This document shows, one piece after another, positions 1 to 64,000 of a stretch of 64,000 bases of DNA (the stretch's first letter is position 1; the number at the start of each line of letters is the position of its first letter). The stretch comes from Octopus sinensis. Taxonomy: Eukaryota. A program made the position numbers and the translations under genes. The notes under the pieces were generated by a model. The model saw only the letters and a list, made by a program, of their open reading frames with translations. It had not been told where the DNA came from and searched no databases. The stretch spans positions 248,001-312,000 of the forward strand of contig NW_021835996.1 in the NCBI RefSeq assembly GCF_006345805.1, in the 5' to 3' direction.

Positions 1-620
1 AGACTCACGTTGAAGCTCAAAAAATCTTAGGATTCCCTAGACAGAACTTTAATGAGTGAAAGAATAAATGCTATTTCCAAATCACTTTGTTATACAACTT
101 AAATCGGAAAAGAACGTGCTTGGTTACGACAATTGAAAATGCTATATCCAAAACGTCCCACATTTTAGACACCTTATAACAAAGTAACTGGAACTCAAAC
201 GAAGGCTGAAGTAATTCGCCTACAACTTCCAAAAGGATCCCTGTCTATTCAAGAGGCGACAACCGAACTTGCAACTGTTCTGGAAGCAAATCCATCTGCC
301 TCCTTACTAGAGCCTCCTTCTGTAAACTACACATGCATATTGAGACCCTAAAACCAATAAAGACAACTAAAAATGTGTCCCCAGAGTATGACAAGATTCC
401 AATGGCCTGTTTCAAGCTGCTGTCACAGCTTACAAACCTTTTCAATTCCAGCCTACAGAGATAATACGTTCCAAAATCATTGAAGTTCTGATGGTTTGAA
501 AACCTAAAAAACCTAAAGAAGAGGTCTCAAGCTATAGGCCTATAAGCCTAATTTGCTCTACATTAAAAATAAAGGAGAAAATCATTTATAGAAAGCAAGT
601 GTTGCACATAGAAAAGAATC
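1..620 (+). mobile_element. Degenerate non-LTR retrotransposon fragment (pre-RT and early RT region, jockey/I-like)
   Basis: Broken + strand frames give 'KNVSPEYDKIPMACFK' and 'KKPKEEVSSYRPISLICSTLK', typical of APE-type LINE RT N-terminal motifs. Multiple stops. Confidence 0.55.
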
Positions 621-959
621 ATTCTAAAATTAAAACCTTTAGAATCATTATCACAAATGAAAATTATGACACACATAAAAAAAGCTATTAATGCATTAAA
701 AGACAATTTTTTAAATGCTTTACTTCGCGGTATATTTACCGGTTTCCCTTTTTTACTAACAATTTAGATGATGACGATGGCATGAAAATCTGGATTTTCG
801 GATCCAACATTACCATCGAGTTTTCGGGGCACATGGATGTTTTTGACCATCTGATCAAAAAAATGATGAAAATATGTAGTAATTTTAATTTGCAGGTTTT
901 ATATTCAAAATTCAACTTAGATTTTCAGAAAAACATCCAGAACTTGAAATTGTTTTGAA

Positions 960-1520
960 AAAATTCCCATCGAATTTAAGAATTGGTCCCTGCATGTTAA
1001 TAAAGAAAAGACCGAGCACATAAGAATCACAAGGGAATTAAAACATATTGATTAAAACTGAACAAAAAAGAAAATGCACAAAATATGGAGTCGACCAAAG
1101 CTAATCAAAACAAAGTTACGAATAAGGTTATAAAACTTGTATATAATCCCAGTACTTGTGTACATCTCAAGTACATGGGGAGTCGCAAAGTTAAAACTCA
1201 AAAAATGGACACATTTTATCGAAAACTATTACGCGATTTACTCGGCCTAGATTGGCCAAAGAAGATTTCCAACAATAAATTGTACTCTATGACACAATCG
1301 GTTGCAATAAGTACTGAAATTATCGAATCAGAATGGAGGCTATTTGGGCTTAGAATGGACATAAACACCCCCGCAAACATTATAATGGACAATTACTTTG
1401 ACAATGAAAAAAAAACATCGTTCAAAAGAAGACCTAAGGGCACTCTATCTGTTGTTCTGAATGAAAATTCCGTTCATCCCCTTGTAAAAAGATCATAAAT
1501 AGCCCTGCCACAAGACGTAA
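960..1520 (+). mobile_element. RTE-like retrotransposon 3' fragment
   Basis: ORF 1085-1498 has 'LLGLDWPKKISNNKLY...WRLFG-LRM...RRPKGTL', the post-RT C-terminus shared with other RTE-like copies in this window. Confidence 0.6.
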
Positions 1521-2524
1521 ATGACATGTTGACATCTCGCTCAGGTCGGCCACACTTTTTTGTAAAGATTTCGGAATACTACAAACCCTTCAAGCACTAC
1601 ATGACCCGTTGTCGCCCTGTGTTCGTATTAAACTCGCTAATTTGTATTTAAACCATCAATTCACTAGTTTAACAATCGTTAATATGCCATGAAATACGTA
1701 CAAGGCTATTCTGTTCTATAATCTGAAAAAATCTTTGGGAAAATAATGTTATAGAAATATAAGTAACAATTTAATCAGAAATTAATAATTATCTCAATGT
1801 ATCAGGTCGCATAAACATTATTTCGAATTGAAATAATGCGTGATTACCTGAAGTTATATTTTTGCTGAAAATACGATCAAATAATAAAAAAATATCAGCA
1901 TAAAATATTTAAAATGAAATGTAAACTTCCATAATGGAGTTATTCTAATATGGCCTTGCAACGGGGCTGTGAGTATACTGACAGCACAGATCAAGGCAAC
2001 AGCTACCAGATACAATAAAACGTGGCGATTTTAATTATTTATTAAAGATATGATTTAATTAAATATAATAAAGTTATATATAATTAGTCAGATTTTTGAT
2101 ATACCATAACTTTGGAAGATCAACAAAATTAGTTAAAGCCAAGAAGTTGTAGTTAAAATATTTTTTGCGGATATCTGAGATTCTGAGATTAAATAGCAAT
2201 TTTAGTTTGGAATTTTTTGGACTATATTGGTTTGATATAAAATATAGTTCTTGTTTTAGTTTTTGGTTTTTTTTATTCGTTAACAGTACTCTAATTATGA
2301 TACTTGTTTTGTTAGCATGGAATTAGTTTGGAACAAAAAACGTGTTTCCATGCTATTTGAAGTTAATCCCTTAATAGTGACAATATTATAAGACGAATAA
2401 CATTGAAAATATTCAAATTTTGTAAATTTTTGTTAGCTTATCAAGTCACTACGTTAAAGTCTTGGACATATAAAAAAGACAGTTAAAAATTTAACGAAAA
2501 AAAAGAAAGTAAACCCAAAATGAA

Positions 2525-3321
2525 TTAGTATATTCTCTGGGAAGGACCCATAGTGGATTTAATATAGAGAGCGCCCACATTTTGCCACTGCTTCTTTGTA
2601 AGTGATACCAGAAAGTTAGTAGCCATGATAACATTCTCACAAATGTCTTTCTCACTCATACCAACATTGGCAACTGCAGTATTCAATATTTTGACCTTAT
2701 AATAAACAAAAAAACAAACTTTTTTCAACTGAAACTTTATCGAAGCCCTCAGATCATTAACTCGAGAAATAACCGTCTCATTCGGGTTTATGGCAAACAC
2801 CAATCTGCCATACCTCGAAGGAGTAGGACCAAGATGACGAGTCACTGTCCTCATCAAATCTTGAGTGACAATAAATCCAGAATATTTTTTGACTTGAATT
2901 ATTTTTAATTTTAAACCAAATTTTTTTTTCTCTCTAGGATTTTGAGCGAGGAGACTTGTTTGGTTTACGCTCACACCATCAATCCCGAGTTCCTTCGCCT
3001 GTTTAATGTGCTCCTCGTCCCCGATTACACACACTCGTAGCTTTGGCCTTGGAACGTGTCGAAGTCTGAAGGAATGAATACTTTACATTACCTTACAACT
3101 CCTGAGAATCTCTTATCTCTCGTTGTGTCGTATCCTTTGAGCAGGACTTGAAGTTCAATGGTCTCCAGGAAGTTTCGCTTTTTTTCCTCGGACTTTTCAA
3201 GTACCTTGTTTACTTTTGATTTCAAGTTATTCAGATTTATTTTACTAAATTAGTTTAAAAAGGGATAAAATTAATAAATAAGACAATTTTTGCAAATGTC
3301 AAAAAAACAAAACAACCTCAT
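2525..3321 (-). CDS. RPL10A: 60S ribosomal protein L10a (uL1), 5 exons
   Basis: Spliced translation MSKINLNNLK...KKRNFLETIELQVLLKGYDTTRDKRFSG...NFLVSLTKKQWQNVGALYIKSTMGPSQRIY. GT-AG introns 3316-3245 (72 nt), 3091-3066 (26), 2916-2893 (24), 2719-2696 (24). Confidence 0.96.
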
Positions 3322-3499
3322 CAGAAAGTACACGTGTATTATTAAAATTCAAATTATATTTTAATAAATCACACAATTTTATTTAACTAAAATTATCATG
3401 ACATTAATGGATTTATTTTTATACCTTATGATTAACAGACTTGTTGAGGCCGTGACGTCTATTTCTTGCACTATGTTTAAACACAGACATATACAACTG

Positions 3500-5352
3500 G
3501 ATGAACTATCTTTTAGCAGATCAGATCTGGATTAATGCCTTCTGCTGTTTGAAATGCCACGTCTACCATCATTCACCTGGGTGCAGACAAATACGTCGGA
3601 AAACAGCCGCAGAATAAGCACTCTATCAGAATATGTCTTCGCTCTATCGTCTGACGAAAGGAAGCTGTTGATCGAAAACACTAAATACCATCCGCACATT
3701 GAATACCTGACAAGGTACTACTGAGAAACGGTATAAAATATGTCCGAGATATTCTGAAGATATTCTGATGATCCCTAAGAAGATTCACAAACCCGGAGAG
3801 ATTTAAATCGGGTGAGGATAATGCGGCTCCCTTCACCAACAAACTGATAAAGTTCTACGCTGGGATCAGCAACATCCCCCACAGGAAATATGATGGACCA
3901 TGCTTGAAGTCGTTGAAACCTCGAAGATGTCGGGACATGATAATCCTCACTCATGAGGAGGTGTCTCAGACTATCAGAAATTTAAGAAGCACTGGCTCTT
4001 GTGGACCTGACGGAATTCCTACTATTCTGGTGAAAAACCTAGGACAGGTGGCAATATCAGCTCTTTGTCAAATTTACAACTTCTCTATAAACAACAACGC
4101 AATACCCACATTATGGAAAATGGCACACATTCGCCCTATTCTGAAACCAGGGAGACCAAAAGACAACCCGGCGTCCTACAGGCCAATTTCTCTCCTCTGC
4201 GTCTTTTCCAAAGTTCTGGAAAAACTTATACTCGATCACATCAAAGAATATCTACCGGATTTGGATTTTCAACATGGATTTAAATGTGATAAATCAACTA
4301 CCTCGTCACTTTGACGAACTTCATCTCAGATGGACTATCTACCAAACCGTATAACCAAAAAACGGTTATGTGCTCAGTGGATATTCATAAGGCTTTTGAC
4401 TTTGTTCCCATAAAAATACTGACCAGGAAAATATACCTTATTGGAATTCACCCAAGGCTGAAAATGTGGCTAGCTAACCTTCTCAGCGGCCGAAGAGGCA
4501 GGATCCAACAATACAAGATTGATGTCACGATATTTTCCAAACGGAATCCCTCAAGGCTCACCCCTTTCACCAGCTCTTTTTAACTTATTCTTATCGGATC
4601 TCCCGCTACTAAGCGACAAAGACTCAATCGTATTATCATACGCTGACGACATTGTAATTGCTACCCGGAGCCGTGAGGTGAACACGGCAATACAAAACTG
4701 CAGAACTACCTCCACAATCTCGAAAGTTGGCTCTCGATAAATCGACTATCAACGAGTTTTGAAAAATCGGTCACTACGCTTATGACTCCAGCAAGGAGGG
4801 TTGGGAAAATGGTGGTGAACTTATATCTAAACAACATGGAAATCCCCCTTAAAAAAATCCCAGAAAATCCTCGGCGTGACTTACGATAGTCATATGTGTT
4901 TCTCCCAACAAGTTGAAAATATTACTACTAGTTGCATGAAGAAACTGAACATCTTAAAAGTGTTTCTCCGAAAATGCAAACAATGGATCAGCTTCCCCGC
5001 ACGCCAAACAATATACCGCCAATTCATCGAACCCTCCCTTAGTTATGCTTGTGAGGCGTGGGGAGGATTTATCAGTGAAACGAACCGCGTTAAAATCGAA
5101 AAAACTCAAGAAAGTTTTCGAAAAGCACTACAAGGACCGAATGAACTTCTATTCATCGCCCCATTTAAAGAAATCTTGGAAAGAAACCTCGGGGCTACAG
5201 GCCCTAAACTCCACCACCGCTCTCTCACAGAAATTGTGTCGGGACTAGGGAGGAGCACCGGGCAAAGTTGAGGACCCTCCTCAGCGAGGCCGGGATCACC
5301 TGATTAATTAGTTTTATGTTTTGGACGGTGATCTTGGTTCTAATAATAATTA
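3500..5352 (+). mobile_element. Jockey/I-like non-LTR retrotransposon, frameshifted RT, (TAA)n tail
   Basis: ORFs 3904-4740 carry GPDGIP, YRPISLLC, QHGF, DIHKAFD, GIPQGSPLSP and YADD. The 3' end is ...GATCTTGGTTCTAATAATAAT. Confidence 0.88.
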
Positions 5353-6019
5353 TCTTTTCAATTGATGCACTCTCATCTCTTTATTCATTTTCTATAATAA
5401 AGAGAATTCAAATCTACCCAAAGGAAAATCAAATTTTTAATCATTTTTTCTAAAATTATAACGCTTTACTATATGTTTTGGGGCTGTCTTTACCGTCTGG
5501 CCTTATGCTGCCAAGACTTTTATACTTGCACGAACATCAAACGCTCAATAGAATCGGATATGCTGAAAATCGCTCGATAGTTCTCTGAAGTTGGCAGCTG
5601 AAAAAATCTCTAACATATGCTTTGATGACGCTCGATGGACTTGTTGCAAATCATCTCTACACCCTGTTGAGTTGGACTACGTTCGCCACTGGACAGGACC
5701 TTTCCTGCCTTTCTCTCCTCACGCGCCAGCTCCCACGTCCTCATCACCCGAATCCTACGTTAATCTCGCGGATTGGAAGAGGACCGGGTTTTCTCTGGAG
5801 CTTGTGAACTCTGGAAGGGATCCAGATTGGCCATTTCATCTAACATCTTTAATTAAAAAAATGATTTATTGTTTGGATAAATTTGAAACAATTTTTAAAT
5901 TTTTGGGTTTCTACCCAAGGAAGATTGTGTTTAGAATCGTCCTTCAACGTCATCATTTTTGAAACAACGGCATTCCTGAAATTTATTTATTAATAACAAG
6001 ATTATGTCCATGACGCATA

Positions 6020-9000
6020 TAATTGTTCTTGTGGTGTACGGATGGTTGGTTTTTCGCAGTCTGAAAAAGTCATTCCCATTGACGGATCCACAGAAATTTT
6101 AACAAATGGAACTCAAGAAAGTGTGGACCTGACAGTTCATGGTCATCCTGATGCCCTGGGCAATTGTAATTACAATAACGGACCTCCACAGACTCCTTCA
6201 ACTTTGATTCCCATGAAAGCTATTTGTGAGTCAATCGAATCTTCCAACCCTGAAGAATGGATGTCATCTCTATTGATTTGTGTCAAAGACCGTCTTAAAC
6301 GAGTCCCAGAGGAGGTTGACCGCTCATTGCTACTTATTTTAATTCCAAATTTGGAAAAAAGAAATCAGTCTATGAATTAAAAATACTCGCTTCTGTCTTC
6401 TGGAATAAAAGCGAAATTACCAAAAATGAAAATAAAACGAATAATAATTCCCCTGATTTGGCATTTTACAACAAGGTGCATGTGGAATTATTAATTCAAA
6501 TTGATGCAAATAATTCTAAAACAATCGATGCGAGGCAACAGACAAGGAAGATACCGTCTCAATATGTAAATCACGAGTTAATCGAAATAATAAATAAATC
6601 ATTGATCGAATATACAACAAACAACCTACCTACAAGTATTGAAGATATTTCAATGTGTGTATCAACAAATTACAATGAAAGATTCAATTAAAACGAATTG
6701 GAAGCAGAGAATACAAAATAAAATTGAGTCTTTGACTGAAAAAAATATATTAATATCAAAATACTTTATGTCTACTATCAAAGACGAAGAAAAGAAGAAA
6801 GTCTGACATTTTATGTTCTTACAATTACAAAAAATCCAAAAGGGGAGAATTTGAAAGAATCTCGACAACAATCACAGACCAGATCCGAATCCTAAACAAA
6901 AAGGTGTCTATTGCAGATTCAAGACGACAGTACGGAATTATTAATTGGAAGTTTGAGTTGAATCGATGGTCGTTCTACAGAAACCTACATTCTAACTCTG
7001 ATAATGCTCAGATTGTTTGTTTCGACACATCTGATTGTCTCAAATTTTGGATGGACGTCTGGAAGAAAAAGGACAAAAATGAGTTAAGTTTTGGAGTGAA
7101 TAAGAAAGTTACTGGTGCTGAGCACCATGACTCCGACATCAATGACGAGTTTATTTTAAACTTAATTGAATCCCTTCCTAACTGGAGAGCTCCGGGATGT
7201 GATTGTGTATACAATTTTTTCATCAAAAAATTGGATTCTCTCCACAAATTCCTATTTCAAGAAATCAGAAATATTATTAACGGAACTATAGTCACCCGCA
7301 AAGTTGGTTTTATACTGTAATCACTTACCTGATCCCAAAGAAAGCAACCTCTATTGACCCCAAGGACCTCAGACCGATCACATGTATGCCATGTTTGTAC
7401 AAACTGGTTACAAAGTGTGTGAATGAAAAAATTGCAATATATGCCGACACTTACAATTTGATAACTGAGTACCAGCTCGGAACTAAACGACATTGTCAAG
7501 GAGCAAAAGAACTTGCACTTTTAAACATATGCGTCAACAGAGCGATAATAAATTATTTTGTGCATGGATCGACGTCAAGAAAGCGTTTGACTCAGTTAAT
7601 CATGACTTTCTTGTTGAAATCCTCGAAAACTCTTAGCTGCCTAATTGGATAACTAGTTTTATTATGTCAATTATTCCAAACTAGAAAGTCTCTTTGAGAT
7701 TGGGAAAAAAACAGCTGGGAACTGTTAATATAGAACGTGGTATACTCCAAGGCGACTCTCTGTTGCCCCAATTATTTGTACTTGTTTTGAATCCGTTAAG
7801 TAGACTTTTATCTCCAAAATATCCAAATATTTCGATAAATTCTGGTGGCATTAATTCCTTAACCTTTTCTACAAATCACTTCCTTTTCATTGACGACTTG
7901 AAGCTATTGTCCAAAGAAGAGGAGACATTGGCGTGGATGATGGAAGATGTGAACTATTACTTTGAATCATCTGGACTGGAGAGGAATTTCGATAAATCAG
8001 CAACAAATAGTTACCTATTAAGAAATGATGGTAAATTGATAGATGGTCTGGACAGCTACAGATATTTGGGAGTTTTAGAAAACAGATGTAGTAAAGTACT
8101 CAAAGAAGACGTACTCAAAAATATTAAAGAAGAAATGCAAAACCGTATTGAAAAGTTATCGGAAACTAAATTGAACTCAGTCAATTTATTTAAAGCAATC
8201 AATGAACATGCTCTATCACCGTGCAATTATTATATTGGACTCATTGACTTAGAACCCTGTGAACTCGAAGAAATTGATAAATTAGTCAGAAAGATACTTA
8301 TGAATTTAAATGTGCATATGAAACCAGCTTGCAAAGAAAGACTACTTACCGAGGAATATGTTTGGAAGGGGATTGATATCTATCACTTTCAAAGCTGAGA
8401 AAATGTTGCTTGATTTCAAAACAAGTCTGGAAAGGCGAAAATTTACTTCTCTGAGGAGTGCAGGAATTCTGTGGACTGAACAACAAAGAAAGTCACATAT
8501 GGCCACAATCACAGAATTCTTGCGAATAAAATATGAATCAACCCAGCACATTGAACAGACACTAAAGAGTCTGTAGATTGAGCGTCTCTTATCAGCTATT
8601 AAAAAGAAAACTCTCCATTCAAAATTATTTGAATCACTTGATAATGAGACTTTCGATATACAGACATCCTCAAAATGGATTGTAAAAGGAAATATTTCTC
8701 CTAAATCTGAAGCATGTTCTTCTTTCTGCAGGACAGGAATATTTTCTTCCGCGAGCTTGGTTCGAAATGCCCACATTGCAAATCTTCTAATAAGACAGTC
8801 GACCATTTGGCAACTCGATGCAATAAAATTTGTTAAATGCATACACATGCACCTATGCAGAAAATTTGGATTCACAAAATCAAAAAGGTTAAAGACTCAC
8901 TCTATCCAAAGCGTAATTACCAATGATCTTGCTGAATTACGAGTTGACACTACTATCTCTACCGAATCAAAAATTCAATATAACAAGCCGGACATTTTCC

Positions 9001-9600
9001 TATACGACAAAAAATTAAACCACATATGGCTAATAGAGATTGGAGTGACGTGTGTGGATAATTTAAAAGCAGTTGAAGTTGAAAAACTTCATAAATATGA
9101 TATCCTGGCAAGTGAATTAGAAATCATTTACAAAGCCAAAATCAAAATACTTCCGATTGTCATTACCTGGGATGCGATCAGCTCCAAGTATTTTAAAATA
9201 TACATGGATTTGATTGGCATTAAAGACAGTGTTCTGGCATACATCCAAACGATTGCATTAAAGAAGACGTTGGAAGGAATGTTCGTAGAATATAAACATG
9301 GTTTCGAAGACGTAATGACTTCTCAACAAAGATTATGCAGTGTAGAACACTCACCAAAGGGGAGCTAACTCGATGAAAAGGAGACATGATGAGGTGACAG
9401 AAAACGAATACTCTGAGGAAGGACAGAATAATAGCAAGAGGATCACGAAAGATGATAAACTTTCAACAAACTCAGTGAAATGACCCAACTTTGTTAGTTT
9501 TCTTTCACACGGAGGTCTAGACGACGAAGTTCATGGAACTCAAAACCAACAAGCTTACAAAAAGGGTTTGACCCACATTCCTTTTGGGTCGAAACTAACT
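6020..9600 (+). mobile_element. R4/Dong-like RLE non-LTR retrotransposon, near full length but frameshifted
   Basis: APGCDCVYNFFIKK, LRPITCMPCLYKL, KKAFDSVNH, GILQGDSL and FIDDLKL RT motifs. CCHC-like 'CPHC...VDHLATRC' and restriction-like endonuclease 'NKPDIFLYDK...LIEIGVT'. Confidence 0.88.
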
Positions 9601-9879
9601 AATTTGGATACAAGATTAGAGCTTAAATTAAAAAGCAGATTTTTTAAACATAAAAAGCGATAGGCTATGGACAATCCTAATTAAACCCCTAATTGTTGAA
9701 GACGTATTTGATACAGTTCCCTATGCGGCCTTCGGCCGCGGTGTGTTTGATACAGACTTTTAGAAAGCTTAAAGATGTGAGATTTCTAGCAAAAATTCTA
9801 AAAACAATCCTAACCAAAAGCCTAATTGTTTTCTAAATTCATCTTTATTTAAAGATAGTTAGTTAACTAGTGTTAATCT

Positions 9880-10420
9880 GTAATTTTTTTTAATCGGGAG
9901 ATATGTACATTAGCTATTTCTTCACCGTTAAGGCTCTGAATCGTAAACAGATTATCCTAGATTTTAACAACTGTATATGTATTTCTATCCAACTCATCAT
10001 AGTGCGGATACCTTCTTATATTGGCATCATTGTCCTATTTATAATAAATTTTGATAGAGACTTGTTTCAGTAAAACTTTCGATCCAACTATTATAGGGTC
10101 CTCATCGTATCTCCATTTTCGTTTATTTATCATTTTTTCTCCGGCAATAATTATATTCGTGTATGCATGTTCTCGTGCATCAGATATCGCGGAATCGATC
10201 TCATATGCCTTCATTCCTTCAAGATCCAGATCTGATATTGTATTTGGATATTCACAGCCCATAAAAATGTAAAAAGGAATTTGTTTCGTAGTATGCATCG
10301 TGTTGTTATAATCAAAAATTATATCTTTAATAATTTCTACATAGCGTCCAAATAGACCAGATGACGAGCTTGTTGAGGATATCCAACGTTTTACGCTTTG
10401 GTTTAACCTAAATTTTATTT
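9880..10420 (-). mobile_element. Ginger-like (integrase-type) DNA transposon C-terminal fragment with a 27-nt intron
   Basis: Minus frame 'RLNQSVKRWI...FDYNNTMHTTKQIPFYIFMG' resembles an integrase core C-terminus. GT-AG intron 10061-10035 joins LLKQ|DNDAN. Confidence 0.55.
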
Positions 10421-10784
10421 AATAATTGACTCCAGAATTCGATGTCGTCAATCGTTAACTACTTAATCTTAAATCACACTAACAACCAGTTTTATTCTCT
10501 TATTTAAAAAAATGACTAATTCAATGTGCTGAGAAAATGGGAGGTATTGGTCAAAGATGACTCACAAAATTCTGAGATGTTTGACAACGGATAGTTTTTC
10601 GTTGTATATATAGATCAGGACTGACGTTGAACTGTCGTCGGTCGGGAGTGAATAAGGTTACATATGGTTTTGACGGGGAAGGCATCTTGACTCCATAGAA
10701 TGGCATTGTCCTCATATTAGAGCCCGAATTCTGTTATTCTCGGCATTAAAACGTGGAATGGGGTATCTCTGCCAATGAAAGTCT

Positions 10785-11417
10785 ATTATTATTAAAACCA
10801 AGATCAGCGTCCAAAAAATAGAACTAATTAATCAGGTGATCATGGCTTCTCTAAGGAGGGTCCTCATTTTTGCCCGGTGCTGCTCCCTAGTCCCGACACA
10901 GTATCTATGAGGGCGCGGTAGTGGAGTTTTAGGGTTTGTAGGCTCATGCTTCTTTTCCAAGATTTCTTTAAATGAGGCGATGGATAGATGTTCATTTGAT
11001 CTTTGCAGTGCTTTCCGAAATCTTTCTTGAGTTTTTTCGATTTTTTTCATGGTTCGTTTCACTGACCAACCCTCTCCACGCCCCACAATCATAACTAATG
11101 AAGGGTTCGATGTATTGCCGGTAGATTGATTGGCGTGTGGGGAAGCTGATCTATTGCTTGCATTTTCGGAGGAACACTTTTAAGATGTTCAGTTTCTTCA
11201 TGCAGCTGGTAGTAACATTTTCAACGACATATATGACTATCGTAAGTCACGCCGAGGATTTTCTGGGATTTTTTAAAAGGGGATTTCCATGTTGTTTAGA
11301 TATAAGTTCACTACCATTTTCTCAAGCTTCCTTGCTGAAGTCATAAGCGTAGTGACTGATTTTTCAGGACTAGTTGATAGTCGATTTATCGAAAGCCAAC
11401 TTTCGAGATTGTGGAAG
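10785..11417 (-). mobile_element. 3' fragment of the same jockey/I-like LINE family as 3500-5352
   Basis: Reverse complement closely matches about 4710-5350, including 'GATCACCTGATTAATTAG...TAATAATAAT'. It is cut at 11418 by the TA site of a Tigger end. Confidence 0.85.
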
Positions 11418-11419
11418 TA

Positions 11420-13135
11420 CAGTAAAGTCTCTTGAATCCGCCAATTTCGGGAATCGGTAAAATCTGGCGGATTCGAGAATTTGGCGGATTCGAGAGACTT
11501 ATCGATTTTTTAATCCATTAATAATTTAAATTATTAAGCCAAAATAATTAATTAAAAACAAAAAAATCAGTAAGTTTCGACTTGTTTCTTCTTAGAGTTT
11601 GGATCATTGAAGATCCAATGTTTTCAATATACTCAAGATTTTCTATATTAAAGAATTCTTCTTGATTATAGAACTCTTTTAATTTGTTTAAAGCGATAAA
11701 AGCCTCGTTAATGGTAACAACTTTCTGACTTTGTTCACACGGTTCTTCGCTAATTTCTTGTTCTATTTTTTCTGAATTATTTAATTCAAGTTCTTCACTT
11801 TCATTATATTCAATCTCAATATAAAGACTTTCTTCTAACGCAGGGGTGTCAAACATGCGGCCCTCAGCGTACTTTGCCAAACATAAGTGCGGTCTGATTT
11901 AATGGAGCTCAGGAGTACTGTTGATGCACATAATGTAATGAATTTTTCTCAGTATGAAAGACAACTAGAATCGTTGTTAAAGGAATTTCAAGAAAGATTT
12001 AATGATTTTTCGTCTTTTGAACAACAATTTTCATTATTCGCATCACCATTCTCTTTTAATGTTTCCAATGCAGATGAAAGTTTACAAATGGAACTATTGG
12101 AAATCCAATCAGATTCTATACTTAAAGCTAAATATTTGGAGGTTGGAATACCTGCTTTCTTTTCATATCTTCCTGGAAAATTTAAAAACTTTAAAAAGTT
12201 TGCTACAAAAATCATTGCTATGTTTGGTTTGACATATGTGTGTGAACAGCTTTTTTCATTTATGAAAATGACAAAAACTGCTCAAAGAACAAGACTAACT
12301 GATGAACATTTATCCTCTTTAATAAAAGTCGGAACTACACAAATAGCTCAGCCTGACATATCAAAAATTGTATCCAAAAAAAGATGTCAATCCTCTGGAA
12401 GCAGCTCTCACCAAAATTAAAGGGCGATAATTGAATAATTTAGTTTCTCTTATTTTGGTTATTCGTCATAATAAATATCAGAATTAATCTCCCTTAATGA
12501 GAAATTATTATAAATGCGGCCCTCAAAGCGAAATGAGTTTGACACCCCTGTTCTAACGGATCAATAATATCCATTTTTTCCAAAATATTATCATAATTTT
12601 CAATTAAGGGATTTTCATAATTAATATTTTCATTGTTTTGAGTCCATTTTGCATGAATGAAACAATTTAAAATTAAGGAACTTTCTATTTTGTTCCAAGC
12701 ATAATATGTAAATAATATTGAATCTTTTATGCTTAGTTGTTTGTGTGCAACATAGGGGTTTGTCCCAGCTTCAATTTTTTGAATTATATTAGAAAATTTT
12801 AGAGAATTGAATTTACATTTATACGATTTAATTATGCCCTGATCCATGGGCTGTAAAAAAGATGTTGTATTAGGTGGTAGAAATAACATCTCAATTTGTT
12901 TTAATTCAATCAATACCTAATGTAAATTTCATGAAATTCACCTTATGTGCAGGAGATTGATCTACAACAAGCAAAATTTTTCTATCTTGTTTTCGCAATT
13001 CCATTTCCCATTTTAATAGAAATTGATTAAAAATTCTGCTATCCATCCATGATCTCTTTGAATTTGAATATATAACATATTTTTTGATATCGAAATTCTT
13101 GAAACATCTTGGATTTTTAAACAACCCAATTAGTA
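11420..13135 (-). mobile_element. Tigger/pogo DNA transposon (3' half) with a 25-nt intron and a nested hAT
   Basis: TA + CAGTAAAGTCTC terminus. DDE_1 motifs 'KRSWMDSRIF', 'ILLVVDQSPAH' and 'FLPPNTTSFLQPMDQGII'. Intron 12941-12917 joins PAHK|VLIELK. Confidence 0.85.
11841..12550 (+). mobile_element. Internally deleted hAT (Buster/SPIN-like) element
   Basis: TIRs CAGGGGTGTCAAAC / GTTTGACACCCCTG and perfect 8-bp TSD TTCTAACG (11833-40, 12551-58). ORF has the hAT dimerization motif 'MFGLTYVCEQLFSFMK...RTRLTDEHL'. Confidence 0.93.
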
Positions 13136-13136
13136 A

Positions 13137-14571
13137 GGTAAAATATTGAATTATTTTTGTAATAATTTAATTTGTATATGTACTTTATGTTGTAAAAGAG
13201 TAAATTAATTAATTTTAAATCAAAGAGGGAAAACATAAACATTTATTGTTGGATGCATTACTTTGTTAAGTCTGAGGTATAAATAATATAATATTTTCTG
13301 CTCGGTTTATTTTGTGAATTGGATAGAAATATTTTATTCACATACAACTTATGCGACTTAATTCCAGATTCTCTTCTTAACGGGTTATACACGACTCAGT
13401 TTAATTACCAGGGAACATATCCTGGGATTCTCTATCTGTGGGAATTTCGTAATCTCTCTGTGCCCAGTCAGTCGGACAGATGATATATTTGAAACAGATT
13501 TTGCGTTTCACATTTGGGAATTCCGTTTTAGCGATCCAATGAAACTTGTAATTTGATTTTTAAAATGTTATTTCAGATTTTTACCACTTCAATAAACGTC
13601 GATTCAGATCACCTCGTGGAGGTGTACCAAGATATTAAAGGATCGAGAAATCTTGTGATCACAGCAAATCCATCCTTTGTGTACGAACAACTGAATATTA
13701 AAAATAAAAAGTTCTAGTCAAAACAATTCGGAATTAGTCGATTTTGTGTATATTTTCTGACAAAGCCAATTCCATTGGAGTCTGGGTGCTCTAATGTTCA
13801 AAAAATTCAAATTTCGTGCAAAATGTTGCCCAGTCAAACAAAGCAGAGACAACCCATCATTTTCCACAAATATAAAAATTCAGAGTATTTTATTTGGGAG
13901 ACTTATTGCGCTTTTTAATCATTTCTGTGACCAATGGAGACTCCTTAGATTGTGCATTGCTGACATTTAGCAATAATTTATGGAGTTGTGATGACGATCA
14001 GTTGATGAATTATTCACGTTTTTTATTATTAAGTTGATTTTTTGATTTATTCCAGTGGGGAGTTGTTTTGGACACAGTTTTTGGTGATCCTTCCAGCACA
14101 TTGCAGATTTGGTATGTCCTCACCTTCGAAGAAGTCGTCACTTTATTAATTAAAAATAATTATTTAATTGACGGTCATGATCTGATGATGCATCTTCTTG
14201 ACGTTAGACATGCTCGGGTTTATATATAAGATTGTAGATGAGGAAAGAACCGTCTATTTCATGTTTATTTACAAATCAAGTTACCTGCTATTTTTAAAAT
14301 GGGTCCTCAATACTGGAAGTTTGTTATTGTATTGTAAACTTGTAGAAATCATTGTTTTGGATGGATGTAATTCTGGTTTAGGGTATTATAGTATATATAT
14401 TTAGAAATTTAATTATATTAAAATCAGTGGCCCGTCTTCAAAAAATGAACAGCTGTCCTGTACTTAATAATAAACCATGGATTATTGGTTCATTTTGTAA
14501 AAATAATTACATTAGGCCTCTCGTTGAATTATATTTTGCATCCATCGAATCAGATTGCACTTGTCCTTTGA
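13137..14571 (+). pseudogene. DCAF15-like gene, apparently disrupted (no clear start, frameshifts)
   Basis: Spliced 'LLNG|EHILGFSICGNFVISL...AFHIWEFRFSDPMKL' resembles the DCAF15 motif 'GHIFLGFSKCGRYVLSY...YWWEF'. Later 'KWVLNTG'. Mini-introns include 13384-13411. Confidence 0.5.
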
Positions 14572-15034
14572 GTTCAATGTTGTTGATTGAATATTAAAAA
14601 TGTTTTAATTTTAGCTTCGCGTGTCACGAATTGATATATTTTTTTGATCTTGCTAAAAAAACAATTTTAAAACCCACGTGGAAAGACATCTTAGCGGTAA
14701 AGAATTTTCCCAATATTTTATTCTTAAGCGAACAAAATATGAGTTATTTCTTTATTTAGATTACCGTCCCGAATTATTATTTAAGTACTCAGTAGATTTT
14801 AGAAGTTTTAGCTTTTTTCACTTAAACCGACGTAAAAAGTTGATCACAATGTTTTTCTTAGTGGCAGGAAAAGTCAAGTTTTAGAGTGATTCCAAAAGAT
14901 TATGTTATTTGGACATTCTAAGAAAATTTGCTAAATATTCTCAAGGGACCCAAAATATTAGTCTAAGAGAAATCATGGTCGTCGTTCGGAAACTTACAAA
15001 ATCATACCTTCGTCACCAAATATACAAACTCAGT

Positions 15035-15210
15035 TGAGACTTCCGGTTCCTTGAGCGGTAAGGCAATCAGCTTCATTCAGGAGATCGGGTCCCGCATGTC
15101 TGCTCTCACAGGCAACGCCCGCGAATCAAGATGGTTTTTCGAGCGGATATCCCTCACGATAGTGCGCTCTAATTCTTTATCGATCGCGTCGGTTTCCCGT
15201 CCATAAAGTT
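15035..15210 (+). mobile_element. CRE-type retrotransposon 3' end fragment
   Basis: 'VETSGSL...FIQEIGSRMSALTGNARESRWFFERISLTIVRSN' matches the C-terminus of the 51547-52599 element. Confidence 0.7.
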
Positions 15211-15586
15211 TAGTTTCGGATTACTTTTTTATGTTTTTAATAAGGAAAAAAATTGCAAAAAAAATATACAAATTTTAATAAGAGTGTCACAACTGCCGAT
15301 TCGCTGACGTAATATCCCACATGCATATATAGACAGTACTGCTAAAATGAAAAGCATTAATGGCCTAATTTTAAAATAAAACTCAGAGAGAACATTCACA
15401 GATGCGTTTAGGATACCACATAATCTAGAAGGGTCTTTAGTGACGCAGGATTTTTAACGACAGCCTGACCATTTGTCAAAAATCTTAGTGATTGACTAAC
15501 AACATTTTAGATACTGAGAAAGTCTGACATTCAAAAACAGAAAAAATATGAAGTGAGAAAAAAGGCCGATAAAAAGTGAGAAACGA

Positions 15587-16571
15587 CTATTCGCTTTCTA
15601 ATTTAGACAATTCACTGCCATGAACTGATTTCTCATGTTTCAGTCGAACTGCCGGATACTTGAAATACTGTCCACAATTGAAGCGGCAAGGAATATTTGG
15701 CTTATCGGGCTTCTCTCCCAAATGTTTGGTTCGAATGTGCTTTATCATATTCCCCTTGTAGATAGAACTGAACGAGCAACTCTTGCAATTGAACTGAGTT
15801 TTGCATTCAAGCATTTCATTCACATTCGAAGCAGAATTTTGAGGTTCCTCGTCCTCACTAGACGAAGGAAATTTGTTCGAGGACATTTTAATGTTCAAAG
15901 AGTCAGAATCTAAAAAATCCTCACGTTTCTCAGCCGCCATAGAATTATCGTCGGTAACGTCGAGTTTTTTCATGTCATCAGTCAAAGAACACACGTTATT
16001 CGTCTGGGAATTGTCGTCTTCTTGGTAATAATCGGCAATTTCGATTTTGATATCCTCCATTTTACGTTTGGCAGGAGATTCGACCTCTAACTTGACCTTT
16101 CTGGTTCTTGGATCCTTGGGAGTCGAACTCTTCTTAGGAGTTAACTTCGACTTGACAGGAGTCACGTTGTTGACATGCAGTGCTGACATAGGGCTCTCCA
16201 TTTGATGGCTATCTGCTACATTCTCTGCCGTTGTAATCCCGTTCTGCTCGTGTTTTTCATATTCAGGTGTTAATTGCGCAGGGTTCTGGCATGTAGGTGT
16301 GTTTTCTGTGGGAACTGGACTCTGGTTTTGCATCAAAAGGGAGTCGCTCATTTCCTTTTTCTGAGAATAAACACACTGACTGTTCTCTTGAGCAGTACTC
16401 ACGTGGTTATCTGTTGATTAGTGACAAGTTATGATAACTCATCAAAGAAGCCGCTCCAAGCTTGTATTCGGAAACCTTGATTTTAAGCCAATTTGAAAAA
16501 TTGATTTTATCATCCAAATTATCCATTGCATTCCACTCTTTGAAAAAAGAAACGTAAGATAACTGCGACAT
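15587..16571 (-). CDS. C2H2 zinc-finger protein (318 aa, two C-terminal fingers), 2 exons
   Basis: ATG 16571 and a 28-nt intron 16438-16411 join in frame with ORF 15587-16402. Fingers 'CKSCSFSSIYKGNMIKHIRTKH' and 'CRFNCGQYFKYPAVRLKHEKSVH'. Confidence 0.82.
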
Positions 16572-16879
16572 GACAGAAATAACGAAAATGCGGCACAAAC
16601 GGTTGTTTTATTACGATCAGAACGGGATTTCTCTTTGTAAAATACTGATAAATAACGTGTTCTTGTTTATGAGTTTTTTTGCATGTCTAATTAACTGCCC
16701 ATTTGGCCTTATTGAAGGTCAAAGCTTGAAATAAATTTGTAAATTTCAAATGTTTGAAATCAATATTAATGGTAATTAATCGACCTCGACAAGTTTAATA
16801 TGCTTATATTAGGCTCAAGTGATAAGAACAAAATGGTCTCTTCGACTGCAGATTCATTTGCACCGGGCCAGTCAAAATT

Positions 16880-17570
16880 TTTTAATGCTGCCGGGCTCCG
16901 CAGCCAACGTTTACCATCCTCCTGAACCAGGCTGACCGGTTCCAGCTGTGATTGGAATCTGGCAGTTTCAAGAGTTCGCTTGACTATGTCGTTCAAGGCA
17001 GTATGTCGAGTGAGGCGTCCGAAGCTTCTCTGGTACGATAATGGCTGCAGTCCAAGGGGGTCAACGGTCAATCCGCAGTGGCACCGGTGTTCCCGGCATA
17101 CGTTTAGCCCCAGGCGCAATAAGACGCCGATCCTCAGGCAATCATCGTCCGATAAAGTTCCAATCGATTTCATTGGGATGGCTGTCAACCAAGCCCCGAA
17201 TATGGTTGTGAGGCAGCCAATAAACAAACCAAGCGATGTTGATTAAGCTTAGGCTTGAGGTTGTTCAGCTTCTGGTCACAGAGGATCCTGTCCCATTGAC
17301 ACAAGGTTTGATGTTTTTTCTGATAAGATCGAAACGACACCGGTGTTAAAAATCGGAAAACCCAGAATCTTGGGATTACTGACGAGGTGACATGGATGTT
17401 AGGAAGTAATGACTCGATAAAACCATGGGTGACTGAGAAACGGTGAACATCATAACTGATGTTAAGAATTTCAGATTTTCGGGGATTGATTTCGAGGCCA
17501 ATTGCGTGTAATGCTGGGATCGTCAAGAACTGATTCGAGAGTACCTCCGATAGTGGCATTGTCCAAATAC
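16880..17570 (-). mobile_element. CRE-type retrotransposon fragment
   Basis: 'GAWLTAIP...LRLGLNVCREHRCHCG...RHTALNDIVKR...LEPV...DGKR' Zn-knuckle/RLE region. Confidence 0.8.
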
Positions 17571-17729
17571 TATGCTTTGAAATTTTTGTATCGAAATCTT
17601 TTCTTACGGTCGACATTCCCATCCGGCTCATCAATTGACTGGCCGTCTTGAATTTCTTTGATTATTTTTAAATCCGAAGCTTTCAGTTTCACAAAACCCA
17701 TTTTGCACGCTTAAAAAAATAATTAAAAA

Positions 17730-19520
17730 TATCCAGTCTCAATATGTGCCCAAAAAGTCTCCATCTGGCTGGATTCCAGGATGTCCATGGAGATCGGTCT
17801 CGAGTTAGATCTGTTTATAAGGCCGAGTTAGATATTTTTCTTGGGAATTGTATGTTCATAATTCTTCTCAGTTGATTTCGATGAAATTGGTTCAAACTGT
17901 TCATATCAGCTTTGGTGATTCCCCATGTCGACTGCGAAATTTGTAAATTTCCGTCAAGACAGAAACAATAAACGTGTTATAATATCTTTAGTTTTGTCTT
18001 TGTATTCAGTTTTCCTAACCTCCAAATATTCAGAAATTTGTTATACGCAGCGATCGGTAATATCTTTCTATGGGTGATGTCTTCAGAGTCACCCAGGAGT
18101 GATCCGACTTTTTAATGCTTTCTCCAGGGCTCATCGTGGGTGCGTTCAGCACGAACGATTTTCGTGTATTCCGTTTTATTATGATTGACTTTTAAAAACC
18201 ATTTGGAAAATATATGTGGTAATATTTCAATAATGTACTGAAAGGTTTCTGCGTCTTCAGAAACGAAGTTGACATCGTCGGCATATATTATTTCATTGTA
18301 TTTGCTATTGTCAACAAAAGGCCTGAAGTCTCTGAGTGCTGCTTCTAGATAGACGATAAACAGGACTGGGGACAGCAAGTCACCCTGCGGTATGGCCCGT
18401 GAAGTGTAAAAGTAATTTGACTCAGTTTTGCCAAGTTCGGTTGCCAATTGGGTGCCTTGTAGTAGTTTTATGATGATTCTGACATCGTCTTGATTTAGAA
18501 AGCTCGAAAGTACATCCACAAGTTTGGTTCTATGAATAGAGTCGAATGCTCTGGACATATCAATTCCGAGAATCTCAGTACACCGTTTATATTTTTGACA
18601 TAAAGCAGCGGTCCATCTGTGCGTCCAGATAACATCAGCAGTGGACCTTCCCGTTCTGAATCCACTTTGCCCCAGAGACAGATAATTTTCCACCTTGATT
18701 CTTATCCTCTCCAATGCAACCAGTGACAGTGTTTTCCGAAGCGTCGTTAGTATAATAATAGGTCTTAAGTTGAGTAAAGGTCCTTTTTGTTTTCCGGGTT
18801 TCTGTAGTGGAATTAACCATCCTTTGCCGAAGTCTAGCTGGTTGTTCTGCTCAAATCCTTTGTTCAGAATGTATGCAATGATTTCAGCAAGCTTCACTGG
18901 TGCGTATTTTACTAGTTCAGGTGGGATATTATCTGGTCTCGCAGACCTGCCGATTTTCAATTTCTTGATTGCATCCAATATTTCACATGTGTTTATTGGG
19001 CAGCTTAGTGCCCCTGCAGTATGTGGGTAGGGTTTGTACCCTGACTCATCCTCCCAGTTAAGCATTTTGTAGTAGAATCTAGATATAGCATCTCCTTTAC
19101 TTTTGTTGTTGATGATGATAGCACCCGTGGTGTCCCAGACAGTAATCGAGTTTTGTCTCTGCTTTTTCATTAACAGTCTCATAGCCATAAACATTCTTGT
19201 CCCGTCCTTTTGCTTTACTATGTTTTGGAGTTGTTCTTCTGTTTCTTTGTATACTAGCGTTTTTTGTATTTTCTTGATATTTAGTAATGTCAGGTTGCTT
19301 AATTTTCGAAGATCCCTTATGTCTTCCGGGTTTTTGGAGTTCTGTATTCTTAGCCTCAAGGCTTTCTGGTTTTCTGAGAGAGAGAAAATCTCGTTATTGT
19401 GAAATTTGTGTTGCTTTTGATTGATTCCAACAACATTTAATGCTGTCCTCTTCATTGAACTGGTCACTGCATCCCATATCGTATTTGCAGGTTTTGTTGT
19501 GTCAATATCGTCGAGTTCTG
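17730..19520 (-). mobile_element. RTE-like non-LTR retrotransposon, RT domain open over 478 aa
   Basis: LRPIIIL, QSGFRTGRSTAD, IDMSRAFD, PQGDLLSP and YADD motifs. The 3' part is frameshifted. Confidence 0.88.
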
Positions 19521-20194
19521 AAATACTAAGTAAAATTAATCCAGTCATTCAATACTAATTACGGGTTTTCAAAATTACTTAAATAATCCAATTAAAGTTA
19601 ATTCAAAGGTTTTAATGATTTTGTTGTGCATTGAAACAATATACTCCCATGTTATTACACAACCAAAATAATATATATTACAAAAATAAACGCAGCATAA
19701 TTCGTTAAAAATACTTTTTTATACTCAAAAATAACTATCACATCGAGACATTATTCTAAAATCATTTGTAAAACTGTAAATCGTGGGCGCTAAATATTAA
19801 AATCCAGACAAGTATATTAAGACACTCAAAAAACAGTCATATAAGGAAAACTCGGAATATACATTTACAGTTCAAGTCAGGATTATTTTGCATGTTAAAT
19901 ATCGCATTTTCCGTCGACATTTGGTTATAAAAACTAACAAAAATCAATATTTACAAACTTTAGGAAACCATACCTTTCTTCAATTACTCTGATTAGGGTA
20001 ATACTTTCATACTCCATAAACATGTGGAATAAATCCATCTCTACTGCACCTCGTGTTGTTCATTTTAACCAAAATGCAGAAAATAATTTCTTAAATTTTT
20101 TTGGCGGGATTGATTTAAGGACCACATTATTGAGGATGTTCTTGATATGTAGTTTTTTGGGTGGAAGATTTTTGAAGAAGCTCATCATTTTGGA

Positions 20195-20385
20195 CGTCTC
20201 CACTGCGATCAGGGCAAAGATATGAAGGTGCGATAATGCACTGTATTTTTTGACTTTTAACGTTTCTGCCAGGTTAGCTGCGGAGCCCGGCTCTGCGGCT
20301 GACGTAAAGATGTTTCCGGCGGAGAAAATGTCTGTAAAAGTTGCGTCCCATATGAAGGACTTGCCATTTTCGAAGGGGAAAGTTA
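20195..20385 (-). mobile_element. CRE-type RLE fragment
   Basis: 'FPFENGKSFIWDATFTD...AANLAETLKVKKY...IAVETS'. Confidence 0.72.
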
Positions 20386-20509
20386 TTTTGACAATTATAA
20401 TCGAAAATGATTTTGACAATTTATCTGTACTTTGCCAATTTGAAGTTGGTGCACACACAGACACATACAATACAATTTTATTATTAAGATTAAAAAAGTG
20501 GATTGATTG

Positions 20510-21176
20510 TTAGAAACGTGCACAAGTTTTTTTCCATTGACATTGTTTACACCACAAATGACGTTTTTCTGCTCCATACACTTTTCGACATTTCCCATTT
20601 TGAGCTTTATTGAAAATCTGTTTTCTTTCAGATTTATTTGCATTTTTAATCTTCTAACAAATAAAAAAATCAAATACCGTTTTTTTAGATTGCGTTTTTT
20701 TGGGTTCAATCTTTGTATTTTTTATAGGAAATGTATTCCAAAGAGATGATTCATATTTAGAGTTTTCAGTATTCGCAACTTGTTCAACGTGTTCATATTC
20801 AACCACATTTGAATCATCTTTCAATCTTTCGTCGTACATTTCTTTGTAATGCTTGGAATCACCATGTACACTATCTTCTGAAGAATCTGAAAGACACTAA
20901 TAATAATAAAAAAATCACAATTACCGATGGATCAGATTCTTGTTTCAGAACTCGATTTAAATGTCGGAACATGTATTCCGACGTTGTCATAAATTTACGA
21001 AGTCTCGGATCACGTTCATGCTTTAAATAATCTAAAATGATCATTATGATCTACCTTGAAAACAATATTCAAAATCTTGTTGATATTGTTCTGATATGGA
21101 CTTTTTTAGGTGCCTTCGGTATCTGGAATATATTGTTAAACATATTTAAATACCGATCAATCACAATTTTCAACAT
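20510..21176 (-). CDS. C-clamp domain protein (186 aa, 5 exons; ZNF704/ZNF395/SLC2A4RG-type C-terminus)
   Basis: Introns 21153-21123, 21054-21032, 20924-20897 and 20677-20654 give an open frame ending [27 protein letters not shown], matching the C-clamp consensus KKCRKVYG..RD.WCTACRWKKAC.RF. Confidence 0.85.
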
Positions 21177-22329
21177 TTAGCGATTAAAAAAACTTCGCTA
21201 TTTAATAAAAGAGTCGTTTTTATATTTCGGATACTTCCTAAACTTAGGTTTAGGAAGTATAGGAAATAACTTTTTACAATTCGGAAATAAAAGTGTCCAA
21301 CGTTAACTTTAAAGTTTAGTAATGTCAAATAGTTAAAAAGCTATTGGAACATAAAAACAACCCGATAGTAGGTTCTACTGTAAGATAATTGAGATGATTA
21401 CAGGAGGTATCATCACCTTTAAAAAACGTTTTTACTACAATAAAAACAAGATTTCAACTAAATTTCTAAGTAAGATTATTTTAAAATGTCGAATAAAATC
21501 CAGAAAAGTAAAAAAATCACATTCTATCTTGATAGTAGAATCATTTAATAATAATAAATTACATTTACTTTCACATTTGCGCGCCAGCGCTAAATTTCGG
21601 CTTAGTATAAATTGATTTCACTGCGACGAACTCATTGAAATGGATGAAATTCGTCTAAACTGTGTGATACTCAACTATATCACAATTTTAAAGAAAATAG
21701 TCCGAAATTTTGTGGAAAGTGTCATAGCTATTACACTCATGATTATGAATCAATTGATGGAGCTACTCCGCCAAATTATCAAAAAACAAGAAAAGTAACA
21801 TTTTGTATTACCTATATTGAATATCCACAATTTTAATTAGTTGTTAACTCTGTCTGTTTTCATGATTTATTATTGATTTAACTAAAAATTAAATTAATAT
21901 TTATTGTAGAACAGCTATAGTCTCCCCTTTCTCTTTAAAGTGCCTTTCAAAACCGATCTTTTACAAAATATTTTTACTTCTCGAATGACGACACCACTTG
22001 CTTCAAACGCATGCGGAACGAATTCTACACAGCCCAGGCAATGACCCGAGTGTAGCTCAGAAGAGAGAGTAAATCATGCTAATTCAAGCTGTCAACATAA
22101 GATCGTAGGTTCAAATAGCGATGCTTATTTTTGATAAGAACTTTTTTATTTATGAATTTTTTCAAATAGTAAATTATCCTTTTCAGGTTTTTCTGCCTTA
22201 AACAGCTTTTTGACATTTGGAATGCTTTTGTTGGTCAAAAAACTTTTAAGAGTGGGAAATTTATCGAACGATGTTAGATTTATTTTTATGAATTGCACCT
22301 TTAATTATTTTTATGATTGAAAATATTGA

Positions 22330-23090
22330 TTTTAGGATTATTTTGATACAACACGTGTATTGATCGTCAACTTCTAATGACTCGCAGACTGCATCTCAAA
22401 CCTGCAAATAAAGAGAGGTTATATCTAAACCGAAAGTCTTTGGGGAGAGAACTTGCTTCGGTTTCTTTCAAGAGTGAATTGATGCTCCTCCAGTCCCTCA
22501 AAAGTTTATGCTTACGGAGGAAGGGAATTCTGGGGGTGATAAAAACAAATAAATTGCACTTAGCTAAAATTGCAGGATTTCTAGTCTCCAAGTATGCAAT
22601 TCTCGACATGGAGAATAGGAGATTGAGCTTATCAAAGATGCTCAAAGAAATTATTTGCTCAACAACATTAATTCTAAAGTGCTACATTTGGTGTTTTTCA
22701 AATTTATGAAAGAACAAAATGTTGACCTAGTCACGTCCTCGAGTGGTTATCTAAGGATCTGCGGAGTAAGGCATTGTACTGTCTTTTGCAGGACAGGAAT
22801 TAATTCTTTGCACCCATGGGGTCCCTGTGCAATCAGTCCAAGAAATGCAGTAAAACTGTCGACCATTTGGCCACCCAGTGTGGAAAAATGTTAAACAGTG
22901 AATACTTCGAAAACACAACGAAGTTGTAAGGTGCATTCATCTATATTTGTGCCGAGCAGACAGAAAATGTTGAGTTGATATGCCAATTATGGCAGAGGCA
23001 AGAGTCCAATACAATAAGCTTGATATTTATGTCTATGACAAATTAAACCAAGAAACTACTTTAGCGCAGGTGAAAACTATTCCGGTAGTT
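22330..23090 (+). mobile_element. R4-like retrotransposon 3' fragment
   Basis: 'HLKPANKERLYLNRKSLGR', 'VDHLATQC' and 'YNKLDIYVYDK', homologous to 8300-9060. Confidence 0.75.
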
Positions 23091-23569
23091 TTAACATAAA
23101 AACGGAGTTGTCTCCAAATACTTAAATATTACATGTATAAAATAATAATCGAAAAAGCAACGAGAACCTACATCACTGAAAAGAATTTTTGAAAGTATGT
23201 TAATTGAACACAAACACGGGGTGAAAGTATCTGGTGTACAATACGCCTCAGTTACTGACCACTTCGTGGAAGTGGCATGATGTTGAGACACGTCAATTGA
23301 AGCTATGGGAAATACACTCAACCCTCTCAAATTGGCCATTTTTGGTTCCTTCAATTTTGTTGGCCAATTTGAGAAATGGCCAATTTGAGAATAAAATCGA
23401 TATTTTTTCAAAGAAACTACTTTAATTCATCTTCAGTTAGCATTATTTTTTTAAATTTAAAGAAAATAAAAAAATCTTAATTTTTTTAAAAGTATAATTT
23501 AATTCCCACTTGTTTTTTTTAGATATCAGTATATTTTCTTTGTAACTTCTTATAGATGAGATTAGTTGA

Positions 23570-23990
23570 TACTTTCCTCTGTTTTTCACCTCACGTAGAA
23601 TCGATCGTATCAACCTGTATAAAGAAGATCAATTTTGTAAAAGCCTTCCTTTGGAACTGTGGGAGAACTTATCCGCCAGGGGTAGAGACCCTTTACAAGC
23701 AGTATATCGAGCCAACAATAGGCTATGCATGTGCTGCTTAGGGCTGTAACCTGGCGGCAACGAACCGGCTAAAAATCGAAAAAATTCAAGAAAGATCTAT
23801 CAACCTACTGAAGGACCATACCGATAGGAAAATTGTCCATAGAACACTGGAGTCTCTCGTAGAGGCAAATGGGGGGGATCGTGGAAATGGAACACAAACC
23901 ATTCACCGTACATACAGAAAGTGTGTGGGGTCACGGTCGGAACATCGTGAAAAGATGACTCGACTGTTGAGAAGTGTCGGAATCACCTGA
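23570..23990 (+). mobile_element. Jockey/I-like LINE 3' fragment
   Basis: 'FSPHVESIVSTCIKKINFVKAFL...LYKQYIEPTIGYAC...KIEKIQE', related to 4876-5300. Confidence 0.7.
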
Positions 23991-24402
23991 ACGTGTTAGT
24001 TAATGGTTAAGACGGTGATTTTGTTTGGCTTAAATAATAATAATAAAAGTAAGACATTATGCTCGTTTTCAATGTTTTTTAATAAATCTTCTTTAATTGT
24101 CTTTAACCTGGCCACAATGTCATTTTTATTAATTTCTTCCTCATGATTTATATTTTCATTATTTTCATCTTCAATATTTCCGCCATTGTCTATCTCTTCT
24201 ATTATATCATTTTCTGCATATTCATATGGAAGAAATTCTTCAATATCCAACAGATCAAAAATATCTGTCCTTTCTATTGGTATACTATCTTCTGAATTAT
24301 TTTTCACGTTATCATTATCTAGAATTCCGAAACAATTTGAAATGGTATGTTGCGATACATCTTTCCATGTTATTTTAACAAATATCACAACATCTTTTAA
24401 TG

Positions 24403-26950
24403 CAGGGGTTCTCAACCTTTTTTTACTCGTCGGCCCCTTGATTTTTTTTGACCCCCCTAATATTTAATCGACCCCCTTAAAAATTTTATATACAACAGAC
24501 AATATAATTATTTGAAAAGTCCAGATAAAATTGATTTTTAGTTATTGCGTCTGCTTTCAGTCGATTCTCTTCCTCTTCGAACCCGAGCAAATGCCCTCGA
24601 CGGGTACACTTATCCATTTTACAGGGCAGGCTACTTTTGTGGTTGTTCTCGACTCCGATTTAATTGCATGCTTCGCCGCTGTAGGAAAGAGTTTATACTC
24701 CGGTCGCATCAAACAAAACTCAATGGAAAAACTTGATGCTAAGTTAGTATTTTAGCATAAATCTATACCAATGGGACCCCCTGTGACTGATGTTTTTTGA
24801 CCAAAGATTCGATATCTGGCTCTATTTGTGTTATTTTTGAACGAATATCTCCTCTAATGAACATATCCAATCTGTTTCGTTCTTTATTTACAATTCGATG
24901 TAGAATGCTAAATCCACATTCAACACAGTATGATGTCGGAAAATAGAGTAGCAATTGTGCTACTTCGTTCCAAAATTTTGGATAAATCTCTTTCACTTCA
25001 ATATTTTGCCAAAAAATAACTGACGTTTTTGAATCTTCATAGTATAGTTTTAATTCTGGATTGAATCTTAGAGTAATTAATTCCTCTTGAATATTTTCTT
25101 TTTCTTCATCTGGCTTCGACAAAAAAGGATTAATCATCCAAGATGTAATTTCTAATTCAAGAATATCTTGGAATTGGAGAATCAAATCTTTTTCTATACT
25201 TAATAAATTTTGCGAAAAGTTGTTAATATCTTCATCATCAAATGTTTGATAAATTGATTGGAATTCGGGAATGTTATAATAATTTCTTTTTCCAAGTTGT
25301 ATTTATATACAGTCAACCCTCTATAATGAACAAAATGTCCACGTCAAAACATCATGTTCACTATTGTCTATAGTGAACAAAAGGAATCAAAATAACAATA
25401 AACAATATTGAAGTATAATTACAAAGATTATTTAGAGATTTTAATCATGTAATCGGTGATTTTTTGAGAATTATTAGTTTGATAATTTCTTAAAATTTTT
25501 CATATTTCGTATACTTTTCCTCTTTGTTCATAATCATTCTCAAGAAACCATAATTCAAGCGCCTTCGCATATTCACTAGCTTCATATTCACTAGCCATAT
25601 GTCATCCATGCTTTTTTATTTGATTTGTATTCCACTTGTAAATTATTAATTAAATTTCTTCTTCCTTTAAAGCAGCGTGGATTTTTGGCTTTTCCAATAA
25701 CAAATGGGTCAAGTTTTTCTCCCATCATACTAACGCAAAACATAACAGTTACTCTTTCTTTTATCGGTTTTTTAGACAGATTTTTGTCCGAGTCAACAGC
25801 TAATGTTCTCTTCGACAAAAATTTAAAAAACAATCCAGTTTCGTCCAAATTAAAAATATTTTTTGAACAATATTGTTCTAATTTTCTATTGAGGCTTTCT
25901 GTAAAATTTTCAATCACAGAGGTTTCAACAAATTGATTTTCCCCACATAAAGCACGGGAAGCAATGCAATATCAATTTTTAAATTTCTCAAGCCATCCAT
26001 TTGATGCTTGAAATCCTTAAATATTACAAACTTTCGCCATTTTTAGAGACATGGACTTCAAAAGATATTCATTGATTGTAAATCCAAATGATCGTTTTTT
26101 AACGAACCATTCAAATAAATCTCTGTCGAATGGTTGAGACTTGGGCAATTAAATTTTCTTCTTTTTTTGGTCATCTTGAACATTAAGTATTCCTTCAGAA
26201 TTTTTCAAAATTTTGTTTATGCAGCCCAGAGAAACATTGAAATAAAGGGATAAATCGCGCTGTGTGTAATGTCTATTTTTATGATAAAATTCGATTATTT
26301 CCTTCTTTTGAAAAAATGACAGGCGTTTTCGATTTTCCACCATGCTAACAACTGTAGAACGTGTAGTTTATTCATTTTAAAGAATTTTAAATATATATGT
26401 AAAAATATTAAATTTAATATTTTTATGTTCACAAAAATTTGACGTTCACTATTCTTTAATAGTGAACAAAAAAATATTTAAATAAATGATATTATACATT
26501 TTTAAACGTGGTATTCATTTTATAATAAATATATTAATGAGAATTACTAATATTTGTTATTGTAGATTGCATTAATATGGCCTGTTCACTATAGAGAGGG
26601 TTCACTATAGAGAGGGTTGACTGTAACTTAATTTTTTCGATAAATATTTGAATAATTCTTTTACAATCTATTAACTTTACATACTTTCCCTGAAGTTCTA
26701 ATAAAATTTCATTAAATTTTCCAAAAATCATTTTTGGCAATAATCATGCAATTTTATAGGATGCAATTAGTCCTCCTATATATAATTTTAAATAATAACA
26801 ACTATTGTTTCTTTCATTGCTATTTGTAAAAACAGTGTCAATCGTTTTTTGTTTACGAAGTGAATCCTTTAATTCTTCGAAGTACTCTAATGGTCTATCC
26901 TTTTTATCCGAATGTTTTCTTCGGAGATGATCCAACAATTTTGACGGTTT
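24403..26950 (-). mobile_element. hAT Buster/Charlie-like transposase remnant split by an inner Tigger
   Basis: TIR CAGGGGTTCTCAACC at 24403, preceded by TTTTAATG (central TA). Motifs 'FPTSYCVECGFS...ERNRLD...GDIR' and N-terminal 'HLRRKHSDKKDRPLEYF'. Confidence 0.8.
25310..26623 (-). mobile_element. Inner Tigger element with both TIRs and TA TSD; transposase internally deleted
   Basis: TA-CAGTCAACCCTCT... / ...AGAGGGTTGACTG-TA. CENP-B-like HTH start 'RKRLSFFQKKEII', plus 'FQASNGWL' and 'IFNLDETGLF...KAWMT'. Confidence 0.88.
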
Positions 26951-27214
26951 CTTTCCAAGTCATCTTAGCAGGCTAGGAGCTATAAAATTTGTGGCCAATT
27001 TGAGAATTGGCCATTTTGCAGAGGTTTTTCAATTTAACAGAAGTAAATTGTTAAAAATGGCCAATTTGAGAGGGTTGAGTGTTTAACAACTTTGTCCGGC
27101 GGAGAGATAGAGAGCAAGGGACTAGCAGCAAATTCTTCCCCTAAAGACTGCGACAATAATTTCTAAAATTCAGGAGATTTGATTTTGTTGTTGCGTAACC
27201 CCGATCTCACATTA

Positions 27215-27485
27215 GATTATGAGACCAGGAGCTTGCAGAAACAACAGCGTCCTACCAGGCTGCTGCCATAGGACCTCCGGGGAGTGAATGATAAATTTTT
27301 TGCGGAGCTAAAGAAAACCAGGACAGCGGAATAAATGGGCAGTTGTGTGTTGGTCAGCACAGAGAATGGAAGAAAAGGGGGAGATCGAGATGTCCACTTT
27401 ATGTGCATAGTGGTTTAATGAGGAGTGATGGCCAGAACGGAAACGAGCCAAGTTTGTCTGAGCCGAGCGGTCGAGAGCAATTCAG
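27215..27485 (-). mobile_element. I-group LINE C-terminal CCHC fragment
   Basis: 'RSAQTNLARFRSGHHSSLNHYAHK...HTTAHLFRCP'. Confidence 0.6.
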
Positions 27486-27773
27486 AAAGGAAATTAGTTA
27501 TTTCCATTAGATTTAATTTTAGAAATTGATAAAGGAAAATTAGTTATTTCCATTATTTTCGTTCTTCCTCCCTAATCATATAATCAATTTTTTAAATAAA
27601 ACCATTTGTAAAATTAGTGAAATTAACATTTTGTTTTATTTTAAATAACAAAATTTGATCAGATCGTAGCATCCTATAAAATCAAAGTCATCGTTCAGAC
27701 TCTAAATCAAAGGGTAGTGATTACTAGTTTAACAAAAAATAAACAAAATAAATCCTTATAAATCGAAATTATG

Positions 27774-28737
27774 TTACAATTGAATATCATTTTTGATCAT
27801 TTCTTGGCAACTAAATTCTTGGGTAGAATTGGAGACCGAGAAGTTAACTGAGATGGAAATACGTCTCAGTTCCGAAACAAAAGTAAGATTAAATCCAAGG
27901 CATAAAAACAAAGTCACGATTTCACAAAATGCTGCAAAAGACCAAAATTTCATGTTCTAAAATAATTTGATAAAAACTCAAAACCTGAGAAAGTCCATCA
28001 ATATCGACCATCGATGTCCCAAAAAAAGCTAAAATGTATAAAATATGCATACTTATAATACTTCCGAAAATAGCAAAAATAGTCAACACAATTCTAAGAG
28101 TTGTCACCTTGGTGTTCTGGCCAGACGCCTTCCCCAAAAAAGTTTGCAAAATACAGTAAGTGGGTTGACTGACAAATACCATAATTGCGGCCATGTAATG
28201 CCCAGTTTTCATAGAACTCGACTAAAGACTGAGAAAATGACAACAACTTTAAAATTCGCAGTCAAAAAACTTCCAATGGATATAATAAGGCCGACAATGA
28301 AAGCAAATTTGTTAATATTGTGAATTAGTTTGTTGTTCTTAGCAATTCGACTCTTTACGTAGATGTAACGAACAAAAAATATAAAAACACCTAAATTAAA
28401 AATTCAATTCCAACTTATTATAGAAATTATTATAAGAGAAATTGAGAAAAGAATGCCTTGAAAGCCACTGTCTGTTACTTCACTACAATTTTAATGCAAG
28501 TTTAGCACCTTAAATATGGAAAATATCCAGTCCATTTGTTAGTAGCTAAAAAGCTTGAATAGATCACTGTTATTGATGTGACGAGGATCACAAAAATCGA
28601 GAAAGGGCAAAAATGCAACTTTGAGGTTGAAAGTGAATGTAGATTGTAATTTGTCATTAAAGGAAGAAATATAAGGAAGAAAAGAACTAACAAATCACAA
28701 ATGAAATAATTTATTTATTGTAAAATTTTAAACACAT
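27774..28737 (-). CDS. DRAM/TMEM150 (Frag1/DRAM/Sfk1) family multipass membrane protein, with apparent homopolymer frameshifts
   Basis: Spliced motifs 'YFPYLS|EVTDSG', 'NKFAFIVGLIISIGSFLTANFK|SSSMKTGHYMAAIMVF...YCILQTFL' and 'FNLTFVSELRRISI'. Mini-introns present. Start codon uncertain. Confidence 0.65.
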
Positions 28738-28835
28738 TTGAATAAAATTTATTATAATTAAAAAAATTTATTTTTATTTTTTTAAAAAACAGAAAAAGGG
28801 GATGATGTGGTGATAACCCAACCCTCTATTGCACA

Positions 28836-29752
28836 ATGTCTGATATAACACAAGCAAAACAATCATACGAACTATCTATTATGTCTTTCAATGTAAGAGA
28901 CCTTAAATCGACTTGGAAACAACATGGACTATGTGAGGACATGAAGAAATACAGGATCTCGGTACAGGACCAAGTCTATGGGGACTATCGCCTTATTCTG
29001 CTGCCCTCTGAATGCGGGCACTATGGCCAAGGCTTTGTGACACACAAACACTTATCTACTTGTATTCATCGCTGCTGGAGGGTTACCGATCGAATATCTG
29101 TACTACAAATAAGTACCGGACACTAATCCGGAATACTTTCTATCATTAATGTTTAATGCCCCTCAAAGTGGCAGGATTGCCAAGAATCTCGACGAACTAG
29201 ACTCCTTTTACGAGGAGTTAGAGATCGCTCACAAGTCTGGAGGATTCGTCCATTCTATTCATCACGGGGTTTGGAATGCCAAAGTTGGCATCCGCTCTGA
29301 GGACGAGCAGTTTATTGGCAGATATGGCCGTGGGTACAGGAATCTTCCGGGGACTCTTCTGGCTCATCTCTGTGAGACCTTCTCACTATTTTTGTGTAAC
29401 ACGGCTTTCTGCCACGATCCACGACATCGGACCACATGGACTGGAAGTAGAACAAATGGGGTCGGTGAAGCTACATCAATCTACAACCAAATCGATTATA
29501 TTCTTTGTCGACAGGCCGATAGGGCTGCCTTATTCGACTCCCGATCATATGGAGGACAGTGATCATAAAATGGTCGTTGGACGTTTCAACATCAAGAAAC
29601 ACCATACGCCCCTCAACGCGCGAAGACTCCTATCTGCTACAAGGAAAAGATATCTCACGGAAAAACTGTTGTACTCCTCCCTCACTCGGGAAAACTATCA
29701 AAAATCATTGGAGAGCTATATCTCTTGTATAGGAAAAGGTCTCTCCGATTGA
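28836..29752 (+). mobile_element. RTE-like retrotransposon APE endonuclease region
   Basis: 'IMSFNVRDL', 'DRISVL', 'WNAKVG', 'LCNTAF', 'NQIDYILC' and 'SDHKMVV' EEP-fold motifs. Confidence 0.82.
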
Positions 29753-30269
29753 TTATTGATTTTAGATAGCCAGTAGATTCCATGTAGAGGGCTAGGTGCT
29801 GTTTCGAGCAGAGAGCCAAGTTTCTTCACAATACTAACACTAATTTCTATTAAGTATTCTCGGAGAATTTTTTAGAAGATCAATTAAACTATCTTTGTTG
29901 TCCGAAGCGAAATCAACATCGTCAGTGTAGACAATTTTGGTGATAGAGCTTGATGATGGAGCCATCGTAAAAATGCAACAGCACATCAAAAGATATAAAA
30001 AAAATTTATATCCAAAAGTTAAAATTTATTTTTTACCGTAACGATAAGCATTTTATCAGTTACAAATTTGAAGTAGAAAGTGTACATGTTTAGTATTGAT
30101 ACTGTCATTCCGGGAAAGGCTGACTAGGTCTAGAGTGAAAAGGAAACCCGCCGAAGTTTTATTTTAACGATGAAAACTGGAATTTTAATGCCTTCAAACA
30201 GCAATGGTATTAGAAAACGATATTTTAACTCCTCGAATACTTCCTGAATTTGAAATCGTGTTAATAAAT

Positions 30270-31600
30270 TAATCGATGGGAGGGCCAGCGGCCTTACGGA
30301 TTGCGCAACTGTTTCCTCTGAGAACAACGAAATCCAGTCCACCTCCTGAGGATCGTGAGTGCGCATGGAGATTTTGGCCCCGAGCTTGCGGAGGAAGTTT
30401 TCCGTTTTTAGGCCAAGAGCACCAGACGTCTCCACCGCTATTTACATCACGAAATGACGAATGATTCTGTCAGCTTTAAATCTTCAGCCTTCTTAGCAGC
30501 AGATTTAGCCTCCATAGCATACAAAGTTAGGTGTGAAGCAGAAGATGTATCCCAACAGGTTGCGTCCCATACAAGGCTTTTTCCGCCCTCAAAAACAAAA
30601 AGGGTCATCCCGTCAGGACGTTTCCGTCACCGCAGACAAGACCCAGTGGTTTGAAAACCGAAGGAAATCCCGCCGAGTCGAGGGCCTTCCGTATGATGTC
30701 ATTCATAGCCGAGTGCCTCGGAAAACGTCCGACGCTCCTTCTGCACGATAAAGGATGCAGACCGAAAGAATCAACAGTTCAGCCACAACGAAAAAAGTGC
30801 GGGACCACTGCCTTAGCCCAAGGCGCAAGGAGATTCCGATCCTTACCGATTCATCATCGAGGAGAGTGCCAGACGGGGCGATCGGGAATGCGCAAAGCCA
30901 AGTTTCACTGGCCGGGGATGCTGCCGAAAGAAGGCAAGCGCGGCGGTGTTGGTTGGACAACTCGAGCAGCAGATTGAAAGTTTGCTTGCATCCAATTCGA
31001 TCCTGGACCCGTTGAGACATTCGATCTTCCGGAAAGTCAAGGCCTTGTTTTCCCTCCAGACTTCGCTGAAATCAGCCAAATTTAGAAAAGGAGCGTAGGA
31101 TTTCCATGACAAGTGTGTGGCTCAAGGCTTGTCTCCAACCTTTATCGTCGAAGGGGGAATTGTATATGTTTTGAGTACAAGTACGGATAAGGTGGTCAAT
31201 GGCGGAAAGCCTCTCTGGAAAAGCAAAACACGGAGAAGAGCGTAGCAAATAAGTGAGCTTTTGGACTTTAAAGCAATTTCGCAGAACGAATAATGCTGTA
31301 TGTGAATCCAACTGTCTAATACGTTCGAAAACTGCTTTGAGAAAGAATTCCTTTTTATGTAGGGCCACATCAATAGAATCGCCAGCAACCGGGGCTCCGA
31401 GGATAGAAAGTTTGTTAATGTGGGTGGATTGCACTCCCGGGATAAGATCACGAAATGAGCAAACATCGTCTTCAAAGGTAAATTGCCAACACTCAAAGTT
31501 AGAGATTTCACATTTAGAAAAATTTAAACTAAGGCTGACTTTCTCCAAAGCCGGAATAATTTCTATTATGTCACATGCCTCAGCGATTACCTCTGAGTTA
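30270..31600 (-). mobile_element. CRE-type retrotransposon, 3' half, frameshifted
   Basis: 'LSLNFSKCE', 'ILGAP', 'HTALFVLRNCF', 'WLCAFPIAPSG', 'RPDG...LVWDATC' and 'ETSGALG'. Confidence 0.85.
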
Positions 31601-31719
31601 CCTCTGAGAAATAATTGATTAATGATTTTTCATTTTTTAGAAAAATTAATAATCAATCATAAGGTTACACAATTACAATTTATTTATTTTACTAGTTAGG
31701 AAGACAGGAAAAACTAGTC

Positions 31720-32110
31720 ATTATCGACGACGGGAAATTTTAAAAAGAATGAAGCACCGGAGTGTCTCTACTGAGCAGCATATTTCCCTGATATCTGATG
31801 TCCACTACAAAAACAACCGCGCCTTCTCAAGGACGGACTATATTTTAGGGACGCAGGATTCATATGAGTTATCCAATTTTTCTTTGCGATCGAGAACGTA
31901 GGCCAACTTAATGGCGTAACGCCTCGTTTTCTCGAGTTTGTTGATTAGACAAACCCTCTCACCTGTTTCATACTAGCCCTCAAACCCGTAGGTGAGAATC
32001 GGTTGTACACATGTCCGTAGATGTATGTTTCTGGACTCAGATGAAATCTGATCAGACTTCGTAGGATTTTAACGGCTCTCTTTTTTTGGGTATCGATATG
32101 ATTTTTTTTT
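31720..32110 (-). mobile_element. LINE post-RT fragment related to the 37518 element
   Basis: 'CVQPILTYG...NKLEKTRRYAIKLAY' compared with 'VLPVLTYG...LKKVRRRAIRQAH'. Confidence 0.55.
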
Positions 32111-32199
32111 AAATCATATATAGATCTCAAGTTTAATTAATTATTCTCAATAAAATTTAAAATTAATTATTTTGTCATTTTTTTGATTCTTTTCATGTG

Positions 32200-33185
32200 A
32201 ACTATCTTGGTATCTCCATTCGAAAATTCTACATTAACGCGGTAATTAGGTAAGATTGATTTGATCGTAGCAGTATCACCATAAGCACTTCCAAATTTTT
32301 TCAATGAGAGAGCCGGATTCGTGCCATAATTTTTATGGATCCTTATCTATACATAAAATTTATTTCAGATACCTTATCTTCAACTGAAAATGAATATTTT
32401 GACACATGAACTCCCATTTTTTATTCATTTTTTGGAAATAGGGCTATTCAAATTTGGGGGTTCAAAATTAAAATCAAAATCTCCTTGTTTTTCATCACAT
32501 TTCTCATCTTCATCGACATTCTCTGCATCCATGTCATCCGAAATTGCAGCATTAAACCCGTTAATTCCTCTGTATTTCAGAAAAGGAGACTTCCCTAAGA
32601 ATTAAAAATAAAATAGATACCAGTTGATGAATTTACAGTAAGGTTATAATAATAGACTTTTGGAATTTATATGTAATTGACAAATAGTTATTAACTAACT
32701 AAATTTCCGGCCTCGTAATAATAGACAGCTTCACTTTTGTGATTTGTCCAATTTTTATCCCCTTCACGCTTCATCAGTTTCGATAAGGATCATGTTAAAG
32801 TTTGATTAAATTTTTTCACAATTCCTTGGCTTCTGGGGTTATTTGGCCTGCTGTGGACTTGCTTAATCTTGAATCTTTTGCACAATTCATGAATATGTGC
32901 ATTTTTAAATTCAGTCCCATTGTCAGACTGCAATATATGACAAGGACCAATTTGTAAAAAAAATTCAAGAAGATTTTTGGACACTTCACGTCCACTTTTA
33001 TTGACAAGATTACGTGTAAACACGAATTTAGAAAAAACGTCGATGACAACCAATATCCATGAAAATGAATCATTTAAGTGTTTAAACCTACAATAAACAA
33101 ATGAATTACATTTTTAAGTCAATTAAATCCACCTGAAATCTTTCATTAGGAATACGTGCAGTTATATGGTTTTCCTCATCATATA
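32200..33185 (-). mobile_element. Ginger-like integrase fragment with mini-introns
   Basis: rve core 'FQVDLIDLKM|FKHLNDSFSWILVVIDVFSKF...ILQSDNGTEFKN...SRPNNPRSQG'. Introns 33109-33088 (22 nt) and 32620-32595 (26 nt). Confidence 0.75.
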
Positions 33186-33284
33186 CCTTTAGAGGAGTTG
33201 AAAAAAACAAATTTCACATTCCGTAATATAATTATATTCATCAATATTCTTAACAAACAAACGAGACATTAAATGTACCGAAAG

Positions 33285-33612
33285 ATACCGAAGATTTAGT
33301 AGGGAAGAAATATGTTTAGTCACCTTAGAAATTCCAAGACAGAAAAAGAGTGGCCCCAGAAGGTCTTCCTGTTGAACTCCCGTAGCAGACGGGATAGTGT
33401 AGGATTTGAAGATAAGGGAGGCTGATTGGGCGTATGTTTGGAAAGTTATGTCAAATAATGGAAGACAATACTCAGAGCAGGCATTCAAAACTCGGTCCCT
33501 TCGAATACTGTTGAATACATTTCTGATGTCCAGTCTGATCAATATGTTTGGACATGGGGATTTCCTGCACGCATCTGAAAATGTGTGGATAGCATGAACT
33601 GCAGATTGCAAG
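33285..33612 (-). mobile_element. CRE-type RT fragment
   Basis: 'LDIRNVFNSIRRD...SATGVQQEDLLGPLFFCL'. Confidence 0.75.
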
Positions 33613-33669
33613 ATTTAATAAGACCAATTTTTGCGAGATTTAATAAGATAAGATAAAACAGGTTTATTT

Positions 33670-34965
33670 TCACTATCCATTATGAATGGTATCCATACGG
33701 CTGCTGAAGAGTACATCGGGAAGCAACCAAATAACAATCAGTCTGGGAGATGCTGCCACCCGGATGTTCGGGCGGTAATCGTTGAGCAAAAGGATCTAAA
33801 GCTCAGAATCGAAAACGAGAACGATCATAATAACAAACAGGCACTGAAGAGGGAACGTGCCAGAATACAACGACTCATTAAGAAACTAAACCGTCAGCAC
33901 ACTCTAGACACTCTGGAAACCTTTCTAAACGAAATCGAAGGGCTCAAGGACGGCGCACAAATGTTTCAGGCCATGCGTCTTCTCAAAAGAAGAAAACCCA
34001 CCAAACTCAAAATTACCGATGGCATGGGAAAAACCATCTACAAACCTGCTGAGCAAGCCGAAATAATTGCTGATCACTTCGAACATCAATTTAATCTGAA
34101 CACTGACGATATTGACCCCTTTACTTGCACATCAGCACCTCTCAATAAGCCAATCGCAGTTGAGGAGGTCATCCAAGCTGCCAAGAAGCTTAAGAATTGT
34201 CGGGCAGCTGGACCTGATAATATCAATGCAGAAAAAAACTACTCATGGAAAAACTGACGACCTCGTTCAATGAGATGTTCTCAACCAATGATCTACTCCC
34301 ACTGGGCTCAGGCACACTCATCCCGATACAAAAGGCCAACAAAACCTCCGGTCCGGTGGAAAATCTCCGTCCCGTAATACTACTAAACACTCTGAGAAAA
34401 CTTTTCTCACTCGTTACACTCGGTCGCATAACCCGAACTGTTAATGAATATCTCTCTCCCAGTCACAGCGGATTCAGGGGTGGAAGATCCACAGCTGATA
34501 TAGCCTAGAGTCACAGATGGCGCTGCGCTGTCCAGCAGAAATTTAAAAAAGCTACGGCTATCCTTGGCATCGATATGTCAAAGGCTTTTGACTGTGTCCG
34601 TCGTGACCTACTTATCGGGGTTCTGGAAAGCTTCCTAGAGGTGGATGAAGTGAGATTACTACTTGCTAAGAAAGAACTTTCTGTTCGTATTGGGTCAGTC
34701 TCCTCCAGGCGGTTCAAAACGAATGTCGGCACGCCTCAGGGAGACTCTCTCCCCCCTGCTATTTGTGATCTATCTGGAAGCCGCTTTGAGAAATTTGAGA
34801 ACTTTCTATAATGATTCTATCACCGAAATTGTATATGCCGACGATGTGGACTTTGCCTTGGACAACATAGATGATCTAATTCGTCTACTAAACAATTCCC
34901 CAAGGGTGCTTAACAAATGGTTCCTGATAATTAACACTTCCAAAACTGAATTGACGGAGATTGTG
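33670..34965 (+). mobile_element. RTE-like retrotransposon RT region
   Basis: AAGPDNI, LRPVILL, SGFRGGRSTAD, DMSKAFD, GTPQGDSL and YADD. Same family as 17730-19520. Confidence 0.85.
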
Positions 34966-37349
34966 TCTTTGAGACACAGGGAATCCTTCAACGTTCGCTT
35001 GTTCAATAAGAAAAACGATTGTCCGTCAAAATTTTGGGATCTCAGCACAGGAGCCACATTCCGGCATTTCGTAGACTCGATGTACTTTATCAAATTTTCA
35101 CAGGTCGAGTCCCTTGGGTCTTTTAGTAGGGAATTTCTACTTTCCTCAGAAAGTGGCAGAGTTTGACTACATTCGATTTTTCTCTTAGGTTTGGAGTAGA
35201 TCTCAGGAATTGAGAAATCTTTTTTACGTTTCTTGCATTTTGGAATTTTGGGGTTGTCTTGTTAATTTAATTTATTTAAATTTACATGGTAAACAAGGTT
35301 TTCCTGATAAATCGACGAGGGATATTAAATTCGGACAAACTTTTAACTTTAGACACAATTTGAGTAGAAAGTGACTCAGTTGTCCCGCAGAATCACAGAT
35401 CTCAAACTTGTGAAAACTGTCGAATTTACTGTTTATTAAGTACATAAATTCAAAAATACTTTTTGACGGATATCTGTATTGAACTGGTTAAATCTCCAAA
35501 AACACTTAAAATTTTGTTCAGACGTTTAAAATTTGATGTAAATTTAAGAATATACTTATATAGTGACTTAAGGACCAAACAAATTGGCCCAGGTCCAATT
35601 ATTTTGGGAATTTGAAGTATTTTTGACACATAAAGGTACTTCCCTGAGTAACAATGAGCATTAAGGAAGATCTCAGGACTCCAAAGATCATCAATTCTCC
35701 TAATGTCCACGTGGTCGTCAAACATATTTGATAAAAGGGCTTTCAACAGTTTTGGAATACAGAAGTGCTTTATACTTCTATCTTGTTCACATAGTGGTGG
35801 CAATTGTGGCTGACTGAGTGGATAACCGTTTGATTCAGCCCACCCAAAAAGGAGGACTTGACGATTGTAGACTGAATAGATCAAGGGTGATTCCTCGTTT
35901 ATTTTGACAAAAATCAAATGTCCAACAACTTTGAGGATTGTTGCTGGGCAGACAATTTGATTATTTGTAAGATTAATCACTTGAAGCTTCATCCCGGGTT
36001 CGAATCAAGGCTTTTTCTTGAACTAAAAGAAATAGTTTTTTATTAATATTTACTGTTCTTGTAATCGATTTTGGAGCTCTTTCAAGTCCCTTTCCAATCC
36101 CTCTATATTTACTCCACTGAAAAAGTTTTCTGGTCCCTTTAACATGAGACCAGCAAGCACAACCATTAGAAAACGTAAGAGGCAGTTTGTGGCTCATAAA
36201 AAAACTCAACGGGAAGGATTCCATCAGAAAGAGAATAAAAAGATTCAATTTTGTACAGATTCGATTGAATCAATTTTAATGCACGTGTGGTCGATTATTT
36301 TGCTAATTTTTGCTGGAAATAGAATCTGTCTGGTCTTCGAATCCAAAACCTCGACTACCATTCCAACTTTCAGTTTATGAACGGTTACTTCAAAGGGAAT
36401 CTAAACCAAGTTAGAGGTTTTCGGCTACCTCAAACAAAAATGCTGGCATAGAAAGCACTTCTGTATTTCAAAATAAAAACACACAAATATAAACCCCAAA
36501 GATATCTCAAACGTTTTGAATTTTCCAAAAATAAGTATACAGTCAACATACCTTCAATTTTGGGGAATCCATATTCAATATTATTCTGTGGACCATACCC
36601 AACAGGGCAAAGTTTCTGAAAAGTGCAAAAAATCCAAAATTCACGGAAATTTTTATTCGGACATATCCATTTCAACAATAAATATCCTCCAACGTTTTTT
36701 TATGATCTGTGCAAACCAAACCATAGACAAGTGCCTTCTCCTGTGCTTCACCTCCATGTATTTTCCCAAAAGACCCTGAGAGCTTCATGTGAATATATTT
36801 TTCTACGAATAATACGAGAGAAATGCTTTTATAAGAAATTCATTTTTAAACGAATAACAATTCCTCAAAGTCTGTGCAATCTCTTCTTGCATGTTTTTGC
36901 CATCCATGAACGGAGGATATCGATAAAGTAGGCCGTTTTCTCCTCCGTGGTAAAGTTGTTTGATTTTCGGTGAGTCAATTTTGATGGAAAAAGTTTTTGT
37001 CCCCTAAAAACTGAGCTTTGATCAGCGGATATTCTATTTCGAGAACTCTGATGAACCAGATGGCATTGGTTTCGACTTAGTTTTAAGTTTACTTGGTTTT
37101 TCTGAATCACAATTTGAGTGACATTTAGAATCTTTATTTCTTTTGAAGTTGTGATTGTCCATGTTGTATGCCTAAAAAAAGAATAAGTTCAACTTCATAG
37201 TTATCCCAATTATTATAAACAACTTAATATATTCTTGTATTTACCTCGTCGTATAGCGGCACTGTCGAGCGCGCTGAATTTGTGTTAAAATCTTTTATTT
37301 GGAAAACAGAATTCCCATTCTCTATGTAGTTTTCATCATTTTTCGTCAT
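34806..37349 (-). CDS. SFMBT: SFMBT-like Polycomb protein (MBT repeats, SLED, SAM), frameshifted and C-terminally fused to antisense retroelement sequence
   Basis: MBT 'GMKLQVI...CPATILKV...FGWAESNGYPL', SLED 'FLNAHCYSGKYL...IGPGPICLVLK' and SAM 'IKYIESTKC...QNFDGQSFFLL'. Exon structure is only partly resolved. Confidence 0.75.
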
Positions 37350-37517
37350 AGTAACGAACATAAAAATGTAAGATTACTCTATGCGAATTTTTTTGAAAAA
37401 AAAGGAAAAATTTTATTTTAAAATAAAAGGCTGTTAGTGAGGGTATAATTAAGACCTTCGGCATTTCTGCCTTTTCAGTCCCGCACACACGCTCGCCTCT
37501 CAGCCGCAAACTAAGAC

Positions 37518-39422
37518 TTACCGTCTTACCTGCCACCCAGACATTATCTTTTCTAAGACCTCAGGGAGGCCTTTGAGGGACAATTCCTGGGTGTCCGTAA
37601 GCTCCACTCGCCATCCTAAGCCATGGGCTTGCCGGATGGCTCGTCTTCTGACTTTCTTGAGCGCGTCAACGTACTTCTCTCGGTCCTCACAGAAGTGCCA
37701 GGCATGTACACCATAGGTCAACACGGGTAACACCATGGCGTTAAACACACGTAGCCAAGCACCTCTCCGCAGCCGGAAAGCACGCAACGCGCCTAATCGC
37801 TGCATTGCACGCATTTTCGTACGTGCAATGTGATCATCAAACTTACCGGACGGCTTAAAGAGCACGCCCAAATAAGTCATCCGATCAACTGCAGCAATTG
37901 CTGACCCGTTCAGCAATAACCTAGGAGCGTAATTAGTGTAACCCCTCGTCCTTTTACAGACTTTGAGAACACTGCACTTATCCGCACGCATCTTTAGACC
38001 CCTACTCCCACACCAGTTTACAAGTCCATCCACAACAACCTGTAGCCTACGACACGCACACTCAGGTTTCATCGAGTGATCCCAGAGGATGATGTCGTCT
38101 GCATAAATTAGCATTTCAGTACGAACATTGACTGGCATGGGCGCAGATGCCATAAAGACATTAAAAAGCGTGGGACTCAGCACAGAGCCCTGAGGGACCC
38201 CGCGAAGGACTGTTCTGACTTTAGAAAAGACCCCCTGATGCCGCACGACCTGTCCGCGAGATTCAAGGAACCCCGACAGCCAGCGCCTTAGACACGGAGA
38301 AACCCCACACGTGGCGAGGGAGCTCCGGAGGCCGTCGTGCCACACCGAGTCGAAGGCCTTTTCAATGTCAAGACTAACTAGCATACCGCATTCCTTCTTC
38401 TGGAGGGCGCACTTCATCTCAGAAGACACCTTCCATAAGCAGTCTCCACACGAACGACCCTCCCTGAAGCCCCATTGGAACTCAGGGAGGGCATCAACCA
38501 CCGTAAGCTCCTCCAGGAGCCTTCGGTGCATGATCCTTTCTAAAATTTTAGATACAGCGGGAAGCAAGGAAATAGGTCTGTATCCCCCGGGGACATCATG
38601 AGGCATCCTGGGTTTTCCGATAAGGATTACCTCAGCAACTTTCCATCTAGAGGGAATCATCCCAAGTCGCAAGCTCCCGCTAAACAAGACCTGTAGGGCG
38701 GTGATCAACAACGGCGGGGCCTTCTTAAAGAGGGCCATAGGGATCCGATCGAGACCCGCCGCAGTGTTCTTACTTCGGGAGATCGCTGCCCGAATCTCCG
38801 CTTCGGAAATATCGCCTGCATCGTTCCTTGATATGCCCAGCTGGCAGCACTTGTCCCACGACAACATCTGCTGGACAGTATCAAAGGACGATGTCTCCAC
38901 GAACTGGCTTCCGTCAGTTCCAGAGATGTTATCGAGGTGGGTCGAAAATATTTCAGCCACCTCAACCGGGTCCGAAACGAGGGTTCCATCAGAGCGTTTA
39001 AGGCGCACTGAATTTGCTACCCCTCTCCCCGACAGGCTCTTCAACTGTTTCCAGAAGTCCGGGAAGCGGGCGTCTACGCGTCTGCAGGCTCGCTCCCACC
39101 GTGAACTTTCAAGTTCGCGGATTTCTCTTCTGATCTCCCTCTGAAGCCGGCTAATCCAGCCACGAAACCAAACACGATTTTCCTCGTAAACGCATTTGAT
39201 AGATTGAATCCTTTCATGTTCAAAAGGACATATAACAATTTTATGTGTTCCTGATTTGGAATAAGAGAATAATTGATCGTCTGCAAAATGAAGAGTTTTA
39301 CACTTTCTTCGAATTGTTGGCTTTTTGGTTTCTGTCATTGCAGGTTCATATTTTTTAGACAAAAGATATAGTAAAATAGAATCATATTCTCCTTTGCTAT
39401 TGATGTGTATCGAGCGCACCAT
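37518..39422 (-). CDS. Chimeric 634-aa ORF: Ginger-like N-terminus fused to an intact LINE reverse transcriptase
   Basis: Uninterrupted frame. AT-rich first ~75 aa, then GC-rich RT with YRPISLL, QWGFR, LDIEKAFD, GVPQGSVLSP, YADD and YLGV. Confidence 0.75.
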   Translation of the reverse strand: MVRSIHINSKGEYDSILLYLLSKKYEPAMTETKKPTIRRKCKTLHFADDQLFSYSKSGTHKIVICPFEHERIQSIKCVYEENRVWFRGWISRLQREIRREIRELESSRWERACRRVDARFPDFWKQLKSLSGRGVANSVRLKRSDGTLVSDPVEVAEIFSTHLDNISGTDGSQFVETSSFDTVQQMLSWDKCCQLGISRNDAGDISEAEIRAAISRSKNTAAGLDRIPMALFKKAPPLLITALQVLFSGSLRLGMIPSRWKVAEVILIGKPRMPHDVPGGYRPISLLPAVSKILERIMHRRLLEELTVVDALPEFQWGFREGRSCGDCLWKVSSEMKCALQKKECGMLVSLDIEKAFDSVWHDGLRSSLATCGVSPCLRRWLSGFLESRGQVVRHQGVFSKVRTVLRGVPQGSVLSPTLFNVFMASAPMPVNVRTEMLIYADDIILWDHSMKPECACRRLQVVVDGLVNWCGSRGLKMRADKCSVLKVCKRTRGYTNYAPRLLLNGSAIAAVDRMTYLGVLFKPSGKFDDHIARTKMRAMQRLGALRAFRLRRGAWLRVFNAMVLPVLTYGVHAWHFCEDREKYVDALKKVRRRAIRQAHGLGWRVELTDTQELSLKGLPEVLEKIMSGWQVRR

Positions 39423-39748
39423 GAACAGTTTAAAAAACGTGAAACTGTTAAATAAAAATTTAAACTTTTTAATATAAAAATCCGGAAAAAATATAGACAT
39501 TTTATCCCCAATTCGACCCATTTCCTATCTAATTCAACAAAAATAAAATTTCAATTTTTTTGCCTACCAGAAAAACATGCTGGTACATTTTACCAATAAT
39601 TTCATCCGTATCCCCGTATAGGACGTAATTAACCAAAATTAGGCGACACAAATAAAATTTATTCCCAAAATCATAATGATTTGGAGTGATAAATCCGATT
39701 TATCACTCCGGACGCTTAGAACTGGCCCGGACGCTATAACTTACGACA
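39199..39748 (-). mobile_element. 5' end of a Ginger-like DNA transposon
   Basis: The minus strand starts TGTCGTAAG (Ginger TIRs begin TGT). N-terminal peptide 'YDSILLYL...KKPTIRRKCKTLHFADDQLF' resembles the region upstream of the integrase Zn domain. Confidence 0.5.
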
Positions 39749-40054
39749 ATTAATGAATATCCATTCGTTCAAATAGGCTGTTATGGAAATTTTGGATTGC
39801 CCCAATATGCTTAACGAAATGGTCAACCGTTGAAGAGAAACGTATTTCCTCAAATCATGACGTAATTATCCTATAAAAGTGAATTTATAATTCTAATTTT
39901 TATGTAAATAAAAGCTCGACTCAGTTTTTTTGAAATAAAATATTTATGAAAACTGGACTTGTCTACGCAAATTAACCCCGAGGTTAATTTATAGCTGTTT
40001 TATTTAATTGCCGATCAGTTTTTACTAAAAATCAAACATCGTTTACTAAAAATC

Positions 40055-40410
40055 GAGAGGCAGGATTGCCAAGAAATCTGACAAATTTGATTCCTTTTAC
40101 TAGGTGCTAGCCAAGACACGGATTGCTACAATGATTTCTGGATAAAGGGGAAATGAGAATGATACAAGTACAGCTTTTTATGTTGGATCGTTTTTTTCAA
40201 GGCGGTTTGGACGAATGTCGGCACATCCTAAGGAGATTCTCTCTGCCGTTTGTCATCTACTTGGAAGCCACTTTAAAGATTTGAAAATTTTCTACGATGA
40301 CGATTTTGACTTAACTTTTGATAACAAAGATGCTTTAATCAATTTTTAAACAATTTTTCGAAAGCACTTAATAAATGGTTCTTCATAATCAACATTTTTA
40401 AAACCGAATT
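40055..40410 (+). mobile_element. Highly degraded RTE-like fragments
   Basis: Patchy similarity to 29165-29230 and 34680-34950 ('GCAGGATTGCCAAGAA', 'GTCATCTACTTGGAAGCC'). Confidence 0.55.
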
Positions 40411-40439
40411 CACTCTGAAAAAACGCAAAGTGGACAACG

Positions 40440-41080
40440 CAATTTGTTTATGTATTCCAAGCAATACTTATCGAAGTATAAGAACGAACAGCTGGTTTTG
40501 CAGTAGGCGATCCTTAAACTAATTTTAGCAAGTCATTTACCGTTAGCGAAAATTTTAATGCTTATGTGGGCATTAAATTACCAGGGAAATCTCATCTCGT
40601 ACAAACTAGAAATTTCGCAAAATACGATTACAGATTGGACGAACTTTTGCAGAGAACTTATTACGGTGTCTCTTGCAAATGCTCCTATCAAACTTGGAGG
40701 ACTCGTGGTTAATGAAGATACATTACGTAATTTATTTAATTTTAATTTTTAGAAGAGTCAATAGTGGAAATCGACGAGTACCATCGAGGTCATTGGCGAC
40801 CAGGCCATTGGGTATTGGGTGGAATAGACAGGGAAACTAGAAAGTGCTTTTTTGAAGAAGTTGCAGGTTTTTTTTCCATTTATCCTTTAGACAGAACAGC
40901 GGAAACACTTAATGAAGTTATCGTTCGACGCGTACTTCCCGGCACCCATATCATTACTGATGGTTGGGCAGCCTATAATGGGATTGCGCACATTGGAGGA
41001 GGGATTTATTCACATTCTGTGATAAATGTTGACCCTTTGGACCGCTCCATCCATATTCAAAATATTCAGAATATAGGCTT
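40440..41080 (+). mobile_element. Degenerate Merlin (IS1595/ISXO2-like) transposase with mini-introns
   Basis: 'DWTNFCRE...IVEIDE...WVLGGIDRETRKCF...DRTAETL...IITDGWAAY'. Introns 40727-40752 (26 nt) and 40867-40890 (24 nt) restore the frame. Confidence 0.78.
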
Positions 41081-41210
41081 TATTTCAAATCTATTCTGAT
41101 AGTACTTGTAAAAGTTGGTTACAATACCATCCCAAGATAGCATCAAAGAAAAGAAAACTTATTTTTTATCTCTAAAATTTTTTTTAATTAAAAAAGTTTT
41201 CATGATAGTT

Positions 41211-41227
41211 TGAATGAATGAATGAAT
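41211..41227. repeat. (GAAT)n microsatellite, probable L2/CR1-type LINE tail on the minus strand
   Basis: TGAATGAATGAATGAAT next to minus-strand AATAAA. Confidence 0.45.
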
Positions 41228-41779
41228 ATGGTTTATTTAATACAATAGGTCCAAAAGAAAAGTGGCCGAGGAATTAGAGCTTAGGGGGCTTGATAACGAG
41301 AGCCACGAAGGTCTCAACTTTCATTATAGTTTTAAAAACGTTAAAGTTTTAAATTCTTTACTTTCACAACAACTAAGGATCGCGCTGTAAACCGGGTTTA
41401 ATTAAATTTTTAATATTAATCTTGACTATATCCAAGCTATTTACGCTTTAGATTAAAACTTTTACAAGCTTAGAGAGTTGCCGTCTCCGTTTGAAATAAT
41501 TTTCAAGAAAGAATTCAAATATAATTTCGAAAAAGCAAGTATTTGTAAAATTAAGTCGATTATGTTTTCAACCTACAATTACTTTTGTGAAATAATTGTT
41601 ATAATCAGTTTTAGTGTGAAATAGTGATTCGTGTGGACAAATCGAAAATATTCCGGAATAAGTCCACTAATCAAATCATGTCAGTAAGCGTTTTTTCAAA
41701 CTTCTTTCCAAACAATTTTCATAATGGCATTATTTTTTTCGGAATAAAAAATTATATTAACAAATAGTAAATACTTGTT

Positions 41780-42070
41780 TAGCCAGAATCGCCCCAATTT
41801 TTAAAAAAAATTCCGCAGTTTTGGATCCCACTATGTCCGACGTCTCTATCGAGATTGAAACAAAACGGAAAAGTTTTCTAATCTCCGAATATTTAGATAT
41901 CTTGACCTTTTCTGCTGCCTCAGCACCCCAACCGGGAGAATTAATATTCCGGAGAATCACGTAATTGGAAACGTGTCTACACACGTCGCATCTTGTGCGA
42001 GTGATTTTCCCATAAATACGGGAAAAGAGTTGTTCCATCGGGCCTTATGCCATCTCCTCGGTCCAGCCCA
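41780..42070 (-). mobile_element. CRE-type RLE fragment
   Basis: 'GAEAAEKVKISKY...FVSISIETS...GSKTAEF'. Confidence 0.65.
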
Positions 42071-42124
42071 ATGTGTTCCATTATATAAGACATAATTTTT
42101 ATTTAATTCAAAAAGTAAATTTTT

Positions 42125-42810
42125 GCCTGTCAACCGCATTCGGGCGATTGGCTGAATGCGTTACCGATCTCGTCAGCGGAGATGTTCCTAAACGACGAAT
42201 CGGTCCGCATCGGAATCTGTTTACGGCTTGGCATAGAGATTTGCCAGCCGCACCATTGCAGATGTGGACAACTCATTGACAGGAGAGGTTTACACCCTCT
42301 CTCTTGTCGCCTCAGTGCCAACAGGATTCCCAGGCACGCCTCATTGAACGACGTTGTGAAGCGCGCGCTTAACGCCGCTGGATTCCCCTCGATGTTAGAA
42401 CCGATAGGACTAGACCGTGGAGATGGAAAACGCCCTAACGGGTCGACTTTATTCCCGTTTAGGGAGGGAATGGGACTCGTGTGGGATGTTACCTGCGTAG
42501 ACTAATTTTCCTCATCATCGTTGGTTGACTCCGCTTCTCGTCCTGGATCTGTATCTGCCCTTGCCGAATCTAGGAAAACTGCAAAATATGGCTCTTTGAC
42601 CGATACCTGCTGCTTCATTTCTTTGGCTTTCGAGACCAGTGAGATAATTAGACCCAAAGCCCTCAAATTCCTCTTAGAGATTGGTTTAATCATCTCGAGG
42701 AGGAGTCACGATAGTCGTGAACGAGCTGGCTTTTTCAGTGGATATCGTTCGCGATATTACGTGGAAATTGCCTGTCCATCCGTTCGGCGACTCATCTAAT
42801 TTAGTTAACT
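42125..42810 (+). mobile_element. CRE-type 3' fragment (Zn knuckle plus RLE)
   Basis: 'RLGIEICQPHHCRCG...HPLSC...RHASLND...LEPIGLDRGDGKRP...WDVTCVD'. Confidence 0.82.
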
Positions 42811-42871
42811 TCTCTATTTCCAATTGATGGTTATTCTCTCTAAAAAATAAATTTTATCAATCTTAGGTGGC

Positions 42872-43780
42872 ATGACCAACGACGAATACATTTTTTACAA
42901 TAAAAGACCAGAGTGGGATGACATAGAACCCATCCCACTACCCAAAGACACTGACTTTCTTCAAATAGACTTCACTCCTGAATGTTTTATTACCTAAATG
43001 TACCCCAGTTCGTGATCTAATGGGCTATTTCCGAGCCATCTCACTCAAGGGCGAAATGAGCTCGAGAGCCTTAGAACTCACAGGGGATCTCCTCTGCCTG
43101 AATATCGCCAATTACACAGCCTGGTACAACCAGATTATAAAATCCACAGGAATTATCGTAGAAGAGTATTAATTGCAGTAAAATCAGATCTGCTTGTAGA
43201 AAGAGATTTTGTAACTTCTATTATACTCCCAGGAAATACCAAAAACTACCAAAGCTGGTACCACATGGCTTGTCCAACAGGACGATTCAATATTTTGGCG
43301 GGAACTTCAATTTTGCGAAATTGTATTTTCAGAAGATTCGAGAAATCTACATGCGTGGCAATACCGGTTTTGTGCTTTTATGAATTTGATAGTTTGTGGC
43401 TGCTTAAACGAAATGATTTAATGTCCACGGATAACATCAAAGAAGTCCAATTCACCAACAAATTGATCGAATCTGACCCACGCAATAATTCCACTTGGAA
43501 TCACAGATTTCAACTATTTTTTCCCGTAAAAATTATTCAATTTCCCGCCAAAACTGAGTCGGAAATTGAGTTGAATTATTATTTTGTAATACTTTTAGTT
43601 TTTGTCTAAAATATATTGGGACTATTCCTGACAATGAAAGTCCGTGGAATTATTTAACCTAGTTGTTTTTTTGATTTATGTTTTTAGAATTGTAAAACTG
43701 ATTGGAGGATACTTGGAGATAGTGAAGACATTTCTCGTAGAAAGATGCTACCGCGGCTCTAAGCAGAATACGTAAAAAAT
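42872..43780 (+). pseudogene. FNTA: Protein farnesyl/geranylgeranyltransferase alpha subunit, with an internal frameshift and probable 3' truncation
   Basis: MTNDEYIFYNKRPEWDDIEPIP...MGYFRA...RALELT...NYTAW; KNYQSWYH; DSRNLHAWQYR; DPRNNSTWNHR; PDNESPWNYL. Frame break near 43265. Confidence 0.8.
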
Positions 43781-43789
43781 GGCTTCAAG

Positions 43790-44660
43790 CTTGGCCGATA
43801 AATGGGGCTCTCAGATCAAGGCTTTGTAATGCATTCGTAAGGCCTATTCTACTATACAACTCGTCAACATGGGGGATCTCGGACACTGAACTGAAGACTA
43901 TAGACTTTTTTCACCGTAAACAACTACGTCTCTTACACGGAATACACTGGCCATCAAAATTTAACAATCTATCTCTCTCTGTAAACATTCTCAAACTTCA
44001 TGGCAAAAGTATCAAAAACTGGGACGACCTAGAATCTTTGCGGGATCTCGCCCGCAACAGAGGGGCACGGATGGTCCAGAAGATTGTTTCGCTTGTGACA
44101 CGTGTGGGATTATAACTTTGTTAATGTTCCTACGGAATGTGTTATAATAATAAAAAGGGAATAGGTCAAATGAGGGACTGATACTACACGGAGGCAAGTC
44201 AGGTGGTGTTAGTCAAGGTTTACCGAAAGCTTAGACACACGAGCTCGGCATGCCATAGAGTCCCAGGCACGTTAAGAGAAGAAATCTTGGGCCTCTCAGA
44301 AAAGGAGCACTCCCAGGTACCGAGTACATCCGACAGAGCACCTTACAGGCAAGATCTGAAAGATTTGTGTAGGATTCGGAGGCCAGGTTGTTGCACATCC
44401 ACAGACAGGATAAATATGCCAAGAGTGCCAAGTCAGATGCAGTACGAATCTCAGTATTGGGCTCATCCCGAAGCATTGAGGGGACGTTGAAAACAGATTC
44501 AGAAACTTTTTACAGAATAACTTTGTAAGGAATAAATCTATCGCGAGCGAAATGCGCTGAAAAAGCCATTTAGACTCACGTCTTTCGTGACTTTTCCTAA
44601 TAATAGATTAGTACAAAGTTTATGTGCAATTTCGCATTGTTATTCACACATTCCAGGTTG
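43790..44660 (+). mobile_element. Adjacent RTE-like and jockey-like LINE 3' fragments
   Basis: 'FHRKQLRLLHGIHWP...GRDPAK' followed by 'YESQYW...LKTDSETFYR' post-RT-like text with stops. Confidence 0.5.
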
Positions 44661-45620
44661 TTCTTAGATAGTAATTTGTAGAAAAAATATTAAAATTTGA
44701 GAGGAAACAGTTTGAGAGGAATCATCCGGGGAAACAGTTTGGCAATCCGCCAGGCTACATATCCTATTGAGAAATTAATTATCAATATTACAAATTTGAG
44801 AGTAACACATGCACAATAGACTACACATATTCGACTTTTAGTGTTATATAATTTGTGAAAGATGAAATAGAGGTTAAAAAATATTTGGAGAAGAGAATTT
44901 CGGAAAGCGATCTAACGAAAATTATTAATATGGAATACAAAAATATCTTTCCTGAAGATTATTCATTTCTTCAATAAGTTTTGTCTTCTATTGTCTCGTA
45001 TAAAAGTTTAAACTAAGAACTTTACAAGTTTAAGTTGAGAAAAAATAAGTTAATTTTTTTAATTTTAAAGTTAAAAATTTTGGTTTATAGGTTAATAAAG
45101 TTAACTTTTTAAGGTTATTTTTTTTCAATTTTAAGGTTAAAAAATGTTCGCCCTAATCATTAAGTAAATTTACGTAGAGAATTTTATTGGCATATATCCC
45201 AGATATGTGAAAAAAACACAGCTAGTCGTGACAAGGATTAAGAACGACAATAAACGTATAAAAATAAAAAAAAGTTTCAATATTTTTTAATCGACCGAGA
45301 ATAATAAAGGTCAGAAAGAACTAGAAAAATCATTGCAAGAGAAAAAATTATAAAAATAAATAATTCGCAAATGAATTCTCTCAGCGACAACAACAATGAT
45401 ATTGTAACATGGAATAAAACAGTTAACGATTCACCAATGTTGTGCCAATAAATAATAACAAAGCTAATAACGACAGCCGTTTTAAACATGTCCTAGCAAC
45501 AAAATAAACCATGTTGGTTAAACTGTCTCACTAACTGAAAATTAAATTAGGAAGCATATTTCCCAAAAGGGGGAGAAAGGTGTTGATCGAACCGTCAAAA
45601 AACAAAAAATGAAAATTAAG

Positions 45621-46279
45621 TTAATTTTTCCTCTTCTTAGGGATTACGTGGCCGTCGAACTAGAGGAAATGATCAAAAAATACACCTTCTGTTTAAACCA
45701 TTTCATAGCGTCTTCCTTAGACACACGGTGACTAGCACCAACTCTGGCACAACCACGCCTCCTCCTCTTCACTCGATACCCTTAATAATGACTACTCGAT
45801 CACCACCTTTCCTCTCCAATACTACACAAAAATCCATTCCGTAGATGCCAATGTTGGGATCATATTTAACCCCCAAATCAATATGCTCTTCGATTCCAAA
45901 TCCGAAACTTCCGTCTTGGGAAAAACACTTTTTGTATAATTCGTATTCCTTGACTTTGAGACCAGATTCGAGGATCTGTTCTGCTTTCGGGCCACGAACT
46001 GTGGTAGAACAGGCAATCGTCTCATTTCTTCGAATACCGAACTTACGGATTGTTATTTTGGCTGTTTTGAATAATGGGAATATGAAACAGACCTTTTGAA
46101 AAGCGAGGTCTTTGGCCAGTCAGTTGTTCCATTACTTTTGCTGCTCTTGTCAATCTATCTCCAGACTGACCAACAGAAATATTGAGACAGAGCTTGGCAA
46201 TCTTGACTTCTCTCATTGGATTTTCTTCCTTCTATAATAGATGAATAAATCAATGTCTTATAACAACCACAAGAGCCAT
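45621..46279 (-). CDS. RPL11: 60S ribosomal protein L11 (uL5), 5 exons
   Basis: MALV|[33 protein letters not shown]...[26 protein letters not shown]...KWFKQK|FDG. Introns 46267-46232, 46092-46062, 45806-45781, 45685-45660. Confidence 0.96.
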
Positions 46280-46545
46280 TATCAAAAACGTGATATATAA
46301 TGCACGCTTTGTATTTGTTTATTTAATATAAATTTTAATAAATTATAAGCAAAATTATTTCTTTGTCGATATAAAATTAAATTCAGATTATTTCTTAAGA
46401 AGACGTATTTCTGTAAAACTCCTTTGTCGATTGTTGCCGGGCTTGATATCTTGTGACACTATTAGGGTTTAATTAAAAATTAATTGATTTTTAATTATAA
46501 TCAATATTTTTAAAAATGAATTAATTTTTATTAAAACGTGCTTTA
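46280..46545. promoter_or_regulatory. Putative bidirectional promoter between RPL11 and RPS4
   Basis: 266 bp separate the two divergent ATGs. CTTTGTCGAT occurs twice (46361, 46422). Confidence 0.55.
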
Positions 46546-47516
46546 ATGGTGCTTGCTGTTGTTGAGACCTATATAGGGTGTAAGAGGTATTAAAAGACAT
46601 CTGAAACGAGTGAATGCTCCAAAGAAATGGATGCTGAGCAAGATGGGCGGTGTCTTCGTATGACTGAATGTCTACTAATGTATAAATAGGCACCAAAGCC
46701 CACATCAGGTCCCCACAAGCAACGTGAATGTATCCCAATGGCCCTGATCCTTCGAGAATATTTCAAATTCGCTTTAAATTACCAAGAAACCAAAAAAATC
46801 GCCAAACGTCGAGTAGTAAAAATCGACAGCAAAATTCGAACAGACCACCGATACCCGATTGGTCTGATGGGTGGGTATTCTTTAGTTTATTCTTAGATGT
46901 GATCTCATTGGGAAAACTAAACAAGCACTACAGAATGCTATATGACGCCAAAGGACGATTTAAACCCACTCCCATTGGGGAAACTGAGGCCGAGGTTAAA
47001 TGTTGGACTGTAATTGGCAGGTCAAATTGTGTAAAGTTCGAAGAACCATAATCGGTCCTCAGAAAATTCCTTATCTATACACCTATGATGGAAGGACTAT
47101 CCGATTCCCCAACCCTGCAGTGAAGGCTAATGACACGATAATGCTCCATTTGGCCACAGGGGAGATCAAGGATTTTGTTAGTATGGACAAAGGTGTGTTT
47201 GTGTTGTTATTTGTGAGGGAATTTGTGTGTTATCACTGGTGGGCGTAATTTGGGGAGAGTTGGGGTGGTCAACAAGATTGAGAAGCATCCTGGTGTGTAT
47301 GATATTGTCTATGTCGAGGATTCCTCACACAACAAGTTCTGTACTCGGTGAGGGTTGTTTGTTTATGTTAGAATGCAAAATGTATTTATAATCGGGAGAG
47401 GAAATGTGCCGTGGATTACATTGAGTGCCGATAGTGGTGTCAGACTCACTACAATGGCCGATCGGGAGAGGAGACTCAAAATGTCGGCAAAAGCTAAGGG
47501 ACTCGAATTGGCTTAA
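46546..47516 (+). CDS. RPS4: 40S ribosomal protein S4 (eS4), multi-exon
   Basis: M|[27 protein letters not shown]|[16 protein letters not shown]...[10 protein letters not shown]...GGRNLGRVG...; stop 47514-16; mini-introns. Confidence 0.96.
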
Positions 47517-48659
47517 TCTTTAATTCTCTTATTAATGTTTTGTTTTACTCTTTTTTGGACATTCTAATTATTTTAATTCCTCAGGTTCTTTATCGATGAA
47601 ATCGGCCCTCAGAAATATTCACAAGCTGTGGTCTCAACGGATTGAGTGAATGTAATTTTGTCAGAGAATCAGTTTTACCAAATCGGGGACGAAGATGAAA
47701 CGTAGAGTCAACTTAGGACAATTTTAGTACTCTTAGATGAGCAGGTATGCCAGAATAATTCATAAACCAAATGAAATTTAGCATCGGTTTTTCCAGAACA
47801 TCTGCTTATAAAATGCAAGCTGATAGTTGGATTCAGCAATTCTGAAGAACATTACCCTATTTATTTTACGACTAAGTTACAATGTTTGAATTATTACATT
47901 CTAATAAGTTAATTGAATAATTTCACTGAACCAAGGCATCACTTTTGACTATGGGCAAGGAGACTTGTTCTGCTGAATACCAGTGCTCAGATTGGGTGCT
48001 GCTGATTTTCTTTATAAGTGACATGATCTGTGGACCAGATTCTGAGTAGAATGTTCATGTATTTCTGACGTTTTGACTACCTTAGTATCATATCATTTTT
48101 GCATGTAATTATTAACAGATATGGTTTGTATCAGACTATACAAATGCACGCAGAATGATTTTCATTACAAAAAACCGTTCAGAATTTATCTAAATTACTA
48201 ATCAAAATTTACTCTTGAGAATGTTTTCAGAAAACCCGACTTGATTTATTAAACAATTTATTTTCAGCCCTTTTTTAAATGTTTTTTGAATTGTTTGCAC
48301 TGATAATGACAGATTTTCATTTTTTAATATCAATCTTAAAATATCTTTAGAGTTCGATATTGGATAAAATTCGATTAAAATTGTCAAAACATAAATAATA
48401 ATTTTTAAATGGCACCCAGAATCTTTTTTATGAAAATATAAATTTTCGATTTTTCTAGATCAATAAATAATATCAGGAAATGTAAGATTTTTAATGTTTG
48501 CCTGAAGAGATGTTTGAATCGAGTTCACTTTAATAAGTGATGTAGATAAATTATAGGGTGATTTTTGATAGAAATAACTTAATGTATGGTTCTGGAGCCA
48601 ATGACTATACCTGAACAAATTGTTTTAAATAATGTAAGTATTAAATAAAAATTTTAATA

Positions 48660-49962
48660 ATTCTTGTTGTTACGTGGATGCTTGTTTCTACTGGGTTTAA
48701 TGAAACATTTCCAATGGACCTATCTACAAAGGATAATGAAAGAGAACCCAATAATAACGTAGATCGTGTGGTTTGTAGGCAGTTTGGAACTCAAGAATCT
48801 GATATTCCCTCTCCAAATTCGGTGTTGCAACCGGATTGTCCTGCTAATCTGTTAACTCTACGGGCTATCATCGTCTCCTAAGAATAACAACTGGAAAGGA
48901 ATTATGGAAGCAAAACTAATTAAACTTAAAGAACAATACGAACAGACGAACAGACTAATACACTTATTGATCAAAAAGGAAGCTTGAAGTTTGATAATGC
49001 AACGAGGGATACGCTGAGTGAATATGGATATCGAAAGGCAAAGAAAGGAGAACTTGGAAGAATTTCTGCTTGCATTGGAGACGAAATAAAGATTGTTGAG
49101 AAGAAACTTCGACTCCGTGATACAAGAAAAGAATTTCGGAAACAGAATTGGTTTTTTGAACTGAATCGGCATTGTTTCTATCCCACTTTAAATGATGAAA
49201 GAAAGAGTGCAGAGTTTATGTTTAATAACAGTGAATGTCTATCATATTGGAAAAAATATGGAGTAGAAATGAGAGGAGCGATAATGTCTTACAGATTAAC
49301 AAGATAGTGACATGGGCAGAGCATACATTTGCAGAGTTTAGTAAAGAAAGCATCCTTGAAATAATTAAACAACTCCAAAACTGGAGAGCTAGCGGTTGTA
49401 ATGGGATGTATAATTTTTTTCTAAAAAAATTACCTCAATCCATGATCACTTGTGTGAAGAACTAGTTAAGATAATCCATGGTGAATACACACCGGATAAG
49501 TGGTTCTACACTGGAATCACATATCTCATCCCAAAGAAAGCAAAAATTTGAGACCAATTACTTGTATGTCTAACTTATATAAACTTGCAACGAAATGTGT
49601 TAACAGGAAGTTGGGAGATTACATTGAGGCATATAATCTGATTGCCAAATTTCAGACCAAATCAACCTGTTCAAAATTTCACAGTTGTTGAAATATTTTT
49701 AGACTTAAATTGTTCACTGCTTTTCCTATAAACTATTTTTCTTGTTTTGTTTGGAATCACGTGAAAAACGCATTCATCCGATAATCAATTGGGAACTCGG
49801 CGAATGTGTCAAGGGGCAAAGGAACAAGCAATTCTTAACCGATGCATTCACAATTTTTATAATAGATAATCGTTTTCATCATCCAGTAGATCACAACTTT
49901 CTGTTCCAGGTGCTTGAAAACTCCGACTCCCTAGCTGTATTGTGAATTTTGTGAAGAACCTT
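48660..49962 (+). mobile_element. R4-like retrotransposon 5' half, truncated next to the Merlin locus
   Basis: 'NWFFELNRHCFY', 'NWRASGCNGMYNFFLKK' and 'LRPITCMSNLYKL', homologous to 6020-7650. Confidence 0.78.
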
Positions 49963-50110
49963 GGGTACTTTTGTCGAAGTGGTCGCAGTTTTTTTAGAAG
50001 ATAATTAAAATTAATTAATTTTTTTAGTGAAAAATAGATTATTTAATTTATAACCCTCTATCAATAATTTAAATGGTTATTAAAATTATTTAAAAATTTA
50101 TTTAACCAAT

Positions 50111-51163
50111 TTAGTCATTTTTAGTACGCGGCATCCAAATTCCAGGACTGTAGAAGGAATTTATGTCTTTTACAATCTGTGCAAAACATTCCTTATAGTT
50201 CTGTATTTGTTTTCGCCACATAAATTCTGAAAAAATAACTAACTAAAAAAACCTGCGAAATAAGATCCCAGATGATGTCTTACAGCTCCTCTTTGAGCTT
50301 TATTCTTGCATTTTGCACTTCCCCACATTCGTTCTACTGTCTGGGTGTGCACTCCCGTCGTTGGATCCACAAAGAATTTTCTGAATATATTATATTTCCT
50401 TACTTATGGTTAACGGTTTCGTGTGTGTAGCCGTTTTCAACCAATTGATCAGTTGAATACCCTAAATGTTAATCAAATAATGCTAACCTTTCCAGCAGTC
50501 ACTATAAATAATGCTTCCCACCTCGACATATCGAATTACTAGACTGAGCAGTGTTTCTCTGCTCCTATCCGCGACTGGTTGCAGAAAACACTGTTTGGTG
50601 GCTCGACAAATACCACCGAAGACCCACTGTTTTGGTAAAACTCTTCCAGAGTTGTTTTTCCGTTTGGAAAACATACTCTCGTCTACCTCCACAATCATAC
50701 CAGGACCACCTGAAATAAACATTAATAATACCAATTTTGCCGTCAGATCTTTTAACAAGTGCGTCCACACAGACTTCACGTAAAAACATAGCCCAATCGA
50801 CATATGTATGTTCACCCCAATTGTATTCGTGATGAAGCCATTTGAAGGTATGCCTATCGTAACTCCATAAGTATATGTAGGCGATGACATCCTCAAATGG
50901 CAATCTACAATTCTCTAACCAGGTATCTAGAATTATTTGAGAGAAATTATACCTTTTTTAATAGAACATTGGACTCTACAACCAACTCTTGAGCATTTCC
51001 AATTGAGCTTCGGTCCCAAGACTAATTCCATCTGATGTCCCTTCGGACATATACGTGATTTTGAAAGGATATCCACATTTTGCAGAAAATGCACTGCATC
51101 CTCCTTACTTATTGGGAGCTGTCGGAATTTGATGTTGCATAAGTCCACAACAGAATTTTCCAT
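50111..51163 (-). CDS. Intact Merlin/ISXO2-like (IS1595 family) DDE transposase, 309 aa, 6 exons
   Basis: Introns 50952-50927, 50731-50710, 50487-50462, 50403-50381 and 50252-50227 give a 930-nt open frame with a Zn ribbon, VEVDES, WVFGG, YSDCWKGY, VNHKKFFVDPTTGVHTQTVERMW and YFAEFMWR. Confidence 0.9.
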
Positions 51164-51538
51164 GTGACCTATAGTGCCAGTTTATATCAATATTAGGTAC
51201 ATGCTCGCCATAATATTAAAAAAATTAGAAAATAAATTAAGGTCTTCAATTCCGTGTTCAATGATCTGATACGGATAATTGTATCAGAAGATATTCGGTT
51301 TGATTTCTTGAGGCGATTTCTTTCCTTGGCAAAAAAATCTTTTATTATAAATAAAAGATATCTATTCAAGGGTTAAAATGTCAATTTGGGATTGACAATC
51401 GAAAAGATAATTTTTCAAAGAGCCGAATCTTAGTGCTCAACATATATATTTTGAGAGATATGCATCTTTGACTGTGATTACTTACTGCAAAAATTAGAAT
51501 TAATTAGGTTAGTTAATAATTTTTTTTTAGAAAATGAT

Positions 51539-54500
51539 CGTGTGATTTATAAAAGTAAAAAGATAGCTAAGCTAATTAATAAAGACACCCGGCCAGCCTC
51601 GCGAATGGCGAAGCCGTTCCCTCGGATCACAGCAATCGACAGACGTTCCAGGAGCCAAGAATACTCTCTTGGATCGTGGCTTGTCCTTGAAATCCGTCGA
51701 CCGAGCGAGCGAAGGAAGCGGAGTGTCTTGGAGCCGAAGGTCCCGGATGACTCCACGGCGATTGAAGTAAAGAACAGCGAGTTGGAGAGGTGGCCGTACT
51801 TGAGAATCTTTCGGTCCTTGGCCTGCCTCGAAGCGTGCCCAGGATTGGGGGCGGACAGTGCGAGATTTCCCAACGAGAACGTGTCCGAACAGGTAGAATC
51901 CCAAATAAGCGATTTCCCCTGCTCGTATGGAAACGGGGAAATGCCATCTGGGCGTTTGTTATCCCTTCTATCCAGTCCAACAGGTTCAAGGATTGACGGG
52001 ACGCCAGCTGAAGCGAGGGCTCTCTGTATGATCGAGTTGAGTTCACTGTGACGAGGGACACGACCGGCACTCCGACGGCAAGCGAGGGAGTGTAAACCGT
52101 ACTCGTCAACAGTTCCCCCACAGCGGCATTTGTGCGTCTGGTAGATTTTCAGCCCGACACGAAGAGAGATTGCGATTCTTAGGTATTCCTTGTCCACAAG
52201 GTTGCCGATGGAAGGGAGAGGGAGAGCCTTTAACCAAACACCGCTGCCTTCGCAGCGACCTGCACGGAAGCAAGCAACACGGTGTTGATTGGAGACAGGA
52301 AGGAGGCCTTCGAAAATTGCCTGACAAGAAATTTCGTTCCATTGACGCTGTACAGATTGAGAATTGGGCATCTTCGAACCAAACCGAGCCTCCCACCGAC
52401 CACGGGCTGCAGAGTAATCTTCAGACAATTTCCGTTCGGGGAGGTTTTTAAGAACGATGTCTGAGAAAGTACGAGAAGCGTAGTGGGCGGATAGGAATGC
52501 GGGAAAGGCAAGATCAGAATAGGATCTCAAGACAAGGCCGCCCCGCGCACAGGCAGGAATGCCTGAGTCCAGCCTGGATCGTCGAAAGCCAGATTGCAAA
52601 GAGAGCTCGTATCGAGCCTGAGGATATTGTCAAGGTCAGAAAGAAGGTCGTCTCTTTGAAAGCAGGGTGCACATCTTAGGGTGTAAAGGATCTTAGGGAC
52701 GGAAAAGTGGTTTCGGAGAAGGAAAAGAGCCACATGAGGCTCGATAACTTTAAGCTTCTCGATCATTTTGGATAAGTGGGAAATTTTTCCAGCGAGTGAG
52801 CATTCGAGGGCAGAAGGCCCCATGGGGGCACCAAGGATCATAAGATTTGATTTGTCCGTAATCCGAACGTCTGAAAGAATGCCTCGGGACGTGGAAGTTG
52901 CAGCAGTGAACCGCCTGATTCGGATTTAAACACGATTTCGGATTTATCGGCATTTATAGATAGGCCGATATCCGAGAGGGAAGGGAGGATAGAACGAAGG
53001 TCGTCAAAAACAGCATCGGGGGGACCGCAAATGGTTGCGTCATCAAGATACCATATGTTAACTGGGGATCGAACGGAGTGAGCGATGCTGCTAACGCCCA
53101 AGGCAAAAAGGACAGGACCCAGGGGATCGCCCTGTTGGACCCCGGTGGCCGAAAAGATGGGAACATCGTCAAACATAAGGATACTCGGAGAAGCGTATGA
53201 GAGATGTACGAGGGGATAAGTGAACAGAACCAGTTCGCGGCAGCACTCCAGTAGGTGGTCACGTCTGATGTAATTGAAAGCGTTTGAGACGTCTAGTTTA
53301 ACCATGATAGCCGACTGGGAAGATTCGATGAGTTCACGAATCGAATGAACGGCCGCTTTGCAGCCGTTTGGGGCACCGACCCCGAGCTAGGCGAGGAGAA
53401 ACTCTTGAGACAAAAAAGGACAATTGCGTGGCACAGAAGTTTGGCAGAGAGCCTCCAAAAGATATTCACAACGGCAATAGGTCTCACGCCGTTGTCCTTT
53501 TTCCCAAGGGCAGTAAGGTTGGCGGAAAAGAAAATCCCACGTGCAAAGTCAGGGAGAGAGCCGAAGAGGAAACGGTTGCACAGGTTGGTAATTGAGCGTA
53601 ACAACCTCCGTACAGCTTCGGCGGTGGTGGGAGAAGTCAGATCTTTTAGATGACCAGGCCTCAGGCCGTCTACTCCACCGCTGCTTCCTGGGGAAAAATT
53701 CCTCAAGGCTTTCAGTACGAGGTCTTCCAAGACCACGAAGGGATTGACAGCGAGAGTGGCAGAAGGCGGCTGAGGTCTGAAGTCGTGGGGCAGAGAGAGA
53801 TGTTTTTCTTGAGAGATTTCAGGACGGCGAATGTCAATGACAAAAGGGAACTCGACAGCACCGCGGACATCGCCGTCCATAAGTTTGCAATTAACTTTTC
53901 TGTAGAGGTAGTCGTCATCGTACGGAGCTGCAGTCAGATTTAGGGAGGTTGAGCCGAAAGGAGGCTCTGAATTGGCAAGATAGACCTGGAGCCAGCCAGG
54001 AGAAAAACAGTTCCCGTCGTACGAGGACAGTTCATGTTTGTTACTGGATGGGAGAAAGCCAAGGTCGAAAGAGGCAAAGTAGAACAACTTATGCCAATGA
54101 GATTCCCCGTCGGAGGCCAGAGCGTCGTCAATTGCGGTAGACAAAGAGGAAGCAGCTAGAATACGAGCAGCTTTTGGGATTCTGTGCGGGATTTGCCGGA
54201 GGCGGCGGAGGAGTTTGATGGATTTGAGAACAAAAGGGATAGAATGGGTCCCGAATATAGGGTCAGAGAAAGGGAAGGAATCAGCGGAACAGCGAGTGCC
54301 GAGAGTGGCAGTGGCGGATGGGGGGATGAAAGTAATGGGTGCCGGAAAGACAAGCGGGACAGACCCAAGATGGAATACGTTCCGAAGTGCGGCGGGAAAG
54401 GGAGACACAAGAAAGATGAAAGAACAGAGAACACGATGAGCAGGGACGGCCCTTCTTTCTTTTGTTAACCATGTTGTAAATTGAGCAGGGGGGAAACGGG

Positions 54501-54626
54501 ATTAAGAGTGGGATGAGAGACCACCATATGAAGGAATGAGAACAGAACGAATAATGGATAGAAAGAAATAGACAGAGAAAGATTAGATGAATAGGAAAGG
54601 ATTAGAGAGATCAGAAATATTAGCTC
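51539..54626 (-). mobile_element. Near full-length CRE-clade non-LTR retrotransposon (PHD-like finger, RT, CCHC, RLE), frameshifted
   Basis: 'CSSCSLFFHLSC...WVCPAC', GVDGLRP, VRPIAV, KLDVSNAFN, GVQQGDPLGP, WYLDD, 'CRCG...HSLAC...RH', KRPDG...WDSTC. Possible TSD AAAATGAT (51531-38, 54627-34). Confidence 0.88.
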
Positions 54627-54979
54627 AAAATGATTTCCCAAACAATTCAGTTTAGATTAAATAATCACATCCTTGTTATTCCTCCTCTTTAAGTTTCAAA
54701 TCATGGATAAATAAAACATGATTTGTAAAATCCTCAGAAATAGAGATGTATGTAATACTCTAATTTTTCCAAGTTATACACCAAATTAAGTTTAAGTCGA
54801 GTCCCTTAATCACATATCTAGATTCTATAGTGCCAAAAATAAGGTCACCTACCTGAATCACTTTGCGAATAGAGGATGAAGCGAACAGAAAAAGTTTAAT
54901 TAATATCTGGATTTGTATTGAAAAATATCACTTCCCGAAGAAACAATAACAAAATAAGTCATATTCCCACACGTGCCAC

Positions 54980-55440
54980 ACACGATACGATTTTCTTAAC
55001 CATTGTTTTCCAACTTTCGCGGTTTTGGGCCTGTCTGCGGGATTCGTCCACGTCATCGCAGTTTTTTGGAGTTTTCCCCGCAAAAATTATGTCTACTTTC
55101 AGAACAGTCGGCAGTGATGTTCTGGGCCGTCCACGAAATTTTGGTCCACCTGACAGGAATTATTTTTCCATTACCAGATGCAGTTGGTCCATTCTTAGGA
55201 TGTACTCGAATAATTTCCAGCGGTCGTCTATGATGTCACGCCCGATTGCACCGAGTTGCTGAGCCTGTCGAGGGATGAGTTGTTTATTTTCTAGAAATAG
55301 TGTACGCCATTTAAGACACGAAGCTGTTTTCTGTGAAAAGAGTCAAAATTCCTTAGTTCTGTGTCGGAAATGTCCCATGTAGATGAATTATAAATTACTA
55401 GCTCGACCAACCCTCAGTCTGTAGCTGGTGGAACTCCACG
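54980..55440 (-). mobile_element. RTE-like 3' fragment
   Basis: 'RWKLFEYILRM...FRGRPRTSLPTVL'. Confidence 0.6.
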
Positions 55441-55479
55441 GAGGCGAGGACAACTGCCAGCTAATAGATCGTGGTACCT

Positions 55480-55800
55480 AGTGATAATAGATCACACTTA
55501 TCCATTTACAGTGCAGGCCATAAGTGTAGATTTGTGGGAAATGGGGAAAAAATAGCTTGAACCAAACGCCAGGTAAAAGCCAGCGCAAAAAATTTGGCCA
55601 CAGTGACCCTGGCCGATTTTGGGATCCTGACCAGAGGAGGTTTCGCATCGAAAAGCTGATAAATCCAGACGGGGTAGGGAGGCCCCCTGAAATCGGGAAT
55701 GAGTGTTTGGGTAAACCAAGGCAACTCAAGCACTTCCAGCATTGGATAATAGCCGAGCTGGCCCTGGAGAGATCACGCAGGATAGGCGGAAATAGAAATT
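55480..55800 (-). mobile_element. CRE-type N-terminal fragment
   Basis: 'WKCLSC' and 'RIPKSARVTVA' parallel 'WVCPAC' and 'RIPKAARILAA' of the 51539-54626 element. Confidence 0.55.
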
Positions 55801-56128
55801 GGTTAATTGGTTAATATGAAATTCAAATATGTCGAAAGAATTTTATTCCTAAATTTAATGAGGTTATCTATGGATTTTAAAAAATTCTTGGTTGACGTTG
55901 TCTATATTCAATATATGGTTGAACAAAATTAATTGTGAATTGTGAACTAATAACGAAAAAGTAAAAAAAAACGCAGTTGGGCTGCATTTCCAAGACTATA
56001 AAAGAGTCTGAGGAAGATTTAAATGCAGGAATTACCTAGACAAAATTCAAATACGAAGAGGAAAAAAGAAAAAAATGAGAGAAATTATTAATTAGTTTAT
56101 TATTATTACTTAAGGGTTAGAATTAAAA

Positions 56129-56450
56129 TTAATGATAAAACTGATGTACAGTCATTATCACTAGCACGACCAGACCTACAGAATTGCATAAATATTTGTC
56201 CCAAAATTTACTTTGTAGAGTCAATTTTCTTGATGAACTTTGGGATGTTGGTGCTTTCGTAGTCACGGTTGCGGGGTTGACTACGGTTGCGGGATTGACC
56301 ACGGTTGCGGGATTGACCACGGTTGCGGGACTGTTTCCTTGAACGGGGGTGTCGGGGTTGACAATGTGAGGGGGTGGAGTCATTGACTGTAACAAACAAA
56401 ATAATGCTAGAAAATTATTTATCCAGTTTACAGAAAAAAATAATTTTCAT
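56129..56450 (-). CDS. Small orphan secreted or membrane-anchored protein with PATVVN repeats (98 aa, 2 exons)
   Basis: ATG 56450 and a 25-nt intron 56431-56407 give the signal-like MKIIFFSLFCLLQS, Pro/Thr-rich repeats and a hydrophobic C-terminus VGLVVLVIMTV. Confidence 0.7.
56264..56330 (-). repeat. 18-bp coding tandem repeat, about 3.7 copies
   Basis: Unit CCCGCAACCGTGGTCAAT (PATVVN). Confidence 0.9.
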
Positions 56451-56531
56451 TTGATATTAATCAAAAATTTGTCTTAAATATCAGAAAATATAGCGCAATT
56501 AAATTCATTTAATTTGAATTTAATGAGGTTA

Positions 56532-57557
56532 TAATGTGACCTCGAATTGGGAAAACCTTTCTTTTGGGGAAATATTTTTGCCATCCCTATAAAATACGAT
56601 GATTTTAATGAAATAAACCCCTACTGGTGGAAAAATTTTATATTATCAACCCGTTTCCTTAAATTTGTATTAATAATTTTAAAATTTATTTAACAAGGAA
56701 ATTTAGTTAATTAGTCAATTAACTTGTTAAAGTATATACCTTGAATATACCAGAATTTGCAAGGATATACCTTCGAGCAACGCTGCTCGTGCGAAGCCTG
56801 GATGACAAAAAATATTTTTGAAAATTGATTATCTCGATTTAACGAAGAAATGAGGAATAAAATAAGAAAAATAGCATTGTTAATTGACAATGCAACTTTT
56901 CATGTTTTCTGCCAAACTTTCAAACGTCACACAATATTTTTCCCAAAAAATACAAGTTCCTTTAAAAATCATTTCGATAAATGGATGATGATAACGATTA
57001 TCTATTATAAAAATTTTGCAGCACAAATAAATGAAGCATAAAGGGAATCATCTCATTGGATTCTATTTTATGTTCGAACTTGTCATGGGACGAGATTACA
57101 AACACATTAATACAACACTGCTTTGAAAAAGCTTTGGAAAAGAAGACATCGGAGAAAGTCTGATTGATTTTCGGATATTGTGGAAAGTGCGATTTTAGAG
57201 AGTTTCTGTGATGATAAAAGTAGTGATGAGAAGGACTACAGCGAACTGGAACATTTGGATGATCAACAAGCTATGAACAAAGCAGAATGCGCATTCACAA
57301 TGCTGCTAAATGTTATTAAACAAGAGACTCCGGAAAATGTACTTGGTCTATTCAGATTCAAAGCAAATATTATGAGTTCGATGATGCAAAAAAAACAAAA
57401 CACACGATTAAAACTAACAGATTTTTTTATTACAAAATATAAATTGTAGTTATCCGTCTTGGTTATATCATCAAAGTAAGCTAAATTTAAGGGAAACCCT
57501 CTTTTTGGGGAAAACCTCCAAATTGGGGAAAATTTTCTTCAATTCTGGGTCGCACTG
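56532..57557 (+). mobile_element. Degenerate Tigger/pogo element
   Basis: 'AWMT...RKIALLIDNATFH...FFPKNTS...KLTDFF'. Right end ...GGGTCGCACTG-TA with a degenerate left TIR and GGGGAAA subterminal repeats. Confidence 0.7.
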
Positions 57558-58289
57558 TATATCCGATATAGGTCACCAATTAATTTAAAAAAATAAAGAA
57601 AATCAATTTCTAGTCAAATCGGACCTTGTTATGACCCAGACCTCAGGTTGGGAGGGAATTGAAAGTTCTACAAGTCATATGGATATTTTGGATGTTGATA
57701 TAATTACAAGAATGCCTTAAAGGCGAAATAATAGAACGGACATCATTGATCCACTGACTGTGATTAATCATACGGAGAGAAACATATGTACTTTCTCCAG
57801 AACGATTAAATGATTTTTATTCCTTGGGGAAAAAAATAATGTCTAATTTACGGGGAAAAATTGTTCGAGAGAAAAGATTACAGATTACTTTTGAAAATTA
57901 TAATTCATCAATTGTTTATAATTTTTTTGCTAAAAAATACAGTTTAATACAAAAATATTACTGAACCTCGGTTTATGCGCCACCATCTTCATGAATTTGG
58001 CCTATTTTAGTTGCCAAGTAATGATTTAAAAATTTAACCTAATTAATGAACCTATTTAATAATGTGAACTAATTTTATCAAACAAGAAAATGTTCATTGG
58101 CGGATAGGGAAGACATTAACCTCGATTGTGGCCATAGAAACTCGTTCAGCTAAATACCCGTGCTCAGATTGGTCGCGGTAATTCTCTTTAAAATAAAACA
58201 ATCCACCGGAGCAGGTTTCGAGTAGAAATTCCCGGTATTCCTCACGTTCTCGACTCCCAGTGTGACATACACCCTGGATTTTTACATCC

Positions 58290-59450
58290 ACGGATTAAAT
58301 ATTAGCAACTCAGTCAACTTGTTCAAGGCTATAAACGAACATGCACTCTCGCTCTATAACTATTATATTAGATTGATTTATATTGAGCTTGAAGAATTCG
58401 AGCAGATCAATAAGAATATCCGTCGAATACTTATGGACAGTCATATCCAGTTGAAACCCGCAAACAAAGAAAGACTTTATCTTTCAAGAAAGGAATTTGG
58501 GAGAGGCGTGAAGTCAGTCAGTAATCAAGCGGAGAGAATGCTTCTTCAATTTTATGCTGATTTAAAACATAAGGCAAACTACTGGCTAAGAAGAGCAAGA
58601 ATTCTGAGGGTCATCAATTCAAAGAAAACGCATATGGCCATTATCGCGGAATTCTTGTCTCGAAAATACAATGAAAATGTAAATGAATTCAAAATATCGG
58701 ACCTGGTCAAAATTCAGCATGAAAAATCGAAAAGAAGCCCCTCCACTTTATTTTGTTCCAATTTCTAAAGAATACTGAAGTGGAAAGGTAATTCATGAAA
58801 GCAATTCTCCCAGACTGAAGCAAATCTGTGCCTGTTACAAAACCGAAACTTGTTTGTCAGCGACGGAAAGAATAAATGCAGCTACTGCAACTCATCCAAG
58901 AAGACCTTCGATCACCTTGCTACCAGATGTGGGCGAATTCTCAACGGCCTCTATCCTAGAAGCCATAACGCCATAATGCTTGCATTTACATCTATGTCGC
59001 CAATATGGAATTAAAAAATCAAAAAAATTAACCCATTCAGTCTAATCTGTTACCACCAATAATTTGTGGAAATCCGAGTCGATACAAACCTCCCGACTGA
59101 TAATGCTATCTCGAATAACAAGCCAGACATATTCGTGCATGACAAATCGAGCAACACAATTACTCTTATCGAGATGGGGATCACTTAACAAAATTGTCTC
59201 AAGCAGGTCGAAGTGAAAAAGTTATACGACATGCTAGCGAATGAACTTGGAGCGATCCGGAATAGTGTCAAAATTCTTCAAAAACCATCTGGGGATGCTT
59301 GGCGTGGAGAACAGGATGAAGCCATACATCCAGACACTGGTGTTGCGGAAGACCTTAGAAAGCATGCAAGCCGAGAGAGGACACGGGTTATTGATGCCTG
59401 TGAAGAGGTAGCCCCTGAATGCGCGTTGACATGAATATGCCCATCCGTGC
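58290..59450 (+). mobile_element. R4-like retrotransposon 3' half
   Basis: 'NSVNLFKAINEHALSLYNYY', 'KPANKERLYL', 'CSYC...DHLATRC' and 'NNKPDIFVHDK...LIEMGIT'. Confidence 0.82.
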
Positions 59451-59708
59451 ACTAAACGCGAAAGGTTGAAAAACGGAAATTAACTATTAATTATCTCGTT
59501 ATGCTAATGAAAGCCTAAATAAAAAATATTAACTAAATTGGCATTCTTCTCAACCGTTATTCAAAAGTTTTTACACTAATGGATTTGGCTCCCGTCAAAA
59601 GTTGACCCGCGCAGAAAAAATATCCCCTGCACATTTGCTCATAATTCTCCACCGAAACAAGCCTAGACAAAGATGGTTCCCCATAAGTAAAGAAAGGAAG
59701 GAATTGTA

Positions 59709-61365
59709 TTATAATTCATCACTAATGAAGGACTGGGCGAACACTTTGTGTGCCTCATCCTCATAGTCGACGGGAGGACATAGGGCGGGTGTAATGAGGA
59801 CAATGTAATAATGACAATATTCGGGTTCCTCAATGGACTTAATCTTAACCTCCAATCCACACACCAACTCCACCTAAACATGTGCCCAAATGAATGCCTG
59901 CGTCAAACGATAAGGTCCTCCATCACACCAGTCCCCATTCGCATACAACATGACTGACCCCTCCCAGGCAGACCACGACCTTGTCATTACTTACTCAATC
60001 AACCCCAAATTCACAGGAATGCGCGTGTTTAAATCATACTGCTTCACTGATATGAACGGACAGAGCTCGTACTCGAAGGATGATGTGAATGTGTAACATT
60101 TCCCCAACAACTCGAACAGTGCCCCATCCCCCAAATCAAGAGTGCCAGCCAACTCCACGTTTCTACCAATCACTCCAATTCACAACCGAATTGCCCTTTC
60201 CAACGACTCCTTTTCCACCACAATTCGAGACAATATTTTTTCCGCATACGAAAGCTCAGAGTCACGCGACTGACAATTATTTCCCCACCACTCATTGCAA
60301 TTCTCCTCGACTTGTTCACAAGTCAGTTCTGCGGAGGAATCATCGAAGACAGACTATGGGGACTCACCAGTACAGCCAAACCGCGGAAAGGTCGTCAATG
60401 TGGGTGCTGTGGGGGAACCAATCCAGCAAAACGTCATAAAAGTGTTGATAATCATATTGCGGTGACTCGCAAATATCCTTCAACTTTATTTGCAGCAAAT
60501 CTTGATATGATTTAACACATACAAACCACAAATTAGGTCGTCTCGTGTTCTGACGTGGCGCTGGCCATCCTCCGAATACCACTCGTCCCCTTCCACGAGT
60601 GAATGGCCCGTCGACGAACCGTCCTGACTGTCCTCCTCTCCAAACAGGACTTGAGTGGGACATTCAGCAGTCCCCGACTCCCTCAACTGATTCACACAGT
60701 CTACATACTCAAAATGACACAACTGGTATATGTCTCCTCCTTCTCCGACAATTCACTCAATCGGGTCTCCATTTGTCTCAATTTGGCCTACTTAGTGGGC
60801 AAGTGATGACTACTGGATCATTCACAGCACTTTGGGCGTATTTGAGAACATGTGCTTGCCGCAGTCGATATCCCTCATTCCGTTTGTCCACGTCCGATTT
60901 CAGCATCTCCAAATACTCTGCTTTGGCAGTGCTAAAATGGGGAATAGGACAAACGAGCAGGAATCGGGACACACAGTCCTCCCCCCGTTGTTGTACTCGT
61001 CCGAGCCATCACAGCAGTCTGAGATGTGAGGACAGGACAACCACACAATCCGTCGTTCACGTAAGCAGTCGGAATATCCTTTCCAAAAAAGTGTGTGTTT
61101 TCGCAGTGAAATGTCATATTTTGGGCAGAACATGCGGCAGTGCCTGGTTCGTCAGTCCCGTCGGAACAGTCGCAGAAGTCGTCGTTTATATATTCGTATG
61201 GCACTGTTTCTCCCGATCTGAGGCAAGTCCAGTTTTCACTCGATTTTTCATAAAACCCGCTTTCTGTCAAGTTGTGGCATAATTTTTATTACTTGCTTTC
61301 GGAACGCCGTAGAATGGAGCAATAGAACACGTGGAGAAACAAAGGACCCACAAGAGAGCGAACAT
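59709..61365 (-). CDS. PRKCSH: Glucosidase II beta subunit, multi-exon
   Basis: Signal peptide, 'INDDFCDCSDGTDEPGTAAC', 'VNDGLC|DCCDGSDE', MRH domain 'YELCPF...YANGDWCDGGPYR...VCG...EPEYCHY' and C-terminal SDEL*. Confidence 0.9.
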
Positions 61366-61679
61366 GACGTGTAGGAATCTATTTATTTATTTCAAAATGA
61401 ATAATTTACGAATAAAGAAGGTGGTAATAATATTTCGTATCATTTTCAACCTAGAAATGTAATTATCACACAAGTTTAGAATATGTGCATAAAAGTTATA
61501 AATTTAATTACTACATGACAATGATTTGCGTTTCCTTTTGTATTTTTACTTGAAGAAAGTAATATTTTAAAACATTTTGACTTTTAATTGCATAAAAAAT
61601 TATTTGGCTGTAATCCCCACACACGTTTCTTACCACGACTATTCGTTTTTAGCTGAAATAAATTTTTTTTCTTAGCTTC

Positions 61680-63050
61680 GTCATGTCAAACTCTGCGGAA
61701 ATAAGTCGCGTGCTAAACAGTGTTTTCTCAGTAAGCTCTTTATTCTCTGCCTATTGTAAAAACATAAATTTACAGACATTCCTGAGCAACAAATATGTTA
61801 TTTAGAACCAAGCGTGTTATGTTATTTATAGCAAACGAAACATATCGGAGGTACAGTCCGGCAGACTATCTAGAAAGTGAGGAGGGGACTGAATCAAAAG
61901 CTCGATGGCAGTGCATGTTCTTATATAATTTTTGGTCGTGGTGATATCAAAAATTTCGTGGTAAAGAACCCATGGCGAAGTATTTTCGAGTTTGCTAGTC
62001 CTGCACTCCATCAACGTCAAATACTGTAGACCGTCCACCCGCTATGCAATCTGGATATTATCAACGGGAATGTCACATTTATAAACATGCCAAAAACCAA
62101 TGCTTCTCGAATATTCTCAGATTTTAGCTGTTGGTGAAGATTCTTTTGCTTGCAGTCCACTTTGGGAAGTTTAAAAAGATTGGCTAATTGTCGTCCGATG
62201 TGTGTGGCCTCGACCATATTTCGTAGTTGATGTAATGCTTGTAACACCAGTCTTCATCCTCGTCGTCTAAACACTCATTTGTGCTCGTTCACTCTCTGTG
62301 AGAGCATCATCAGTGTCAGATGCTCTCCGTCGGGGTGGGCAATAGTCCTTGCCTGAGTGAAGAAAACATGGAAGGACTGAAATGTGAATAAAACATATCT
62401 TCCAGCATGGACACAATTTGGAGTAGAAATTTCCGTCAGAATGAGGGAGTCTTCTCGAGTGACTGGATCAAACAACTACAAATAGCACGTAACCATACCT
62501 TCTGCCTACATAGTTCAGTATCTACCACATAAGACGAGAATGTCACCACTTTCATTTTTTCGGTGTATTTTGGTGACCACATTGAGGCCTGCCTTCAAAT
62601 AATCATTTTCCGGGAATAAAGAGTAGATGATGTCGACTGAGTCCACTCTTCCACTAATTCTGATGATAGGAATGTTGTGGAAATATTTTTGGAACTTGTC
62701 CGTATCCAACGTGGCACTCATAATGATAATTCTGAAGACTGGTTAATTTGCAAATATTTTCTTGACAACCTCCGATGGAGACTGTCCTTTCGTGGACCTC
62801 ATCCAGGAGGACAACTCCGTATTTCTCCAAATTATTTTCCGACAAAACTTCTTTGAGCAACACTCCGTAGGTCAAATACTTTATAATAGTTTGAAGTGCA
62901 ATTGTCAACCCGAATAGAGTACCACACCGCATGTCCCAACTCCACGTCCATTTCTTTCGCAACCCGCCCGGCAGTTTCTCCCAATATGCACATGACTGGG
63001 TATTTATTCAGTTTGTCCATAATTTTGGTTGTTTCTTTATAGACGGGAAG
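61680..63050 (-). pseudogene. DEAH-box helicase (Prp43/DHX15-like) pseudogene with large internal deletions
   Basis: LLDEVHERT, MSATLDTDKFQKYF, HPDGEHLTL and WVLYHE present. Walker A and the RecA2 core are missing, and there are frameshifts. Confidence 0.75.
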
Positions 63051-63116
63051 CTGGGACCTGTTTTTTAAAATAAATAAAGAAATAAAACAGGAAAGTAATG
63101 TTTGTAAATGTGCTAA

Positions 63117-63736
63117 TTAAATTATAATCTCAGTGATGGCCAGCAAAAAATCCTGAAACTCCATAACCCCATTTCCATCCATGTTGGTGTCATAACACTT
63201 GAATCGTTCAGTCAGGGACTATAATGAAGAAGACAGTACAACCTCAATAATGATGATAGTCTTGACGTACTGATCAAATCCCAGTCCGCGACCATCCCCG
63301 TCCCCCATTCGAACAACACTCGTGAAGAAATCAGGGCTGAATCGGTAGCCTGAAATGAAACAGACACAACTGACCTCGCAACTGGAGCAAATGCATCATT
63401 TCGGTGGCATTGATCAGACCCGACTTATCCCGGTCGGCCTGACGGAAGTCGTTGGTCCATCGCTGAACTTTGGTGTAAAGATCGGTAAATTGTTGAGGGT
63501 TGACGAACCCTGAGTTTGTTTTGTCGACGGTTTCTAGTTGCACAACCAAGCATACTTATCATTAGACTTTCGTCGTTGAATTCTTTCCGAACTCCTGCAG
63601 ACTATAAGGGGAGGACTACCGTTGGCGAGGGCTCTTTTGAGTTCGGATGCCGTCAGACGACCGTCCCCGTTTACGTCAATACTAGTCAATACAGTAAACT
63701 GGCTTACGATCTGAACAAGGAATACGCATCACACAT
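63117..63736 (-). CDS. Penta-EF-hand Ca2+-binding protein (PDCD6/peflin/sorcin family)
   Basis: EF loops DVNGDGRLTASEL, DKTNSGFVNPQQF, DRDKSGLINATEM and DTNMDGNGVMEFQDF, joined by mini-introns. 5' end uncertain. Confidence 0.82.
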
Positions 63737-63839
63737 TAGTTGGATTTTCTCAATATGAAAATAAATACAAAATGTCAATTCCAGAAAAATGTTAACTAAG
63801 GTCAATAAGAAGAAGAACTGATGGCGATCCTGTTTCCCC

Positions 63840-64000
63840 TCACTATTGCTTGGGACACGTTCTGGAGGAGCCATCTCGTCTCCAGAGGATTGTGTGTTCT
63901 CAAGGTCTTGAGATGTCCAATACACTTGAGGAAGCACAACGACTCCTTCCCAATAGATCCCAGGGTTTCGACAGTAATCGGCTGGAAAACGTAACGATCG
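63840..64000 (-). mobile_element. Possible degraded LINE RT fragment at the window edge
   Basis: Minus frame 'SSVLDISRP...HTILW' weakly resembles LD.SKAFD.V.H. Confidence 0.3.

What the first reader, a model, noticed from the sequence alone, without database searches (positions are those of the whole stretch)
49963..51200. Intact Merlin transposase encrypted by five mini-introns, with no paired TIR visible
Seen: six exons (211, 195, 222, 58, 128, 116 nt) and five canonical 22-26 nt introns give a 309-aa protein with a Zn ribbon and a full D-D-E triad (VDES, SDCW, TVERMW). It is the only undamaged transposase found in the window. One GG-initiated candidate end (GGGTACTTTTGTCGAAGTGG, about 49963) truncates an R4 copy, and no inverse copy was found on the 5' side. 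Established: Merlin is the eukaryotic relative of IS1595/IS1016, with 8-9 bp TSDs, and domesticated transposases drive programmed DNA elimination in ciliates. Inference: either a young active element with host-gene-like intron density or a domesticated nuclease, and a candidate for programmed rearrangement if the host is a dicyemid.
Basis: partly seen in the sequence, partly recalled or inferred. Interest (0 to 1): 0.75.

Follow-up and report, generated by a model that had tools for sequence, protein, structure and literature searches.

The report
Young parasite transposon with bacterial-style end-joining
This is a one-ended copy of a young jumping gene found in dozens of near-identical copies in a tiny-intron animal (probably a dicyemid parasite), not a tamed host gene; scars where its two ends sit joined five bases apart suggest that it likely moves through a DNA circle, as many bacterial insertion sequences do.

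Summary
The gene model is exact: six exons, five 22-26 nt GT-AG introns, a 309-aa Merlin (DDE_Tnp_IS1595) transposase. Domestication is refuted. The genome holds at least 40 copies at 96-100% identity and 225 exact ends; full copies are 1,404 bp with 34-bp TIRs and 8-bp TSDs. The window copy has merely lost its 5' TIR. The family lies on small scaffolds of a mini-intron animal co-assembled with a cephalopod, probably a dicyemid (earlier scan notes say the same of the host; none mention this element). Mini-introns are the host's norm. Two introns are missing from RNA-like contigs; three were seen only retained. The unexpected result: 10 of 13 end-to-end junctions on those scaffolds have a 5-nt spacer, in 7 cases copied from the element's own flank, and a further one appears in short-read contigs. 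That is the signature of the single-end attack that starts bacterial copy-out/paste-in transposition, reported as circles for IS1595 relatives but not found for Merlin in my searches. Whether it is the main route or a side reaction is open; a second Merlin family here showed none in 41 ends.

The parts
49964..49997 (.). 3' terminal inverted repeat, 34-bp perfect part (starts GG); imperfect similarity to the other end continues to about 50103
   Evidence: identical 34-mer in inverted orientation at the other end of full copies (L002, L003)
49956..49963 (+). probable left half of the 8-bp target-site duplication; its partner is lost with the 5' end
   Evidence: inferred from the 8-bp rule of the family; this 8-mer occurs nowhere else in the window
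50953..51163 (-). exon 1 (211 nt), start codon, Cys/His motif
50927..50952 (-). intron 1, 26 nt
   Evidence: left out exactly in contigs of runs X5 and X6, kept in X3
50732..50926 (-). exon 2 (195 nt)
50710..50731 (-). intron 2, 22 nt
   Evidence: required by the alignment; retained in the X6 contig that spans it; X5 contigs break at its borders
50488..50709 (-). exon 3 (222 nt): first and second catalytic Asp (D145, D206), PF12762
50462..50487 (-). intron 3, 26 nt
   Evidence: left out in an X6 contig, kept in X2, X3, X4
50404..50461 (-). exon 4 (58 nt)
50381..50403 (-). intron 4, 23 nt
   Evidence: required by the alignment; seen only retained in X5 and X6 contigs
50253..50380 (-). exon 5 (128 nt): catalytic Glu (E245)
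50227..50252 (-). intron 5, 26 nt
   Evidence: required by the alignment; seen only retained in X5 and X6 contigs
50111..50226 (-). exon 6 (116 nt) with stop codon
51164..51234 (-). remaining 5' leader, with a 9-codon upstream ORF (51211-51182) in frame with the main ORF
51234..51241 (.). deletion breakpoint: about 130 bp of the element, with the whole 5' TIR, are missing; the sequence runs into a piece of another dispersed repeat that begins at about 51241
49008..49963 (+). decayed non-LTR reverse-transcriptase frame into which the element inserted
   Evidence: tblastx to the copy at 6805-7538; RVT_1 in that copy

Best explanation
This is an immobile, one-ended copy of a young multicopy Merlin DNA transposon whose transposase gene carries five host-sized mini-introns, and the family likely moves by an IS-like copy-out/paste-in route. 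Shown: 1,404-bp elements with 34-bp GG-starting TIRs, 8-bp A/T-rich TSDs, an intact DDE frame in three of 30 loci examined, many internally deleted non-autonomous copies, and end-to-end junctions with a fixed 5-nt spacer taken from the element's own flank. Inferred mechanism: the transposase nicks one strand at one end, and that 3'-OH attacks the same strand 5 nt outside the other end (figure-eight). Replication would normally turn this into a circle with an end-5 nt-end junction that integrates with an 8-bp duplication. When repair goes wrong, the chromosome keeps a scar: TSD, a few bases of the left end, a few bases of the right end, the 5-nt spacer, the whole element, TSD. All five introns must be removed for a full-length protein (retaining any one truncates it to 76-275 aa), so incomplete splicing would throttle transposase output (inferred). 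The host is probably a dicyemid co-sequenced with its cephalopod host (inferred).
For: Copy number and youth: 238 candidates, 40 scored, all matching; 225 exact 16-mer ends against 0 for the backwards control; distance 0.0022. TSD: exactly 8 bp in 21 of 43 distinct two-ended elements, none longer (two of the 21, L026 and L028, may be one site). Junctions: 13 distinct sites on small scaffolds, spacer 5 nt in 10, and 4, 6, 7 nt in one each; 0.43 expected per spacer length among 225 ends, Poisson P about 4e-11. The 11 hits on chromosome-scale contigs carry no element and have spacers 3-11, none of 5. Of the 10, the spacer equals 5 nt of the element's own flank in 7 (one is a T run), nearly in 1, is untestable in 1 and fails in 1. 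Four sites show the full TSD/left stub/right stub/spacer/element/TSD scar (L079, L086, L088, L089). The spacer is a direct, not inverted, copy of the flank, which excludes fold-back synthesis. A further 5-nt junction, absent from the assembly list, is in a short-read contig of run X4. Either end can be the target, as for ISCth4 (PMC7780238, passages). Bacterial IS1595-family elements form circles: MTnSag1 (as reviewed in PMC5704250, passages) and ISApl4 (PMC12561309, passages). Splicing: introns 1 and 3 left out exactly.
Against: No free circle and no complete tandem dimer was seen; the junctions are chromosomal scars at about 4% of ends (10 of 225) and could come from a side reaction of a cut-and-paste element. 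The whole-genome count for the loose junction pattern (29) equals its backwards control (29); the signal lies only in position and spacer length. A second Merlin family on the same scaffolds shows no junction in 41 ends (29 flanks read), where about 2 would be expected, so this is inconclusive but not supportive. Numerous internal deletions and stubs of 10-21 nt (23 of 131 unique ends fall short of 31 nt) fit ordinary excision with abortive gap repair. One scar (L089) also fits reinsertion of an excised copy with an 8-bp duplication overlapping the end. Runs X5 and X6 are not on record as RNA and come from one study; introns 2, 4 and 5 were seen only retained. Many copies carry 1-nt gaps, probably long-read error, which blurs two spacers. 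I could not read the primary papers that would give the spacer length of IS1595 circles.
Confidence: 0.6

Rival explanations
1. Ordinary cut-and-paste Merlin. The 5-nt junctions are rare by-products: either unsynchronised single-end attacks that lead nowhere, or excised copies reinserting beside an end held by transposase, later trimmed by repair.
For: Cut-and-paste is the rule for eukaryotic TIR elements (PMC7780238 passage; PMC8101967 introduction). Internal deletions of every size and short stubs are abundant. Junctions are rare, and absent from 41 ends of family 2. L089 fits an overlapping 8-bp duplication.
Against: Reinsertion predicts an extra three bases of TIR before the left stub; L079, L086, L088 and L091 lack them. 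A fixed 5-nt distance from the partner end, with that end still joined to its flank, needs a one-strand, one-end reaction.
Confidence: 0.33
2. Domesticated nuclease used for programmed DNA elimination, for example a single host gene recently duplicated.
For: Intact frame with five introns and no paired TIR in the window. Dicyemids are reported to undergo chromatin diminution and to make extrachromosomal circles (PMC6543705, abstract and passages). Merlin-derived genes without TIRs have been proposed as domesticated elsewhere (PMC8101967, passages).
Against: At least 40 near-identical dispersed copies with TIRs and different TSDs; the window copy differs from full copy L003 by one substitution over the shared part, so it is not separately conserved; introns of 27-32 nt are in host tubulin genes too.
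Confidence: 0.03
3. The junctions are artefacts of long-read assembly or of hairpin-driven template switching at replication, unrelated to transposase chemistry.
For: The junction is a short palindrome, and the assembly is rich in 1-nt gaps.
Against: Fold-back would give an inverted flank as spacer, but the spacer is a direct copy in the non-palindromic cases; the right stub always ends at the terminal CC; spacer length is fixed; a separate junction occurs in short-read contigs.
Confidence: 0.04

Closest known systems
Merlin superfamily (Feschotte 2004, as summarised in Lopes et al. 2021, PMC8101967: introduction read whole, other passages)
   Same: GG-starting TIRs within the 24-462 bp range, 8-bp TSD, DDE_Tnp_IS1595 domain, about 300 aa. 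Nearest database proteins are 47-51% identical animal or unnamed Merlin-type transposases.
   Different: Five 22-26 nt introns; the word 'intron' does not occur in the main text of PMC8101967 and 'dicyem' does not either. End-to-end 5-nt junctions; 'circle' does not occur there. No relative closer than about 51%.
Bacterial IS1595 family (MTnSag1, tISCpe8, ISApl4/IS1016 group)
   Same: Same catalytic domain, 8-bp duplications in A/T-rich sites, circular forms reported; replicative excision suggested (PMC5704250 passages; PMC12561309 passages).
   Different: Eukaryotic, spliced gene. The bacterial junction sequences and spacer lengths were not available to me, so the match in spacer length is untested.
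Copy-out/paste-in IS (IS256/ISCth4, IS3, IS30)
   Same: TIR-spacer-TIR junction with spacer from the flank of the recipient end, either end as donor, 8-bp A/T-rich TSD; spacers 5-8 bp (PMC7780238 passages).
   Different: Unrelated transposase family; here only chromosomal scars are seen, with a tighter spacer (5 nt in 10 of 13).
Mutator-like elements with circular forms (maize Mu1, K. lactis alpha3; cited in PMC3942029, passages)
   Same: Eukaryotic relatives of an IS family with reported circles; shows that circles from eukaryotic DDE elements have precedent.
   Different: Different superfamily; lowers the claim of 'first in eukaryotes' but does not cover Merlin.
Dicyemid miniature introns (PMC6543705, PMC6736024, PMC13644364; passages)
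   Same: Median 27 nt, about 5 introns per gene; the element's 5 introns of 22-26 nt fit this.
   Different: Here they sit inside a mobile element whose nearest homologues align as uninterrupted proteins; a second Merlin family on the same scaffolds has none.

Membership tests
Merlin superfamily | DDE_Tnp_IS1595 (PF12762) domain with D-D-E triad | tested here: met
   exon 3 at 28.3 bits over cut-off 27; D145, D206, E245 aligned with 13 homologues
Merlin superfamily | TIRs of 24-462 bp starting 5'-GG | tested here: met
   34-bp perfect, about 140-bp imperfect TIR in full copies; the window copy keeps only one
Merlin superfamily | 8- or 9-bp target-site duplication | tested here: met
   exact 8 bp in 21 of 43 two-ended elements, none longer
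Merlin superfamily | lacks the Zn_Tnp_IS1595 Pfam domain (PMC8101967) | tested here: met
   exon 1 (70 aa) hits no Pfam family at E<=0.1, though a Cys/His motif is conserved
Domesticated transposase | single or low copy, no TIR/TSD | tested here: not met
Domesticated transposase | syntenic orthologue under purifying selection | not testable with these tools
   no related genome is held for G000
Copy-out/paste-in transposons | TIR-spacer-TIR junction with spacer derived from the flank of one end | tested here: met
   10 of 13 sites with 5 nt; 7 of 10 match the flank exactly; one more in X4
Copy-out/paste-in transposons | free double-stranded circle as intermediate | not testable with these tools
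   only assembled contigs were available
Copy-out/paste-in transposons | donor site regenerated, not emptied | not tested
   no empty-site or pedigree data
Copy-out/paste-in transposons | signature shared by other members of the superfamily | tested here: inconclusive
   0 of 41 ends of the second Merlin family, about 2 expected
Dicyemida (host lineage) | animal with introns under about 30 nt living in a cephalopod | tested here: inconclusive
   animal-type beta-tubulin with 27-32 nt introns on scaffolds that also carry Merlin ends or family-2 copies; mollusc haemocyanin on the chromosomes, best single-unit matches 4yd9_C and 1js8_A, recalled as squid and octopus. No dicyemid-named sequence was hit, so the assignment is inference by exclusion of myxozoans.

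The most novel reading that the evidence does not exclude
Merlin is a eukaryotic copy-out/paste-in transposon that kept the circle pathway of its IS1595 relatives. In this parasite it is active now, is throttled by incomplete splicing of five mini-introns, and its roughly 0.7-kb non-autonomous derivatives may contribute to the small DNA circles known from dicyemids.
Probability: 0.4. Interest if true: 0.75.

Novelty: new variant of a known kind. Interest (0 to 1): 0.5.

Why it matters
No mechanism or solved structure for a Merlin transposase turned up (paper searches; PDB sequence search with a homologue), and eukaryotic TIR elements are generally taken to cut and paste. A very young family with intact copies, a short known end and a precise junction signature makes the question testable with one inverse PCR and one strand-transfer assay. 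A replicative route would change how Merlin copy numbers, footprints and horizontal spread are read. Separately, it shows a transposase gene acquiring and using host-sized mini-introns. As a domestication candidate, the locus is of no interest.

Tried and rejected
Search for the missing 5' TIR in the window and in 40 kb of neighbouring contig: none. Lineage by beta-tubulin homology: top hits were generic animal tubulins at up to 95%, none named dicyemid. Horizontal transfer from the cephalopod: in a 29-protein tree the protein groups with database Merlins (99/98), not with the 12 other Merlin frames from this assembly, and tblastn identity to chromosomal loci is 27-45%; not supported. The one end-like hit listed on a chromosome (C8) is a bare 16-mer with no element. 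No RNA holder was listed on record. A 17-nt foreign leader at the 5' end of X5/X6 contigs was tested as a possible spliced leader: no exact match in G000, left unexplained. Ends of the chromosomal Merlin families lay beyond the fetched loci, so the junction test could not be run on them. Primary papers on MTnSag1 and tISCpe8 and one IS review were not held, so IS1595 spacer lengths stay unknown to me. Read depth was not used as copy number. No structure prediction was run. No supplements were read; those of PMC8101967 (family tables) could hold intron or junction details that I did not see. Earlier scan notes by words and by sequence: nothing on this element.

Full report
1. Observation. Exon 3 matches PF12762. 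The spliced protein aligns end to end with about 290-aa database homologues, 50% over 284 aa at best, with no gap at any junction, so the introns are not a chance rescue of a broken frame. The triad is D145, D206, E245. The Cys/His motif of exon 1 is conserved but matched no Pfam family.

2. Copy number and ends. A search of the own genome (2.72 Gb, 13,516 contigs) with the region gave 238 candidates; the 40 scored all match at 96-100% in their main piece. The 16-mer at the element's tip occurs 225 times, control 0. Full copies are 1,404 bp with a 34-bp perfect TIR, extending imperfectly to about 140 bp. Of 43 distinct two-ended elements among the loci fetched, 21 have an exact 8-bp TSD and none a longer one; targets are A/T-rich and roughly symmetric. 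Nine long copies differ by 0.2% substitutions on average. Three of the 30 best loci have the intact 930-nt frame (the window, L002, L003); several others differ by single-base gaps that are probably read errors. Most other copies are internally deleted, including a group of 0.66-0.72 kb. The window copy runs 49964 to about 51234, differs from L003 by one substitution, and lacks the last 130 bp with the 5' TIR. It cannot be mobilised as a unit. Domestication is refuted.

3. Host. The assembly mixes chromosome-scale contigs with small scaffolds. All 40 scored copies and 99 of the first 100 listed ends lie on small scaffolds; the exception is a bare 16-mer. Beta-tubulin genes on such scaffolds have introns of 27-32 nt (six read), while a chromosomal one has an intron of several hundred bases. 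The tubulin is animal-like. The chromosomes carry mollusc haemocyanin with best single-unit matches to two entries that I recall as squid and octopus. Among animals only dicyemids and myxobolid myxozoans have such introns (PMC13644364, abstract and passages), and dicyemids live in cephalopods. A dicyemid is therefore the probable carrier; earlier AI notes on this genome reached the same view, which is not independent proof. Mini-introns are thus ordinary for the host (median 27 nt, about 5 per gene; PMC6543705). Within Merlins they are not universal: a second family on the same scaffolds (1,358 bp, 106-bp TIR, 9-bp TSD) has an uninterrupted 306-aa frame, and a relic in the window appears to have two mini-introns at other positions.

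4. Expression. Six public runs hold the element; none is on record as RNA. In X5 and X6 (one study) contigs lack intron 1 exactly, and in X6 intron 3 as well, whereas X2, X3 and X4 keep them. Introns 2, 4 and 5 are retained in the X5/X6 contigs that span them; X5 contigs break at both borders of intron 2, a weak hint. Contigs show presence, not absence or level. Retaining any one intron cuts the frame to 76, 190, 210, 229 or 275 aa. Splicing is thus shown for two introns if these runs are RNA; a fully spliced message was not seen.

5. End-to-end junctions. Several copies have a second TIR piece abutting an end. A strict pattern found 5 sites, control 0. A looser one found 29 rows, equal to its control of 29, so the total means nothing. 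But 11 rows are element-free hits on chromosomes with spacers of 3-11 nt and none of 5, while the 18 rows on small scaffolds are 13 sites at real element ends: ten with 5 nt and one each with 4, 6 and 7. Expected by chance is 0.43 per spacer length. In 7 of the 10 the spacer is the first or last five bases of that element's own flank; one is near, one untestable, one fails. Four sites read TSD, 3-11 nt of left end, 8-13 nt of right end, spacer, whole element, TSD. A short-read contig of X4 has another 5-nt junction.

6. Mechanism. Such a junction is what forms when one end is nicked and attacks the flank just outside the partner end, the step that PMC7780238 calls unique to copy-out/paste-in (passages). 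The scars fit a figure-eight that was mis-repaired instead of being replicated into a circle: the freed flank primes synthesis a few bases into the left end and is joined to a short right-end flap (inferred). Fold-back synthesis predicts an inverted spacer and is excluded. Reinsertion of an excised copy predicts three extra TIR bases, absent in four of five informative scars. IS1595-family elements in bacteria form circles. Against this: no circle or whole dimer was seen, junctions are about 4% of ends, deletion derivatives fit cut-and-paste repair equally, and family 2 shows 0 of 41. I put the single-end reaction itself at about 0.85 and its being the productive route at about 0.45-0.6.

7. 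Comparison and novelty. All tested Merlin criteria are met. My searches (listings and abstracts, plus the passages cited) found no report of Merlin in dicyemids, of Merlin junctions or of Merlin circles; the library lacks most subscription papers, including the 2004 description, which I know only through PMC8101967. Circles are known for eukaryotic Mutator-like elements (PMC3942029), so a circle route would be new for Merlin, not for eukaryotes altogether.

8. Verdict. Observation confirmed; domestication refuted; a young intron-bearing Merlin family with a mechanistic signature worth one experiment. Interest 0.5.

Noticed in passing
window 40727-41075 (+): Damaged relic of a different Merlin family (32% to this protein, PF12762 E 3.6e-5) with two apparent mini-introns of 26 and 24 nt at positions other than those of the intact gene, suggesting separate intron gains.
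   Followed up: partly
L106 817-2174; L105, L108, L114, L116; 41 ends in G000: Second young Merlin family on the small scaffolds: 1,358 bp, 106-bp TIR, 9-bp TSD, intron-free 306-aa frame; derivatives of the family studied here are nested inside some copies.
   Followed up: partly
L097, L098, L120, L122: Third multicopy Merlin-like family on the small scaffolds (97-98% among copies), ends not resolved.
   Followed up: no
L107, L110-L113, L118 (chromosomal and unplaced): Young host-side Merlin family whose transposase is flanked on both sides by inverted arrays of a roughly 315-bp tandem repeat, giving very long composite TIRs.
   Followed up: no
G000 C5:62817868/62819541 and C18:28004992/28006665: Head-to-head pairs of Merlin transposase frames at the same 1,673-bp spacing on two chromosomes: possibly a palindromic two-gene element.
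   Followed up: no
L049, L050, L053-L057, L067: Composite 0.68-0.8 kb derivatives with three or four TIR ends, formed by an end joined into position 276 or 290 of another copy, which then spread with their own 8-bp TSDs.
   Followed up: partly
L051 268-328, L052 373-436, L146 1199-1247: Mini-elements of 49-64 bp made of a 14-18 nt stub plus the other end; deletion breakpoints cluster 10-21 nt inside the TIR.
   Followed up: partly
window 51197 in runs X5 and X6: Both contigs carry the same foreign 5' leader and a 9-nt shorter upstream ORF; the leader has no exact match in G000.
   Followed up: partly
window 23314-23343 and 27053-27082: Perfect 30-bp inverted repeat 3.7 kb apart, likely the ends of another DNA transposon.
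   Followed up: no
window 4707-5357 and 10778-11419: About 650-bp inverted duplication at 85-93% identity enclosing a decayed LINE.
   Followed up: no
window 2528-3082, 15590-16417, 35453-36004, 43016-43606: Host-gene-like frames among the repeats: ribosomal L1 domain, C2H2 zinc finger, MBT/SLED, prenyltransferase alpha repeat.
   Followed up: no
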